Numbered from the whole stretch's first letter, positions 1-63,045 are shown. The stretch: 63,045 nucleotides of DNA, filler included, from 4 parts of 4 records of this genome joined end to end with filler, not necessarily neighbours in it; one strand, 5' to 3'. The notes: generated by a model not told the origin, from the sequence alone. Numbers and translations are program-made.

Positions 1-1059
1 CGGATGGCCGATGGCGATGGCGCCGCCGTTCACATTGACGATGTCCGGGTTCCAGCCGAGATCCTTGTTGACCGCGAGCGCCTGCGCGGCGAAGGCCTCG
101 TTCGCCTCGACAAGATCGAGATCGTCGATCGACCAGCCCGCACGCTTTAGCGCGAGCCGCGAAGCCGGGATCGGACCGCTGCCCATGACCGCCGGGTCGA
201 CACCCGCATGAGCCCAGGAGACGATGCGGCCGAGCACCTTGCGCCCGTCTTTCTCGGCGCGGGCAGCATCCATCAGCACAACGGCGGCTGCGCCGTCATT
301 GATGCCGGAAGCATTGGCGGCGGTCACCGTGCCGCCTTCTTTCTGGAACGCGGGTCTCAGTCCCTTGATGGCATCGATGGTCACGCCATGCTTGATGAAT
401 TCGTCGCTGTCGACGACCGTCTCGCCCTTGCGGCTCTTGATCGTGACGGGCGCGATCTCGTCCTTGAACTTGCCGCCCTTCTGCGCGGCTTCCGCCTTGT
501 TCTGCGAGGCGACGGCGAAGGCGTCCTGTTCGTCGCGCGTGATCTGCCAGCGTGCGGCGACGTTTTCGGCGGTCTGGCCCATGTGGTAGCCGTTGAAAGC
601 GTCCCACAAACCGTCCTTGATCATGGTGTCGACAAAATCGAGCGAGCCCATCTTCTGGCCGGCCCTGAGATGCGCGGCATGCTGCGCCATGCTCATGCTT
701 TCCTGCCCGCCCGCGACCACAATCTCGCTGTCGCCGTTGACGATAGCCTGATAGCCGAGCGCAACCGCGCGCAAGCCCGAGCCGCAAAGCTGGTTCACGC
801 TCCAGGCCGGCACCTCGACCGGAATTCCGGCATTGACGGAGGCCTGGCGGGCCGGGTTCTGGCCCTGTCCCGCTTGCAGGATCTGGCCCATGACGACCTC
901 GGACACATCCGCCTTGTCGATACCGGCCCGTTCGATCGCCGCCGAAATGGCGACCCGGCCAAGTTCATGTGCGGGAAGGCTCGCAAAGGCGCCATTGAAC
1001 GCGCCGACTGGTGTGCGCGCAGCGCCCACAATGACCACATCGGTACCGGATTTGCTCAT
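1..1059 (-). CDS. phaA: Acetyl-CoA C-acetyltransferase (beta-ketothiolase), 3' end truncated by window edge
   Basis: Manual minus-strand translation from ATG at 1059: [19 protein letters not shown]...NQLCGSGL...[11 protein letters not shown]...[10 protein letters not shown]...[12 protein letters not shown], the thiolase motifs. Absent from the ORF track because it runs off the edge. Divergent from phaR. Confidence 0.95.
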
Positions 1060-1176
1060 GGGTATGCTCCCTGAAACCGGCCCTGCACGGGCCGTGTGAT
1101 TGTGGAGCCCCGGCAGCGACAAACCGCGGACCGGGGGCGCCCCTGAGGGCCGCCGCCGCGGAAACGCTGTTTTCTG

Positions 1177-1207
1177 TGCATCGCAATGCGGGGCTTGCGC
1201 AGCGCAA
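1177..1207. promoter_or_regulatory. Candidate PhaR operator sites (TGC-N3-GCA type)
   Basis: TGCATCGCA at 1177-1185 and the palindrome TTGCGC-A-GCGCAA at 1195-1207 lie in the divergent phaA/phaR intergenic region. PhaR proteins bind TGC-rich motifs. Confidence 0.45.
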
Positions 1208-1327
1208 CAATACCGCGTCACAATGCCGAATAACAGGGGGCAGGGGACCCGGCGGCAATGTTCGTTGCCGAGCAGGGAAAATCGGGACCCGGTACAACAA
1301 CAGCATTAGTGAGAGATTGGGAAAGCC

Positions 1328-1957
1328 GTGGCAAAAAAGACATCATCCACGGAAGATGACGTCATCGTTATCAAGAAATACGCGAACCGTCGGCTCTACA
1401 ACACAGCGACATCGAGTTATGTGACGCTCGACCATCTCTGCGAGATGGTGAAAAAGGGGCAGGAATTTGTGGTCCGGGACGCGAAGACGGGCGAAGAAAT
1501 TACCCGTTCCGTGCTCACGCAGATCATTTTCGAGGAAGAGGGCAAGGGCCAGAACCTGATGCCGATCAACTTCCTCCGGCAGCTCATTCGCTTCTACGGC
1601 GATAGCTTGCAGAGCTTCGTACCCTCCTATCTTGAGATGAGCATGAACAGCTTCTCGAAGGAGCAGGAGAAGCTGCGCCACCGCGTTACCAGCGCGCTTG
1701 GCGGCCGGGAGCGGCTCGGCCAGTTCGAGGACCAGATTCGTCAGAATCTCGAAATGTTCGACAACGCCATACGCATGTTCTCGCCCTTCGGGCGGCCCGG
1801 CGCGGGCGGCGCCTCTGAGCCCGGGGCAAAGGAACCGGCGAAAGCCGGGAAGGAACCTGAAAAAGGAAGCGACGAGGCGGGCGACAGCGATCTCGACGAG
1901 CTCAAGAAGCAGATTTCCCAGATGCAGGCTCAGCTCGAAGCTCTGTCGAAGAAGTAA
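1328..1957 (+). CDS. phaR: Polyhydroxyalkanoate synthesis repressor PhaR
   Basis: IKKYANRRLYNTATSSYVTL...DAKTGEEITRSVLTQIIFEEE signature; next to phaA. Confidence 0.95.
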   Translation: MAKKTSSTEDDVIVIKKYANRRLYNTATSSYVTLDHLCEMVKKGQEFVVRDAKTGEEITRSVLTQIIFEEEGKGQNLMPINFLRQLIRFYGDSLQSFVPSYLEMSMNSFSKEQEKLRHRVTSALGGRERLGQFEDQIRQNLEMFDNAIRMFSPFGRPGAGGASEPGAKEPAKAGKEPEKGSDEAGDSDLDELKKQISQMQAQLEALSKK

Positions 1958-1967
1958 TCTCCAAGCC

Positions 1968-3809
1968 TCAGGCGACGGTGCGTCCGCCGACCAGCACCGG
2001 GAGCGAGCGCGGCAACGACATGGCCGGCTCGCCGAGATAGAAGCCCTGCAGATATTTGACGCCGAGATCCCTCAGCATCACGACTTCTTCCTCGTTGCTC
2101 ACCCATTCCGCAACCGTCGGCAGATTGAAGTTCCGCGCGAGATCGACCAGCGTGCGCACGAAGAACTGATTGTCGGGATTGGTTGTGAGATCGATGACGA
2201 AGGACCCGTCGATCTTTACGAGATCGACATCGAGCATCTTGAGATTGCGGAAAGACGTGTAACCCGCGCCGAAATCGTCGATGGCGAGCTGGCACCCGAG
2301 TTCGCGGAACTTGGCCACGAACTCCGTGAGCTCTACCACTTCGTGAATGGCGACCGTTTCCGTGATCTCGATCACGAGACGATGAGCGAGGTTCTTGTCG
2401 GCCTCAAGATGCGACGCAAGTGTTTCACGCCAGAGGCGGTCCGCCGTCGTGCGGCCAGAGACATTGAGCGACAGCATGACGTCGGGATAAGCGCGCAGCG
2501 TTTCGATCGCAAGTTCCATCACGCGGTAATCGAGCAGACCGATAATGCCGAGCTTCTCCGCAACCGGCACGAAATGGCCCGCGGAAACCAGAGTGCCATC
2601 CGGCTGTTCCATCCGCACGAGACACTCATACATCGCCGCCTCACCGGTCACCGCATCGACGATCGGCTGATAGGCGATACGGATGCGCTTGTCGTTGAGC
2701 GCCGTGATGAGTTCATCGGCGACGTTGATGTTGCGAAGCCGCGTTTTCTCGCGCTCGCGCGATGGCGCATAGACGACATGGGTATCGCGGAGCCTTTGCT
2801 TCGCGGATATCAGCGCCTCTTCGGCACGCGCAAGCGCCTGATCGACGCTCGACGCATGGCCGGGAAGCGAGATCGAACCGGCCGACACCGTGACGGCGAC
2901 CGGACCGCGCGCCGTCATCACGACCTTGTCGCGCACCTCGGCTAGAAGACGTTCGCAGACGCCGCTCAGCCGCTCTTCATTGCAGTTGTGAAGCACCAAC
3001 CCGAACTTGTTGCCCGCATAGCGCCCGAGCGAATCTCCGCGCCGCGCAAGCGAGCGCAACCGCACACCGACATTGACGATCACTTCGTCTGCAACGTCGA
3101 AACCGAATGCATCGTTGATGAGCGCAAGATTGTCGACCGCGATCAGCAGAAAGGCGGAGCTTTGCCGTCCGCGCTGCGAGGCAATCATGGCATCCGTCAG
3201 CGCCTCCTTGAGGCGCACGCGATTGAGAAGACCCGTCAGTTCGTCATAGGTCGACAGGCGGACAAGCTCGGATTCGCGCTTGTGACGCTCGTCGATCGCA
3301 CGCAGTACGCCGACAGTATAGGCGGGTGCGCCATCCGGCCCGCCGAACCAGCGGCCGCGATCCTCGACCCAGCGCACGCCGCCGAAGTCGTCGCGAATTT
3401 GATATTCGAGTTCGTAAGAAACGCCGGAACCCTTATCGCTTTCGCGCGAGCGGCAGATGCGCTCGTAGCGGCTCGGCCCTTCGGCAACGAGACGCGCGGC
3501 AAAATCGCGATGGGTCGAAAGCTTCGAGATGTCGGAAATGCCGAGCAGAAGCTCCGCGCCCGGACCCCAAGTGAGTATGTCGTCGTCGATTGCCCACTTG
3601 TAGGCAGCGTCACCGACTGCCTTTACAACACTCTTGAGGAGGTCGTCTGCCTGCGCTTCCATGAGATCGAAGCCATACGCCTCTTCGACTCTGTGCGCAT
3701 CCTGCGTCTTCGAGTCCACAACACCGCTCCTGCCGCATTCGTCAAACTTGGGCGGATCGCCCCACAACGGACGCTTTCCTGGCGCCGTTCCAGCGATAAT
3801 CGACGACAA
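1968..3809 (-). CDS. PAS-GGDEF(degenerate)-EAL c-di-GMP phosphodiesterase
   Basis: PAS/PAC-like RWVEDRGR, DELTGLLNR, GGDEF replaced by AGNKF; EAL domain with YQPIV/ECLVRM/EITET/IDDFGAGYTS. The true start may be a downstream GTG near 3720. Confidence 0.9.
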   Translation of the reverse strand: MSSIIAGTAPGKRPLWGDPPKFDECGRSGVVDSKTQDAHRVEEAYGFDLMEAQADDLLKSVVKAVGDAAYKWAIDDDILTWGPGAELLLGISDISKLSTHRDFAARLVAEGPSRYERICRSRESDKGSGVSYELEYQIRDDFGGVRWVEDRGRWFGGPDGAPAYTVGVLRAIDERHKRESELVRLSTYDELTGLLNRVRLKEALTDAMIASQRGRQSSAFLLIAVDNLALINDAFGFDVADEVIVNVGVRLRSLARRGDSLGRYAGNKFGLVLHNCNEERLSGVCERLLAEVRDKVVMTARGPVAVTVSAGSISLPGHASSVDQALARAEEALISAKQRLRDTHVVYAPSREREKTRLRNINVADELITALNDKRIRIAYQPIVDAVTGEAAMYECLVRMEQPDGTLVSAGHFVPVAEKLGIIGLLDYRVMELAIETLRAYPDVMLSLNVSGRTTADRLWRETLASHLEADKNLAHRLVIEITETVAIHEVVELTEFVAKFRELGCQLAIDDFGAGYTSFRNLKMLDVDLVKIDGSFVIDLTTNPDNQFFVRTLVDLARNFNLPTVAEWVSNEEEVVMLRDLGVKYLQGFYLGEPAMSLPRSLPVLVGGRTVA

Positions 3810-4036
3810 GCGGTTAAAAATTCGAGAAGCGGCGTGACCACTAAACCTTTAATAAATCTAGTTAATTCACACATTTGTTCCGTTTCGAAACGTTACCGCC
3901 GCAAGAACGCCCTCCAACCGCGAGAAATCTCATGGCAAGTTTCTTGCGACATTGACCGTGATTGAGTCGCGGGGGGCGCGGCAGGCCCGATTGGGCACAG
4001 CCGGAAGACGCACCCGCATCACGCGGATAAAGGCGC

Positions 4037-4372
4037 ATGGCCGAAACAACGCCGATACGAGGAACGCAACGCGCTCTGCCTGCACCACGCCGCAGGGACG
4101 AGACGCCGCGCGCGAAGCGGCTTGAGTCCGCGCCGCTGCCGGAAACGGCGTCCGCCGCGAGTGCGGGCCTAGGCCGGCCGGACCTGAGCACGATCCGTCC
4201 CGCCGCCGCCTTCCTCGCGCAATATATCGATCAGCACTGGAACTGGGGGCGCTCACCCGCCCGCAAGGAAGAGCAGCGCCGCCACGCGACAGGCGCCTAC
4301 ATCCAGGCCGACATGCTGCCGGACCTGCTGGCCGAGACGCTGAGGCCTGGCCACCACGAGCGCAAACTCTGA
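4037..4372 (+). CDS. Small hypothetical protein
   Basis: 111-aa ORF with AAGG RBS, filling the gap between the PDE gene and ggt. No domain recognised. Confidence 0.6.
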   Translation: MAETTPIRGTQRALPAPRRRDETPRAKRLESAPLPETASAASAGLGRPDLSTIRPAAAFLAQYIDQHWNWGRSPARKEEQRRHATGAYIQADMLPDLLAETLRPGHHERKL

Positions 4373-4387
4373 TCCTCTGAGAATCCG

Positions 4388-5974
4388 TCAGTAACCGACC
4401 GCCGCGCCATCCTTGCGCGGATCGGAGCCGCCAATGAGCGTACCGCGCTCATGATCGACGAAGATGGCCTGACCGCCGCCATGCGGCATGAAGGCGTCCT
4501 TGATCGAATGGCCGCGCGCAACAAGCCCATCGCGCGTGTCCGCCGAAAGCCCGCGCTCGACCTCAAGCGCCTCCGCACCGGGAAAGGCACGCGGGCTGTC
4601 GAGTGCTTCCTGCACATCCATGCCGTAATCGATCATGTTCGACACGACATGCGCGTGGCCGACCGCCTGATAAGCGCCGCCCATGACGCCGAAGGGCATG
4701 GTGGCGCGCCCCTTCTCGACCATCATCGCGGGGATGATCGTGTGAAGCGGACGCTTGCCGCCGGCAACGCAATTCGGATGCCCCTCTTCCATTACGAAAC
4801 CCGAGCCCCGGTTCTGGAACATGACGCCCGACCCCGGCGCAAGAATGCCGGAACCGAAGCCGAAGAACAGCGAATTGATGAAAGAGACGGCGTTGCGGTC
4901 CTTGTCGACCACGGTGAGGTAAACCGTGTCGCGGTTCAGCGGATCACGAAGCGCCGACAGATTTTCGATCCGCCTGTCGGGATCGATCTGCGCCGCCAGT
5001 TCATCCGCCAGTCGTTCCGATAGAAGCCACTCCACCGGCACCTCACCGAATGACGGGTCTGCAATATGCCTGTCGCGGAGGTCGTAGGCGAGGCGCGCAG
5101 CTTCCATTTCATAGTGGAACCGAACCGGGCCGTGAGGATCGAGCCCGTCGAGACCCGCACGCGAAAGGATGTTCAGCATCACCAGCGCCGTGATGCCCTG
5201 CCCGTTCGGCGGTATCTCGCAAATTTCCCGGCCCCGGTAGCTTGTGCGGATCGGCGTGACATAATTGCAAGCCGTCTCCGCGAAATCCTCGAGCGTGTGG
5301 AAGCCGCCGAGCGCCCGGAGCTTCATCACCATGTCTTCGGCAAGCGCACCTTCGTAGAAGGCAGCGCGCCCCTTCTCGCCGATAAGGCGAAGCGTCTTTG
5401 CGAGGACCGGCAGGCGAAACTTGTCCCCGGCTTTGGGTGCCTTGCCGTCGACCGTGTATTGCGCGGGCGCATCCGCATCATGCGCGAGATGCCCTTCAAG
5501 AAAACGCCATTCGAGCGCGATGCGCGGCGCAACCGCGAAGCCTTCCTCGGCAAGCCGGATGGCCGGTTCAAGGACGCGGCCGAGTTCCATCGTGCCATGG
5601 TCCGCAATAAGTCTTGCCCAGGCGTCGACGGCGCCGGGCACCGTCACCGAATGAACGCTGTTGAGCGAGAGCGTGCCGCCCGCCGCCTTCATCTTTTCGA
5701 GCCTCATCGCCTTCGGCGCGCGGCCCGAGCCGTTGAGCCCGATAATGTCGCCGCTCCCTTGCTTCGACAGCAGCACGAAGCAATCGCCGCCGATGCCGGT
5801 GTTATAGGGCTCGACAACGCAGAGCACGGCGCTTGCGGCAATCGCTGCATCAACGGCGTTGCCCCCCGCGCGCAAAATCGAGATCGCGGCTTCGGCGGCA
5901 AGCGGCTGCGACGTCGCGCACATGCCGTTGACGCTGTGAACGGGGGAGCGGCCGGAAAGATGCAGATCGCGCAT
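4388..5974 (-). CDS. ggt: Gamma-glutamyltransferase
   Basis: GGNAVDAAIA, TGIGGDCF, DTVYLTVVDKDRNAVSFINS (catalytic Thr), KRPLHTIIPAM, GGSDPRKDG. Confidence 0.95.
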   Translation of the reverse strand: MRDLHLSGRSPVHSVNGMCATSQPLAAEAAISILRAGGNAVDAAIAASAVLCVVEPYNTGIGGDCFVLLSKQGSGDIIGLNGSGRAPKAMRLEKMKAAGGTLSLNSVHSVTVPGAVDAWARLIADHGTMELGRVLEPAIRLAEEGFAVAPRIALEWRFLEGHLAHDADAPAQYTVDGKAPKAGDKFRLPVLAKTLRLIGEKGRAAFYEGALAEDMVMKLRALGGFHTLEDFAETACNYVTPIRTSYRGREICEIPPNGQGITALVMLNILSRAGLDGLDPHGPVRFHYEMEAARLAYDLRDRHIADPSFGEVPVEWLLSERLADELAAQIDPDRRIENLSALRDPLNRDTVYLTVVDKDRNAVSFINSLFFGFGSGILAPGSGVMFQNRGSGFVMEEGHPNCVAGGKRPLHTIIPAMMVEKGRATMPFGVMGGAYQAVGHAHVVSNMIDYGMDVQEALDSPRAFPGAEALEVERGLSADTRDGLVARGHSIKDAFMPHGGGQAIFVDHERGTLIGGSDPRKDGAAVGY

Positions 5975-5980
5975 GGGAAC

Positions 5981-6331
5981 TCAACTGTTACGGGTGGCGA
6001 GGATAAGCGACTGAAGGTCCGCGACCGCGCGCTCGATGCGGACGAGCCGCGCATCCATGTCGTCGAGCTTCGCCATGATCGCGGCGTCGCCGCCTTTAGG
6101 CGGCGCAGGCACAGGCGTCGAGACGCCGGCCTTGTTCGCAACCTCGGCCGCTGTGCATCCGAGAAGCGCCGCCAGCGCGCCGACATCACCCGGCGCGAGT
6201 TCGCGCTGGTCCTTCCAGATTTCGTCGACCTGTCCGCGCGAAAGGCGAAGGGCAGCCGCGACGTCGTTCCGCGTTCGCCCCGCCTCCATCAGTTTCGCGT
6301 CGAACCATTCCTGGTCGAAGAAAAGCGCCAT
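5981..6331 (-). CDS. Putative HTH DNA-binding protein
   Basis: MALFFDQEWFDAKL...DVAAALRLSRGQVDEIWKDQREL is HTH-like, with a C-terminal coiled coil. Confidence 0.65.
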   Translation of the reverse strand: MALFFDQEWFDAKLMEAGRTRNDVAAALRLSRGQVDEIWKDQRELAPGDVGALAALLGCTAAEVANKAGVSTPVPAPPKGGDAAIMAKLDDMDARLVRIERAVADLQSLILATRNS

Positions 6332-6338
6332 GCCTTGC

Positions 6339-7153
6339 TCAGCGTCCCTTGAATTCTGGCGCACGCTTTTCGAGGAAACTGCGCACGCCTTCGCGATGAT
6401 CTTCCGTCTGGAACAGTTTACCCAGCGTACCGCTCACCCAGCTACCAATTTCGCGCAGGTCGCCATAGGAGGTGCGGCGCAGTCCCTCCTTCATGAAACG
6501 AAGCGCGAGCGGCGCGTTGACGGCGATGCGCTGGGCGAGCGCCATCGCACGATCCATGAGTTCGTCATGCGGCACGACCTCGCTGACGAGCCCGATCCGT
6601 TCCGCCTCCACCGCATCGATCACATCCCCGGTGAAAAGAAGCTCCGCCGCTTTTGCCGGGCCGACAATCGCGGGAAGCCGCCAGAGGCCGCCGACATCGA
6701 TGATGAGGCCGCGCTTGATGAAGATTTTGCCGAACTTCGCTTGTTCCGAAGCGATGCGGATATCGGCAAAGAGCGTGAGCTCCATGCCCCAGCCGACCGC
6801 GGCCCCATTGACAGCCGCGATCACAGGACGGTCGCATTCGAGCGCGGCAACGGCGGCGGGCGTCGGCTCGGGGCGCACGCTGGTGAGCCGCGTCACGCTC
6901 TGCTCGTGCTGCTCGCCCGTCATCATTTCTTCACGTCCTCGCCTGAGCAGAAGGCGGGGTCCGAGCCCGTCACGATCACGCAGCGCACATCCGGGTCCGC
7001 CGAGGCGGCGCGGAATGCGGCCTCCACCTCGTCATAGGCGCGCCGGTTCAACGCGTTGCGCCGTTCCGGCCGGTTGATGGTGACGATGGCAACATGATCC
7101 TTCACTTCGTAAAGAACGCATTCGAACTCCGATGGCTCGATGCGCGGTGTCAT
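6339..7153 (-). pseudogene. Enoyl-CoA hydratase/isomerase (crotonase) split by an apparent 1-nt deletion near 6929
   Basis: The N-half (7153-6923: VAIVTINRPERRNALN...AFCSGEDVK) and C-half (6926-6339: PVIAAVNGAAVGWGMEL...REGVRSFLEKRAPEF) are in different frames. The junction reads GTGAAGAAATGATG; one extra base gives a continuous D-V-K-E-M-M. Confidence 0.75.
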
Positions 7154-7217
7154 GGCTTCCTCCCTTATGAATATCTTTCCTGCGAGCCTAACGGCGCGAC
7201 AGGCGGGAGCAAGACAT

Positions 7218-8330
7218 TCACGCGAAGAAGATGACCGAAACCAGCACCAGTCCTGCGATCCAGACCGTTTCGGCGACCATGAGCCCGGCAGGCCGCCAGC
7301 CCGCTGACGCAAGGTCGCGAAAGGATGTCTTCATCCCGAGCGCGGCGATGGCCGTCACGAGACACCAGCGGGAAACGTCTGTCGCAGCGTCAACCACCAT
7401 CGGCGTCAGAAGCCCGAAGCTGTTGATGGCGACAAGTACGGCAAAGCCGACAAGAAACAGCGGCACAAGCCGGGTGCCGCCCGATGCGCGCCCGCCGCCG
7501 CTCCTGCTGACCACAAGGGCGATGCAGAAGACGACCGGCAGCAGCATCGCGACACGCAACAGCTTGACGTATGTCGCAACGTCGCCCGTCTCGACCGAGA
7601 CCATGTAGCCCGCGCCGACGACCTGCGCGACGTCGTGGATCGTGCCGCCGAGAAATATCCCCGCCTCCGTGTCGTCGAGACCGATGATGCGGACAAAAAC
7701 AGGATAGAGAACCATCGCCAGCGTCGAGAGCGCGGTAATGGCAACAACGGTGAGGATCGTGTCACGTTCGTTTTCGTCGCGGCGCGGCAGAACAGACGCG
7801 ATGGCGAGCGCCGCCGAGGCGCCGCAAATCGCGACGGCGCCGCCGGAAAGAACGCCGAAAACCCGGCTGAGCCCGAGCAGCCGCGACAGCAGCACACCGG
7901 CAAGGATGGTCGTCGCAACGCCCGCGACGACGGTGAGAACGGGAGCGACGCCGAGGCTCGCGATTTCGCCTGCCGTGATCCTGACGCCGAGCAGCGCCAC
8001 GCCGACCCTGAGGATGGTGCGGGACGAGAACTCGATGCCCGCGACGCAGCGCCCTTCTTCGTGCAGGAAATGAAACGCCATGCCGAAGAGCAGTGCGAAC
8101 AGCATGACCGGCGCGCCGTAATGCTGCGAAAGCCAGGACGAAGCCAGCGCAATCGTGACTGCGGCGAGGACGCCCGGATAAACGGCGTGAACAAGCGCGC
8201 CCTTGGGCAGCCGGTGCAGCGGGGATCGCGAGGACGGCACACTGTGCTCGGCCCGCAAGATCCCTTCCATGCTCTCAAGCGATTCAAGCTGCTTTAGGGA
8301 TCGCGGTGCGCCCCGCTCCGGTTCCGCCAT
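7218..8330 (-). CDS. YeiH/UPF0324 family putative sulfate exporter membrane protein
   Basis: Multi-TM; LRVGVALLG, AICGASAALA, GGTIHDVAQVVGAG, VKLLRVAML motifs. Confidence 0.9.
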   Translation of the reverse strand: MAEPERGAPRSLKQLESLESMEGILRAEHSVPSSRSPLHRLPKGALVHAVYPGVLAAVTIALASSWLSQHYGAPVMLFALLFGMAFHFLHEEGRCVAGIEFSSRTILRVGVALLGVRITAGEIASLGVAPVLTVVAGVATTILAGVLLSRLLGLSRVFGVLSGGAVAICGASAALAIASVLPRRDENERDTILTVVAITALSTLAMVLYPVFVRIIGLDDTEAGIFLGGTIHDVAQVVGAGYMVSVETGDVATYVKLLRVAMLLPVVFCIALVVSRSGGGRASGGTRLVPLFLVGFAVLVAINSFGLLTPMVVDAATDVSRWCLVTAIAALGMKTSFRDLASAGWRPAGLMVAETVWIAGLVLVSVIFFA

Positions 8331-9134
8331 TTAGGCGAATTCGGCAAGTGCATCCGCACCTGCATCGCCGAGCTTCGAGCCGCCGTCGCAATCGACGATG
8401 GTGCCGGTGATGTATTTCGCGTTGTCCGTCGACAGAAACAGCGCCGTGTCCGCGATATCGGTCTTCGTGCCGTAGTCGCGCAGCGAGATCCGCGACTTGA
8501 TCGCCTTTTCCGCTTCCGCCGTCGGTGCGAGCCGCGCCATGCCTTCCGTGTCCGAGATCGGACCCGGCGAAATCGCATTCACCCGCACGCCCGCCGGGCC
8601 CCACTCCATCGCGAGGCACTTGGTCAGCATGTTGATGCCCGCTTTCGCCGCACAGACATGCGACTGGAACACCGACGGATTGACCGCCTGCGGCGCCGTG
8701 ATCGAGATAAGCGAGGCACCCGGCCGGTTCAGATACTGGAACGATGCCCGCAGCACGTTGAAGGTGCCGATGAGGTCGATATCGACCACCGTCTTGAACC
8801 CCTTGGACGACATGCCAAGCGCGGGCGCGACGAAATTCCCGGCCGCACCTGAAATCACGATGTCAAAATTGCCGAGCCGCTCCTGAGCCTGCTTCATCGC
8901 CCCGTCGACGGAGTCGAAATCGCGCACGTCGGCCGCCATGCCGATTGCTTCGAAGCCTTCGTCCGTGATGGTCTTTGCCGCGGCGGTGATTTTCTCATGA
9001 CTGCGGCTGATGAGGGCGACTTTCGCGCCCGCGCGCGCAAAATGCTGCGCAATGCCGAGATTGATGCCGCTCGATGCCCCGGCAACGAAAACCGTCTTGC
9101 CTGCGAGTACTTTTTCCCTGAATGCATCCGCCAT
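8331..9134 (-). CDS. SDR oxidoreductase, 2,4-dienoyl-CoA reductase-like
   Basis: VAGASSGINLGIA, SGAAGNF, HVCAAKAG, RVNAISPGPI; start MADAFREK at 9134. Confidence 0.9.
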   Translation of the reverse strand: MADAFREKVLAGKTVFVAGASSGINLGIAQHFARAGAKVALISRSHEKITAAAKTITDEGFEAIGMAADVRDFDSVDGAMKQAQERLGNFDIVISGAAGNFVAPALGMSSKGFKTVVDIDLIGTFNVLRASFQYLNRPGASLISITAPQAVNPSVFQSHVCAAKAGINMLTKCLAMEWGPAGVRVNAISPGPISDTEGMARLAPTAEAEKAIKSRISLRDYGTKTDIADTALFLSTDNAKYITGTIVDCDGGSKLGDAGADALAEFA

Positions 9135-9314
9135 CTGTTTCTCCTGTTCAATGCGCATTTCGCGCCCGCTTTGGCCCGCATCAAGCCTGCATTTCAAGGC
9201 GCCCGCAACCCCGGCGGCGCATTTGTAGACGGGCAGTCAAGGCACTAGACTGCGCCCTCATCGGCTTCCGCAAGGGATGCCTAGCGAAGCTGAAACGGAA
9301 GTGAAACCGGCTCC

Positions 9315-10403
9315 ATGATCTATGTGAAGGCACTGGGCATTCTTCTCGCGGCGATCGCGCTGATCATGCTGATGAGCTATTGGGCGGCGGGCCGCGCGCG
9401 TTCAGCGCTCGACAGCGACGCACGGGACGAGTTGCTGACCGAAGGCCATGCCTATAGCTTTGCCGAACTGCCGCAGGGAACCGTCCACTATCGCCTTGAA
9501 GGCCCGGAGAACGGCCAGCTCATCGTACTCGTTCACGGCTTCGCAACGCCGTCCGTCATTTGGTCGGACTACTTCAAGCCGCTGACGGATGCGGGCTACC
9601 GCGTCCTCGCTTTCGACAATTATGGCCGTGGTCTTTCCGACCGCCCGGACATCGTCTATGACGCGGACCTCTTCGACGACCAGCTGACCGGCCTGCTCGA
9701 CACACTTGGCGTCAATCGCCGGGTCGACATCGTCGGCTATTCCATGGGCGGCGCCATTGTCGCCGTCTTCACTGCGCGCCACCCCGAGCGCGTACGCTCG
9801 ATGACGCTGATCGCGCCGGCGGGCCTCGGGAAACTTTCGAACGAACGCACCGAAATGCTGATGCGCCCGTTGATCGGCGACTGGATCATCCGTCTTTTCG
9901 GCACGAAGATGTTTTACGCCGCAGCGGCCGAAGAAGCCAAAAGCATTCCTAACTCCGGCCAGCTCCTCGCCGCCGTCAACCGGCAGCTTCAGTATCGGGG
10001 CTATGGCGATGCATTGCTCTCAACGATGCGTCACTATCCGCTCGAGAATGCGGCTGAATTTTATGCGTCTATCGGCGCATCGTCCTTGCCTGTGCTCGCG
10101 ATCTGGGGCGAGGCAGATGAGGTTGTCCCGTTCGATCACGCGCAACATCTGATGAAACTCGTGCCACAGGTGCAACTGCGTTCCTATCCCGGCATGGGCC
10201 ACAGTATAGGCGTCGCCGACCCGCAACTGGTCGGCGGGCTGATCGGCCGCTTTCTCGCCGAGCAGGAAGCGCGCCTTACGTCGCCGGGCGCAGCAGGGAA
10301 ACCACGCGGACCGCTTGCCCGCATGGAATCGCGCCGTTGCGCAAGCTGCGGCGGCGACCCCGACAAAACCTCCCTCGCCCCTGCTGCACCGCGGACGGAC
10401 TGA
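9315..10403 (+). CDS. Alpha/beta hydrolase with N-terminal membrane anchor
   Basis: LVHGF, DNYGRGLS, GYSMGG nucleophile elbow, WGEADEVVP, GMGH. Confidence 0.9.
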   Translation: MIYVKALGILLAAIALIMLMSYWAAGRARSALDSDARDELLTEGHAYSFAELPQGTVHYRLEGPENGQLIVLVHGFATPSVIWSDYFKPLTDAGYRVLAFDNYGRGLSDRPDIVYDADLFDDQLTGLLDTLGVNRRVDIVGYSMGGAIVAVFTARHPERVRSMTLIAPAGLGKLSNERTEMLMRPLIGDWIIRLFGTKMFYAAAAEEAKSIPNSGQLLAAVNRQLQYRGYGDALLSTMRHYPLENAAEFYASIGASSLPVLAIWGEADEVVPFDHAQHLMKLVPQVQLRSYPGMGHSIGVADPQLVGGLIGRFLAEQEARLTSPGAAGKPRGPLARMESRRCASCGGDPDKTSLAPAAPRTD

Positions 10404-10431
10404 CGGCAAAAACGAAGAAAGTGATTTCTTG

Positions 10432-11862
10432 ATGAAGCCGCTTGTCGAAGAGCTGGAATGGAGCGCGCCGCACGAGCTCTTTCGCGGGCTGGCGGCGGAC
10501 CCATTCGCGTTGTTGTTCGATAGCGCGACCGCAGCGCCCGGCAAGGACGTGGGGCTCCACGGACGCTGGAGCTTTATCGCCTGCGATCCGTTCGACCGTC
10601 TGGTTCTGCGCGTGGAAGACGGCGCGCGGCCTTTCGATCTTCTGAAAGCGAAACTCTCAAACCTCCCCGCGATTGAAACGCGCGGCGGCATGCCGCCTTT
10701 TCCGGGCGGCGCGGCGGGCTTCTTCGGCTACGGGCTCGGACGCACGCTCGAAAGCCTTCCGCCGGAGAAGCGTCCCTTCGCCATCGACGACCAGCACCTG
10801 CCCGACATGGCGCTCGGCTTCTATGACACAGTGCTTGCCTTCGACATGACACAGAAGCGCGCCTTCATCGTTTCGACTGGGTTGCCGGAGCGCGACGCGG
10901 CCGCGGGAACGAAGAAGGCGAAGCGGCGAATGGCGAAATTCCGCGAGCGGCTTTCGTCGCTGGGGACACCCGCTGTACCGCACACCGCCGCACCGAACCC
11001 TCTTGCCTCGAACTTCACCCGCGAAGGCTATGAGCGCGCGGTCGCTCGCATTATCGACTACATCCATGCAGGCGACATCTTTCAGGCAAATCTCTCGCAG
11101 CGCTTCGAGACGGAACTGAAGGAAGGCGACGACGCTTATGCGCTTTATCTGCGCCTGCGCGCGGCGAGCCCGGCGCCCTTCTCCACCTTTTTCAATTTCG
11201 CCGAAGGCGCCATCGTCTCTTCCTCGCCCGAGCGCTTTCTTCTCTGCCGCAATGGCGAGGTGGAAACAAAACCGATCAAGGGCACGAGGCCGCGCGGATC
11301 GACACCTGAGGAAGACCGCCGTTTGGCGGATGAACTTCTGGCATCGGAAAAGGACCGCGCCGAGAACGTGATGATCGTGGATCTGTTGCGCAACGACATT
11401 TCGCGCGTCTGCGAGGATAACTCCGTCACCGTGGAGAAGCTCTGCGAACTGGAGAGCTTCGCCAATGTGCATCATCTCGTCTCGACGGTGCGCGGCACGC
11501 TGAAGCCGGACGCAAGCGCCGCCGATCTTCTGGCAGCCTGTTTCCCCGGCGGCTCGGTGACAGGCGCACCGAAGCGGCGCGCCATGGAAATCATCGCCGA
11601 ACTCGAACCGACAGCGCGCGGGCCCTATTGCGGCGCCATCGGTTATCTGGGCGCCGATGGCGGCATGGACAGCTCCATCGCAATCCGGACCATGGTGGTG
11701 AAAGACAATCGCGTCACATTTCAGGCAGGCGGCGGCATCGTCGCCGACTCCGAACCTGGCGCCGAATACGAGGAAACGCTCGCCAAGGCGCGCGACATGC
11801 GCCACGCGCTTTCCGGCGGCGAGACGACCAGCCCGGCGTTGCTCGAAGAGGAACGCGGATGA
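10432..11862 (+). CDS. pabB: Aminodeoxychorismate synthase component I
   Basis: GDIFQANLSQRF, SSSPERFL, TKPIKGTRPR, KDRAENVMIVDLLRND, FPGGSVTGAPK. Confidence 0.93.
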   Translation: MKPLVEELEWSAPHELFRGLAADPFALLFDSATAAPGKDVGLHGRWSFIACDPFDRLVLRVEDGARPFDLLKAKLSNLPAIETRGGMPPFPGGAAGFFGYGLGRTLESLPPEKRPFAIDDQHLPDMALGFYDTVLAFDMTQKRAFIVSTGLPERDAAAGTKKAKRRMAKFRERLSSLGTPAVPHTAAPNPLASNFTREGYERAVARIIDYIHAGDIFQANLSQRFETELKEGDDAYALYLRLRAASPAPFSTFFNFAEGAIVSSSPERFLLCRNGEVETKPIKGTRPRGSTPEEDRRLADELLASEKDRAENVMIVDLLRNDISRVCEDNSVTVEKLCELESFANVHHLVSTVRGTLKPDASAADLLAACFPGGSVTGAPKRRAMEIIAELEPTARGPYCGAIGYLGADGGMDSSIAIRTMVVKDNRVTFQAGGGIVADSEPGAEYEETLAKARDMRHALSGGETTSPALLEEERG

Positions 11863-12458
11863 TCCTCCTCATCGACAATTTCGACAGCTTCGTTCACAAC
11901 CTCGCGCGCTATGTCGGCGAACTGGGCTTCGAGCGCCGCACCATCCGCACCGATGAGATTTCCGTCGAAACCGCGCTAGCGTTGCAGCCGGAGGCAATCA
12001 TCCTCTCGCCCGGACCTTGCGGCCCCGACAAGGCGGGGATATCGGTGCCGCTGGTGAAGGAAGCCGCCGCGCGGGGCATTCCGCTACTCGGCGTTTGCCT
12101 CGGTCATCAGGCAATCGCGGCGGCTTTTGGCGGCCGCATTATCCGCGCGCCGAAGCCGGTGCATGGCAAGCCCTCGCTCATCCATCACGAAGGCAGCGAT
12201 ATTTTCGTGGGCCTGCCGAGTCCTTTTACCGCCGGGCGCTATCATTCGCTGATCGCCGACCTACCGGAAGGCGGGCCGCTGCACGTGACCGCACGGACGC
12301 AAGACGGCGTGCCGATGGCGCTCGCCCATGAAAGCCTGCCCGTCTTCGGCGTCCAGTTTCACCCGGAATCCGTTCTGACCGAACATGGCTACGACCTGCT
12401 CGCGAATTTCCTGGAGCTCGCGGGCGCCAAGCCACTGCTGGAGAAAGTGAGCGCATGA
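11859..12458 (+). CDS. pabA: Aminodeoxychorismate/anthranilate synthase component II (glutamine amidotransferase)
   Basis: MILLIDNFDSFVHNL, SPGPC, GVCLGHQ, RYHSL, GVQFHPES; ATGA overlap with pabB. Confidence 0.93.
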   Translation: MILLIDNFDSFVHNLARYVGELGFERRTIRTDEISVETALALQPEAIILSPGPCGPDKAGISVPLVKEAAARGIPLLGVCLGHQAIAAAFGGRIIRAPKPVHGKPSLIHHEGSDIFVGLPSPFTAGRYHSLIADLPEGGPLHVTARTQDGVPMALAHESLPVFGVQFHPESVLTEHGYDLLANFLELAGAKPLLEKVSA

Positions 12459-13294
12459 AGGTTTGGCTCAACGGTTCGCTTGCCGATGCAGGAGAAGCGC
12501 GGATCAATCCCGCCGACCGGGGCTTCCTGCTCGGCGACGGGCTTTTCGAAACCATGCTGGTGCTGAAAGGACATGTCGTCTTCTTCGAGGAGCACTTGCT
12601 GAGATTGATGCAAGGCGCAGAAACGATCGGTCTCGCCTCCCCCTACGCGCCGGAGAAGCTTGCCCGAGCCTGCCGCGAACTTCTCCGTACGAACGGGCTT
12701 CACGAAGCGGGGCGCGCCTCTCTCCGCCTGACGCTCACGCGCGGACCGGGCCCGCGCGGGCTTGCCCTGCCCCCCGAGCAGGAACCCACGGTGCTGATTG
12801 GAGCTGGCCCGGCTGCGGCGCCGCCCGAGCATCTTTCCGCCGCGATAGTATCGCCGCGCCGCAATCCCTGGTCACCCACGGCGCGGCTCAAGGCATTGCC
12901 CTATCTCGACAATGTGCTGGCGAAAGAGGAGGCGCGCGAAAAGGGCGCGGATGAGGCGCTGATGCTCGACACGGGTGGCCACGTCGCCTGCGCGAGCGCC
13001 GCCAATCTTTTCATCTGGGAGGGAGACCTGCTCGTAACGCCGCCCGCAAACGGCGCGATCCTGCCCGGCATCACGCGCGCCGCCGTGCTGGAGCTTGCGC
13101 CCGGTATCGGCGTCGAGGCGAGAGAGGAAGAAATAACGCCTGCGCGGCTTTCCTGCGCAAGCGGCGCGTTTGTCACCAACAGCCTGATGGGGCTTGTGCC
13201 GCTTTCGCGGATCGACGGGCGGGAAATACCTGCCTGTCCGACGACCGCCCGCCTCGCCGCGGCATACGAGCTTTTGCTCGACGCCGCGGCATAG
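12455..13294 (+). CDS. pabC: Class IV PLP aminotransferase / aminodeoxychorismate lyase
   Basis: DRGFLLGDGLFETM, EHLLRL, ILPGITR, FVTNSLMG; ATGA overlap with pabA. Confidence 0.8.
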   Translation: MKVWLNGSLADAGEARINPADRGFLLGDGLFETMLVLKGHVVFFEEHLLRLMQGAETIGLASPYAPEKLARACRELLRTNGLHEAGRASLRLTLTRGPGPRGLALPPEQEPTVLIGAGPAAAPPEHLSAAIVSPRRNPWSPTARLKALPYLDNVLAKEEAREKGADEALMLDTGGHVACASAANLFIWEGDLLVTPPANGAILPGITRAAVLELAPGIGVEAREEEITPARLSCASGAFVTNSLMGLVPLSRIDGREIPACPTTARLAAAYELLLDAAA

Positions 13295-13306
13295 GACGAG
13301 CGAGCC

Positions 13307-13699
13307 TTATTCGCCGACGGTGAAGTCGCGCCGCGCCGCGGTGATCGTCACGGTGAACCCGGCCACGACATCGAACAGCGCCAGCATGACCAGCACAAAG
13401 AATGTCGAGGTGCCGAACTGCGGCAGCACGATGAATTGCACCAGCGCGATCAGCAGCACGAGCATGGACAGCGCGTGATTGACGATGGTCGACGCGCCTG
13501 TCTGCGTGGAATTGACGAGTTCAAGAAAGAGCAGGATCAATCCAAAAAACAGGATGAGATCGCCGATGGTGATCGTCCACATCGCACCCGAGATGAGAGT
13601 GAGGGTGGTGATCTGGGAGTCCATCGTCAGGCCGGTCAGGTAGACGATGATGTTGTAGGCAATGATGACGACTGCCATCAGCGGCAACGTGCCAAACAT
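13307..13699 (-). CDS. Small multi-TM hypothetical membrane protein
   Basis: Four hydrophobic segments, GAGG RBS, ends AGFTVTITAARRDF. Confidence 0.75.
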   Translation of the reverse strand: MFGTLPLMAVVIIAYNIIVYLTGLTMDSQITTLTLISGAMWTITIGDLILFFGLILLFLELVNSTQTGASTIVNHALSMLVLLIALVQFIVLPQFGTSTFFVLVMLALFDVVAGFTVTITAARRDFTVGE

Positions 13700-13833
13700 A
13701 TCAAAATCCTCTTTTTGCCCCGCAAACGCGCTTGTTGTGTTTCACTCTAGCACAGTTTCGGCACCATAACCCGCCCTTGGCTGCCGAATTCCGTCATGAT
13801 GTGATCACGGTTAACAGGGAGCACGAGGACAAG

Positions 13834-14919
13834 ATGAGCGGTGCAGCGCAGTATTTTTCGCAATCCTACGACGACGCGCGGCGCCGTTTTCTGGAGGTCG
13901 CGAAGGCGGCCGACGTTGCCGTTAACCATCACGTTCATCCCTTGACCGGACCCGGCGGCGGGACGCTCGCGACCGATGTGGCGCGGGTCGGACCGCGCGA
14001 TGCGAAACGGATACTCGGCATCGGTTCCGGCACGCATGGCGTGGAGGGATATTGCGGCTCGGGTGTTCAGACCACGATGCTGACGGAGGGCTTCGGGAAG
14101 GACTTGCCGCCCGATACCGCAATCGTCTTCATCCACGCGATCAATCCTTACGGCTTCGCGTGGAACCGGCGCGTCAACGAGGACAATGTCGACCTCAACC
14201 GGAACTTTCTCGACCACTCGAAACCGCATCCTGAAAACCCCGGCTATGAAGAACTCGCCGATGCGATCAACCCGCGCGACCTTTCGCCGGAAGCGATGGC
14301 GGAGAGCCGCGCGCTGCTGAAAGCCTATGCGGACAAGCATGGCGCGGCGGCGATGCAGCACGCGCTCAGCGCAGGTCAGTACACGCATCCAGAAGGCGTC
14401 CAGTTCGGCGGCCGCGAACCGGTCTGGTCGAACCGCACACTGCGCAAGATCATCGCAGAGGAGATGGCGGGCGCGGAGCGTGTGGTCTTTGTCGACGTCC
14501 ACACCGGCCTTGGTGAGCGCGGACGCGGCGAAATGATCTGCGTCGAACCGGAAACGAGCGGCGCTTACGAAAGAATGCGCCGCTGGTGGGGTCCGATCGT
14601 GCATTCGACAGTCGGCGGCGCGTCTGTCTCCTCCAATGTGCCAGGCTCGATCCCGGTCTGCTTCGCGGACGAACTGAAGGGCTGCGAAGTGACGGCGGGC
14701 GGGCTCGAATTCGGCACCGTGCCGATCCGCGAGGTGACGGTGGCCCTGCAATCGGACAACTGGCTGCACCAGAACGGCGGCGCGGCGAACCCGAAAGCCG
14801 CCGAAATCGGCCAGCTCATCCGCGACGCCTTCTACATTGATGCAGACGACTGGAAGGAGATGGTGACAGCGCAGACACGCGACGTGTGCAGCGCCGCGCT
14901 GCAGGGCTTGCAGGACTGA
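13834..14919 (+). CDS. M14-like metallocarboxypeptidase (DUF2817 family)
   Basis: FSQSYDDARRRF, SGTHGVEG (HxxE), HAINPYGF, RRVNEDNVDLNRNF, DVHTGLG, EFGT. Confidence 0.85.
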   Translation: MSGAAQYFSQSYDDARRRFLEVAKAADVAVNHHVHPLTGPGGGTLATDVARVGPRDAKRILGIGSGTHGVEGYCGSGVQTTMLTEGFGKDLPPDTAIVFIHAINPYGFAWNRRVNEDNVDLNRNFLDHSKPHPENPGYEELADAINPRDLSPEAMAESRALLKAYADKHGAAAMQHALSAGQYTHPEGVQFGGREPVWSNRTLRKIIAEEMAGAERVVFVDVHTGLGERGRGEMICVEPETSGAYERMRRWWGPIVHSTVGGASVSSNVPGSIPVCFADELKGCEVTAGGLEFGTVPIREVTVALQSDNWLHQNGGAANPKAAEIGQLIRDAFYIDADDWKEMVTAQTRDVCSAALQGLQD

Positions 14920-14923
14920 CCGC

Positions 14924-14964
14924 AAAAAAGAAAACGCCGCCCCGAAGGACGGCGTTTTCAAAAA
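14924..14964. terminator. Bidirectional intrinsic terminator
   Basis: GAAAACGCCG-10 nt-CGGCGTTTTC stem flanked by A tracts, between convergent genes. Confidence 0.8.
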
Positions 14965-14984
14965 TCTGCAAAGCTGCGGAGAGC

Positions 14985-15167
14985 TTACTCGCCCTTCGGC
15001 TTCAGGATCTGCTTGCCGCGATACATGCCGCTCTTCAGGTCCACGTGATGGGGACGGTGAAGCTCACCCGAATCCGGGTTCTCGACATAGGCCGGCTGCT
15101 TCAGCGCATCGGCCGAACGGCGCATGCCGCGCTTAGACGGGGTGGTTTTCCTCTTTGGGACGGCCAT
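14985..15167 (-). CDS. rpmF: 50S ribosomal protein L32 (Cys-less alphaproteobacterial type)
   Basis: [22 protein letters not shown]...[22 protein letters not shown]. Confidence 0.97.
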
Positions 15168-15357
15168 GGGCTTCGCTCCGATTGCTCCGCGAGCGGCCCG
15201 CCGTTGCGGACGCCTGCCCTCGCGAAAAAGGCTTTGAAAACAGAATCTTGGCCCAGACCGGCTCCGCCTGAAAGACGCGCCGGACGGCCTTTGGCGGGCC
15301 TTATACAGTGAAACCGGACAAAAAGTCCACAAGGACCGGGCGACAAGCCCGAAATCG

Positions 15358-15984
15358 CTAGTTGAGCGCCACGACGGCGCATTCGTCCGCCGGAATGGCG
15401 GCGCGGGCGCAGGCGGCACGGGCGCTCCCCTCGCTGGCGAAGGGACCCATGCGGACGCGGTGGACTTCATCGCCCGAAACGCGCGCGGTGTCGATGGCGA
15501 CGCGCTCGCTGCCTTTGAGGTCCGGTTCGCGGCCGAGAATGTCGAAATAGCGGCGGCTGGCGCGGTCGATGGTCGAATAGGAGCCAAGCTGCGCGTAGTA
15601 GCGGCCATTGGGCGCGGCAAGCGACGCGACCTGCACGGAGCCGCCCGTACGGCCCGGACGGGCCAGCGGACGCGGCGCGGTGGCCGCGATGGACCCCGTG
15701 ACGAGATCGGCATAGGGATCCGACCAGGAAGCGTATTGAAGCTGGGGCTGCCGTTGACGATAAGGGCGCGCGGTGGGCAGCGGCGCGACGGCGGGAACCT
15801 CGATGGCCTTCTCGACCAGGCGGGTCATGCCGCCACGGTCATAGACCCTTGTCTCTTGCCGCTGCTGCGGCCCGGTATCGACGAGCCCGCGCTCCTTCTG
15901 AACCACGAAAAGCCCAATCAGAACGGCACCGAGCACCAGCCAGAAGCGGTCGCGCTGAATCCTGTCGAACATGGAAGCCCCCAT
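15358..15984 (-). CDS. Membrane-anchored SPOR-domain protein
   Basis: N-terminal TM, Pro-rich linker, C-terminal YYAQLGSYS...[18 protein letters not shown]...C SPOR pattern. Confidence 0.85.
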
Positions 15985-16030
15985 CCATTCCAGCCGCCCG
16001 AAGCGGCGACGGATGAGAGACTCGCGCCAT

Positions 16031-16049
16031 ATGGTTAACTCACACTTAA
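16031..16049 (-). promoter_or_regulatory. CtrA binding site
   Basis: Minus strand reads TTAA-GTGTGAG-TTAACCAT, i.e. TTAA-N7-TTAAC, about 50 nt upstream of the SPOR gene. Confidence 0.7.
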
Positions 16050-16114
16050 ATTGCCCCGAACTGAGACAATTTATCGCCGGTCCAAAAAAAGAATAAGCAA
16101 AATCAAAGGCTTAT

Positions 16115-16850
16115 TTAGGCTGCCAGAACGCTTGCCGCCTCGCGATAGGCAACACCCAGCGCATCGGAGACCGCCCGGTAGGTGAGTTGCCCCTTGTAGA
16201 CGTTGAGACCGGCGAGGAGATGCGGATTGTCGAGCATGGCCTGTTTGTAGCCCTTGTCCGCGAGAGCGAGCGTGAAGGGCAGCGTGGCGTTGTTGAGCGC
16301 GAAGGTGGAGGTGCGCGCGACGGCGCCCGGCATGTTCGCGACGCAGTAGTGAACGACGTCGTGCATCACATAGGTTGGGTCCGCATGCGTGGTCGCATGC
16401 GAGGTCGCAAAACAGCCGCCCTGATCGATGGCGATATCGACCAGCACCGAACCCTTCTTCATTTGTTTGACGAGGGTCTCGCTGACGAGCTTCGGCGCGG
16501 CGGCGCCGGGCACCAGCACGGCACCGACGACGAGGTCCGCGCCCCGCACATGCTCCTCGATCGCATCGACCGTCGAATAGATCGTGTTGAGGCTCGCGCC
16601 GAAGCGCGTGTCGAGTTCGTAGAGACGGTGGAGATTGAGGTCGATGACGGTGACATGCGCTTCGAGGCCCATCGCCATGCGCGCGGCATTGGTGCCGGAA
16701 ACGCCGCCGCCGAGAATGACGACCTTGGAGGCAGGCACGCCCGGCACGCCGCCCAGCAGCATGCCGCGGCCGCCTTGCGCAATCTCGAGACAATGCGCGC
16801 CCGCCTGGATCGACATGCGGCCCGCGACTTCCGACATCGGCGCGAGCAGC
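16115..16850 (-). CDS. ald: Alanine dehydrogenase, 5' truncated at contig end
   Basis: [61 protein letters not shown]. Confidence 0.96.
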
Positions 16851-16950
16851 NNNNNNNNNNNNNNNNNNNNNNNNNNNNNNNNNNNNNNNNNNNNTTAATT
16901 AATTAANNNNNNNNNNNNNNNNNNNNNNNNNNNNNNNNNNNNNNNNNNNN
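16851..16950. other. Artificial contig-join spacer
   Basis: 44 N + TTAATTAATTAA (stops in all frames) + 44 N. Confidence 0.99.
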
Positions 16951-17728
16951 GGGCTGGCACATCGAATGCTCGGCGATGATTCACAAGCATCTGGGCGACG
17001 TCATCGACATCCATGGCGGCGGCCAGGACCTGATCTTCCCCCACCATGAAAACGAGATCGCCCAGGGCTGCTGCGCCCACGGCACAGACTACGTCCGTTA
17101 CTGGATGCACAACGGCTACATCAACATCGATGGCGAGAAAATGTCCAAATCCCTGGGCAATTTCCGTCTGGTCCGCGAGTTATTGAAGGAATACCCCGGC
17201 GAGGTGCTGCGTTTCGCGCTGCTCTCCAGCCACTACCGCTCACCGCTGAACTTCTCCGCCGAAGTGCTGGATCAGGCCGGCAAAAGCCTGGACGGCCTCT
17301 ATTACGCCCTGCTGGGACGCGGCGAACAGGTCGAGCCCGATGCCGGCTACCGTCTGCCGGAGGACCACCCGGTGCTGCTGGCTCTGCGCGACGATCTCAA
17401 TACCGCCGAGGCGATCAGCGCCCTGCACGCGGTGGCGGCGAAGCTGAACAAGGCGGAGCTGCCGGAAAAACCGGCGATCAAAGCCGAGTTGCTGGCCGGC
17501 GCCGGACTGTTGGGGCTACTTGAATCCGATCCGGTGGCCTGGTTCCAGAACCAGGGCAGCGCCGATGACGGTCTCGCCAACGACGAGATCGACACCCTGG
17601 TGGCGGAGCGCACCGCGGCCAAGAAAGCCCGCGATTTCGCCCGTGCCGACCAGATCCGCGACCAGCTCAAGGACGCCGGCATCCAACTGGAGGACACCCG
17701 CGAGGGCACTCGCTGGAGCCGGGACTAG
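16951..17728 (+). CDS. cysS: Cysteine--tRNA ligase, 5' truncated
   Basis: [37 protein letters not shown], anticodon domain [14 protein letters not shown]. Confidence 0.97.
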
Positions 17729-17742
17729 GGGTTGACACGCTG

Positions 17743-17882
17743 ACACGCAACACGCTTGCACGCTAAACCCCTGGCTCTGAAACCGTGGTGTGTTTCCTGT
17801 CCTCTGTCAGGAAACACACCATTCCCCTCCGCCACGGGTTTAGCGTGCAAGCGTGTTGCGTGTTGCGTGTTGCGTGTTGCGT
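17743..17882. repeat. Nested inverted-repeat element with (GCGTGTT)x4 tail
   Basis: 28-bp perfect IR 17743-17770 / 17836-17863, inner 14-bp perfect IR 17786-17799 / 17808-17821, and a 7-mer tandem array at 17851-17878. Confidence 0.85.
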
Positions 17883-17962
17883 TCTGCATGTTGCCGCCAA
17901 ATGACAGACAAATGTCATCTTCCTCGGGTATGCTGGCGGGATTCTGATTGGGAGTCGCCACC

Positions 17963-18277
17963 GTGAAACGGGTTTTACTGGCCAGCCTGCGTTTCTACCA
18001 GGGCTATTTAAGCCCCTGGCTGGGCAATCAGTGCCGTTTCTATCCCACTTGCTCCGAGTACGCGCGCCAGGCGGTGGAGCACCATGGTGCCTTGCGCGGC
18101 AGCGCCCTGGCGGCGCGCCGCCTGTGCAAATGCCATCCCTGGCATCCCGGTGGCTTCGATCCGGTGCCGGGCCAGCCGCACCCGCTGCACGGCGACGCGC
18201 AGCATGATACCCCCCAGCAAAATGGCCCCAACACTCATGGCCCCAAAACCCACGGAAAGGACCATGCGTCCCCGTAG
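17963..18277 (+). CDS. yidD: Membrane protein insertion efficiency factor YidD, with His-rich C-terminal tail
   Basis: [51 protein letters not shown] before the GTG at 17963. Confidence 0.9.
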
Positions 18278-18593
18278 CTACAGGGCCTTCCCGGTTCGCC
18301 TCCTGCTACTTTCCCTGCTGTTGATCGCCGGGCAGTGGCAGATGGCGTGGCACAGCACCGAGCATTTGCCGACCGCCACGTCCCTGGCCGGCGGCACTCC
18401 CGACAATGACGGCACCGCCGTCGCCCCCCATTGCCAGCACTGCGCGCCGGTACAGATTGCCGTGCCGCCCGCCACGCTGGTTCAGCATAACCCTCCGGCG
18501 GAGCCATTCTGGCGCCCGCTGGCGCAAAACCGTGGCCATACCCAGGCCGGTCTGCGCGCCTACCTTTCCCGCGCCCCACCTCTGTCCGCCTGA
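18264..18593 (+). CDS. DUF2946/CruR-like leader: signal/TM segment, HCQHC metal motif, C-terminal RAPP putative ribosome-arrest motif
   Basis: [23 protein letters not shown]...WHSTEH...HCQHC...[10 protein letters not shown], 109 aa; AAGGA RBS; directly upstream of a TonB-dependent receptor. Confidence 0.8.
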
Positions 18594-18642
18594 TCTCCGA
18601 TTTCGCCGCCGCCTCAAGCGGTTCGGGTTTCGATAGCGCTTT

Positions 18643-18657
18643 TGTTATGATATAACA
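18643..18657 (+). promoter_or_regulatory. Zur box overlapping an extended -10 element
   Basis: Perfect TGTTAT-GAT-ATAACA palindrome (proteobacterial Zur core); contains TGnTATGAT; 55 nt before a His-rich TBDT. Confidence 0.8.
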
Positions 18658-18712
18658 TTCGCAGCTTGCCAAGGCATGCTCCGCGTGCCTGTTCGATAGA
18701 GGAAAAGAGTCC

Positions 18713-20827
18713 ATGAGACGCAAAGCTTTACCCCTGCCGCTGGCCCTGGGGTTGATGGCCGGTGCCACCCTGGCCGCTCTGCCAGCCTCGGCGCAACAGA
18801 ACGACAACACCGACGACCAAGCGCCCCGGCAACCCTCCCATCAGTTGGATGCGGTCCAGGTGTCCGCGCTGCCTTTTGACGAGGACGCCGCCAGCGGCGC
18901 CTCATCGTTCGGATTGCTGGAGGACAGTCTGCTGTTCCAACGCAGCAACGCCACCCTCGGTAACACGCTGGAAGGATTGCCAGGGGTTCATTCCGACACC
19001 TTCGGCGGTGGCTCCAGCCGCCCGGTGATCCGCGGCCAGGGGGCGCCACGGGTAAGCGTGCTCTCCGATGGCGCCCGTCTGTTCGACGCCTCCGATATCT
19101 CCCCGGACCACGCCACCACGGTGGAGCCCATGCTCGCCCGCAAGGTGGAGGTACTGCGCGGCCCGTCCACCCTGCTCTATGGCGGCGGCGCCATCGGCGG
19201 CGTGGTCAACGTCCTGGACGACAAGATCCCCACCCGCATGCCGGACCGTCCGGTGGAGGGCTTTGTAGCCGTCCGCGGCAATACGGTGGCTAACGAGAAG
19301 GCCGGTGCCGCCGGCATCACCGCCCGCGCCGGCGACCATTTCGCGGTGCACGTGGAAGGCTCACGGCGCCGCGCCGACGACTATGAAGTGAATGGCTTCA
19401 CCGTGCCCGACATCGATGGCACCTACGCCGACAGTGACAATGTCAGTGTCGGCGCTTCCTGGATCGGCGAGCGTGGCTACCTGGGCATGGCGTATTCCTA
19501 CCGCAGCGACATCTACGGTCTGCCCGGCCACAGCCATGAATTCGAGGGCTGCGGCGCCAACGGCGATCAGTTGGAGTGTGACGGGGACGGCCATGACCAT
19601 GATCACGAGCATGGTGCCCACGAAGCGCCCTTCGTCGATCTGGACGCCCGCCGTATTGATCTGCGCGGGGAATACCGGCAGCCGCTGCCCGGCATTGAGA
19701 AGGTCAAGGTGCGTTCCAGCCACACCGACTATCGTCACCATGAAATCGAGGAAGGGGAAGTGGGCACCACTTTCCGTCACAAGGGCTATGAAACCCGGGT
19801 GGAGGCGGAGCACGCGCCGATTGGCGGCTGGCACGGCGTGGTCGGCTTCCAGTACGCCGATCACCAGTTCAACACCCAGGGCACCGAAGCCCTGATGCCA
19901 AAGACCGACACCGAAACCCTTGGGGTATTCGCGGTGGAGCACTACCGCTTCTCCGAACAATGGCATCTGGAAGTGGGCGCCCGCCACGAGCACCAGCGCC
20001 TGGATCCAGTGGAAGATCCGCTCGATCGCCCCTCTTACAGCGATTCCGCCAATTCACTTTCGGCGGCGCTGACCTGGGCCTTCCGGCCGGACTACAACGT
20101 GTCGCTGTCCGCCACCCGCGCCCAGCGCATGCCCCATGCCCAGGAGATGTACGCCCGTGGTGTTCACCTGGCCACCAACACCTATGAGTGCGGTCTGGTT
20201 TCCAGCAGCTACACCTGTGGCGCACCCGGTGACGATTCCGCCATCCATAAGGAAACCTCGCGCAACATTGGCCTTAACCTGCGCAAGATCCGTGGCGACC
20301 TCACCTTTGATATCGGTCTGTTCCACAACCAGGTGGACAACTATATCTACGCCCGCACCCTGGATCAGATCGAGGAATTCCGCCTGATCAAGTACACCCC
20401 GGACGATGTGGAGTTCACTGGCGCGGAAGCGGAGATGCGCTATCAGTGGACCCCACGCTGGTCCACCACGGTATTCGGCGACATCGTCAAGGCCCAGTTC
20501 AGTCGCGGCGGCAACGAGCTGCCACGAATCCCAGCGAAGCGCCTGGGCGGCCGCGTCAACACCTACTGGCGGGCGTTCGACGGTGAGCTGGAGTTCTATC
20601 GGATGTTCCCGCAGAACGACATCGCCGGCTACGAAAGCCGTACTCCCGGCTACGACATGCTCAACGCCACCCTCAGCTACACCCTGGAAGGGGCCCAGCG
20701 CTACAGCGTTTATCTGCGCGGCAGCAACCTGCTGGGCGAGGAAGTGTGGAACCACACCTCCTTCCTGGCCCGCACCGTGCCGGAGCCGGGCCGCAATCTG
20801 ACCGTCGGCATGCGCATGGAATTCTGA
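18713..20827 (+). CDS. TonB-dependent receptor, ZnuD-like zinc/metal uptake
   Basis: Signal peptide, plug motifs SSRPVIRG / SPDHA / EVLRGPSTLLYGGGAIGGVVN, His-rich loop GHSHE...GHDHDHEHGAHE, NHTSFL, terminal Phe. Confidence 0.9.
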   Translation: MRRKALPLPLALGLMAGATLAALPASAQQNDNTDDQAPRQPSHQLDAVQVSALPFDEDAASGASSFGLLEDSLLFQRSNATLGNTLEGLPGVHSDTFGGGSSRPVIRGQGAPRVSVLSDGARLFDASDISPDHATTVEPMLARKVEVLRGPSTLLYGGGAIGGVVNVLDDKIPTRMPDRPVEGFVAVRGNTVANEKAGAAGITARAGDHFAVHVEGSRRRADDYEVNGFTVPDIDGTYADSDNVSVGASWIGERGYLGMAYSYRSDIYGLPGHSHEFEGCGANGDQLECDGDGHDHDHEHGAHEAPFVDLDARRIDLRGEYRQPLPGIEKVKVRSSHTDYRHHEIEEGEVGTTFRHKGYETRVEAEHAPIGGWHGVVGFQYADHQFNTQGTEALMPKTDTETLGVFAVEHYRFSEQWHLEVGARHEHQRLDPVEDPLDRPSYSDSANSLSAALTWAFRPDYNVSLSATRAQRMPHAQEMYARGVHLATNTYECGLVSSSYTCGAPGDDSAIHKETSRNIGLNLRKIRGDLTFDIGLFHNQVDNYIYARTLDQIEEFRLIKYTPDDVEFTGAEAEMRYQWTPRWSTTVFGDIVKAQFSRGGNELPRIPAKRLGGRVNTYWRAFDGELEFYRMFPQNDIAGYESRTPGYDMLNATLSYTLEGAQRYSVYLRGSNLLGEEVWNHTSFLARTVPEPGRNLTVGMRMEF

Positions 20828-20914
20828 GACCGGCCGGGCCCTCAAAGGGCCCGGAGCGCCCCATTACCGAAACGCTATAACGTCATAAAATCGCAACGAA
20901 TTCAGGAACGACAC

Positions 20915-22231
20915 ATGAACAGCTCATTGCACTCCGCCCTGCCCCGCCTCGGCGCCTTGACCCTGGCCCTGCTGCTGGCCGCCTGTAACAACGACACCGG
21001 CAGCACCACCCTGCCCGGCGGCGACGATGATCACGACCATGACCACGAGGAGACGGCCGGCCGTCTGGTGTTCACCCAGGCCGCGGGCAGTAACTCCCGC
21101 GTTTACGTGTACGATCTGGAACAACAGGCCACCATCGCCGATTTCGCTCTGACCTATCCGGCCACGGCACTGCATACCAGCCCCGGCGGCCGTTACGCCG
21201 TGATCATGCAACGTGACAATGATCAGGTGCAGATTCTGGATGGCGGTATCTGGCTGCACGAAGACCATGTCGACACCGGCACTCCCGGGCTCAGCGCCTT
21301 AACACTGCTTGGCGTTAAGCCCACCCATTACCGCGGCAACGACGGCCTCGGCACGGTGTTTTTCGACGGAGACGCCGCCACCGGTTCCCAGTTCCAGCTA
21401 TTCAGTGACAGCAGCCTGGAAAATGACGACGTCATCGCCTCTCACACTCTTGAGCAAGCGCACCACGGCATCGCCGAACCGCGCGGCGAGTGGGTACTGA
21501 GCAGTAACGTCAGCGACGGAGCGAGCGCTGCCGACGGCATCGCGCTGTATCACCTGCACGGCGATCACTTCCATGCCGAGGGCACCCTGGCCACCGCCTG
21601 CCCGGGACTTCATGGCGGCGCCTCCAACACCACCCATTCCGTATTCGGTTGCGAGGATGGTGCACTGGTGGCGGAGCTGCACGGTGACCATTTTCACGAT
21701 CACAAGGTCACCGCACCGGAACGTCTGGCGACAATCCTGGGCAGTCCCGATCTGGCCGATTTCGCCGCCCTCTCCTACCCTGGCTATAACCTCTATCGGA
21801 TAGCGCCGGATGCCACCGAAGCCGAGCAGGTGACGTGGCGCGAGAACACCGCCGCCGACGCCAAACCGCTCGCCTACGGCCTGGACCCGCACGGAGAGCA
21901 TCTGGTGCTGCTCGACGATGCCGGCACCCTGCATGTGATCGATACCGCCGAGTGGCACCACCATGGGCAAATCACCGTATTGGATCAGCCCCCGGCCGAC
22001 GGCGCCCCGGCACCGGCTTTGGCCTTCAGCGGCGACGGCCACGAGGTGTTCGTCTCCGACCCGCGGGCCCAGGCCATCCACCGTGTGGAACTGGAGTCCC
22101 TGACCGTGACCACTGAAGTGGCGGATCTCGGTTTCGCGCCGTTGGGGCTCGCCTGGACCGGTGCCGCCGGAGATCATGATGATCATGGCGAAGGGGAAGA
22201 GGAAGAAGGCGAGCACGACCACGAGCATTAA
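20915..22231 (+). CDS. His-rich beta-propeller lipoprotein, AztD-like metallochaperone
   Basis: Lipobox LLAAC, DDDHDHDHEE at the N-terminus, KPTH, HHGIAEPRG, CPGLHG, FGCEDG, two LHGDHFH, His/Glu-rich C-terminus. Confidence 0.75.
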   Translation: MNSSLHSALPRLGALTLALLLAACNNDTGSTTLPGGDDDHDHDHEETAGRLVFTQAAGSNSRVYVYDLEQQATIADFALTYPATALHTSPGGRYAVIMQRDNDQVQILDGGIWLHEDHVDTGTPGLSALTLLGVKPTHYRGNDGLGTVFFDGDAATGSQFQLFSDSSLENDDVIASHTLEQAHHGIAEPRGEWVLSSNVSDGASAADGIALYHLHGDHFHAEGTLATACPGLHGGASNTTHSVFGCEDGALVAELHGDHFHDHKVTAPERLATILGSPDLADFAALSYPGYNLYRIAPDATEAEQVTWRENTAADAKPLAYGLDPHGEHLVLLDDAGTLHVIDTAEWHHHGQITVLDQPPADGAPAPALAFSGDGHEVFVSDPRAQAIHRVELESLTVTTEVADLGFAPLGLAWTGAAGDHDDHGEGEEEEGEHDHEH

Positions 22232-22241
22232 ACGGTAAGCT

Positions 22242-22270
22242 GCGCGGGACATCCGACGTCCCGCGCTTTT
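22242..22270 (+). terminator. Intrinsic terminator of the metal-uptake operon
   Basis: GCGCGGGAC-7 nt-GTCCCGCGC-TTTT. Confidence 0.8.
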
Positions 22271-22296
22271 GAATTTATGGGAGGCCCCAGCGCCCG

Positions 22297-22362
22297 TTCG
22301 CGAGCAAGCTCGCTTCCCGCGGAGGCCACGGAGCCGCCGTGGGAAGCCGCCTCGGCGGCGAA
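22297..22362. repeat. Inverted REP-like doublet
   Basis: Minus-strand GGGAAGCGAGCTTGCTCGCGAA and plus-strand GTGGGAAGCCGCCTCGGCGGCGAA; each is a GGGAA head plus a short palindrome ending CGAA. Confidence 0.6.
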
Positions 22363-22452
22363 TCGGCGTGTTGCGTGTCCAGCCTTTCTTGCGCAGCAAA
22401 CTTCATTACAATGACGGCACTCTATCGTGGTTGTGATGAAAGGATTGTTGTA

Positions 22453-22971
22453 ATGAAGAAAACATGGCTTCTGGCCGTCTGCCTTGTCCTGCCGATGATC
22501 GCCAATGCCAGCGGCTTCGCCGGGTTGGACTACGTGAGCAGCAAAGTGGAACCGGATCGCGGCGGCAGCGCCAAGCCCTCGGCGCTGCAGTTCAAGCTGG
22601 GCACCTGGATCAACCGCACCGAAACCCTGGGCGGCGAAGTACGCATTGGTCTGGGGCTGGATGACGACAGCCTGGGCAATGGCACCAAGGTGGAAATCGA
22701 CCGCCAATACGGCGCCTATTTTCGCGGGCAGTTCCCTAACTCCATGCCGATCCGTCCCTACGGTCTGGTCGGTGTCACCCGGGTGGAAACCACCCATGAC
22801 TATCGCGCCGGCGGCTCCAGTAGCAAGAACTACAGCGATCTATCTCTCGGCTTGGGCGTGGACTTTACCGTCAGCCCCAAGGTTTTTCTGAGTGTGGAGT
22901 ATCTGCGCGCCGTGGACAGCAGTGGCGACGAGGTGAACAACCTGGCGTTCGGCGTCAACGGCCGATTCTGA
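22453..22971 (+). CDS. Small outer-membrane beta-barrel (OmpA-like membrane domain/porin family)
   Basis: Signal peptide MKKTWLLAVC...ANA, alternating strands, PYGLVG, LGLGVDF, terminal Phe. Confidence 0.85.
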   Translation: MKKTWLLAVCLVLPMIANASGFAGLDYVSSKVEPDRGGSAKPSALQFKLGTWINRTETLGGEVRIGLGLDDDSLGNGTKVEIDRQYGAYFRGQFPNSMPIRPYGLVGVTRVETTHDYRAGGSSSKNYSDLSLGLGVDFTVSPKVFLSVEYLRAVDSSGDEVNNLAFGVNGRF

Positions 22972-22984
22972 GGGAATTCGCAGG

Positions 22985-23032
22985 AAAAACAACGGCGGCC
23001 GGTGAGGCTTGCTCCCACCGGCCGCGTTTCTT
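22985..23032. terminator. Probable bidirectional terminator
   Basis: GCGGCCGGTG / CACCGGCCGC 10-bp stem between the convergent OMP and folE2 genes. Confidence 0.6.
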
Positions 23033-23047
23033 GTCAGAAAATCAGCG

Positions 23048-24004
23048 TCACGGAATCGGCAGGTAGCCGCCTTCCACTTCCTTGGTGACGATCGCCACCG
23101 CATTGTGGGCGTGCAGGCTTTCCAGGTGATTCACCCGCAACCAGAAATCGCGGTAGCAGGGTTGAGGATCCAGCGCATGCTTGAGACGGCGCGCCGCGTC
23201 TTCACAGAACATCAGATTCTGGCCATTCAGCAGCGCGAATTCCTGCTCGTCGATACGCTTCACCGCCGTCTGCACCGGCGTCTTCAGCGCCTCTTCGATG
23301 GAGTCGATCAACGCCGTGATCGGGAAGGATTCAGCAGCCTTATCGAGCAGCACCCGAACCTGCGCGATACTGCGCTGGCTATGCGGCGTGGCACGAATGC
23401 CTTCCTCGGTGCCGAGCCACTCGAACACTTCGTCCACATCCACCTTGCCGGACTGAAAGTCCTCGCGGAATTTTTCCTGAATCAACTGACGAGCCAGCGC
23501 CGCGGAACAGGGGCAGGTGGAAGAGTACGGCACTTCCACGTACATCTCGGTGCACAGCCCTTCTTCACCCAGTGACGCCTTGATGCTCACGGTATAGCTC
23601 TTCCAGCCGGCGTAACTGCTCTTGAGCGCCGGGCGGCGCATGGAGTACTCGAAATCGAACTGCACGAAACCACGGGTGCTGAGCCCCTCATGGGTTTCCA
23701 GGAAATTGCCGAGCAGCTGTTCGATGGAAGCCGGGCTCACCGAGTGATCCCCGAAGGTTTCTTCCAGCATCAAATACAGGCGCGACATGTGAATGCCCTT
23801 GGCATCCGGATTGGCCAGATTGACGTAGGCCTGAATGGAGGTACTCACCGGGCGCTCGCCGACCCGGGTATCACTGACCCGTGCGGGCAGGTGAATTTCA
23901 CTCATGCCGACCCAGTCGAGAGTGCCACCGATATGGTCGACCATGGAGTTGGATGCCACATCAGGCATCGCCTTGGTGTTGTCCGCACCGCTTTCGCGCT
24001 TCAT
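23048..24004 (-). CDS. folE2: GTP cyclohydrolase IB (FolE2)
   Basis: [67 protein letters not shown]. The start could be 24004 or the MPDVA Met. Confidence 0.93.
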
Positions 24005-24359
24005 GGAAATCTCCGATAAGGACGGAACGCGGGATGGCGCTAATCGGATGCCGGGACACAGAATGGCGCCCAACGAATCAGCACTGATGGCAATCCGACT
24101 GTCATCGTCCAATCATTCAGGGGCGCAGAGTGTAGCAGAAACCTTCAGCCAAATAGACCTATTGCTGATGTGAAAATAACCGTGAAAAGCCCTGATTACG
24201 GGCCCATGGCCGTACCGGCGCACGGTGAATTACGACACCGATTGGCACCTGAACGGTTATCCCCTTGAAATATAAAGGGAAAAATACAGACATTATGTTG
24301 GCCGAAGCGCCGGCCCACCCCGGCCAACAGTTTTCGCTCATGACACCGACAGCATCGAC

Positions 24360-25295
24360 CTATGGGTCAAGCGGCTCTTCACCGACCACTGCCTGAAACC
24401 GGGGCAGATCCCGCAACGGCTGGAACATCTCCTCGGCCCGGGCATGCTGGCGCAGCGCGTCCGATTGATTCACCGCCTGCTCCAGATCACGCAGGGCGTT
24501 CTCGATTTCGCCCAGTCCGGCCCAGGCACAGGCGCGCTGGTAGAGCGCATGGGAGTTTTCTTCATCCACCTCCAGCACCCGGTCACACAGACTCAGCGCC
24601 CAACGCTGCTCACCCAGCTCCAGCGCGGCGTCCGCCTTCCATGCCAGCGCTTCCGGATCATCCGGGCGCAATTCCAGGATGCGGTCGTACAGCTCGATTT
24701 TCTCCTTGTAGCTGGGCTCCTTGGAGGCCTTCAGCCACAGGCTGTGAATTTCGTTGGTGCGCTCGATCTCTTCCTGGTTCTCGGCAATGGTGCGGGATTT
24801 CTTGCGCAGCTCCTTCTCCAGATCCGCCAGCCGCGACTCGTATTCCACGGTCAGCCGCGACATCTCCTTCTCGGCGTAAACGCGGATGTTGTCCTTGAGA
24901 TCCCGGATCGTGGACCAGCCCACCAGCGCCAGAATTGAGGCGGCGCCGGCGATCAAATAAAAGAAGTACGTCACCGTGTTGGTGGCGTAGCCCATGGCCT
25001 TGTCCGCCACCTCCAGTTCCCGGTCGGTGACCACTTTGGTCATCTCGTTGCGGTATTCCATCATGTCCTGACGGAGAGAACGCAGTTCACCAAGAATCCA
25101 GTTCTCACGGAACTGGGAAATCACCGGCCCCTTTTCAATCTCGCTTTGCGCCTCGGGCCGGGGCACCCCCTGTGGGTCTTCCGGAACCTGCGGGGTTTGG
25201 GCCTGGACCGCCAGCGGCAACATCAGACAACCGATCAACACACCCACTTTTCCGCCAACACGGCTGAGCCGCTGAAGCAGCGCTTTGCGGAACAC
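24360..25295 (-). CDS. Membrane-anchored coiled-coil TPR protein
   Basis: Signal-like N-terminus, internal TM (YFFYLIAGAASILALVGW), coiled coil, C-terminal TPR motifs. Confidence 0.8.
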   Translation of the reverse strand: MFRKALLQRLSRVGGKVGVLIGCLMLPLAVQAQTPQVPEDPQGVPRPEAQSEIEKGPVISQFRENWILGELRSLRQDMMEYRNEMTKVVTDRELEVADKAMGYATNTVTYFFYLIAGAASILALVGWSTIRDLKDNIRVYAEKEMSRLTVEYESRLADLEKELRKKSRTIAENQEEIERTNEIHSLWLKASKEPSYKEKIELYDRILELRPDDPEALAWKADAALELGEQRWALSLCDRVLEVDEENSHALYQRACAWAGLGEIENALRDLEQAVNQSDALRQHARAEEMFQPLRDLPRFQAVVGEEPLDP

Positions 25296-25318
25296 GATTC
25301 ACCTCTTCCTCTTGCTGA

Positions 25319-26782
25319 TTACTGCCCCTGGGAACCTTCCAACGGGCGACGTTCACCCAAACCGGTGAGGTGCCCCATGGCGAACACCAGCCAGGCGGCG
25401 ACCATCGCCGGAAAAACCTCCGACATGGTCGCATTAAGCCCCGCCAGGCGCCAGCCAACCGCCACCACGGTGGCGGCGACGACCATACTTACCGCCACCG
25501 GCTCACCGGGACGGCCACCCAATGCATAAACCACCAGCAGACTGCCGAACGAAGCACCGAGAATCCCCCAGGCGAACAACACCAGATCAAACACATTCTC
25601 ATTGGCGAACAGAGCGATCCCCAGGGATGCCACCACCACCAGCAGAGTGATGACACGGGCGGTCCCGTAACCGTGCCAACGGCTCGGCATCAGGTCCCGG
25701 GACAGACAGGCACTGCAGCTGAGAATCAGAGAATCCACGGTGGAGATGGTGGCCGCGAACAGCCCCGCCAGCACCAGCCCGGTGGCCACATCCGGCAACA
25801 GTTCCTGGGCCATTACCGGCAATGCCAGTTCCGCGTCCAGCTTGCCGGCGTTCATCACCAGCGACGGGTCAACAACGCCTTGATCCATCAACAGCCGGGC
25901 CATCATTCCGACGCCCACCGCCAGCGTGTAAAAGGCAATGAACCAGGCGTAGTAGTAACAACGGGCCCGGCGCACCGAACGGGGGTTCGCCACCGCCATG
26001 AACCGCACCATGACATGGGGCTGGCCGATCACCGCGGCACCGGCGAACGTCCAACCCACCAGAAACAGCACCGGCCCTTGCCACCCCAGCGTCAGGCTCG
26101 CCTCGGAAAAGAAACGGAAGAAATGATCGGAAACACCATGCAGCCCGGTCCAGGCGGCTTCCCAACCACCGACCATGTACACGGCGGTGCACAACATTAC
26201 CGTCATGGCCACGATCATCACCACCGACTGCGCCGCATCGGTCCAGATCGAGGCACGCAGCCCGCCGGAAAAGCCATAGAACAACACCATCACCGCGCCA
26301 ATGATCGCGCCGGTACGGGTATCCCAGTCGAACAGGGCATGCAGCGCCTTGCCACCGGCCTTGAACTGAGCCGCCGCATAAACCCCCAGCAGCACCACGG
26401 CGATAACCGCCGCCACCGTCTTCAATACTTTGAATTCCGTACCATTCCAGTTGGCCAGCAGTTCCGGAAAAGTAAGGCTGTCCCGCTTCTCCGCGGTCTC
26501 ACGGATACGGCGGGCCACCAGGGTGGAGGCCATCCAGTCGCCCAGAATCCAACCCACCATCATGGTGAACGCCGGCAAACCCGTGGCGTAGGTGTAGCCG
26601 ATCACACCGATGAACATGAAACCTGAATTATTGGTGGCGACAGCGGAAAGTCCGGTCAGGGACGGTGCCACGCCGGAGCCGGCGAGCAGGTAATCGGCCT
26701 GGCTTCGGGAACGCACCAGCACCGAAGCAAAACCGATCAGAAGAAACAACAACATGAAGCCAATGAAGCTCGCCAGAACCAT
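25319..26782 (-). CDS. Sodium/solute (proline-type, SSS family) symporter
   Basis: DYLLAG, LSAVATNNSGFMFIG, GGLRASIWTD, GQPHVMVRFMA, AATISTVDS. Confidence 0.9.
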   Translation of the reverse strand: MVLASFIGFMLLFLLIGFASVLVRSRSQADYLLAGSGVAPSLTGLSAVATNNSGFMFIGVIGYTYATGLPAFTMMVGWILGDWMASTLVARRIRETAEKRDSLTFPELLANWNGTEFKVLKTVAAVIAVVLLGVYAAAQFKAGGKALHALFDWDTRTGAIIGAVMVLFYGFSGGLRASIWTDAAQSVVMIVAMTVMLCTAVYMVGGWEAAWTGLHGVSDHFFRFFSEASLTLGWQGPVLFLVGWTFAGAAVIGQPHVMVRFMAVANPRSVRRARCYYYAWFIAFYTLAVGVGMMARLLMDQGVVDPSLVMNAGKLDAELALPVMAQELLPDVATGLVLAGLFAATISTVDSLILSCSACLSRDLMPSRWHGYGTARVITLLVVVASLGIALFANENVFDLVLFAWGILGASFGSLLVVYALGGRPGEPVAVSMVVAATVVAVGWRLAGLNATMSEVFPAMVAAWLVFAMGHLTGLGERRPLEGSQGQ

Positions 26783-26809
26783 CAGGCGCCTCCCCGAACA
26801 GCCAATTAC

Positions 26810-26836
26810 TTTGACATCTAAATATTATATCTCTAA
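26810..26836. promoter_or_regulatory. Tandem candidate CosR/EctR operators
   Basis: TTTGA-CA-TCTAA (26810-26821) matches the Vibrio CosR pseudo-palindrome as I recall it; a degenerate copy TTATA-TC-TCTAA lies at 26825-26836. Confidence 0.55.
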
Positions 26837-26967
26837 ACTAGCCTACCACTTTGAGCCACGGAGGTCCCGGCCTTGCCGCCTGGTTAGCCGCAAAAACCCC
26901 TTTCAACTCGAAATTGCGTTTTTCTTTTTTCAGTCATATTGATTCGCTATCAAGGCAATAAACGGAC

Positions 26968-27501
26968 ATGGCCAGACACGACGAAGTGTTGATCGCGTTA
27001 CGACAGATTATTCGCGCCACCGATTTGTACTCCCGGAAGTTGAGCAAGGTCGCCGGTCTTACCGCGCCTCAACTGCTGGTATTGCAGGCGATCGAACCCC
27101 ATGGGGAATTGACCATGGGCGATATCGCCAATGAGGTATCAGTGAGCCAGGCCACGGTCACCACCATTCTTGACCGCCTGGAGAAACGGGGGCTGATCGA
27201 ACGCAAACGTGGCGAACAGGACAAACGCCGCGTTTACGCCTCGCTCACCGGCGAGGGCGTCGCTATTCTAGAGCGAGCCCCCACCCCTCTTCAGGAGGAG
27301 TTCATGGCCCGTTTCGAGCAGCTTCAGGACTGGGAGCAGACGTTGATTCTCAGTTCACTGCAACGGGTCGCCGCGATGATGAACGCAGGCGACATCGACG
27401 CTTCACCGGTACTGGATCTGGGCGCCATCGATCGCGCTCAGCCGGTAACCGAGGAACGCCGGAGCCGCCATCGCACCCCTTCCCAAACCGACCAGAAGTG
27501 A
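26968..27501 (+). CDS. MarR-family regulator of ectoine synthesis (CosR/EctR type)
   Basis: LIALRQIIRATDLYSRKL..GLTAPQL..SQATVTTILDRLEKRG..DKRRV..MMNAGDIDASPVL; immediately upstream of ectA. Confidence 0.88.
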   Translation: MARHDEVLIALRQIIRATDLYSRKLSKVAGLTAPQLLVLQAIEPHGELTMGDIANEVSVSQATVTTILDRLEKRGLIERKRGEQDKRRVYASLTGEGVAILERAPTPLQEEFMARFEQLQDWEQTLILSSLQRVAAMMNAGDIDASPVLDLGAIDRAQPVTEERRSRHRTPSQTDQK

Positions 27502-27505
27502 CACC

Positions 27506-29360
<1,855 letters not shown>

Positions 29361-29425
29361 TCCCACTCGTGCTCCCCCGCCCGGGGGAGCACCTTTCTCC
29401 CCTGCCATACTCTGGAGCTACTTTA

Positions 29426-29824
29426 ATGATCGTACGTACTCTGGCGGAAGCCGAGAAAACCGAACGCCGCGTGGTCGCGGAAAATGGTAACTGGCAGTCC
29501 GTGCGGCTGTCCCTGAAGGAAGATGGCATGGGCCACTCCTTCAACATCACCACTATCTTCAAGGGCACCAAGACCCACATCAAATACGCCAACCACTGGG
29601 AATCGGTGTATGTGATCTCCGGTAAGGGCAAAATCGAGATGGTCGAAAGCGGTGACGTCTACGAGCTGACCCCGGGCACCATCTACTTGCTCGACCAACA
29701 CGACGAGCACTACCTGTACGGTGGCGAAAACGAAGACATGGTCGTGGCCTGCGCTTTCACTCCGCCGCTGAGCGGCAAGGAAGTCCACGACGAAAACGGT
29801 GTTTACCCCGCCGACCTGGACTGA
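29426..29824 (+). CDS. ectC: Ectoine synthase
   Basis: MIVRTL, WQSVRL, YANHWESVY, YLLDQHDEH, FTPPLSGKEVHDENGVYP. Confidence 0.96.
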   Translation: MIVRTLAEAEKTERRVVAENGNWQSVRLSLKEDGMGHSFNITTIFKGTKTHIKYANHWESVYVISGKGKIEMVESGDVYELTPGTIYLLDQHDEHYLYGGENEDMVVACAFTPPLSGKEVHDENGVYPADLD

Positions 29825-29904
29825 CTTTCCCGCCAGCCCCGATCCGGCGCGCGGTTCCGCGCGCCAATCATGGCATTGCCCCTCACCATGCGTATAATCG
29901 GGGC

Positions 29905-30555
29905 ATGACCCGGATACTGATCGCCGACGACCACCCTCTGTTTCGCGCCGCGTTGCGCCAGGCGGTGGCAAGCAGCTTTGCCGATGCCCGTATTATCGAA
30001 GCGGATTCCCTGGCGGCGCTGGAGCGCCTGGGCCAGGACGAGGCCGTGTTCGATCTGATCCTGCTGGATCTGCACATGCCGGGCACGCACGGTTTTTCCG
30101 GGCTCGTCTATCTGCGTGACATCTATCAACGGGTGCCCCTGGCAGTGATTTCCGCCAACGAAGAGGTCGCCGTGATTCAACGGGCCCTGCACTTCGGCGC
30201 GGACGGCTTCATTCCCAAATCCGCCTCGGTGGACGCCATGACCGAAGCGCTGGAAAGAATCATGAACGGCGAACGCTGGGTACCGGAAAAAGCCCGCGGC
30301 CCCCGCCCTCCTGACCTCGCCGACTACACCGCCATGCGCGAGCGCATCACCAGTCTGACGCCGCAACAATTCCGCGTCATGGGCATGTTACTGGAAGGCA
30401 TGCAGAATAAAGTGATCGCTTACGAACTGGATGTCTCCGAAGCCACGGTCAAGGCACACATGACCGCCATCTTCCGCAAACTCGGCGTCCGCAACCGGAC
30501 CCAGGCGGTGCTGGCATTGAAAGACCTTGCCATCGAGCCCCCCGGCGATCTCTGA
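29905..30555 (+). CDS. NarL/LuxR response regulator, CrbR/ErdR-like
   Basis: IADDHPLFR, LLDLHMPG, GFIPKS, LTPQQFRV..NKVIAYELDVSEATVKAH; convergent with the CrbS-like kinase. Confidence 0.9.
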   Translation: MTRILIADDHPLFRAALRQAVASSFADARIIEADSLAALERLGQDEAVFDLILLDLHMPGTHGFSGLVYLRDIYQRVPLAVISANEEVAVIQRALHFGADGFIPKSASVDAMTEALERIMNGERWVPEKARGPRPPDLADYTAMRERITSLTPQQFRVMGMLLEGMQNKVIAYELDVSEATVKAHMTAIFRKLGVRNRTQAVLALKDLAIEPPGDL

Positions 30556-30556
30556 T

Positions 30557-33500
30557 TCACAGCGCCCGCAGCACCGCCAGCAAGGCGTCCTGATTGACCG
30601 GCTTCTGCAGAAACTGCACGCCCATCTCTTCCGCCATGGTGCGGATCTCCGGCCGCCGGTCCGCGGTAATCAAAACCGCCGGCACCACATCGTCCCAATA
30701 GCCGTCCAGCGCCTCGATAACCTGAAAACCGGTCTCGCCATGGTCCAGTTGATAATCCACCACCAGCAAATCCGGCGCCGGCTGATTTTTCGCCTTTTCT
30801 ATCGCCTCGCCTACGGAACCCGCCACCACCGGTTCACACCCCAGTGCGCGGAATAACGCTTCCAGACTGGCCAGCAAGGCGGCGTCATTATCAACGCAGA
30901 ACACCCGCATGCCCTGAATATCCCTCTGCGGCTCCTCGATGACGTCCACCGGAGCGGTCATCGGCGTTTGCGACCGGATTCGTGGCACCGAGACACTGAA
31001 CACGGTGCCCTTGTCCGGCCAGGAGCGTACCGTCAATGGATGCTCCAGCAGCCGGCAAATGCGGTCCGCGATCGCCAGCCCCAGCCCCAGCCCCTTCACC
31101 TGCCGTCGCCCCTGCTGCGGCAAGCGCAGAAACTCCCGGAACACCTGGGTCAGTTGGTCCTCGGGAATACCCGGCCCGGTATCCCAGATCTCGATACGGA
31201 CCCAGTCGCCATCGCGGCGGCAACCAAACAACACCTTGCCTCGATCGGTATAGCGCACCGCGTTGGATAGCAGATTCTGCAGCACTCGCCGCAGCAAAGT
31301 GGGATCGGTGCGCACCTCCACGTCCGGCGCCACAAGACGCAGGCTCAGCGCCTGATCCCGCGCCAACACGCCAAATTCCTGTCCCAACTGCGACATCAGG
31401 GGCCGTAAACTCACCGGCGCCGGATGGGAAGGCATGGTGCCGGTGTCCAGCCGGCTGATCTCAAGCAAGGCGGAGATGATTTGCTCGGCGGCCTGCAACG
31501 AGCTGTCGATATGCCCCAGCACTTCTGTTTCGTAGGCAAAATCCTCTTCCTTGCGGCTCAGCCGTTGCCCCAGGGAAGAAACAAACAAGTGCGCCGCGTT
31601 GAGCGGTTGCATCAGGTCATGGCCGGCAGCGGCCAGAAACCGTGTCTTGCCTTCATTGGCCTGCTCCAGCTTGGCGTTCAATTCCGATAGCCGGCGGGTC
31701 CGCTCGGACACCATCTGTTCCAGATTCTCGTTGATCTGCCGCAGCGCTATTTCGTCACGCTTTCGTTCGGTCACATCCATATAGGTACTGACGAAACCGC
31801 CCCCTTCCATGGGGTTGCCACGCACTTCCACCACCACACCATTGGGCAACTCCCGCTCGAAGCGATGAGCATGCCCCTCCCGCAGCAACTGCACCCTTTT
31901 ATTGACGTCCTCTTCCAGATCATCGCCATCATAAAAGCCACGCCCCGCGTTATAGCGGTATACCTCTTCGATCGGCCTACCGAGACGAATCAGCCCCTCC
32001 GGGTACTCGAACATACGCACATAAGCCTGATTCCAGGCCACCACGTTCAGGTCCCGGTCCACCACGCAAATACCCTGACTGATGGTCTCGATGGTGGTGC
32101 GCAGCAGTTGATGATTGAACTGAATCAGCTGGGACGCCTCGTCCATGATCCGCACCATCTCATCATGGCGCACATTTTGTTTGCTCAGCAGAGAGCCCAT
32201 CACGATACGCGCGGTGGACGCTCCCATGGCGCCGGCCAGCAACCGCTCCACATAACGCACCAGATGCAACGGCGCCGGCAATTGCAGGTCCGCCGGCACC
32301 TGACGCCGCTCCAGATAATCGAAGAACAAGGTCCGCGCGCGCGGGTGCCCCAACCCTCTCTCACACACCTGCAACAGCTCCGCCGTGGAGATCAGCGGAT
32401 GCCCCATCTTCTCCCGCCACCAATCCGTGGGAGTATCGACAAACCGGGTAGCCTGGGTTTCATCCAGCGCCTCACGAAACGAGCGCCGGGAAAAATAGAT
32501 ATAGGCGGCCAGATTCAGACTGAGACTCCAGAACACGCCATGGGTCAACGGATCCAGCCCCTCGATACCAAACAGGGCGTGAGGCCGCAGCACACCAAGA
32601 CCGAGCAGCCCATGAAGGTTGAGCCAGTCCACCGCCGGATCCGGCAGCATCAGCGGCAACAACAGACAGTACAGCCAGATCACGAAACCAACGATCATGC
32701 CGATAAAGGCACCGGCGCGGTGTCCTTTGTGCCAATACAACCCACCCAGCAGCGCCGGCGCGAACTGCGCCACCGCGGCGAAGGAAATCAGCCCCAGGTG
32801 GGCCAGCCCCTGAATGCGATCGATGATGGTGTGGAACAGAAACGCCAGGATCAGCAACAGCACGATGCTGAGACGGCGGAGAAAACGCAGCTGCCCGCTC
32901 AGATCGGACAGTTCTTCCTTGCCCTGGATGCGGTATTGCACCCAGGCAGGCAGCAGAATTTCGTTGGTCAACATGATCGCCAAAGCGATGGTCGAGACAA
33001 TCACCATACCCGTGGCGGCGGCGATACCGCCGATAAAGGACACCAACAACAGCCCATGGTTGCCAGTGGCCATGGGCAACGACAACATGAACATGTCTTC
33101 CTTGGTGCCGGGCGGCAGCATCTGCAACCCCGCCGCCACGATCGGCAGCACGAACACCGCGAACAGCAGAAGATACAACGGCAATACCCAGCGGCTGCTG
33201 CGCAGATGACGAAGATCGTTGTTCTCCACCACTCCCACATGGAACTGCCGGGGCAGGCAAATGATGGCCAGCATCGACAACAACAACGCGGTAACGAATC
33301 CCTGGGAGAACAGGGTGGGTTCGAACAGCCCCCGAATGGTGGCGTCAGTGGTGACCCGATTCCACAGATCGAAAGGGCCACTGTAGATACCGAACAGGCA
33401 AAACAATCCGACAATGACGAAGGACACCAGCTTGACGAAGGATTCGAAGCTGACCGCCAGCATCAGTCCGGATTGGTGCTCGGTGGCGTCGATGTGACGG

Positions 33501-34021
33501 GTACCGAACAACAAGGTGAACAATGCCATCAGTGCGGTGACCACTAAAGCGGTATCCAGCGGTGGCGACACATCCGCCCCCAGCACGTGCTCGAACGACA
33601 AGGTCACCGCCTTCAACTGCAAGGCGATGTAGGGCAGGACGCCGATGATGGCCACCAACGTGACCAGCACCGCCAACTGGCGTGACTTGCCGTAACGGGC
33701 GGCCAGGAAGTCGGCAATGGAAGTAATGTGGTGCTGTTTGCCCACCGACACCAGCTTGTAGACCAGCGCGGCGCCGAACAGCACGGTGATGATGGGGCCC
33801 AGGTAAATAGGCAGGTAGGTCCAGCCGCGCTGGGCGGCTTCCCCCACGGCGCCATAAAACGTCCATGAGGTGCAGTACACCCCCAGAGCCAGACTGTAAC
33901 TCCAGGGATTGTTGACCACCCGCAGGCCGCGCCGCTCGGCACGGTCTCCCCACCAGGCGATGACAAACAGAATCAGAACATACAGCAGCGCCAGGCCGCC
34001 CAACTGCCACAGAGAAACCAC
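30557..34021 (-). CDS. SLC5/SSS-STAC-PAS hybrid histidine kinase, CrbS/MxtR-like
   Basis: YSLALGVYCTSWTFYG, PYIALQLKA, LPRQFHV, PAS, KTRFLAAAGHDLMQPL, DTGPGI, C-terminal receiver; GTG start after GGAGG. Confidence 0.92.
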   Translation of the reverse strand: MVSLWQLGGLALLYVLILFVIAWWGDRAERRGLRVVNNPWSYSLALGVYCTSWTFYGAVGEAAQRGWTYLPIYLGPIITVLFGAALVYKLVSVGKQHHITSIADFLAARYGKSRQLAVLVTLVAIIGVLPYIALQLKAVTLSFEHVLGADVSPPLDTALVVTALMALFTLLFGTRHIDATEHQSGLMLAVSFESFVKLVSFVIVGLFCLFGIYSGPFDLWNRVTTDATIRGLFEPTLFSQGFVTALLLSMLAIICLPRQFHVGVVENNDLRHLRSSRWVLPLYLLLFAVFVLPIVAAGLQMLPPGTKEDMFMLSLPMATGNHGLLLVSFIGGIAAATGMVIVSTIALAIMLTNEILLPAWVQYRIQGKEELSDLSGQLRFLRRLSIVLLLILAFLFHTIIDRIQGLAHLGLISFAAVAQFAPALLGGLYWHKGHRAGAFIGMIVGFVIWLYCLLLPLMLPDPAVDWLNLHGLLGLGVLRPHALFGIEGLDPLTHGVFWSLSLNLAAYIYFSRRSFREALDETQATRFVDTPTDWWREKMGHPLISTAELLQVCERGLGHPRARTLFFDYLERRQVPADLQLPAPLHLVRYVERLLAGAMGASTARIVMGSLLSKQNVRHDEMVRIMDEASQLIQFNHQLLRTTIETISQGICVVDRDLNVVAWNQAYVRMFEYPEGLIRLGRPIEEVYRYNAGRGFYDGDDLEEDVNKRVQLLREGHAHRFERELPNGVVVEVRGNPMEGGGFVSTYMDVTERKRDEIALRQINENLEQMVSERTRRLSELNAKLEQANEGKTRFLAAAGHDLMQPLNAAHLFVSSLGQRLSRKEEDFAYETEVLGHIDSSLQAAEQIISALLEISRLDTGTMPSHPAPVSLRPLMSQLGQEFGVLARDQALSLRLVAPDVEVRTDPTLLRRVLQNLLSNAVRYTDRGKVLFGCRRDGDWVRIEIWDTGPGIPEDQLTQVFREFLRLPQQGRRQVKGLGLGLAIADRICRLLEHPLTVRSWPDKGTVFSVSVPRIRSQTPMTAPVDVIEEPQRDIQGMRVFCVDNDAALLASLEALFRALGCEPVVAGSVGEAIEKAKNQPAPDLLVVDYQLDHGETGFQVIEALDGYWDDVVPAVLITADRRPEIRTMAEEMGVQFLQKPVNQDALLAVLRAL

Positions 34022-34129
34022 CTTGCCTCCGACTACACCAACCACACGCGGCCAACCTGCCGACGTCTCTCAGCGTGGGCACGAAGCCGCTGTACGAGCT
34101 TGGTCCGGGCGGCGGGCCACTGCCAAACA

Positions 34130-34351
34130 TCACCACAGCATCAAGGCACGCGCGAAGCGAATCACCACCGCCAGCAATAATAACAATACACCCGCGCGCT
34201 GCGCCTTGAACTCCGCCACCGACAGCGCCATGCCACGGGCCCAGAAGCGTGCCACGCCGCGCCAATCCCCGGTGCGACGCCAATAGTGCGCATAGGCACC
34301 CAGGACAATCAACAGCCCCAGGGTCAACAATGTGGTTTCCAAATACACCAT
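34130..34351 (-). CDS. Small 2-TM hypothetical protein
   Basis: 73 aa, strong AAGGAGG RBS, two hydrophobic segments. Confidence 0.65.
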   Translation of the reverse strand: MVYLETTLLTLGLLIVLGAYAHYWRRTGDWRGVARFWARGMALSVAEFKAQRAGVLLLLLAVVIRFARALMLW

Positions 34352-34377
34352 GGTTTACCCCTCCTTACTAGCACCGC

Positions 34378-34983
34378 TCAGCTCTTTTCCATCAATCTGG
34401 TGTACATCAGCGCGGCCGTGGTGGCATCACCGCGAGCGCTGTGTCTGCCCATAACCGGAACCCCCAAGTCCGCCGCCACCTGCTCAAAACGCAAATCCGC
34501 CACCTGCTCGGGCTGACGATGGCGCAGACGCTTCTGGTACAGATTGCTCAACTCGATACGGCGATTGGGGATCTCAAAACCAAACAGGGTTTTCGTATAA
34601 CGATTGAGAATGGCCATATCAAAGCTCAGACACCAACCCACCAGAGGCCGGTTATCAATAAAGGCGAGCAGTTGTTCCAATACCCGGCGGACATCACCGC
34701 CCTCACGTAAATCCACCGGCCGCAAACGATGAATACGAATCGACGTGGCATCCAGAGAGGCCGGCGCCTGAAGATGCAAGTTCAACGCGGCCCCCGCCCT
34801 CACTCGCCCGTGACTGATGGGCACCGCCGCCACCGATACCAGTTCCGCGCGGCGAACATCCAGCCCGGTGGTTTCGCAATCAATCGCCACCAGCTCATCC
34901 GCATCCGCCGGCAACTCGAACATATGAGAGAAGGGACCGTCGCCGTGCCGGTGGCGTTGCCAGATGCGCTTCAATGTATGCAT
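34378..34983 (-). CDS. DEDDh 3'-5' exonuclease-family protein (DUF294-associated)
   Basis: AIDCETTGLD, SIRIHRLR, FDMAIL, HSARGDA. Confidence 0.9.
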   Translation of the reverse strand: MHTLKRIWQRHRHGDGPFSHMFELPADADELVAIDCETTGLDVRRAELVSVAAVPISHGRVRAGAALNLHLQAPASLDATSIRIHRLRPVDLREGGDVRRVLEQLLAFIDNRPLVGWCLSFDMAILNRYTKTLFGFEIPNRRIELSNLYQKRLRHRQPEQVADLRFEQVAADLGVPVMGRHSARGDATTAALMYTRLMEKS

Positions 34984-35039
34984 GGTTCAGTACTCCGGAT
35001 TCGGTGCTCTGGATTCAGTATTCAAGATTCAGTACTCAA
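34984..35039. repeat. Four degenerate 14-bp tandem repeats
   Basis: GGTTCAGTACTCCG GATTCGGTGCTCTG GATTCAGTATTCAA GATTCAGTACTCAA. Confidence 0.75.
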
Positions 35040-36843
35040 GATGGAAACGGCGACTCAGACTTTTCTTGAAATCATTGACCACATGCAAGGCGTCGCGCAG
35101 CATATCCCGCTCCAGAGACGACAAGCCTGCGACACTGACCTGATTACCGGCTTGCAATGCGGCCCCGGGCGCGGACAGGTATTTGATCTGCTGCCGCAGC
35201 CGCAGCTCCGAAAATACAGCCAGCGCTCCACCAAGATCATCGGCCACTTCCGCCTCCAGATGACCGGCATCGACCAGACGCGCCATTCTGGACAGAGTAT
35301 TGGTTTCCCGTATGCGATAACGCAGGCTCAACGCCCGCACCCCATGAACCAACGGGAAAACACCGCCCTTCTTGATATCAAGGGTTTGATCACGAGTCTT
35401 GAGCGTACCGAACAAGGTCAGAGGTGTGGCGAAATGCAAAACGGGACGGGCAAACTGGGACAATAGAATTTCATCGTGACTGCAATGCTCGAACAACAAG
35501 TCCCGCAATCGTTCCACCAAACGCACCTGCCCCGCCACCGGATGAGCATCGGCCAGAATCGCCAGCCGCATCATAGCGGCGTCATCGCCTTGCCCCACCC
35601 AACGCCGGATACGCCGGCGCCAATCGGTCAACGTACCCACCCACTCCGGATTCGACGCCATAATGCCGCCTGGGCAACGGGGGTAACCCAGACGCACCAG
35701 AGTATCGGTAAAAGCACGGGAAAGATCGCGTAGTTCCGGCCAGTTCAGATCCTCTTCCAGAATCAGGCCATTATCCTGATCGGTTTTCAGTATCTGCTCG
35801 CCACGTCCTTCGCTGCCAAACACCATAAGACAACACTGCATCGCCCTCGTCCGGGGCATCAGAAACTCAAAGGCACGGGCAATAATGCGGCCGTTGAGCG
35901 CCGCCATCAGTTCCATGGCGAAACGCATGCGCACGCCCTGAGCCATCAGCGCCTGTACTAACTCAGGCAGACGGGCACTGGCCAATACCAGGGCGTCCAT
36001 ATCCTCCGCCCGCTCCACTTCCAGCCCCACCACATAGGAGCGACTGGAAAAGAAACTGAGCACATCCGGCAGTTCCACCACGCCCAAGGCCCGGCCCTCC
36101 GCCATCACCACCACCCGGGTCACCTGATGCCGGGTCATGCGTACCAGGGCGGCGAACAGGAATTCATCCAGATCAACGGTTACCAGGGCAAACGACGCCA
36201 ATCCCAACGCCGGGCTTCGCGGAGTCAGCCCTTCCTCCACCAGTCCACGCAGCAAATCGGTTTTGGTGATCACCCCAACCTGGCCGCCCGCTTCCAATAA
36301 CAAGCTGTCGACACCATGCCGGGTCAGTTCCGTGGCCGCATCGCCAATAGTCCCGTCCGCAGGCAGCAACACCGGCTCGCGCATGCACTCACTGACGCGC
36401 GCCAACATGAATCCGGCCAAGGTGACGCCGCCTTCGCGCCGCTCCGCCAGCAGCTGACTCTTTGCCGCCAACCTCGCCTGGAAGTAATCCGCGAAGGCGG
36501 GTTCTTCATTACACAGAGCCTGAAACAGCTCCGCCGGAATCAAATAGCAAAGCGCTTCTTCCTCCACCTTGAACCGGTAACGGCTGGTGCCGTTGAAGAC
36601 GGTGATGGCGCCGAACAGATCATCATCGGTATAGACCGCAATCCGCGCCGACGCCTCCGGAGCACGGGGGTCCATCTCCACCACCACGCCTTTGTGGACC
36701 ACATAGACATAGTCGGTGGCATCACCGGCGTCGAGAATCACGGTTCCGGCGGACAGAAACGTCATTTCCACCGCCTGGCGCAAACGGTCACGGCCCTGTT
36801 TTCCCAACAGGGAGAACGGCAATTGCTCGAAGTTCAGATCCAC
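35029..36843 (-). CDS. cNMP-binding/CBS/DUF294 nucleotidyltransferase-like protein
   Basis: cNMP-like N-terminus, CBS pair, FGSEGRGEQILKTDQDNGL NTase motif, CPGGIMASNPEW, LDIKKGGVFPLVHGVR. Confidence 0.92.
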   Translation of the reverse strand: MDLNFEQLPFSLLGKQGRDRLRQAVEMTFLSAGTVILDAGDATDYVYVVHKGVVVEMDPRAPEASARIAVYTDDDLFGAITVFNGTSRYRFKVEEEALCYLIPAELFQALCNEEPAFADYFQARLAAKSQLLAERREGGVTLAGFMLARVSECMREPVLLPADGTIGDAATELTRHGVDSLLLEAGGQVGVITKTDLLRGLVEEGLTPRSPALGLASFALVTVDLDEFLFAALVRMTRHQVTRVVVMAEGRALGVVELPDVLSFFSSRSYVVGLEVERAEDMDALVLASARLPELVQALMAQGVRMRFAMELMAALNGRIIARAFEFLMPRTRAMQCCLMVFGSEGRGEQILKTDQDNGLILEEDLNWPELRDLSRAFTDTLVRLGYPRCPGGIMASNPEWVGTLTDWRRRIRRWVGQGDDAAMMRLAILADAHPVAGQVRLVERLRDLLFEHCSHDEILLSQFARPVLHFATPLTLFGTLKTRDQTLDIKKGGVFPLVHGVRALSLRYRIRETNTLSRMARLVDAGHLEAEVADDLGGALAVFSELRLRQQIKYLSAPGAALQAGNQVSVAGLSSLERDMLRDALHVVNDFKKSLSRRFHLEY

Positions 36844-36970
36844 TTTTGCCCTGTCCTCCCGGAATCCCATTCCTCCACGGAACGGGCCTACCGGATAAGC
36901 CATCCGGATAAACCAACCCTTGGATTGGCTTATCACGATGACCTGACTTTATAACAGTGCCCTGTTAGAC

Positions 36971-37001
36971 GAAGAAGGGCGGAGCGCATCGCACCCCGCC
37001 C
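36971..37001 (-). terminator. Hairpin/terminator after actP
   Basis: Minus strand GGGCGGGGTGC-GAT-GCGCTCCGCCC-TTCTTC. Confidence 0.6.
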
Positions 37002-37027
37002 CCCGGTTTTCGTTCCTGATCCCGTGA

Positions 37028-38318
37028 TCAGTGTTGTACCGCCGCGCCCGCGCCACGAGGCACTCGAATATCCTCGACAATATGCTGGATGTGCTCCGGC
37101 GGTGCCTGGGTAACCCGGGATACCGCGAACGCCACCACAAAGTTGAGGATCATGCCGACGGTGCCGATCCCTTCCGGAGAGACACCGAACAACCAGTTAT
37201 CGGCCGTGTTCAGTTCCGGTGAGATGAACTTGAAGTAGACGATATAGCCAAAGGTGAAAGCCAGCCCCACCAGCATGCCGGCAATCGCCCCCTCCTTGTT
37301 CATGCGTCGATAGAAGATACCCATCAGAATCACCGGGAAGAAACTGGCCGCCGCCAACCCGAAGGCAAAGGCCACCACCTGGGCGACGAAACCCGGTGGA
37401 TTAATGCCGAAGTAGCCGGCGATAATAATGGCGACGACGGCCGCGAGCCGCGCCGCCAGCAGTTCCTGCTTCTCGGTGATCCCGGGTACCAGCGTTTTCT
37501 TCAAAAGGTCATGAGAAATGGCCGACGATATCACCAGCAACAACCCGGCCGCCGTCGACAAGGCCGCGGCCACGCCGCCGGCCGCCACCAGAGCGATCAC
37601 CCAGGCCGGCAAATTACCGATTTCCGGGTTGGCCAGAACGATAATGTCTCGGTCAATGTAAACTTCGGAGGCATTATCAGTGGGAGTATTGGTCAGCACA
37701 CGCTCCCCTTGTGCACCGGAGGCCTCCTCGCGGGAGCCGGAGAAAGTCGGCTTGCCCTCGAACGGAGCGCCCGCGGCCATCTGTACACGTCCGTCGTTGT
37801 TCTTGTCCATCCAGCCGATCAAACCGGAGTTCTCCCAGTTATAGAACCAGCCGGGCAGCTCTTTGTATTCCGTGCCGTTCACGGTTTCGATCAGATTGGT
37901 ACGCGCGAAGGCCCCTACCGCCGGAGCGGAGGTGTACAACAGGGCGATGAAGAACAGGGCCCAGCCGGCACTGATCCGGGCATCACGTACACGCGGTACA
38001 GTGAAGAAACGCACGATAACGTGAGGCAGGCCGGCGGTCCCGCACATCAGGGCGGCGGTGATGAAGAACACGTCGATGGTGGATTTGCTGCCGTCGGTAT
38101 AGGCGCCGAAGCCAAGCTCCTGAACCACCTGATCCAGGCGTTCCAGAAGATAGACGCCAGTGTCGTTACCGGAGGCATCCAACACGGTGGCGCCAAAGCC
38201 TGTTTGTGGCAGTACGTGTCCGGTCATCATGATGGACAGGAATACCGCCGGCACCAGGAAAGCGAAAATCAGCACGCAATACTGAGCGACCTGAGTGTAG
38301 GTAATGCCTTTCATGCCA
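37028..38318 (-). CDS. actP: Cation/acetate symporter (SSS family), 5' truncated
   Basis: GMKGITYTQVAQY, GTAGLPHVIVRFFTVP, AAALSTAAGLLL, VAFAFGLAAASFFP, VEDIRVPRGA. Confidence 0.88.
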
Positions 38319-38418
38319 NNNNNNNNNNNNNNNNNNNNNNNNNNNNNNNNNNNNNNNNNNNNTTAATTAATTAANNNNNNNNNNNNNNNNNNNNNNNNNN
38401 NNNNNNNNNNNNNNNNNN
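38319..38418. other. Artificial contig-join spacer
   Basis: 44 N + TTAATTAATTAA + 44 N. Confidence 0.99.
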
Positions 38419-38450
38419 CGTTCGTTCGTTCGTTCGTTCGTCCGTTCGCT
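38419..38450. repeat. (CGTT)n microsatellite at contig start
   Basis: CGTTCGTTCGTTCGTTCGTTCGTCCGTTCGCT. Confidence 0.9.
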
Positions 38451-38524
38451 CGTCTGCGCATTGGTGAATCTTCCGGCACGTGCTTTCTGTTTCTTCTGCC
38501 TTGGAGTTTGTGTGAAAAAGAACG

Positions 38525-40591
38525 ATGGAATGGTTTCTCCGGCAGCAAGCGGAGAAGCTTCAAGAGAAGAAGATCTCCGTGCGCGAGCCAGCGCTTGCCT
38601 CCCCTGTGGTCTACTTTTCCACCTGGCGCACCACCTCTAGCGATGTGCTCTCGCTAGTCACGACAGCGACTCCATTCAGCCGACCCGCGACTTGGGACCC
38701 ACCCAGCCCGCAGAGTGGTGGTCACAACACGGGCAATGCCAAGCGCAGTCCCCGGTCTCAGCAGCGGAGGCGGGGCGGCGATGGGAGCAGGCAGCCGCAG
38801 CCGGCGCCCTTTGCGGAGTCCAAATTCTACTCTCCGCTGTGCGTGGAAGGCGCTGTAAACGATCTCGAGCGCGCCAACACGAACAAAAAGCTGTGGCAGG
38901 AGAAGGAGAAATTCTCCACCAGACTCAGGGCTCGGCGGGTCGACCGAGAGATTCTCGAGACTGCAGCCGCAGTGAAGATACAGGCGCTGTGTCGCGGCAT
39001 TCTGGCACAGAAAAAAGTTCACGCGCAGAAGCGGTTCGCCTTGGCCCGGGCAAGGCTGCGGCGATCGTACATGAGCGTCGTCATGAAGCTCCGCGTCAAG
39101 CACTTCGTTGAAGCGAACGTGACCGAGACTCGAGGCCGAGCTGCAACGGCGGTAGTCGCAATTCAAAAAACATGGCGCCGGTTCCTGGCACACCGCCTCG
39201 TTGACAAGGAGCGTTTGGCATTGCGCGAGGAGCTGCTGAACTGGGCTGCGACCCAATTGCAGCGTCTAGTGCGCAAGCGCTTCGCCTGGCGAGCCACCAG
39301 CAAATTGCGCATGCGGCACTATGAAGAAAGGCGGGCGAATGGTGGTCAATCAATTCAAAAGCTTGCAAGGACGCTTGCAGCCCGCAAGAATATAATCCGA
39401 CGGACAGCACTATTACAGTACGTTGCCTCCACAGTTATTCAGCGTTGTGCCCGTGCCCATTTGGCGCGTAAGGCGTCCCACAAAGAGCGCGAGCTGCAAG
39501 GGGTGCTGCGCGTGAATGCCTCTGCCATTCCCATCCAAGCAATCTTTCGCGGGCAATTGCATCGTCGATATGTGCGTGTACTTCGACGTCAAGAGAAAAA
39601 GGACTTGTTGTTTGCGGCTGCATTGTCTGTGCAACGGACATACCGTGGGCACCTAGGACGTTGCCTTTTTATTGCTGAACGGATGCGTAGCGAAATGGAG
39701 CATACTGTAGCTGCATGTATTCAAGTGCAGAGGGCGCTGAAGGGTCATCACGCGCGTATTGCAGCAGGCGAGCAGCGTGCCAGCAGGGAGGCGGATTTGT
39801 TTGCACAAGCACGCTTAGGAAACGTGAGAAGAGTGCAAGACATTCTGGCTGGCCTTGTGGTTACAGACGAAGAATACGATATCGGTTCAAAACAGGCGGG
39901 CACGGGGATGACAGTATTCATGGTGGCGTGCCGATGGGGGCACTTGAAGCTAGCCAAGAGGTTACTGGGTCTCAAGGCAGACCTGAACGCATCCGACTCC
40001 GAAGGTCGAACGGCGCTGCATTATGCACTGCGCTACGCACGGGTGCTTGGAGGAGTGATTGACGGTGCGGGGCGTGGTGGGAATGGAATTGCTGAGTACC
40101 TTATCGCGAAGGGCATTCATCTGAACACTGCAGGTCGCACGCCATTGCACGACGCCGCGGCCTTTGATTGTGAGGAGCCGATTCGATTCCTTCTTCAGAA
40201 AGGGGTGGACATCAATGCGCACGACCGACCTATTGCTAGTGGTGTCGGCATCAAAACATCCAGCAATGGTGCCACTCCCTTGCACGAGTGTGCCACAAAC
40301 GGCCACTATGATTGCGCAAAGCTTCTGTTGGAGCGTGGAGGCGATGTCAAAGCGGTTGATGATCAAGCATCGACCCCGTTGCATCGCGCTGCGGCTGGGG
40401 GGCACCTGCGCGTGGCACAGCTCCTCGTTGAGGTCGGAGGGGCAGACTTGAGTGCCCAGGATAGCGACGGTCGAACCCCTTGGCGACGAGCTCTGGTAAA
40501 CGACCACACGAAGGTGGCACAGTTTTTGCAAAAAAGTTGGAGTGCCTTCATTGACGGGACCAACGACCTTGATGAAACTCACACACACTGA
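38525..40591 (+). CDS. Eukaryotic IQ-motif (about 8) and ankyrin-repeat protein
   Basis: IQALCRG, IQKTWRR, LQRLVRK, IQKLART, IQRCARA, IQAIFRG, VQRTYRG, VQRALKG, followed by GRTALHYA / GRTPLHDAA / GATPLHECA / STPLHRAA ankyrin repeats. Confidence 0.85.
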   Translation: MEWFLRQQAEKLQEKKISVREPALASPVVYFSTWRTTSSDVLSLVTTATPFSRPATWDPPSPQSGGHNTGNAKRSPRSQQRRRGGDGSRQPQPAPFAESKFYSPLCVEGAVNDLERANTNKKLWQEKEKFSTRLRARRVDREILETAAAVKIQALCRGILAQKKVHAQKRFALARARLRRSYMSVVMKLRVKHFVEANVTETRGRAATAVVAIQKTWRRFLAHRLVDKERLALREELLNWAATQLQRLVRKRFAWRATSKLRMRHYEERRANGGQSIQKLARTLAARKNIIRRTALLQYVASTVIQRCARAHLARKASHKERELQGVLRVNASAIPIQAIFRGQLHRRYVRVLRRQEKKDLLFAAALSVQRTYRGHLGRCLFIAERMRSEMEHTVAACIQVQRALKGHHARIAAGEQRASREADLFAQARLGNVRRVQDILAGLVVTDEEYDIGSKQAGTGMTVFMVACRWGHLKLAKRLLGLKADLNASDSEGRTALHYALRYARVLGGVIDGAGRGGNGIAEYLIAKGIHLNTAGRTPLHDAAAFDCEEPIRFLLQKGVDINAHDRPIASGVGIKTSSNGATPLHECATNGHYDCAKLLLERGGDVKAVDDQASTPLHRAAAGGHLRVAQLLVEVGGADLSAQDSDGRTPWRRALVNDHTKVAQFLQKSWSAFIDGTNDLDETHTH

Positions 40592-40786
40592 CGCGACGCG
40601 ACAGCACAGTCGGGGGCTTCCAAAGCTGAGAGAAACTCCTTTTGATTCGCTACACCACATGGTTTTGCTCGATTACATGTTAGTAAGAATAACTTTAATT
40701 TTGTATTTGAAAATCAGTGTTGCAAACAATACTCAAACTCAGCTTTTACATGGTCGCCATGGATGGGGGCAGAGGACGCATTGCTG

Positions 40787-43700
40787 CTACTCCGCGTCAA
40801 AATCTTCATCCACAGCTGCAACTTTTGGAGCTACAGATCGAGATTTCTTGCTCCCAATGTTGTCTTTCTTGCTCTCGCCCTTATCTCTCCTACTCTTGCT
40901 GCGACGCGAACGCCTTTCTGACCGACTTCGCTTGCCTTCTCCGTCACTCGCACGACTTTTGCTTCGCCGCGAGCGTCGCTCTCGTCGCGCACTCCTGTCA
41001 ACCACTTCCGTGGCCGCATTTCCATCTTCTTCAGCAATGTTCTCAGCGTTAAGGCTGCGCTTACTGCGCTCACGACGAACAGAAGGGCGTGCCAGGCGAG
41101 CTGCTTCTTCCTCGGCACGATCGCCGGCCTCTCCCAAAGCTTTGCTTGCAGTCATGGACTGCATTCGTGTAATGGGGCTTCGCGAAGCACGCCGGCTCAT
41201 GCGGCGTTTTTGACGATCGTCCATTTTTTCAGCTTTCTTCCAGAAACCGTCAATGAAGATTTGCCGATTAGCACGGTCGGTGAATGTCTCTTTCAGAGCC
41301 GCAGCAACTTTTCCAGCTGCTGCCTTCGCCTCAGCTTTCAGTCGAATGCGATAGTTCACCTTCACGCGGCTTCCATCTTCCTCGTCCACTACTTCAGCAA
41401 TCATAACGCGGCATTCTGCAGGGTTCAACCCCACTCCCGTAAGGAGTGACCCGACGCAATCCTTGAGAGCTTTATGCATGCTGGCACTGTTATTGAAATC
41501 TTTGGCAGTTGTATTCTTGAGTTTGACACTTCCTTTGAGTGTCTTGAACAAGTCTGCTCCTTTTTCGTGGGCAGCCACAAGCTTTTGAATGCTGGCGCGG
41601 TTCTTGCCGCGTCTCATTGCTTCTCGAAGTTTGTGGACAGTACCCGCTTCATCGAGAACTTGGAGGTCCTCCAAAGATGAGTCGTGGAAGGTGATTTCCC
41701 CATTCACCCACGGTTCGCAACCAAGTTCTGCCGCCTTTCTGGACAAAGCAGCATTCAACCGCTCAGGGTCCGCCATGAGTTCACGTACCTCCTGTTCCAA
41801 CTCGGCAGCAACATCTCCCGCAGCCACATCTTCCTGCGGTAAAGCCAGTGAGAACTCAAACTTGTGCTTCGCACCCACACGAGTGGGGTCGGCGTTAATG
41901 AGCACGTTGTTGGCAGACGTTTGCAGCCCCAAGTCGTAGGCGACGTCAACAAGCACACCTTTCAGAACTTTGCGCATGGTGTTGAAGTCTTCCTCCGCCA
42001 GATTGCCAACAACAAGACTGCCACGAGCGGAAGCCATATCCTTTGGAACCTCAATGCCTCGTTTCATTCGCAAGGCCGACAGCACACCTTGACCCATTCC
42101 TCGAAGGCGTGCCATGGGTGCTAAGCGTGGTTGACTTGATGACTGAGCAGCCGCTCCGAGCACTTCGATACGGCCAACTGATTCAACTGCAAGGTCGGCA
42201 TTAAACTTGAGCGACATGTCACCCGCTTTTGACATTGTGCGAGTAACTCGTCCGACGAAAGAACGGCCGTTGGACCGTTCAATACCCCGCTTGAGGCGCT
42301 GCTTTGCCTGCTCAACGATGTCATCCGCTTTCGTAACACCTGGAATTCGCAATTCGAAAGCGACAGACTGGTGCCCGTTTCGCAAACTGGTTACGGATTT
42401 GATGGACACGTGCTCGGCCTTGACTGTTGCCTCAAGGCCAACGAGCGTAGTCAGCATGGCGTCGACCATGTGCGTCTTGACAGACTTGGTGATCTCATCA
42501 TTGTCAATTCCTGAAAGAGTGAAGACGCCAGACAGTGTGACGCCCGCTTTCTTTGCAGCGACGGCAGCTGCAGCCTGGTCCGCTTCCATTGCCGCCTTGA
42601 GTTCTGCTTCCCTTTCCTCCGACGTTTTCTTCTTACCTTCGCCACGCTTACGGCGCTCGGCACGAAGCCGACGACGCTCTGATGCGGTACCATCTCCCCC
42701 AGCAGCAGCACGACGTTCACGACGGCTTTTGCGCTCTCGCCGCTTTCGTGCCTTGGTCACCTCAGCTTCGTCCAAGTCGCCAACTTCGGCAGCGGACACC
42801 AGAGCACTGGCCTTCACCAACGTGTCAGCATTAGCGCTGGCCATTCTCGCGAGCTTCACTCGCTCTGTCCCGGGTTCACGCGATGTTTTTCCTTCACCAT
42901 GAGTAACCCGTGACCGCCGGCCTCCAAAAGGTTGGGTGGCAGTGAGCTCGGCACCTTCCATGTCATCAAGTTTCTTCGCTGTTTCGGCCTCAGCACCAAC
43001 AAGCTTCATTCGCTGGAGCGCAAGCATGCCGTCCGTACCGCTCGACCGCTCAACCCGCTTTTTGAACGAGTCAAGAAACTGCATTCCGTTGAGGTTCTGC
43101 GTCCCGCTGGTGCTATCAAACACTGACTGCAGTAGGTCTTGGATTTGAGCTCCGTCGAACGCATCGTTCGTCATCGCCTCGTATTTCAACTTGACTGTAC
43201 CCCGCCGTGTTCGCTCCTTTTTGTCAATGGAGAGCTTGAATCTCGCATTTATTCCATGATGGAAGCACAGCTCCGACAGAGTTGCATTCATGTCATCCAT
43301 GTGCTCCAACATCGCTTTACTGCGCATGCCACCAACAGTGATCCGGCCCACTACTTCGGGAGTCTTGATGTTTTCAACTGCCGCCATCTCACCCACGGAC
43401 GCCGCGAGCAACTTCTTTGCGTCTTCGCGGGACATGTTCATCTTGCGAAGCTCAGCACAGTCCTCATCACCGTCCAGTTCCAAAGCGCTGGCAATGCACA
43501 CTTTCACCCGATCTAAAAACAACTTTGGGGTCTGCTTTGCAAGCATGTCCAGCTCTGCTCGCGCGGCGTCTGACATCGAATTTTCCGGTGCCCGAACCCG
43601 GAACTGGACAATTCCATCCTGTCCCGTAACGACGCTGATCAAATCCCGGGGTACGTTCATGCCATGCTTCCAGAAAACACCAGCAATCGCGTCTTGTGTT

Positions 43701-46700
43701 GCGCGCTGAACCACAGCATCGTCAAGACCTCGGAGACTTGTGCCATCAAATCCCCCGCGGGATTGCGCCCAATTTTTTCTTGCGCCAGCCAGGTCGTGAG
43801 CCACATCGCCTGCAATGCTTGCCTGCGCGGCTGATTTGTGGACTTTGAAGCGACTTCGGGTCAAAAGATCACCTTCGAGACCGACGGTGCTTGCAGCAGT
43901 TTTGAATGCTGTTTGAAGAGCACCCATGCCGTTCGCAGTTTGCAAGGATGCAACCAGTCCTTCCAATGCCTGCTTGCATTCCGGCATTTGTGAAGCCACA
44001 TTCTCGTCAAAACTGTACTCCACTTCCAGGCCTCCGCCATCCACAGCCTTGGAATGTGATATTGCCGTCGTCAAAGGAAAAGCTCCATATGCAGCAGCAA
44101 ACTTTGCACCATGTTCGCCCATGACTTCCATTGCCATTTTGTTGAGGGCTTTGTGAAGGGCTTCCTTGAATTGAGGCTTGTTTCGTTTCCATACTTTTGC
44201 GTGCACATTGCTTAACGCTACAGCGCCACCAACGTGACTCTTTTCTGTCCCAGTAGCAGTGAGATTCATGTCGATCAATTTGAAGCTCTGCAACTTTGGT
44301 GAACAAACTTCTCCAAATTCAAGGAGACTTTCGGCCATCGACAAAGTGGACACTGCCTCGCTAATCACACTTCGCAGCTTTGCAAAGTCGACTTTAGCCC
44401 CATCGCCGATCTTAGCATCCCACCTCAGAGTGGTACTTGAATCATCAGATGGCAGCCGCAATGAAACCTGGACAGTGTCTGGCGGTATTTTGGCCTTCAC
44501 AAATTCTCTTTTGATCGCCTCACGGATCACCGTGTCAATTTGAGGATTAGAACGGACGTCGGCGGCTGTGAGGTTCTCAAAAGTGACATTACCGGAACAG
44601 TATTTTGATGAGTGAAGATTCTGGGTGAGAGCGTGCAACTGAGGGTCGCAATCTACTCCTGCATTGTCAAAAGGGACCATGCGAATGTTACGAGTCGTCA
44701 GTCCAAGGAAACCCATTGCCTGTGCAGCCGCCAACACACTCTTCGTGAACTCAGCGGAGGTTTCTGGGGTCATGGCTTCTTGAAGCAACTTCGAAATTCT
44801 AGCATTTTGCGCAGAACTTGCATCTTCGTGACGAACACTCCACTTCATGACGTATGGACCGCCGTTTTCTTTGTCAAATTCCACCTTCTTAACACTTGAC
44901 ATGGTATCGCTTTCGTTGAAACCGGCGCTTGCAGCCAAACCAATCAGTGCCTGTTGAGCAACGGTGTTGAACCTGTCAATGTCGCTTTCTTGCAGTCCGG
45001 TGAGAGCGCATGTCCCGTTCATGACGCAGTAACCTTGAGCGTCTTTCTGGACAGTAAACGCGGACAGACCTCCAGCACTCATCAAACGAAGAGCTGCTTC
45101 GGCGTCAGCATAGGCCCCGCCCACAAAGATTTGTCGCGGAATGTTTGGCGGCTCGCCACGGTGATTTTCCATAATTTCTGCCCCATTGTCGAGAAGGAAC
45201 TTAATGCATTCTTCTTTCTCAGCCATACTCACATAGTGCAGTGCAGTGTTGCCTGCGCGATCCGTTTGATTAATGTCAGCACCGGCAGCCAGCAACATTT
45301 CCATGGTATCGCGCTGTCCTTTTCGCGCGGCGGTGAGGAACAACTTGTGCATGAACGGATGAGTTGCAGGGATTGAGCAACATCCACTGAGAAGCTGGCG
45401 CTTCACCTCAGCGGCGTTGTTTTGTTGTACAGCATGAATCAAAGCTTCAACATCAGCGCCGGCTACAATAGGGGCGTTCAATGCGTTGGCAGCACGAATT
45501 GCGGCCAACAATTCGGGTCCCATTGGCAATGCACAAAGGCGGTTAAACTCTCTAAGTTCCTCTTGGGCCAGCGTCACGCCAGGACCCAGGTCCGGAGCCT
45601 TCTCGGATGTGATGTCCTCGATATCAGCAGCGGCTGGAGAACGCTTCTCACGTTCGTCAACTTTTGGCATAATACGATTCTTCTTGCGTTTCTTCTTCCG
45701 TGTAACAATGACAACCACAATAATAATAATCAACAATAGAATCACGATAACGACAATGATGATGATCCACAACATCGAGTCATCCTCGTCGTCGTCAGGG
45801 TTTTGATTTCCAATCTGTGCATTTGGGTCGTCGGGGTCAAGCGTTGTTGTTTGCAGCCCAATCGGAAGCGAGCTCGTTGACGTCGCGGCAGATGACAACA
45901 CAATTCCGGGAGTGGTTGTGGTTTCCAGCGTCACCACCGCCGCCGCCGACGATGTTGCTGTTGCTGTTGAAGTTGTGGTCGTAGTTGTGGTCGTAGTTGT
46001 GGTTGTTGAAGAAGTAGATGTGGTTGAGCTGGTGGAAATGAACGTACTTGTTAACAAGGTCGACAAGGTCGTGGTCGCCGAAATAGTGGACGAGTCTACC
46101 CCAGTCGACCCGGTTGCCATCGCGCCAGGCGAAGAGCCTCCTGTGGAGGGTGTTACAGATGAACTCGTCAAAGAAGTTGTGATTGCAACTGGTGCAGTTG
46201 ACGCGTACCCGTTTGGATCAGTTGACGACGACGCAGACGTTGCGGTAGCGGGCACACTCCCTTTTGCTGTTGACACGAGCATGGAGCTCGTTTTGGGGGC
46301 TTCTGTCGACAAATGTGCAGTGGTTACCACATCAGATTGAGTTTCCGTTGGGGTCGTTTCACTGAAGGTGGCGGGGATCGTCGATGGAACTGGCGTTGTG
46401 GTGCAGTCGGTTCCCAAATCGGTGTACACCATTAACGGCTCAAACGAAAAGTCGGGGTCAGCGTAAGCCGCTCCGTAGTACGAAAATCGTCTTTGTTCAT
46501 CAGTGTCACCATTGTCTTCGAAAGTTTCAATAAAGACAACTATTGGCAATTGATTCACAGGGTGCAACAATTCAAAGGTAGCTTGAAAAACCCCTTCACT
46601 TGAAGGGGTCGCTGCCTGCACTACCACACCGTCGGTGCTCATGTCTGCAACAGAGCCAAAATTACGGATCTGAACCATTGATTCCTCAATGTCACCCAAA

Positions 46701-46934
46701 ATGAAATAAACTTTTGTCGTAGTATCGTCTGTCACAGGCTGTCCAACATCATTCTCAACCGAAGCTTGAATGTCGACTGCACATCCAGCATGAGAAACTG
46801 CAATAACATCTTTCGTGGTGTTAAGCAAAAATCGGAACTTTTTTGCGAGTGCTGCGTTAATGAAAACAACGTCCATGGTGTCAATCTCTCCGTCCAGATC
46901 AGCGTCCATCTCCGCCATTTGCGCAGCTTCATTG
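40787..46934 (-). CDS. Giant single-pass membrane protein: ectodomain, Thr/Ser mucin-like stalk, TM, ankyrin repeats, repeated alpha/beta domains, Arg/Ser-rich tail (probably 5' truncated)
   Basis: Uninterrupted frame of more than 2043 codons, open to the contig end; poly-Thr stalk; WIIIIVVIVILLLIIIIVVVIV followed by RKKKRKK; GADINQTDRAGNTALHY. Confidence 0.85.
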
Positions 46935-47034
46935 NNNNNNNNNNNNNNNNNNNNNNNNNNNNNNNNNNNNNNNNNNNNTTAATTAATTAANNNNNNNNNN
47001 NNNNNNNNNNNNNNNNNNNNNNNNNNNNNNNNNN
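46935..47034. other. Artificial contig-join spacer
   Basis: 44 N + TTAATTAATTAA + 44 N. Confidence 0.99.
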
Positions 47035-47110
47035 GCTGGAACGCCAGAAGAATAATCCGGACGGTAGCGTGGAAAATACCCGCAAACAGCTCCATTACCG
47101 TCGTCATTAA
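47035..47110 (+). CDS. 3' fragment of an upstream gene (by synteny possibly a FilB/FapD-like C39 peptidase)
   Basis: Open frame LERQKNNPDGSVENTRKQLHYRRH* from the contig edge. The identity is inferred from position only. Confidence 0.35.
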
Positions 47111-47165
47111 TTTTCCCGGTTGTTTGATCGGGCAGGAATAAAACAAATAAAAGTAGGGAGTCAGG

Positions 47166-48176
47166 ATGAATCGTTGGTTTGTGCGAGGTTTTATCCTTGT
47201 TTCCGCGGCTGGGCTGCTTCCGGGCATGGCCATGGCTCAGGAAGGGAATGTGGATCAGGCGCGGGAGGCACTGGCGCGTCAGGAAGGGGATGAGGATTCT
47301 ACCAAACAGCTGGAGGAAGTGTTCCAGGCTGCCGAAAAGAACTACTCACTGCAGAAGAAGGGCACCCACTCCCTGAACTATTCGTTCGATTATTCCTATA
47401 CCGGCGACCAACGGCTGGATCTGGCGATATCGAACGGCTCGGTGCGTAATCTGGACGTTGTTCCATCGGCCACCCATAACTTCACAAATGCCTTTTCCTA
47501 CGATTACGGGTTACTGGATAACCTGACGATCGGCACCCGTGTTCCACTGGTGGTGAAGTACGACACCCAGGACGAGCTGAACGTTTACGACTTCGGCGAC
47601 ATCTCCTTCACCGGACGTTGGCAGCCGTTTGCCTATGTGCCTGGCAAGATGTCGACCACCTTCTTTGGCACCCTGAACAGTAAAACCGGCGTCAGTCCCT
47701 ACGAAATTGACATCAACGAGCAGTTGTCCACCGGCAGTGGCTATTACTCCGTGGGCGGTGGCCTGAGTATGTCGAAGGTACTGGACCCTGTCGTGGTCTT
47801 CGGTTCTGTCAGTGCGACCTACAATCTGACCGTCGACGGCCTGGAGCAGGTTCGGGGCGCCCGGTTGCTGGAAGAAGTCGAGCCGGGGTTTGGCCTGTCC
47901 GGGTCCCTGGGTTTTGCTTATTCGCTTTCCTATGACATCTCTCTCAGCGTGTCTGGCCAGCTCAGCTACAGCGACGAGACGGTGCTGACCTTCTCCAACG
48001 GTGACCAGGCCGTGGCCCAGGACCAGATGACTGGCTTCCTCAGTATGTCGCTGGGCACCCGTCTCAGTGACATGACCATTGTAAATACCAGCCTCGGGAT
48101 CGGTTTGACGGAGGACGCGCCGGACTTCTCCCTGGGTGTATCCCTGCCCATCAATTTCTCTGGCCTCAAAGAGTGA
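47166..48176 (+). CDS. FilC/FapF-like outer-membrane beta-barrel transporter
   Basis: Signal peptide, helical QLEEVFQAAEKNYSLQKKG, DYGLLDNLT, GDIS, TGVSPYEI..LSTGSGYYS, DPVVVFGS, IGLTEDAPDFSLGVSLP. Confidence 0.75.
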   Translation: MNRWFVRGFILVSAAGLLPGMAMAQEGNVDQAREALARQEGDEDSTKQLEEVFQAAEKNYSLQKKGTHSLNYSFDYSYTGDQRLDLAISNGSVRNLDVVPSATHNFTNAFSYDYGLLDNLTIGTRVPLVVKYDTQDELNVYDFGDISFTGRWQPFAYVPGKMSTTFFGTLNSKTGVSPYEIDINEQLSTGSGYYSVGGGLSMSKVLDPVVVFGSVSATYNLTVDGLEQVRGARLLEEVEPGFGLSGSLGFAYSLSYDISLSVSGQLSYSDETVLTFSNGDQAVAQDQMTGFLSMSLGTRLSDMTIVNTSLGIGLTEDAPDFSLGVSLPINFSGLKE

Positions 48177-48215
48177 TTGAAATCGAGGACGTTTCAAGGG
48201 AAGGGGAAGGATTTC

Positions 48216-49841
48216 ATGGGACAAGCTAGTCACAAGCGACATCTTCTGGCCGCCGCCATGGTCGCAGGCGTTTCCTGCGGGGCCCAGGCACAGATGACGC
48301 AGAACCTGACGATACATCCGAAGGCGCTGGCACTGGGTAACGCCGTTACAGCAGATCCCCCGGGGCTGATGGCCATTCACTATAATCCTGCGGGCCTGAC
48401 CAAGCTCGACGGGCGCCAGCTTGAGGTGAACCTGCTTAGTATCTATCTGGATATTGATGCCGACTTCTATGCAGACGAAGATTACGAGATATTCGGAATC
48501 AGCGGGCTCGAAACAGACCCTTTAACCGGAAAGCAGCGCGACCCGATTGCGAACAGCAGTAGTCATACCAACAACGTGGCGCTTTATGTGCCGGGTTACG
48601 GCATTCTTCGTATGCCCCCTGGCCCTGCCGTTGCGCCATCAGCAGGTATCAGTATCAAGCCGCCGGGTTCGAAGCTGACGTTCGCCAACGCTTTTTATCT
48701 GCCGATGGCCGCAGGCTTCTACCGGGATAAAAACGACCCCGGTCGCTACCAGCCCCAGGCGGCCACCCTCCAGCGGACCACCTACCTGTCTCCCACCGTC
48801 GGGTATGAGATCAATGATGAATGGTCTGTGGGCGCGGGCATTCATCTCTCGCATTTCGGCTTCGCAGCGGACCAGTACATGCGGGCGCCAAACCTGCTGA
48901 TGGGGGTGGCAGAGGTTCTGCAGGATGCCTTTAACTGTGAAAGCGGTGACGAGCCCCTGCAGCCCTGGCTTGCGTTGTGCGGCGGTAATGTCGGCCCCTG
49001 GGACGATATCGGGGCCATGAGCCTGAATCTGCAGGAAACCATCTCGCCCACCTACGCCCTGGGCGTTATGTGGGAGCCGACGGACTGGTTCCGCTGGGGG
49101 GCCAGTTATACCTCAGAAGCCGACATGAACCTCAAGGGGCAGTTCGAGATACAGTACACCGATGACTGGTCCGGATTCTGGCAGAGTGTGAATGGCTCTA
49201 TTCTGGGCGCCATATCATCGGCCATTCTGAGCCTGCCCTCAGGTGCACCGCGGGAGGCGGGCAATGTCAGCATGGATCTGGTTTACCCACAACATTTTCA
49301 GACCGGTATAAGCGTGGATGTTCATCCCAAGCTGACCGTGAACGCGGATGTGGGCTGGACGGATTTTGCCCAGTGGGATGCCTTCAATTTCCAGTTTGAT
49401 CGTAACCTCGAGTTCCTGAACGCGGCACGCATTCTGTCGCCGGACAATGCCACCTCGGATACCCTGCGCTTGCCGTTGGGTTTCAAGAGCCAGTGGAACT
49501 GGGCTTTTGGTGTGGAGTTCCATGCATCATCTCGTCTGGATCTGCGGGCTGGGGTGGAAATCCGGGACTCGGTTATTCCGGACGACCAGCGCTCGATTAT
49601 GGCGCCATTCGGGGGCGCGAACCTGTACAGTATTGGCATGGGGTACAAGTGGGATAAGGACACGGAAATTGATATGAACCTGTCGTATCTGCAATCGATT
49701 GAGACCATTCCGGCCGACACCAGTTGCAACGTGAACTGCGACAACATCACCAACATCATCTATAACCCCTATGCCGACCTCACCATCAAGACTTCCCTGC
49801 GGGTGGTGATGGCAGGCTTGAGCTTCCGAACCAAATTCTGA
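48216..49841 (+). CDS. FadL/OmpP1-family outer-membrane protein, FilD/AupA-like
   Basis: Signal peptide, KALALGNAVTADPPG..HYNPAGL hatch motif, SPTVGYEINDEWSVGAG, terminal Phe. Confidence 0.8.
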   Translation: MGQASHKRHLLAAAMVAGVSCGAQAQMTQNLTIHPKALALGNAVTADPPGLMAIHYNPAGLTKLDGRQLEVNLLSIYLDIDADFYADEDYEIFGISGLETDPLTGKQRDPIANSSSHTNNVALYVPGYGILRMPPGPAVAPSAGISIKPPGSKLTFANAFYLPMAAGFYRDKNDPGRYQPQAATLQRTTYLSPTVGYEINDEWSVGAGIHLSHFGFAADQYMRAPNLLMGVAEVLQDAFNCESGDEPLQPWLALCGGNVGPWDDIGAMSLNLQETISPTYALGVMWEPTDWFRWGASYTSEADMNLKGQFEIQYTDDWSGFWQSVNGSILGAISSAILSLPSGAPREAGNVSMDLVYPQHFQTGISVDVHPKLTVNADVGWTDFAQWDAFNFQFDRNLEFLNAARILSPDNATSDTLRLPLGFKSQWNWAFGVEFHASSRLDLRAGVEIRDSVIPDDQRSIMAPFGGANLYSIGMGYKWDKDTEIDMNLSYLQSIETIPADTSCNVNCDNITNIIYNPYADLTIKTSLRVVMAGLSFRTKF

Positions 49842-49861
49842 TCCTGACAGGGGGGGCTGTG

Positions 49862-50935
49862 ATGGGACTTGGTCGATACAGCGGACTGGCGGTCGGTGTG
49901 TTTGCGCTCGCGTTGCTGGCAGGTTGCCAGACCGGAAGCAGCGGCGTTGCCGAGCGGGAAGGCTACTTTTCCTGGGTGGATGAGCAGGGCAGGGTGCGTT
50001 ATTCCCGGATTCCCGACGCCCAGCGCGAAGACGTTACCCCAGGTGAGCCGGATGCCAAGTCCGTCGCCATCTCAGGCGAAGCCACCGGGTCTGAGGCTTA
50101 TCGGTCGGCCTCTGGCAGCGACCGGGGCGCCGCCGCAAAGCTGGAAGAAAACCTCGAATACACCACCGAGAATTATCCGGATGGTGAGGAGCTGGCGAAA
50201 AAAGGGTTTATCCGGCCTGGCCAGCGGCAACCCTATTTCACATGGCGTGATGCCGACGGCATTGTCCGTGTCAGCTATTACACCCCGGATATGCGAACCG
50301 AAGAGCAGAAACAGGCGGATCAGGCGCCGGTCATGCTCAGCGATGCCAGCGTATACCTGCCGGTCACTGTAGATGACCATACGCCGGTTGAGGGCCATGA
50401 TCCCGACGCCTTTGCCATACTGGGGATTGAGGAAACGGATTCGTTTTTCCGGGTATTTGCCGAAAGCTGTTGCCAGACCCTGCCTGCCCGGGATTTCCTG
50501 CAGTGGCAGGAAGGCCGTGAGTTTGGTGTTGATTTTGAGGAAGACACGCCCCGCCACCGTTTCAGCACGGGTGATTCGCCCTATCGGCTGATTGCCCTGC
50601 CATCCAGCACCTTTGTCCCCGGGTTTGTGATGCGGCTGCGTTCCTACGCCCACAATGGCGTGCTGGTACCAAGCCTGGCATTTCTCGACAAGGACTTTCA
50701 GCCCGTGCGGGTAGTGACGGACCTGGTTATGAACTACGAACCGGAAAACTGGCGTCGTCGCGGGTATCTGGAAAGCTGGGTGCCGGCGTTTCCCGGCCAG
50801 GGCGAGCGCTGGCTGGTGGTATTCACCCGCCCGGAAGACCTGGCTGGGCAAACGGTGACGGAAGCGGGCGACACGCCCAAAGCGATTCCACACGTTGAAA
50901 CCGGAGAAATTGGCATCACGACATTTGAGGAGTGA
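49862..50935 (+). CDS. FilE/AupB-like lipoprotein with MalM-like C-terminal domain
   Basis: Lipobox LLAGC; two YFxWxDxxGxVRxS motifs; C-terminal YRLIALP..LRSY..VPSLAFLDKDFQPVR. Confidence 0.65.
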   Translation: MGLGRYSGLAVGVFALALLAGCQTGSSGVAEREGYFSWVDEQGRVRYSRIPDAQREDVTPGEPDAKSVAISGEATGSEAYRSASGSDRGAAAKLEENLEYTTENYPDGEELAKKGFIRPGQRQPYFTWRDADGIVRVSYYTPDMRTEEQKQADQAPVMLSDASVYLPVTVDDHTPVEGHDPDAFAILGIEETDSFFRVFAESCCQTLPARDFLQWQEGREFGVDFEEDTPRHRFSTGDSPYRLIALPSSTFVPGFVMRLRSYAHNGVLVPSLAFLDKDFQPVRVVTDLVMNYEPENWRRRGYLESWVPAFPGQGERWLVVFTRPEDLAGQTVTEAGDTPKAIPHVETGEIGITTFEE

Positions 50936-50944
50936 TGGCGACCA

Positions 50945-51979
50945 TCAGTCTTCCGGTGCGTCCAGATTCAACCACTGCTGGGACAGCCAGTAGAAGCTGC
51001 CGTTACCCGCCGGATGGGTACAGTTGTATCGGAACCGACGGCTGTTGATGGCTTTGGGTGCCTGCACCTCTATGCTATCTCCCACCACTTCAAAATTGAT
51101 TCGACCGAGTCCGGACGCGAAACAGGTAAGCCGGGAGGGGCTGATGGCATCGGAGGGCGTAAACCTCAAACGCGGCGGATTCTGCTCGAACACCCCGTCG
51201 GGCAGGTCTTTGGCCGGTACCGGAAAAGCCTTGCTCATCAGTTTGTCTTTCAGACTGCCCAATTGGCCGTAGGCATTGGCCATGGGGAAACGGGGCAGAC
51301 GGGTTTTACCTGAGTATTGTCCGATAGCTCCCGATTGTTGCCCGTATCCAAGCCAGCCTCTCTCGCTGAGCTTCTGTTCCAGGGCTTGATCGAATTCGCC
51401 GTAGGGATAGGCGAACAGAGGTTCCTCCACGCCAAGACGGTTCTTCAGCTCTTGCTGAGCCTCGTCCAGGCTGCTGGTAATCCGGTTTTCCCATGCCTCT
51501 TCGGGTTCACCCCGTCTGCGTGCCAGGTGAGCGTGATCCGTACTGTGATTGGCGATGGTTGCCAGCTCGTTGTCTGCCATTGTGCGGAGTTGCTTCCAGG
51601 TCATGTAACCCTTGGCGCCCACTGCGTCAGTATTGACGAAGACAGTGTATGGAAGCCCGAGCCTGTCCAGTAACGGCGCAGCAAAGGTATGGACGGATTC
51701 ATAGGCATCATCGAAAGTAATGGCCACTTCATTGGTGTCAGGGTGTTCGCCGGCCAGTGCCGCCCTGGTGCCGGCTTCCAGCGGCACCACGTCAAGGTCA
51801 AGATCCCGGATCATGTTCATTTGCGCCTCAAACAATGATCGGGACGTGCTGGTCGCCGGAGGTGTACTGTCATCCACGTGGTGATACTGCAGAACCACCA
51901 GGTCGGCCTGAGCCTGTGTTCCGGCCAGCAACAGGGCACTGATCAGGGGATACGCAATCAGTTTGTTTATTCGAAGCAT
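50945..51979 (-). CDS. Secreted polysaccharide deacetylase (CE4/NodB)
   Basis: VLQYHHV, ITFDDAY, ANHSTDH, FAYPYGE, LPRFP. Confidence 0.9.
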   Translation of the reverse strand: MLRINKLIAYPLISALLLAGTQAQADLVVLQYHHVDDSTPPATSTSRSLFEAQMNMIRDLDLDVVPLEAGTRAALAGEHPDTNEVAITFDDAYESVHTFAAPLLDRLGLPYTVFVNTDAVGAKGYMTWKQLRTMADNELATIANHSTDHAHLARRRGEPEEAWENRITSSLDEAQQELKNRLGVEEPLFAYPYGEFDQALEQKLSERGWLGYGQQSGAIGQYSGKTRLPRFPMANAYGQLGSLKDKLMSKAFPVPAKDLPDGVFEQNPPRLRFTPSDAISPSRLTCFASGLGRINFEVVGDSIEVQAPKAINSRRFRYNCTHPAGNGSFYWLSQQWLNLDAPED

Positions 51980-52017
51980 GGTCTTGTTTCCTGACACACG
52001 GGATCTCGTAGGATGAT

Positions 52018-52695
52018 TTAGGCGTAATGGGCTTTCAGAACCGAGAAGGCCTGATTCAGTTGTTGGATTTCTCCGGTATCACCGCCCCGGTCCGGGTGCG
52101 CACGCATCACGAGTTTTCGGAAGCGCTTCTTGACGGTAGCGAACTGCCCCGGTAATTCATCGAAACCCAGCGTCCTGGCCGCCTCGGCGGCTTCCGAGTG
52201 CTCGGGCCGGGACAGGGTGTTGCCGGCCCAGAAGTTGTCCATCATTTCCTGAATGGCGGCTTCGGAGAGAAAGTACTGTGACAGATCCAGATAGAACTCA
52301 CGCAGGGCGTCGGTAGAATCCGGCAGTGCCGTTGATTCGGTGCGCGTCACCATTTGTCCGATACTGAGCCGAAGCGGAGAGATATTCAGGCTCTCGCCCT
52401 CCAGGGCAATCTGATCGCGCAGACGGTAGAGTACGTGGAACAGCAGGAAGTGCACCGGGTACAGTCGATCGGGCTCGTGAAAGTCGACGGTGCCAATCAG
52501 GCTCCAGCGCTCGCCCTGCAAGGCCCGAATTAGCTCCAGCTCGGATAGCCCGGCCGGGCCTGCGGCCCGCAGCTCGTGCTCCACGGCAACCAACAGGTGC
52601 TGCACCTGTTGCTGTAGCCAGCTGCGCTCTTCACCACGGGCTTCGGGTGAGTCATCGAGTATCTGGTTATCTGCGGAGATGGTCATGGCCATCAT
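52018..52695 (-). CDS. DnaJ-related domain protein with C-terminal J domain
   Basis: HFLLFHVLYRL, ALREFYLD, RFRKLVMRAHPDRGGD..LNQAF. Confidence 0.85.
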   Translation of the reverse strand: MMAMTISADNQILDDSPEARGEERSWLQQQVQHLLVAVEHELRAAGPAGLSELELIRALQGERWSLIGTVDFHEPDRLYPVHFLLFHVLYRLRDQIALEGESLNISPLRLSIGQMVTRTESTALPDSTDALREFYLDLSQYFLSEAAIQEMMDNFWAGNTLSRPEHSEAAEAARTLGFDELPGQFATVKKRFRKLVMRAHPDRGGDTGEIQQLNQAFSVLKAHYA

Positions 52696-52705
52696 GGTAT
52701 GCCAG

Positions 52706-53362
52706 TCAGCCTTCGCTTGAAAGCCTGGTCAGGGCCGGGAAGCCGCCCAGAAACAGCTGGGTGGAAAACTCAGCCGCTGTTCTGGCTTCGTCCTGGGCGA
52801 GTTCCGGCTTCTGGTGAGCCCGCCTGGCCACCAGCATGCTGGTGTCGTAGGCCACGCCAAAAAACGCGGCGCAAAGATAGTCCGCATCGACTGCCGGCAG
52901 CAGCCCACGGGTCATGGCGTTGCGAACGTCTTCCTCAAGGGACAGCATGGTCAGGCCCAGAATATCTGAGCCGAACAGGTTTCTCAGGGCGCGCTGATTC
53001 TGATGGGCCAGTTCATACACCACCGGATCTTTCGCGGTGGCACTGTAGAGCGCCAGATAGGCACGGTAGACAAATTCCTGGGTTGAGGATGCAGATTGTC
53101 GCTGCTGGCTCATGTCGTTGTTGAGCGAGGTCAGGAAATCGCTGAGCAGGGCCGCGAAGATATCCTGTTTGCTGGAAAAGTAGTTGTAGAAGGTGCCGGC
53201 GGCGAGACCGGTTCTGCGGACAATGTCCCGAATGGTGGTGTTGTCGTAACCGTGTTCCTGAAAACAGTCTCTGGCCGCCCTGAGAATGGCGTGACGATTT
53301 CGGATACGGTTGAGCGCGCGCTTGCCCGTGGCTTGTGGTGAAGTCAATTTCAACATATCCAT
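52706..53362 (-). CDS. TetR/AcrR transcriptional regulator
   Basis: ILRAARDCFQEHGYDNTTIRDIVRRTGLAAGTFYNYFSSK. Confidence 0.92.
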   Translation of the reverse strand: MDMLKLTSPQATGKRALNRIRNRHAILRAARDCFQEHGYDNTTIRDIVRRTGLAAGTFYNYFSSKQDIFAALLSDFLTSLNNDMSQQRQSASSTQEFVYRAYLALYSATAKDPVVYELAHQNQRALRNLFGSDILGLTMLSLEEDVRNAMTRGLLPAVDADYLCAAFFGVAYDTSMLVARRAHQKPELAQDEARTAAEFSTQLFLGGFPALTRLSSEG

Positions 53363-53435
53363 GTTGCTATCCTGTCCCTGATGGTTTGTGGCGCGTATAA
53401 TTGCCCGCTCACTTACCTTGTGAGCGTGAAAACGA

Positions 53436-54344
53436 ATGCCCGAAGCAATGACTGCCAGCCCTGAGAAGACACCGGCTTCTGATTACGAACGTCGCCAGAA
53501 ACTGGAGCTTAACAAATTGCAGAAACGTCTGCGCCGTGAAGTTGGGCAGGCGATTGCTGATTTCTCGATGATTGAAGCCGGAGACAAGGTGATGTGCTGT
53601 CTGTCCGGCGGCAAAGACTCCTACGCCATGCTCGATATTCTGCTCAATCTGCAGAAGAGTGCGCCAGTGCGTTTCGAACTGATTGCCGTGAACCTGGACC
53701 AGAAACAACCGGGTTTCCCCGAGCATGTCTTGCCGGACTATCTTGAATCGATGGGTATCGAGTACCACATCATCGAGAAAGACACCTACAGTATTGTTAA
53801 GGAAAAAGTGCCTGAAGGGAAGACCACTTGCGGGCTGTGTTCACGTCTGAGACGGGGCATCCTCTACAATTTCGCCGAGGAGCATGGTGTAACCAAGATT
53901 GCCCTGGGCCATCACCGGGATGATTTGCTGGAAACCCTGTTTCTCAACATGTTCTACGGTGGCAAACTCAAATCCATGCCACCGGTGCTCCACAGCGACG
54001 ATGGCCGCAATACGGTTATTCGTCCTCTGGCCTATGCCCGGGAGAAGGATATTGCCCGTTACGCGTCACTCAGGGAGTTTCCGATCATTCCCTGCAACCT
54101 CTGTGGCTCCCAGGAAAATCTCCAGCGGCAGGTCATCAAGGAAATGTTCCAGACCTGGGATAAACAGCATCCTGGCCGTCTGGAAACGATGTTCCGGGCC
54201 CTGTGCAATGTGGAGCCGTCGCACCTGGCTGATCCGGAATTGTATGATTTCAGGGAAGGTCGGCGTCTTGGCGGCAAGCGCCAGGCCGTTCAAACCGCGG
54301 AGCCTCAGCAGGATTTTGGCCGGCTGGACGTGCTGAATCTCTGA
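53436..54344 (+). CDS. ttcA: tRNA 2-thiocytidine(32) synthetase
   Basis: [29 protein letters not shown]. Confidence 0.96.
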
Positions 54345-54347
54345 TCG

Positions 54348-55037
54348 TCAGTGGTTCAGAAGGGCCTGGAAAGGCAGTGTCCAGAGGCCGAAAAGAATTA
54401 ACAGCAGGCCGCTGAGCTTGCGGAAGCTCTGGTTGCTTTTCAGCCCTCTTATCCAGTTGGCGGCGAAGCCCGTCGTCAACATCGATGGCAGGGTTCCCAG
54501 TCCGAAGAACATCATCGTGAGAGCGGCGCTGCTGACGGTTGGTTGAAGCGCCGCCCATCCCAGTGTGCTGTAAACAAGGCCGCAGGGTAGCCAGCCCCAC
54601 AAGGCACCGAGAGCAAGGGCCTGGCCACCATTGTGAACCGGCAGGAACTTGCGGGTAAGCGGCGACAGGAAGCGCCATGCCGGCGCCCCGACCCGTTCAA
54701 TGTAGCGAATACCCTGCCACCATTGCCCCATGGATAACCCCATCATGATCAGCAGCAATCCCGCCAGGGTCATCAGAGCCAATCCGGCACCATGCCACTG
54801 GCTGGCGGCACTGGTGCTGAGCAGGGCAATCAGGGTTGCGATCAGGGCGTAGCTGGCAATCCTGCCAAAATTGAATGCCAGCAAGAGCAGGGTCTGCCGA
54901 AAGCGGAAGCCCCGGCCTACCGGCAATGCCATGGACAGCGAGGCGCTGATGCCGCCACACATGCCCAGACAATGGGTACTACCGAGCAGTCCTATCAGGA
55001 AGGCACTGGGGTAGCTCAGATAGAGTTCAGGCTGCAT
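54348..55037 (-). CDS. DsbD_2/TauE-SafE family membrane protein of the cbb3 assembly cluster
   Basis: GSTHCLGMCGGI, WGWLPCGLVYS, FGLGTLP. Confidence 0.9.
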   Translation of the reverse strand: MQPELYLSYPSAFLIGLLGSTHCLGMCGGISASLSMALPVGRGFRFRQTLLLLAFNFGRIASYALIATLIALLSTSAASQWHGAGLALMTLAGLLLIMMGLSMGQWWQGIRYIERVGAPAWRFLSPLTRKFLPVHNGGQALALGALWGWLPCGLVYSTLGWAALQPTVSSAALTMMFFGLGTLPSMLTTGFAANWIRGLKSNQSFRKLSGLLLILFGLWTLPFQALLNH

Positions 55038-55048
55038 CCGCTATCCTG

Positions 55049-55285
55049 TCAGCCCTTGTCGGTATCGGTATCGGTTTGCTCCGCGTCGTCTTTCTGGTCG
55101 TCAGGTTTCGACTCGTTACGGCGGGCTTCTCTGGGAATCATATCCTTGTCATCGTCGTAGAGAATGCGATGAGCGGGGCCGTCCATGTCATCGTACTGCC
55201 CGTTCTTGACGGCCCAGGAAAACAGAAGGACGCCCAGCGCCACCAGGATGAGCATAAGCGGAACCAGTATCATGACAATCTGCAC
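55049..55285 (-). CDS. ccoS: cbb3 oxidase assembly protein CcoS
   Basis: WAVKNGQYDDMDGPAHRILYDD. Confidence 0.93.
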   Translation of the reverse strand: MQIVMILVPLMLILVALGVLLFSWAVKNGQYDDMDGPAHRILYDDDKDMIPREARRNESKPDDQKDDAEQTDTDTDKG

Positions 55286-55321
55286 GATAACCTCCTGTTC
55301 ATAAGTGTATGGCCCAAGGTA

Positions 55322-57769
55322 TCAGGCTGCTTCTGGTGCGCCAAGGGTGGCCTCCGGGGGCGGTGTGCCCTTGTTGGACCGGCTGAGTCGTAAGGCGTTC
55401 AGCACAACGATCAGTGAGCTCAGGGACATGCCGATGGCAGCAAGCCAGGGGGGCACCAGGCCGGCTGCGGCCAGGGGCAGGGCGCAGACATTGTAGCCGA
55501 ACGCCCAGATCATATTCTGGCGGATGATTTTCCGGGTTTGCTTGCTGGTTTCAATCGCGGCGACCAGGGAATTCAACTGGCCGTTAAGTAGCACCGCGTC
55601 GGCTTTCAGTTGAGTCAGGTCTGCCGCTGTACCCATAGCCACTGAAATACCGGCTCCGGCCATGGAGGGCAGGTCATTCAGTCCGTCACCCACCATCATC
55701 ACCCGGTGCCCGTCCGCGCGAAGCTGTTCCAGTACTTCCAGTTTCTGCTCCGGTGAGGCTTCACCAATGGCTCGGTCAATGCCCAGTGCATGAGCCACCT
55801 GCTGCACGTGGCCGGAGCGATCCCCACTAAGCAGCAAGGTCTCGATTCCGGATTTCCGTAACGCCTGCAAGGCTTGTGACGCGTCTTCCCGTATCTTGTC
55901 ATCCAGCCGGAAGCGTGCCAGCCATTCCTTGTCTGTCGCGAGCCAGATTTCCATGCCTTGGGCGTCTTCACCTTCTGGCGCAATTGCCGACGTGTGCTCG
56001 GCGACAAAGGCTTTGTGCCCGATGTAGACCGCCCGGCCATGGTAAAGCCCGGACAAGCCACCGCCCAGGTGGTTGCTCACCTGGCTGACGGTTAGCGAGG
56101 GCTGCTCGTGGAATACCCTGGCAATCGGATGTTCTGAATGCTTTTCCAGCCCTGCGGCGATCCGGATGCAGGTGTCCTGATCCAGACTGCCGAACACCGA
56201 TTGATCGGTCAGGCTGAGTTCTCCCCGGGTCAGAGTCCCGGTTTTATCAAACACCACGGTATCGATGGTGTTCATGGATTCCAGGGTGTGACCGCGAGTA
56301 GGCAGGAAACCAAGCTTTCTCAGGCGCACCGTGGCAGATGTGATCGCCGTTGGCGTAGCCAGCGACAGGGCGCAGGGGCAGGTAACCACCAGTACGGAAA
56401 GCGTGATATCGAAGGCGTTGTCGGCGCCGGCTAGCCACCAGCCTGCCCAGACCACTGGTGCCAGTATCAGCACGCGGCCAACGAACTTGCCCGCAATGCG
56501 ATCGGCCATTCGGGCCACCGGCGGCTTTTCGGACTGTACACGATCCAGAACTCGCAAGATGCCGGACAGCCGGGTCTGGGCCCCGGCATGGGTGACGCGG
56601 ATGTCGAGCGGATTTTCCCCATTTACGCTGCCGGCATGAACCGTGTCGCCCGGCTTGCGGGTTTCTGGAAGGTATTCACCGGTGAGAGCGGCTTCGTTCA
56701 GGGTAGACTCCCCCGAGACGATTTCGCCATCCACAGGTAGCGTTTCCCCTGGTCGAACCCGGATCACATCACCCGGTTGTACCTGGTGAATGGCGATGAT
56801 TTCTGCCTCACCGTTCAGGACCCGCGCCGCGACAGAAGGCTGGAAGCCCGCAAGGGCATTACCGCTCAGCCCGGCGCGATAGCGAGCCTGAACTTCAATG
56901 TATCTGCCCAGCAGCAGGAAGAAGGTGAACATACATACGGATTCAAAATACACTTCCTCGCCGCCGATCAACGTGATCCAGGCGCTTGCGCCATAGGCAA
57001 GCCCGATGGCGATGGCCACCGGTACGTCCATGGTCAGATGACGGGAGAGCAGGTCCCGGCGGGCATTGGTAAAGAATGGGCGAGCACTGTAGAACACCAC
57101 CGGCGTGGCAACCAGCAGACTGAACCAGCGGAAAAAATCCACAAAATCTGTGGACAGATCACTGACCAGCTCAAAGTACAGGGGAAAGGCCAGCATCATG
57201 CTCTGGAAGGAACCGATCCCGGCCACCGCCAGACGAATGAGCATCGAGCGGTGCTCTGCCTTGAGCGCCTGTTCGGCTTCGTCTGCCTGATAGGGGCGGG
57301 CGGTGTAGCCAAGTTCGTGGATGGCTATCAGAAGGTCGCTGAGACGTGCCTTGTCCGATGCCCAGACCAGGCGAGCCCGCTGTGTGGTGTGGTTTACGGT
57401 AAAGCTCTGCACGCCTGGCTGCTGCTTCATGTGATTCTCAAGCAGCCAGATGCAGGCGGCGCAGGTAATACCGCCGATCAGCAGCTGTGCCTCCTGGCCA
57501 GCCTTGACTGGTGCCACAAAGGCTTGCTGAACCAGGGGGTGATCCAGTTCCCGGATACGATCGAGTTCTGACCGGGTCAGCTCTCTTGGCGTAACGGCGG
57601 GTTCGGTGCGAAACTCATAGAAACCGGTCAGACCCTCCTGGTGGATGGTCTGACACACAGCCTTGCAACCCTGGCAACAAAAATGCCTTTGCTGTCCCTG
57701 CAGTTCCAGGGTGATCGGGGGTTCGCCATCCGCTGGTTCTCCGCAATGGAAGCAGTTCAGGGTGGTCAC
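55322..57769 (-). CDS. ccoI: Copper-translocating P1B ATPase CcoI/FixI
   Basis: CFHCG, CCQGC, CAAC, CPCALSLATP, DKTGT, GDGLND. Confidence 0.95.
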   Translation of the reverse strand: MTTLNCFHCGEPADGEPPITLELQGQQRHFCCQGCKAVCQTIHQEGLTGFYEFRTEPAVTPRELTRSELDRIRELDHPLVQQAFVAPVKAGQEAQLLIGGITCAACIWLLENHMKQQPGVQSFTVNHTTQRARLVWASDKARLSDLLIAIHELGYTARPYQADEAEQALKAEHRSMLIRLAVAGIGSFQSMMLAFPLYFELVSDLSTDFVDFFRWFSLLVATPVVFYSARPFFTNARRDLLSRHLTMDVPVAIAIGLAYGASAWITLIGGEEVYFESVCMFTFFLLLGRYIEVQARYRAGLSGNALAGFQPSVAARVLNGEAEIIAIHQVQPGDVIRVRPGETLPVDGEIVSGESTLNEAALTGEYLPETRKPGDTVHAGSVNGENPLDIRVTHAGAQTRLSGILRVLDRVQSEKPPVARMADRIAGKFVGRVLILAPVVWAGWWLAGADNAFDITLSVLVVTCPCALSLATPTAITSATVRLRKLGFLPTRGHTLESMNTIDTVVFDKTGTLTRGELSLTDQSVFGSLDQDTCIRIAAGLEKHSEHPIARVFHEQPSLTVSQVSNHLGGGLSGLYHGRAVYIGHKAFVAEHTSAIAPEGEDAQGMEIWLATDKEWLARFRLDDKIREDASQALQALRKSGIETLLLSGDRSGHVQQVAHALGIDRAIGEASPEQKLEVLEQLRADGHRVMMVGDGLNDLPSMAGAGISVAMGTAADLTQLKADAVLLNGQLNSLVAAIETSKQTRKIIRQNMIWAFGYNVCALPLAAAGLVPPWLAAIGMSLSSLIVVLNALRLSRSNKGTPPPEATLGAPEAA

Positions 57770-58281
57770 CCTTGGGCGTCGCCTTCTGCGTTAATGCGTA
57801 TAGGGGTGGAGGAAGGAAGCCTTACCTCACCCTTTACCCGCCAGTCGTTGTCTGGCCCCTGAAGGTCGTAGTACCAGCGACCACTGACATCCTCAAGGAG
57901 CTGGCCCCGGTACTGACCAGGAGCAACCTGGGTAAACTGGATGGTTTTATCCTGACCAGACAATGTCGGGTGATACAGGTTGAACACCAGGTACGGGTAA
58001 TCGGCAGCACCATTCACGGTGCTCAGATCCAGTGTCGCAGAACGACCATTCAGGCTCAGCGTGCCCGCCATCTCCAGATCGGCCGCCTTTTCATCCCGGG
58101 CAATGGACATATTGATGCCACGGCCCTGTTTGGAGTAGTCGTCGGTTACCAGTGAGTTGTCCATGCTGGACGATACTGTCAGGGCAGTGATTCCCCACAT
58201 CATCGACGCCAGCGGGAAAATGGTCAGGAACCAGAACCAGGGCTGGCGATACCAGGGGGCAGGTGTTGTGCTATCAGTCAT
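57766..58281 (-). CDS. ccoH: FixH/CcoH family protein
   Basis: PWYRQPWFW, LVTDDYSKQG, YHPT; located between ccoG and ccoI. Confidence 0.9.
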   Translation of the reverse strand: MTDSTTPAPWYRQPWFWFLTIFPLASMMWGITALTVSSSMDNSLVTDDYSKQGRGINMSIARDEKAADLEMAGTLSLNGRSATLDLSTVNGAADYPYLVFNLYHPTLSGQDKTIQFTQVAPGQYRGQLLEDVSGRWYYDLQGPDNDWRVKGEVRLPSSTPIRINAEGDAQG

Positions 58282-58332
58282 TACGGTCTTGTCTCGGTTT
58301 ATGGCTTCAGAGCCGGTTGTCGGGCCCTCTTG

Positions 58333-59766
58333 TTAGCGGGGCCTTGGACCAACAAACCGGCTTTCAGTTTCAAGTTTAATCAAGGAATCCGGTTGGGACT
58401 CGGCGTAGAAACGAATGTCGTTATTGGTATCCACCAGCGCTTCCGGTGGCACATCTACAACCGTGGGCAAGGAGAGATTCTCGCCACTGCTCACCGTTAC
58501 CGTGGTGTCTGTCAGAATACGCATGTCTTCAAGACCGTCCACAGACAGGCTGAAGGTTTGCGGTACTTCTGACATGTTCTGGATCTTGACGGTATACGAG
58601 TTTTCCACCCGTCCTTCGCCGTTAAAACTGAACAAAGCGCCACGATCCCGCAGCACATCCATCTTGGCCGGAACCCGGGTGGCAATGGTAAAGATCACCG
58701 CGCTGATCATCAGTATGAGCACGGCGCCGTAGCCAAAGGTACGCGGCCGTAGCAGTTTGGAAGTTTTACCCTCCAGTTCGTTCTCAGTGGTGTAGCGAAT
58801 CAGCCCCTTGGGATAGTTCATCTTCTCCATAACTTCATCGCAGGCGTCGATACACAGGGCGCAGCCGATACACTCGTACTGGAGGCCGTCACGGATATCG
58901 ATACCGGTGGGGCAGACCTGAACACACTGGCCGCAATCAATACAGTCGCCCAGGCCAACTTCGGCGGGTTCGACGCCTTTCTTGCGGCTGCCGCGTGGCT
59001 CGCCCCGGTTGGGGTCGTAGGAAACAACGCGGGTGTTGGGGTCAAACATCACGGATTGGAAGCGGGCGTACGGGCACATGTACAGACACACCTGCTCCCG
59101 CATCCAGCCGGCGTTCAGATAGGTGGCGACGGTAAAGAAGGCTACCCAGAAATAGGCCCAGCCGTTGGCCTGTAAGGTAAACAGGTCAACGATCAGCTCG
59201 CGGATAGGGTAGAAATAGCCAACAAAGGTGACGCCAGTCGCCAGCGCAACAAACAGCCAGAGCGCGTGTTTGATCGATTTTTTGGCAAGTTTCTCCCTGG
59301 AGTTCGGAGATTTATCCAGTTTCATCCGCTTGTTGCGGCTGCCCTCAACCTTTTCCTCGATCCACATGAAAATAAAGGTCCAGACAGTCTGGGGGCAGGT
59401 ATAGCCACACCAGACCCGACCGAACAGAGTGGTGATGAAAAAGAGTCCAAATGCTGAAATGATCAGCATGCCCGAAAGCAGAAAGAAATCTTTCGGGAAG
59501 AAGGTCACGCCGTACAGGTGAAATTCTCGGGCGGGCAAGTCGAAGTGGATCAGGGGCTGCCCGTCCAGGGTAAGCCAAACGAAGAGAAAGTACATGCCCA
59601 TCAGAAGGGTCAAGCTAACATTCCGGATTCGCTGGAAAAAGCCTTTGACTTCCTTGACGTAGATTTTCTGTCGACTGGCGTACAGGTCGACGGTTTCTGG
59701 CTTTTTCTTGTTATTGGAGGAATCGCCGTTCGGGTCAACCTGTTTGACCGGAATCTCGTTGCTCAT
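58333..59766 (-). CDS. ccoG: cbb3 oxidase accessory ferredoxin-like protein CcoG
   Basis: GRVWCGYTCPQT, CLYMCPYARFQ, CIDCGQCVQVCPTG, CIGCALCIDAC. Confidence 0.96.
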   Translation of the reverse strand: MSNEIPVKQVDPNGDSSNNKKKPETVDLYASRQKIYVKEVKGFFQRIRNVSLTLLMGMYFLFVWLTLDGQPLIHFDLPAREFHLYGVTFFPKDFFLLSGMLIISAFGLFFITTLFGRVWCGYTCPQTVWTFIFMWIEEKVEGSRNKRMKLDKSPNSREKLAKKSIKHALWLFVALATGVTFVGYFYPIRELIVDLFTLQANGWAYFWVAFFTVATYLNAGWMREQVCLYMCPYARFQSVMFDPNTRVVSYDPNRGEPRGSRKKGVEPAEVGLGDCIDCGQCVQVCPTGIDIRDGLQYECIGCALCIDACDEVMEKMNYPKGLIRYTTENELEGKTSKLLRPRTFGYGAVLILMISAVIFTIATRVPAKMDVLRDRGALFSFNGEGRVENSYTVKIQNMSEVPQTFSLSVDGLEDMRILTDTTVTVSSGENLSLPTVVDVPPEALVDTNNDIRFYAESQPDSLIKLETESRFVGPRPR

Positions 59767-59820
59767 GGGTACCTCCCGGTGAGTGGTAAAGCTGGGAGCG
59801 GGCCTCGGAGGGTCAGCTGA

Positions 59821-59893
59821 TCTTCTCAAGCCTGTACCCGCGGGCGCAGATACAGGGTTGAGAAGACCGGGCCAGGGCGAGCCTGGCCGGGTC
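59821..59893. other. Two adjacent hairpins in the ccoP-ccoG spacer
   Basis: TCTTCTCAAGCCTGTA / TACAGGGTTGAGAAGA and GACCGGGCCAGG / CCTGGCCGGGTC, one mismatch each. Confidence 0.65.
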
Positions 59894-59897
59894 GGAT

Positions 59898-60788
59898 TCA
59901 GTTAGACAGGCTGTAAACGTACGCTGCCAGGATCTGAATCTGGTCGTCGGACAGACGACCGCCTTGTGCAGGCATCTGGTTCTGGCGACCGTTCATCACG
60001 GTCTCCTTGATCCACTCATAGGTGGAACCGTAGAGCCAGACATTGTCGGTCAGGTTGGGCGCACCCATGGCTTCCATACCTTTGCCTTCCGGACCGTGGC
60101 AGGCAACGCAGGCCTGTGCGAACACCTGGGCGCCAGCTTTGGCCGCCTCGGCATCTTCTTCGCGTCCACTGAAGCTCAGCACGTAGTTAACCACCTGATC
60201 GACTTGCTCATTGGTCATATTCGGCATGACGCCCTTTGCAGGCATATTGCCGTTACGACCCTGGGCAATGCTGTGCAGGATCTGGTCTGGTTGACCACCC
60301 CACAGCCAGTCGTCGTCGGTCAGGTTGGGGAAGCCCACCTGGCCGCGAGCGGCGGTGCCGTGACAGACCGAACAGTTGTTGGCAAACAGGCGCTGGCCGA
60401 TCTTCATGGCGTCGTCGTTCTGCGCCAGTTCAGGAATGGCGGTGTCGCCGAACTGGGCATAGATTTCGCCGTATTTCTCTTCGGCAGCTGCCACTTCCGC
60501 TTCCCACTGGTTGGTGGATGTCCATCCCAGCAGACCCTTGAAGTTACCCAGGCCCGGGTACAGAGCCAGGTAGCCAAGGGAGAAGATGCAGGTTGCCAAG
60601 AACAGGTAGAACCACCATTTCGGCAGAGGGTTGTCATACTCCTCAATGCCATCGAAGGAATGGCCCATTGTCCGGTCGGTTTCAGTATCGGTTGTCTGGC
60701 TCTTGCGGGTGGCCCAGAGGAGCCACCAGCAGCCGAAAACGGTACCGAGCACGATCACACTGACCCAGATGCTCCAGAAGGTACTCAT
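59898..60788 (-). CDS. ccoP: cbb3-type cytochrome c oxidase subunit III
   Basis: GHSFDGIEEYDNPLPKWW, CSVCHG, CVACHG. Confidence 0.97.
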   Translation of the reverse strand: MSTFWSIWVSVIVLGTVFGCWWLLWATRKSQTTDTETDRTMGHSFDGIEEYDNPLPKWWFYLFLATCIFSLGYLALYPGLGNFKGLLGWTSTNQWEAEVAAAEEKYGEIYAQFGDTAIPELAQNDDAMKIGQRLFANNCSVCHGTAARGQVGFPNLTDDDWLWGGQPDQILHSIAQGRNGNMPAKGVMPNMTNEQVDQVVNYVLSFSGREEDAEAAKAGAQVFAQACVACHGPEGKGMEAMGAPNLTDNVWLYGSTYEWIKETVMNGRQNQMPAQGGRLSDDQIQILAAYVYSLSN

Positions 60789-60970
60789 TGTTTCTTCTCC
60801 GTTTTTTCCTGTTCGAGAGTACGCTTTTCGACTTCGTCGTCATCGAAGGGGAGGTGTGCTGCCTCGTCGTTGGCCTTCTTGCGGTGGGCGCTGTACGCCC
60901 ACCAGACGATTCCGAAGAACGCTGCCATTACCAGCAGCGTGTGAATGCCGCGTAACTCATTAATATCCAT
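60785..60970 (-). CDS. ccoQ: cbb3-type cytochrome c oxidase subunit CcoQ
   Basis: FFGIVWWAYS..DEAAHLPFDD. Confidence 0.93.
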   Translation of the reverse strand: MDINELRGIHTLLVMAAFFGIVWWAYSAHRKKANDEAAHLPFDDDEVEKRTLEQEKTEKKQ

Positions 60971-60974
60971 GGGA

Positions 60975-61583
60975 TCACCGCTTCTCTGAAATCACAGTAC
61001 CCAACTGCTGCAGGTATGCGACCAGCGCTTCGATTTCAAATTTGCCTTCGATCTCATTCGCTGCGTTGGCAATCTGTTCGTCGCTGTATGGCACGCCGAG
61101 CGTTTGCAGCGTCTTCATCCGGGACTCAATGGAACCGTGATCAACACGATTCTCGAACAGCCACGGGAAGGCAGGCATGTTGGATTCGGGTACCACGCTG
61201 CGCGGATCGTACAGGTGCTGGCGCTGCCAGGCATCCGAGTAACGACCACCTACACGAGCCAGGTCCGGCCCGGTACGCTTGGAACCCCACAGGAACGGAC
61301 GGTCATAAACGAACTCGCCCGCAACGGAGTAGTGACCATAACGCTCAGTCTCAGCCCGGAACGGACGGATCTGCTGGGTATGGCACACGTGGCAGCCTTC
61401 ACGGATGTAAATGTCCCGGCCTTCCAGTTCCAGAGCGGACAGAGGCTCCAGGCCTTCGACCGGCTCGTTCACCTCTTTGTGGAAGAACAGGGGTACCACT
61501 TCCGCAAGGAAACCGCCACTGATGGTCAGCACGATCAGCACGATCATCAGACCAAGGTTCTTTTCGACTATTTCGTGTCTCAT
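60975..61583 (-). CDS. ccoO: cbb3-type cytochrome c oxidase subunit II
   Basis: [27 protein letters not shown]. Confidence 0.97.
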
Positions 61584-61597
61584 CTGGTCTCTCTCCC

Positions 61598-63028
61598 TTA
61601 CGCCGCCTGAACCGCAGCATTATCTTCTGCAACGGCGTCTTTCTGGCGTACGGTCATGTACACGTTGTAGGCCATGATCAGCATGCCGGTCAGGAAGATC
61701 GCGCCACCGATGAAGCGTACAAAGTAGCCCGGGTAGGAGGCTTCAAGCGCTTCCACGAAGCTGTAGGTCAGGGTGCCGTCTTCGTTCACTGCACGCCACA
61801 TCAGACCTTGCATGATGCCATTCACCCACATGGCGGCGATGTAAAGCACGGTGCCTACGGTAGCCAGCCAGAAGTGAGTGTTGATCAGGGCAGTGCTGTA
61901 CATGGCCTGGATGCCCCAAAGTTTCGGGATCAGGTGGTAAACCGCACCGATACTGATCATGGCAACCCAGCCCAGGGCGCCGGAGTGCACGTGGCCGATG
62001 GTCCAGTCAGTGTTGTGGGACAGAGCGTTGACGGTCTTGATAGACATCATCGGGCCTTCGAAGGTAGACATACCGTAGAAGGACAGAGAAACCACCAGGA
62101 AGCGCAGGATAGGGTCAGTGCGCAGTTTGTGCCAGGCGCCGGACAGGGTCATCATGCCGTTGATCATACCGCCCCAGGACGGCGCCAGCAGAATCAGGGA
62201 CATTACCATGCCTGCGGTCTGTGCCCAGTCAGGCAGAGCGGAGTAATGCAGGTGGTGACCACCGGCCCAGACGTATGTGGCGATCAGTGCCCAGAAGTGC
62301 ACGATAGACAGGCGATAGGAGTAAACCGGACGGTTGGCCTGCTTGGGAACGAAGTAGTACATCATGCCCAGGAAGCCGGCAGTCAGGAAGAAGCCCACCG
62401 CGTTGTGACCGTACCACCACTGCATCATCGCATCGGTAACACCCGCATAGGCGGAGTACGACTTGAAGGCGGTGGCCGGCAGCGCCATGTTATTACCGAT
62501 ATGCAGTACAGCAACGGTAATGATGAACGCACCGTAGAACCAGTTGGCAACGTAGATGTGCGGAGTGCTACGCTTCATCACGGTTCCGAAGAACACCAGG
62601 GCGTAGCTGACCCAGACAACCGCAATCGCGATGTCAATCGGCCATTCCAGCTCGGCGTATTCCTTGGACGTTGTCAGGCCCATCGGCAGGGTGATGGCAG
62701 CAGCCACGATGATCGCTTGCCAGCCCCAGAAGGTGAACGCCGCCAATCCGTCAGACATCAGGCGAGCCTGGCAGGTCCGCTGAACGACGTAGTAGGACGT
62801 TGCAAAAAGGGCACTTCCGCCAAAGCCGAAGATTACGGCGTTGGTATGCAGCGGCCGCAAGCGACCGAAGTGAGTAAAGGGCAGGTCGAGGTTGAGGGAT
62901 GGCCAAACCAGCTGTGCTGCAATCAGCACACCCAGAGCCATACCTACAATACCCCATACCACTGTCATGATGGCGAATTGTCTCACCACCTTATAGTTGT
63001 ATGTCAGGTTTGCATTTACTGTGCTCAT
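61598..63028 (-). CDS. ccoN: cbb3-type cytochrome c oxidase subunit I
   Basis: [40 protein letters not shown]. Confidence 0.98.
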
Positions 63029-63045
63029 AGCCTTACCAATGGGTT

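Follow-up and report, generated by a model that had tools for sequence, protein, structure and literature searches.

The locus lies in a window of 63,045 nt, the whole stretch of DNA that was analyzed, and comprises a yidD paralogue, a 109-aa leader ORF, a spacer holding a predicted Zur site, and genes for a TonB-dependent receptor, an AztD-like lipoprotein, and a small outer-membrane protein, with folE2 lying convergent to the cluster (Table 1). The preliminary description had placed the leader inside a longer ORF call, 119 nt upstream of a His-rich TonB-dependent receptor, and this arrangement was recovered: the spacer between the leader stop and the receptor ATG (18713) is 119 nt, and the receptor carries a His/Asp/Cys-rich loop. 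A genome scan returned five loci, of which four, from the Alcanivorax clade, were real. The remaining one, L005 (Bradyrhizobium), was dropped as a false match, since its HCQHCAP lies out of frame within a transporter gene on the opposite strand.

Table 1. Features of the leader-receptor locus, in coordinates of the window
Feature	Position	Strand	Basis or detail
yidD paralogue, 104 aa from GTG 17963, His-rich C-terminal tail	17963..18277	+	Pfam YidD E 1.4e-30, TIGR00278
Leader ORF, 109 aa, DUF2946-like (CruR/CutF-like) RAPP arrest-peptide candidate	18264..18593	+	ATG at 18264, TGA 18591-18593
N-terminal hydrophobic helix (predicted export signal or signal anchor), codons for residues 8-33	18285..18362	+	AlphaFold
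Candidate metal-ligand cluster, H56-C57-Q58-H59-C60 codons	18429..18443	+	H56 and C57 invariant
C-rich, G-poor tract, candidate Rho loading (rut) region	18520..18639	+	Leader 3' end and first 46 nt of spacer
Predicted arrest site R103-A104-P105-P106, CGC GCC CCA CCT	18570..18581	+	P105 in P site, P106 in A site
CCUCUGUC, codons P106-L107-S108, predicted pairing with receptor Shine-Dalgarno	18579..18586	+	Pair probabilities
Predicted Zur box, palindrome TGTTATGATATAACA	18643..18657		Perfect palindrome
GAUAGAGG, receptor Shine-Dalgarno region, 3' arm of predicted long-range helix	18695..18702	+	Pair probabilities
ZnuD-family TonB-dependent receptor, 704 aa, His/Asp/Cys-rich loop	18713..20827	+	Plug and beta-barrel domains
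AztD-like lipoprotein, lipobox LLAAC, His/Asp-rich N- and C-terminal tails	20915..22231	+	PDB 6CMK, E 1.3e-14
Small outer-membrane beta-barrel protein; true start probably internal	22339..22971	+	Pfam OMP_b-brl; syntenic in 4/4 loci
folE2, zinc-independent GTP cyclohydrolase I, convergent with the cluster	23048..24112	-	Pfam and NCBIfam

The genes around the leader pointed to zinc. The closest solved relative of the receptor was ZnuD (PDB 4RDR, E 1.4e-107), matched in two stretches covering residues 73-704. Its score against NF038289 was 675.6 bits, below the 950-bit cut-off, and against the TonB-copper model only 51 bits (cut-off 472). Judged by these matches, the receptor is a ZnuD-family relative and no certified equivalog. 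The AztD-like lipoprotein reached 92 bits with the NCBIfam AztD model, under the cut-off of 400. Zinc-type cargo had been proposed at the outset, and the ZnuD homologue, the AztD-like lipoprotein, and the Zur box bore this out, with folE2 nearby. The latter gene was present in three of the four loci; in the other, L004, the available stretch ends at a contig end just beyond the beta-barrel gene. For the yidD paralogue, the ORF caller chose TTG 17948 as the start, and JC109 has an ATG at the position equivalent to GTG 17963. We also considered cysS as a possible Zur-regulated paralogue and treated it as housekeeping, because, by eye, the usual Zn-ligand contexts are intact in the JC109 protein, and the gene has no Zur box in front of it.

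The leader frame is nested within a 169-aa ORF call (18084-18593). Longest-ATG forms in relatives are 169, 169, 141, and 123 aa, and the upstream extension of the 169-aa form lacks conservation and overlaps yidD in a different frame. The 109-aa form is preceded by an AAAGGA Shine-Dalgarno 5 nt ahead of its ATG and begins with basic residues followed by a hydrophobic run. The AlphaFold model places a confident helix at residues 8-33, where the two 10-residue blocks of residues 11-30 have mean pLDDT values of 97 and 91, and leaves the remainder disordered, with no folded metal site. The helix terminates in a conserved W29-H30...H34 motif (HSTEH, residues 30-34), whose H30 and H34 do not vary within the subfamily. 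H56 and CQHC (57-60) follow, with C57 sitting 45 residues ahead of R103, and RAPP (103-106) is succeeded by LSA and the stop. The features first described were thus all found: the export segment, HxxxH, HCQHC, and a RAPP that ends three residues short of the stop. By analogy with the CruR toeprint (PMC12992588), the predicted arrest position was assigned to P105/P106.

Conservation argues that this frame is a gene. The frame, start region, and motifs were kept in all four real loci, and in a DNA alignment of the window with three of them, every indel was a multiple of 3. In L004, leader identity falls to 35% versus 70-83% for the neighboring genes; invariant despite this divergence are G23-Q24-W25-Q26, W29-H30, H34, H56-C57, and R103-P106. 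Leader GC3 (0.79) is similar to that of adjoining genes. The leader has a dN/dS of 0.51-0.84 and the receptor one of 0.03-0.25, as would fit a peptide in which only a few positions are under constraint. HCDHF replaces HCQHC in subfamily member P0003, so the canonical Cys pair appears dispensable in the leader subfamily. Conservation in Alcanivorax orthologues, raised in the preliminary description as a check, held for the ORF, RAPP, and H56-C57 in four genomes down to 35% identity; the second Cys of CQHC is lost in P0003. When 1.84 billion representatives were searched exhaustively with phmmer, the leader matched only three clusters at E<=0.001, so the close subfamily is tiny. The order leader-spacer-receptor is common to all four loci. 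The leader adjoins the receptor as proposed and is not the first gene, unlike the rule in its family, where cruR homologues have been reported as systematically first in the operon: in the window, L002, and L003 its start overlaps the yidD stop by 14 nt, and in L004 by 17 nt.

Family membership proved harder to establish. The gathering score of PF11162 (DUF2946) is 23.7 bits. In the DUF2946 search that the preliminary description had proposed as a check, neither the 109-aa nor the 169-aa form of the leader matched this model even at E<=10, and an NCBIfam scan gave no match. Relatives also stayed under the PF11162 threshold (P0004, 14.4 bits, E 0.068; P0003, 8.5 bits), and the A. balearicus orthologue bears the UniRef name "DUF2946 domain-containing." When the leader subfamily was compared by hhalign with 22 weak profile hits, the probability was 98.5% (E 1.9e-15, 102 columns), a score inflated by the picking of those 22 sequences from matches to the query profile; nine of the 22 match PF11162 at E<=0.01. 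The helix, a CxxC, and SRAPP near the C-terminus were common to 31/31 weak family hits, in which the spacing from Cys motif to RAPP was 45 residues (22 sequences), 44 (four), or 46 (four); P0017, which has a second CxxC, has 44 by eye. In a 27-sequence MAFFT alignment, RAPP was invariant throughout, and C57 fell in the column of the canonical second Cys, with 45 intervening residues between C57 and R103. The family spacing is reported as 45 +/- 1-2 residues (PMC9426467, in part). Reading CQHC as the CxxC, counted from C60, gives 42, outside that range. The register accordingly differs by method: hhalign aligns CQHC with CxxC, and MAFFT matches only C57 to a canonical Cys. Three residues follow RAPP in the leader (two to six in the family), and the predicted export signal is a trait reported in >95% of members. 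The downstream genes are without the copper-handling set (OprC/CrtA transporters, PepSY_TM, PCuAC, Sco, YcnI, and CopC). Profile-profile comparison, and that method only, links the leader ORF to DUF2946-like proteins.

A chance open frame in GC-rich DNA was considered as one account of the leader. RAPP near an open-frame end was observed once against a simulated mean of 0.4, and at least one occurred in 32/100 simulations, about a third, so RAPP alone in this position is not significant; the leader also lacks any Pfam or NCBIfam match. The combined pattern of CxxC, 40-47 residues, RAPP, and 0-6 residues to the stop was found once in the window and in 0/200 simulations, however, and together with the preserved frame, motifs, and indels in threes across four genomes, the profile-profile match, and the annotation of the protein by NCBI in relatives, it effectively refutes this account already. 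On sequence evidence, the leader ORF is a real conserved gene, CruR/CutF-like, with a predicted export helix, His/Cys ligands, and a C-terminal RAPP.

We then turned to the spacer. The palindrome TGTTATGATATAACA is the sole such palindrome in the 63 kb (shuffle mean 0.13) and lies between leader and receptor in 4/4 loci, differing at one position in L004. This 15-mer also occurs within the Zur box of Caulobacter znuG, ATTGTTATGATATAACATC (PMC4176598, in part). The left half of the window's box, TGTTATGAT, resembles an extended -10 element by eye. A search for a second Zur box, including upstream of yidD and folE2, found nothing closer than a 19-mer with 6 mismatches. A promoter scan of 17600-21100 gave no sigma-70 site, neither for yidD nor at the Zur box. 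A terminator scan gave no intrinsic terminator on the plus strand; its single terminator-like site was on the minus strand, inside the receptor gene. An Rfam scan of 17600-18900 yielded only sub-threshold miRNA-precursor matches, to a hairpin between cysS and yidD. Zur boxes usually overlap promoters. The position of the box in the spacer suggests that the receptor probably has its own Zur-repressed promoter, in which case the leader would be able to act on read-through transcripts only. The receptor may be made mainly from a leader-less transcript, and a Zur-repressed promoter at this predicted site is probably its main control. A nascent-chain sensor layered on Zur control had been suggested; the conserved CruR/CutF-like leader agrees with that, but the placement of the box would confine any such layer to read-through RNA.

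Folding of the spacer RNA predicted a long-range helix between 18579-18586 and 18695-18702. Its pair probability was 0.88-1.00 in six transcript windows of 200-850 nt, and it was present in both MFE and centroid structures. The receptor Shine-Dalgarno core had a P(unpaired) of 0.003, versus 0.42 +/- 0.13 with the leader part shuffled (1/150 shuffles as low). The Shine-Dalgarno was likewise masked in L002 (0/100 as low). In L004, P(unpaired) was 0.14 versus a shuffle mean of 0.15, with 0.37 of the pairing to the footprint region, and the masking helix is not clearly kept there. The three genomes showing the helix are nearly identical in this stretch and so count as one observation. In short transcripts from 18655-18665, the receptor Shine-Dalgarno was 0.41-0.57 unpaired, and the overall stability of the 191-nt region was not unusual against shuffles (z -0.48). 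The C-rich, G-poor tract has a GC skew of -0.31 to -0.39 (a skew <= -0.39 occurs in 0.45% of 3122 80-nt windows), and its C/G ratio is 1.63-1.69 in 4/4 loci, the diverged L004 included. As a caveat on the leader part of the tract, Pro/Ala-rich coding sequence is C-rich in any case. Since, on read-through RNA, the post-RAPP codons are predicted to pair with the receptor Shine-Dalgarno and lie in a C-rich, G-poor region, a stalled ribosome could both unmask translation and block Rho.

The reading that we tentatively prefer, and hold to be possible though somewhat short of probable, is that of a short peptide in the CruR/CutF class, exported and for the most part disordered, that acts during its own synthesis, adding a zinc-favored control of read-through beside Zur. 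On a transcript carrying yidD and the leader, the leader would be the second cistron to be translated, and its ribosome would pause at R103-A104-P105-P106. At the pause, H56-C57 (with H59/C60) would lie 45-47 residues back, just beyond the exit tunnel, and the N-terminal helix would be engaged by the membrane-targeting machinery. The paused ribosome would occupy codons 106-108, otherwise paired with the receptor Shine-Dalgarno, and would also cover the center of the C-rich tract open to Rho loading; with both covered, elongation of read-through transcripts could continue for the duration of the stall, and the ZnuD-like receptor and the AztD-like protein could be translated from them. Binding of metal to the nascent His/Cys cluster would free the pause, whereupon termination would follow, the helix would reform, and Rho would gain access. 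The arrest leader would thereby form a second, post-transcriptional input beside the probable Zur-repressed promoter. A cis-acting arrest leader, whatever its metal, we consider moderately probable. Zinc is the favored metal because of the cargo and the His-enriched motif, and as the metal actually sensed it is conceivable but somewhat doubtful: the preference for zinc over copper draws on two things, the zinc-type context and the changed ligand motif. The sequence holds nothing to tell zinc binding from copper binding.

The same cis-acting arrest leader could instead sense copper as CruR does, leaving zinc to Zur; abundant copper would then stop read-through expression of the zinc receptor, for example avoiding copper entry via the His-rich gate. 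All characterized relatives are copper-responsive, the window peptide retains a CxxC (CQHC), HxxxH is common to canonical members, and DUF2946 matches occur among the related sequences (the 9/22 above). We nevertheless think copper sensing unlikely here, as the cluster has zinc-type cargo and is without copper genes, the invariant pair is His-Cys with the second Cys of CQHC lost in P0003, and CutF-like proteins have been argued not all to be copper-specific (PMC9973294). A further possibility, which we rate above copper sensing and still regard as rather unlikely, is that the leader has no regulatory effect: the receptor operon would be driven only by the promoter at the Zur box, yidD-leader would be a separate unit, and the peptide would be a relic of an ancestral module pairing cruR with a receptor, an envelope peptide that binds metal and is short-lived, or a protein that monitors the YidD paralogue or is its client. 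The Zur box within the spacer in 4/4 loci, the accessible Shine-Dalgarno of the short transcript, the translational coupling of the leader to yidD rather than to the receptor, the high leader dN/dS, and the uncertain helix in L004 all suit such a separation. The survival to 35% identity of RAPP, the RAPP-stop distance, H56-C57, and the 45-residue register, on the other hand, is hard to square with a relic, and the constant leader-spacer-receptor order, the conserved C/G bias, and the specific Shine-Dalgarno pairing speak for a function in cis. RAPP uORFs upstream of TonB-dependent receptors are, moreover, a widespread class (PMC12992588, in part).

Our preferred reading of a co-translationally acting peptide has a more elaborate form, in which the canonical copper-type CxxC has been remodeled to a His-Cys-x-His/Asp cluster exactly 45 residues from RAPP, giving a zinc nascent-chain switch, the co-translated His-tailed YidD positions or metal-loads the chain as it emerges at the membrane, and Shine-Dalgarno and Rho are both outputs; this we consider improbable. 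Were it true, a zinc signal from the envelope side would reach a ZnuD/AztD uptake operon independently of Zur, no earlier arrest peptide would have been shown to read zinc, and YidD would for the first time be tied functionally to an arrest peptide. The leader family is not unseen: it is already catalogued in a genome-wide list of RAPP uORFs from 2025, which includes it without discussing it, and zinc is absent from the main text of that paper (PMC12992588, in part). The combination had been put forward as not known to be characterized, which holds as far as discussion and zinc go, but not for the existence of the family. Literature searches returned nothing relevant joining RAPP with Zur-controlled TonB-dependent receptors, CutF with zinc, or yidD with Zur, nor on zinc-regulated TonB-dependent uORFs or a zinc/TonB arrest peptide. 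None of the terms Alcanivorax, Alloalcanivorax, ZnuD, and zinc occurs in three small text supplements of PMC9973294, and Alcanivorax is not among the entries in Table S1 of PMC9426467. Overall, the observation in the preliminary description was confirmed, and its interpretation was partly supported. Metal-sensing arrest peptides (CruR and CutF) have so far been shown for copper only, and this locus, with the same RAPP and, in the MAFFT alignment, the same register, but with different ligands and with zinc cargo under a Zur box, offers a natural test of a nascent-chain device retuned to another metal. Since a predicted Zur operator and a proposed translational sensor follow in series at the 119-nt spacer, the integration of a cytoplasmic signal (Zur) with a nascent-chain signal is testable. 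If the leader is copper-responsive or inert, it is one more member of the class catalogued in 2025.

Among known systems, SecM-secA has a RAGP arrest motif in an exported leader, and its stalled ribosome exposes a downstream Shine-Dalgarno. The RAPP arrest peptides ApdA and ApdP also carry a C-terminal arrest motif in an exported leader (PMC9426467 and PMC12992588, in part). The window leader resembles all of these in that arrangement, but the known peptides serve as monitors of protein export and lie upstream of sec or yidC genes, whereas here a metal receptor lies downstream and the export-related yidD upstream. With Zur-repressed receptors of the ZnuD type, the window shares a ZnuD homologue with a His-rich loop (as in Neisseria, PDB 4RDR) and the 15-mer of the znuG box (Caulobacter znuK/znuG); the difference is the upstream RAPP leader, described for none of them in the text available from those sources. 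The Caulobacter DUF2946 genes CC1775 and CC2720 respond to zur deletion, but in other operons (PMC4176598, in part).

The closest comparisons are with CruR and CutF, whose initial portrayal, like that of RAPP, agrees with the papers. CruR (Bp2923) of Bordetella pertussis is a DUF2946 uORF that precedes the gene for the TonB-dependent transporter BfrG/CrtA (PMC9426467 and PMC12992588, in part). Its control is RAPP-dependent (PMC9426467, in part), and its arrest was shown in vitro in the E. coli PURE system, where the toeprint placed one Pro codon in the P site and the next in the A site (PMC12992588, in part). In both, a small peptide carries a hydrophobic signal for export at its N-terminus, a body predicted to be disordered beyond the helix, and a RAPP that ends three residues short of the C-terminus; the 3' end is richer in C than in G, and a long spacer (162 nt in CruR, 119 nt in the window) separates it from a TonB-dependent transporter. 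A Cys ligand at 45 residues from RAPP is likewise shared when the window motif is read in the MAFFT register. The window leader differs in falling below the PF11162 threshold, in having the ligand motif H-C-x-[HD]-[CF] rather than an invariant CxxC, and in being a second cistron after yidD, with a Zur box and probable promoter in its spacer. Its transporter belongs to the ZnuD family, not CrtA or OprC, and is unaccompanied by a PepSY_TM gene or copper genes. A Shine-Dalgarno-masking helix is predicted in the window, and none is described for CruR in the available text. CutF of Rhodobacter capsulatus cutFOG is an exported, DUF2946-like nascent sensor, at which a ribosome paused near the C-terminus melts an RNA structure masking the ribosome-binding site of the following gene (PMC9973294; bioRxiv 10.1101/2025.02.05.636593). 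The helix predicted in the window would work as that RNA structure does. In CutF, however, the motifs are a CxxxC and a proline-rich stretch, the spacer is short, and the stem-loop is local, whereas the window pairing is long-range, spanning about 110 nt. Copper induces CutF stalling and so switches on a detoxifying oxidase; the cargo genes in the window serve uptake, and there one would expect metal to end the pause rather than cause it.

The sequence confirmed what the preliminary description had recorded of the leader: a 109-aa open reading frame (ORF) with its motifs, RAPP three residues before the stop, and a 119-nt spacer to the receptor gene. An AAAGGA Shine-Dalgarno stands 5 nt ahead of the leader ATG, and the N-terminus opens with MRPRSYRAF and continues into a Leu-rich run. 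In GC-rich DNA such as this, an open frame that happens to end close to RAPP is unremarkable (at least one in 32 of 100 simulated windows), as a chance open frame that is no gene would have it. The fuller pattern (CxxC, RAPP after 40-47 residues, and no more than 6 further residues before the stop) had a single occurrence in the window and none in 200 simulations. A pattern scan of genomes gave 52 matches, from which five loci were returned, four of them real; the fifth (Bradyrhizobium) matched by chance, out of frame, and was set aside. Leader identity to the window was 100% in Alloalcanivorax xenomutans JC109 (L001), 89% in A. balearicus (L002), 90% in Alcanivorax xiamenensis (L003), and 35% in an Alcanivorax MAG (L004), where the neighboring genes are 70-83% identical. 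The window most probably belongs to A. xenomutans or to something closely related. Despite the divergence of L004, residues G23-Q24-W25-Q26, W29-H30, H34, H56-C57, and R103-A104-P105-P106 are invariant, and when the DNA of L002-L004 is aligned to the window, all indels are multiples of three. The upstream extension of the ORF is not conserved (169, 169, 141, and 123 aa). Leader dN/dS was 0.84, 0.53, and 0.51, against 0.035, 0.028, and 0.25 for the receptor, as expected for a peptide constrained at few residues. We consider the chance-ORF reading effectively excluded, with only a very slight probability left to it.

Features of the leader-receptor region (window coordinates)
Feature	Position	Strand	Details
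Nested hairpin between cysS and yidD	17743-17863		33-nt arms 97% complementary; inner 14-nt arm pair
Tandem repeats	17858-17882		Short run of 7-nt repeats after the nested hairpin
Palindrome	17901-17918		ATGACA-N6-TGTCAT, just upstream of a -10-like TATGCT before yidD
yidD	17963-18277	+	Pfam YidD, E 1.4e-30
Leader ORF	18264-18593	+	109 aa; nested in a longer 169-aa ORF call, 18084-18593
Leader motifs			HSTEH 30-34; H56 then CQHC 57-60; RAPP 103-106, then LSA and TGA
C-rich, G-poor tract			Last 75 nt of leader and first 46 nt of spacer
Helix 5' arm	18579-18586		Codons 106-108, CCUCUGUC; predicted pairing with receptor Shine-Dalgarno
Zur box	18643-18657		TGTTATGATATAACA; sole such palindrome in the 63-kb window
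Helix 3' arm	18695-18702		Receptor Shine-Dalgarno, GAUAGAGG; predicted pairing
TonB-dependent receptor	18713-20827		704 aa; downstream of leader
AztD-like lipoprotein	20915-22231		NCBIfam 92 bits (below 400 cut-off); PDB 6CMK, E 1.3e-14
folE2	23048-24359		Near receptor cluster; range includes upstream stretch
MarR-type regulator, then ectA, ectB, ectC	26968-29824		Ectoine synthesis; directly past the zinc cluster

The leader begins 14 nt before yidD ends, and the yidD stop overlaps the leader start in all loci checked. The usual setting of this gene is rnpA-yidD-yidC. Here, yidD follows cysS without that setting, and its product carries a His-rich C-terminal tail; past the conserved GGFDP, the His count is 7 in the window, 3 in L002, 6 in L003, and 2 in L004. 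The palindrome ahead of yidD, which L002 and L003 share unchanged with the window and L004 lacks, may serve the yidD-leader unit as an operator. The cysS-yidD interval is only 220 nt in the window; its nested hairpin is REP-like or terminator-like, and Rfam returned only sub-threshold miRNA-precursor matches for it. In JC109, a 365-aa ORF lies between cysS and yidD (L001 4529-5626), by eye an IS605-family TnpB-like protein with C-terminal Cys pairs. Masked stretches in the form of 44-nt N runs stand in three pairs at the filler between records, at 16851-16950, 38319-38418, and 46935-47034, and the first pair interrupts cysS and the gene on the opposite strand.

The best solved relative of the receptor is Neisseria ZnuD (4RDR, E 1.4e-107). 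The receptor itself scored 675.6 bits with the NCBIfam ZnuD model, below the 950-bit cut-off, and only 51 bits with the copper-receptor model. The AztD-like protein has a predicted lipobox, LLAAC, and His/Asp-rich ends (N-terminal DDDHDHDHEE and C-terminal DHDDHGEGEEEEGEHDHEH). All four loci share the order cysS, yidD, leader, Zur box, receptor, AztD-like gene, and beta-barrel gene; folE2 comes next in three, and in L004 the available stretch reaches its contig end shortly after the beta-barrel gene. folE2 is a classic Zur-regulon gene; here, the 248 nt upstream of it held no recognizable Zur box. The box in the spacer keeps its position in each of the four loci, between leader stop and receptor start, and the next best 19-mer has 6 mismatches. 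As Zur boxes normally overlap promoters, the receptor is probably transcribed from a Zur-repressed promoter of its own that lies past the leader. The left half of the box, TGTTATGAT, could by eye, set beside the textbook consensus, be read as an extended -10 element, and the promoter scan found no promoter in 17600-21100. According to PMC4176598, the Caulobacter znuG Zur box contains the same 15-mer.

We then considered family placement. The preliminary description had likened the leader to DUF2946 peptides; searched with PF11162 (DUF2946), the window ORF had no match at E≤10, and two relatives gave sub-threshold matches only. Exhaustive phmmer with the leader returned just three clusters at E≤0.001. 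A profile built from the four subfamily sequences (the leader and close relatives) matched 31 further sequences weakly (E between 1e-4 and 0.9). Every one of these weak hits has a hydrophobic N-terminus, CxxC, and an SRAPP that stands 2-6 residues before the C-terminus; HxxxH is present as well in all except two. Twenty-two were aligned (P0006, P0009, P0019, P0022, P0023, P0025, P0026, P0029, and P0034 were omitted as near-duplicate or over-long), nine of which match PF11162 at E≤0.01. Comparison of the subfamily with these 22 by hhalign gave a probability of 98.5% and E 1.9e-15 over 102 columns, a score that is inflated because the 22 sequences were drawn from hits to the query profile. AlphaFold, run on a 27-sequence alignment, modeled a confident helix at residues 8-33 only and disorder beyond (mean pLDDT 67.3, pTM 0.32); CruR is likewise reported as helix plus disorder. 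We conclude that the leader is a divergent member of a DUF2946-like superfamily that includes CruR and CutF, and not a certified Pfam member.

In CruR, 45 residues separate CxxC and RAPP (PMC9426467). Among the 31 weak hits, this spacing is 45 in 22, 44 in 4, and 46 in 4; P0017, a hit with a second CxxC, has a spacing of 44 by eye. In the Alcanivorax subfamily, C60 lies 42 residues from RAPP. MAFFT aligned the C-terminal halves without gaps, which puts C57 level with the canonical second Cys and gives a C57-R103 spacing of 45, whereas hhalign instead aligned CQHC with CxxC and opened a 3-residue gap. Conservation of CxxC and RAPP had been proposed as a check: RAPP and C57 are invariant, but the second Cys of CxxC, C60, is Phe in the subfamily member P0003 (HCDHF). 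We favor the gapless register because of this replacement and because C57 and H56 are invariant in the subfamily, and the ligand set would therefore be H-C-x-[H/D]-[C/F] plus the common H30/H34. In textbook coordination chemistry, Zn(II) is a better match than Cu(I) for mixed His/Cys/Asp ligands, and the set in the leader would likewise be better suited to Zn(II).

A read-through transcript, running from the yidD-leader unit into the receptor gene, would carry the C-rich, G-poor tract, one of two features in keeping with an effect in cis; the other is the predicted helix. The GC skew of the tract reaches -0.39 (as low or lower in only 0.45% of 3122 windows) and L004 retains its C/G ratio of 1.63-1.69 though the sequence differs, with the caveat that Pro/Ala-rich coding sequence is C-rich anyway. 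The tract resembles the rut region described for cruR. On the + strand, the promoter/terminator scan found no intrinsic terminator. For the predicted helix between the end of the leader and the receptor Shine-Dalgarno, six transcript windows, 200-850 nt long, gave pair probabilities of 0.88-1.00. The probability that the Shine-Dalgarno core is unpaired was 0.003, versus 0.42 ± 0.13 with the leader part shuffled (1 of 150 shuffles as low), and L002 showed the same masking (0 of 100). Transcripts starting at 18655-18665 left the Shine-Dalgarno 0.41-0.57 unpaired. In L004, it was mostly masked locally, no differently from shuffles (0.14 versus 0.15 unpaired), with only 0.37 of pairing to the footprint region. 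The three genomes showing the helix count as one observation because they are nearly identical in this stretch, and the 191-nt region overall is no more stable than shuffles (z -0.48). A ribosome holding P105 in its P site and P106 in its A site would sit on the helix 5' arm; the CruR toeprint is at the matching position (PMC12992588).

Collectively, we propose that the leader would be a metal-responsive arrest peptide acting in cis on read-through transcripts. A ribosome pause would open the receptor Shine-Dalgarno and keep Rho off; metal binding by the emerging His/Cys cluster would release the pause and silence the read-through message, while the main switch would stay with Zur at the receptor's own promoter. 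Release by metal would match, in sign, both CruR and Zur for an uptake system. We regard a cis-acting arrest leader, for any metal, as moderately likely, and zinc specifically as a tentative choice of the metal sensed, held with somewhat less than even confidence. The reading in the preliminary description therefore survives in part: a conserved CruR/CutF-like leader does stand beside zinc-type cargo, but the DUF2946 HMM test failed and a Zur box lies between leader and receptor. The position of that box is the main reason for caution on cis control.

The same position leaves room for a leader with no cis role, whether a relic, an envelope peptide, or a peptide with a YidD-related function, as the overlap with yidD might suggest; the masking helix and the invariant RAPP point the other way, and we judge this unlikely, though still a serious contender. 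Copper sensing by the leader would fit its kinship with the copper-linked CruR and CutF. Set against the ligand set and the ZnuD-type receptor, it seems to us improbable, and PMC9973294 makes the case that not every CutF-like protein is specific for copper, pointing to nickel and cobalt contexts. A metal-responsive arrest leader remains our preferred reading.

For the comparison with published leaders, we take NC_018691.1 to be Alcanivorax dieselolei B5. RAPP uORFs that encode an export signal and precede TonB-dependent receptor genes are already well known as a class (PMC9426467; PMC12992588). Among the matches listed, the supplementary RAPP-uORF list of PMC12992588 contains this leader family: row 1351 is WP_014993259.1 in NC_018691.1 and row 7774 is WP_133491875.1, both with "TonB-dependent receptor" as downstream product. 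Other entries in that supplement form a different, apparently undiscussed RAPP-leader family. Zinc is never named in the main texts of PMC12992588 and PMC9426467, and a literature search found no paper combining arrest peptide, zinc, and TonB. As far as literature searches reach, the leader-zinc-receptor association is visible in public tables and has been neither discussed nor tested. In a search limited to yidD with Zur, no publication turned up that describes the spacer Zur box, the coupling to yidD, or the shift in the ligand motif. The logic predicted for the leader, a stalled ribosome on a Shine-Dalgarno-masking structure, is the same as in SecM and CutF, and the main departure of the locus from CruR is the Zur box between leader and receptor.
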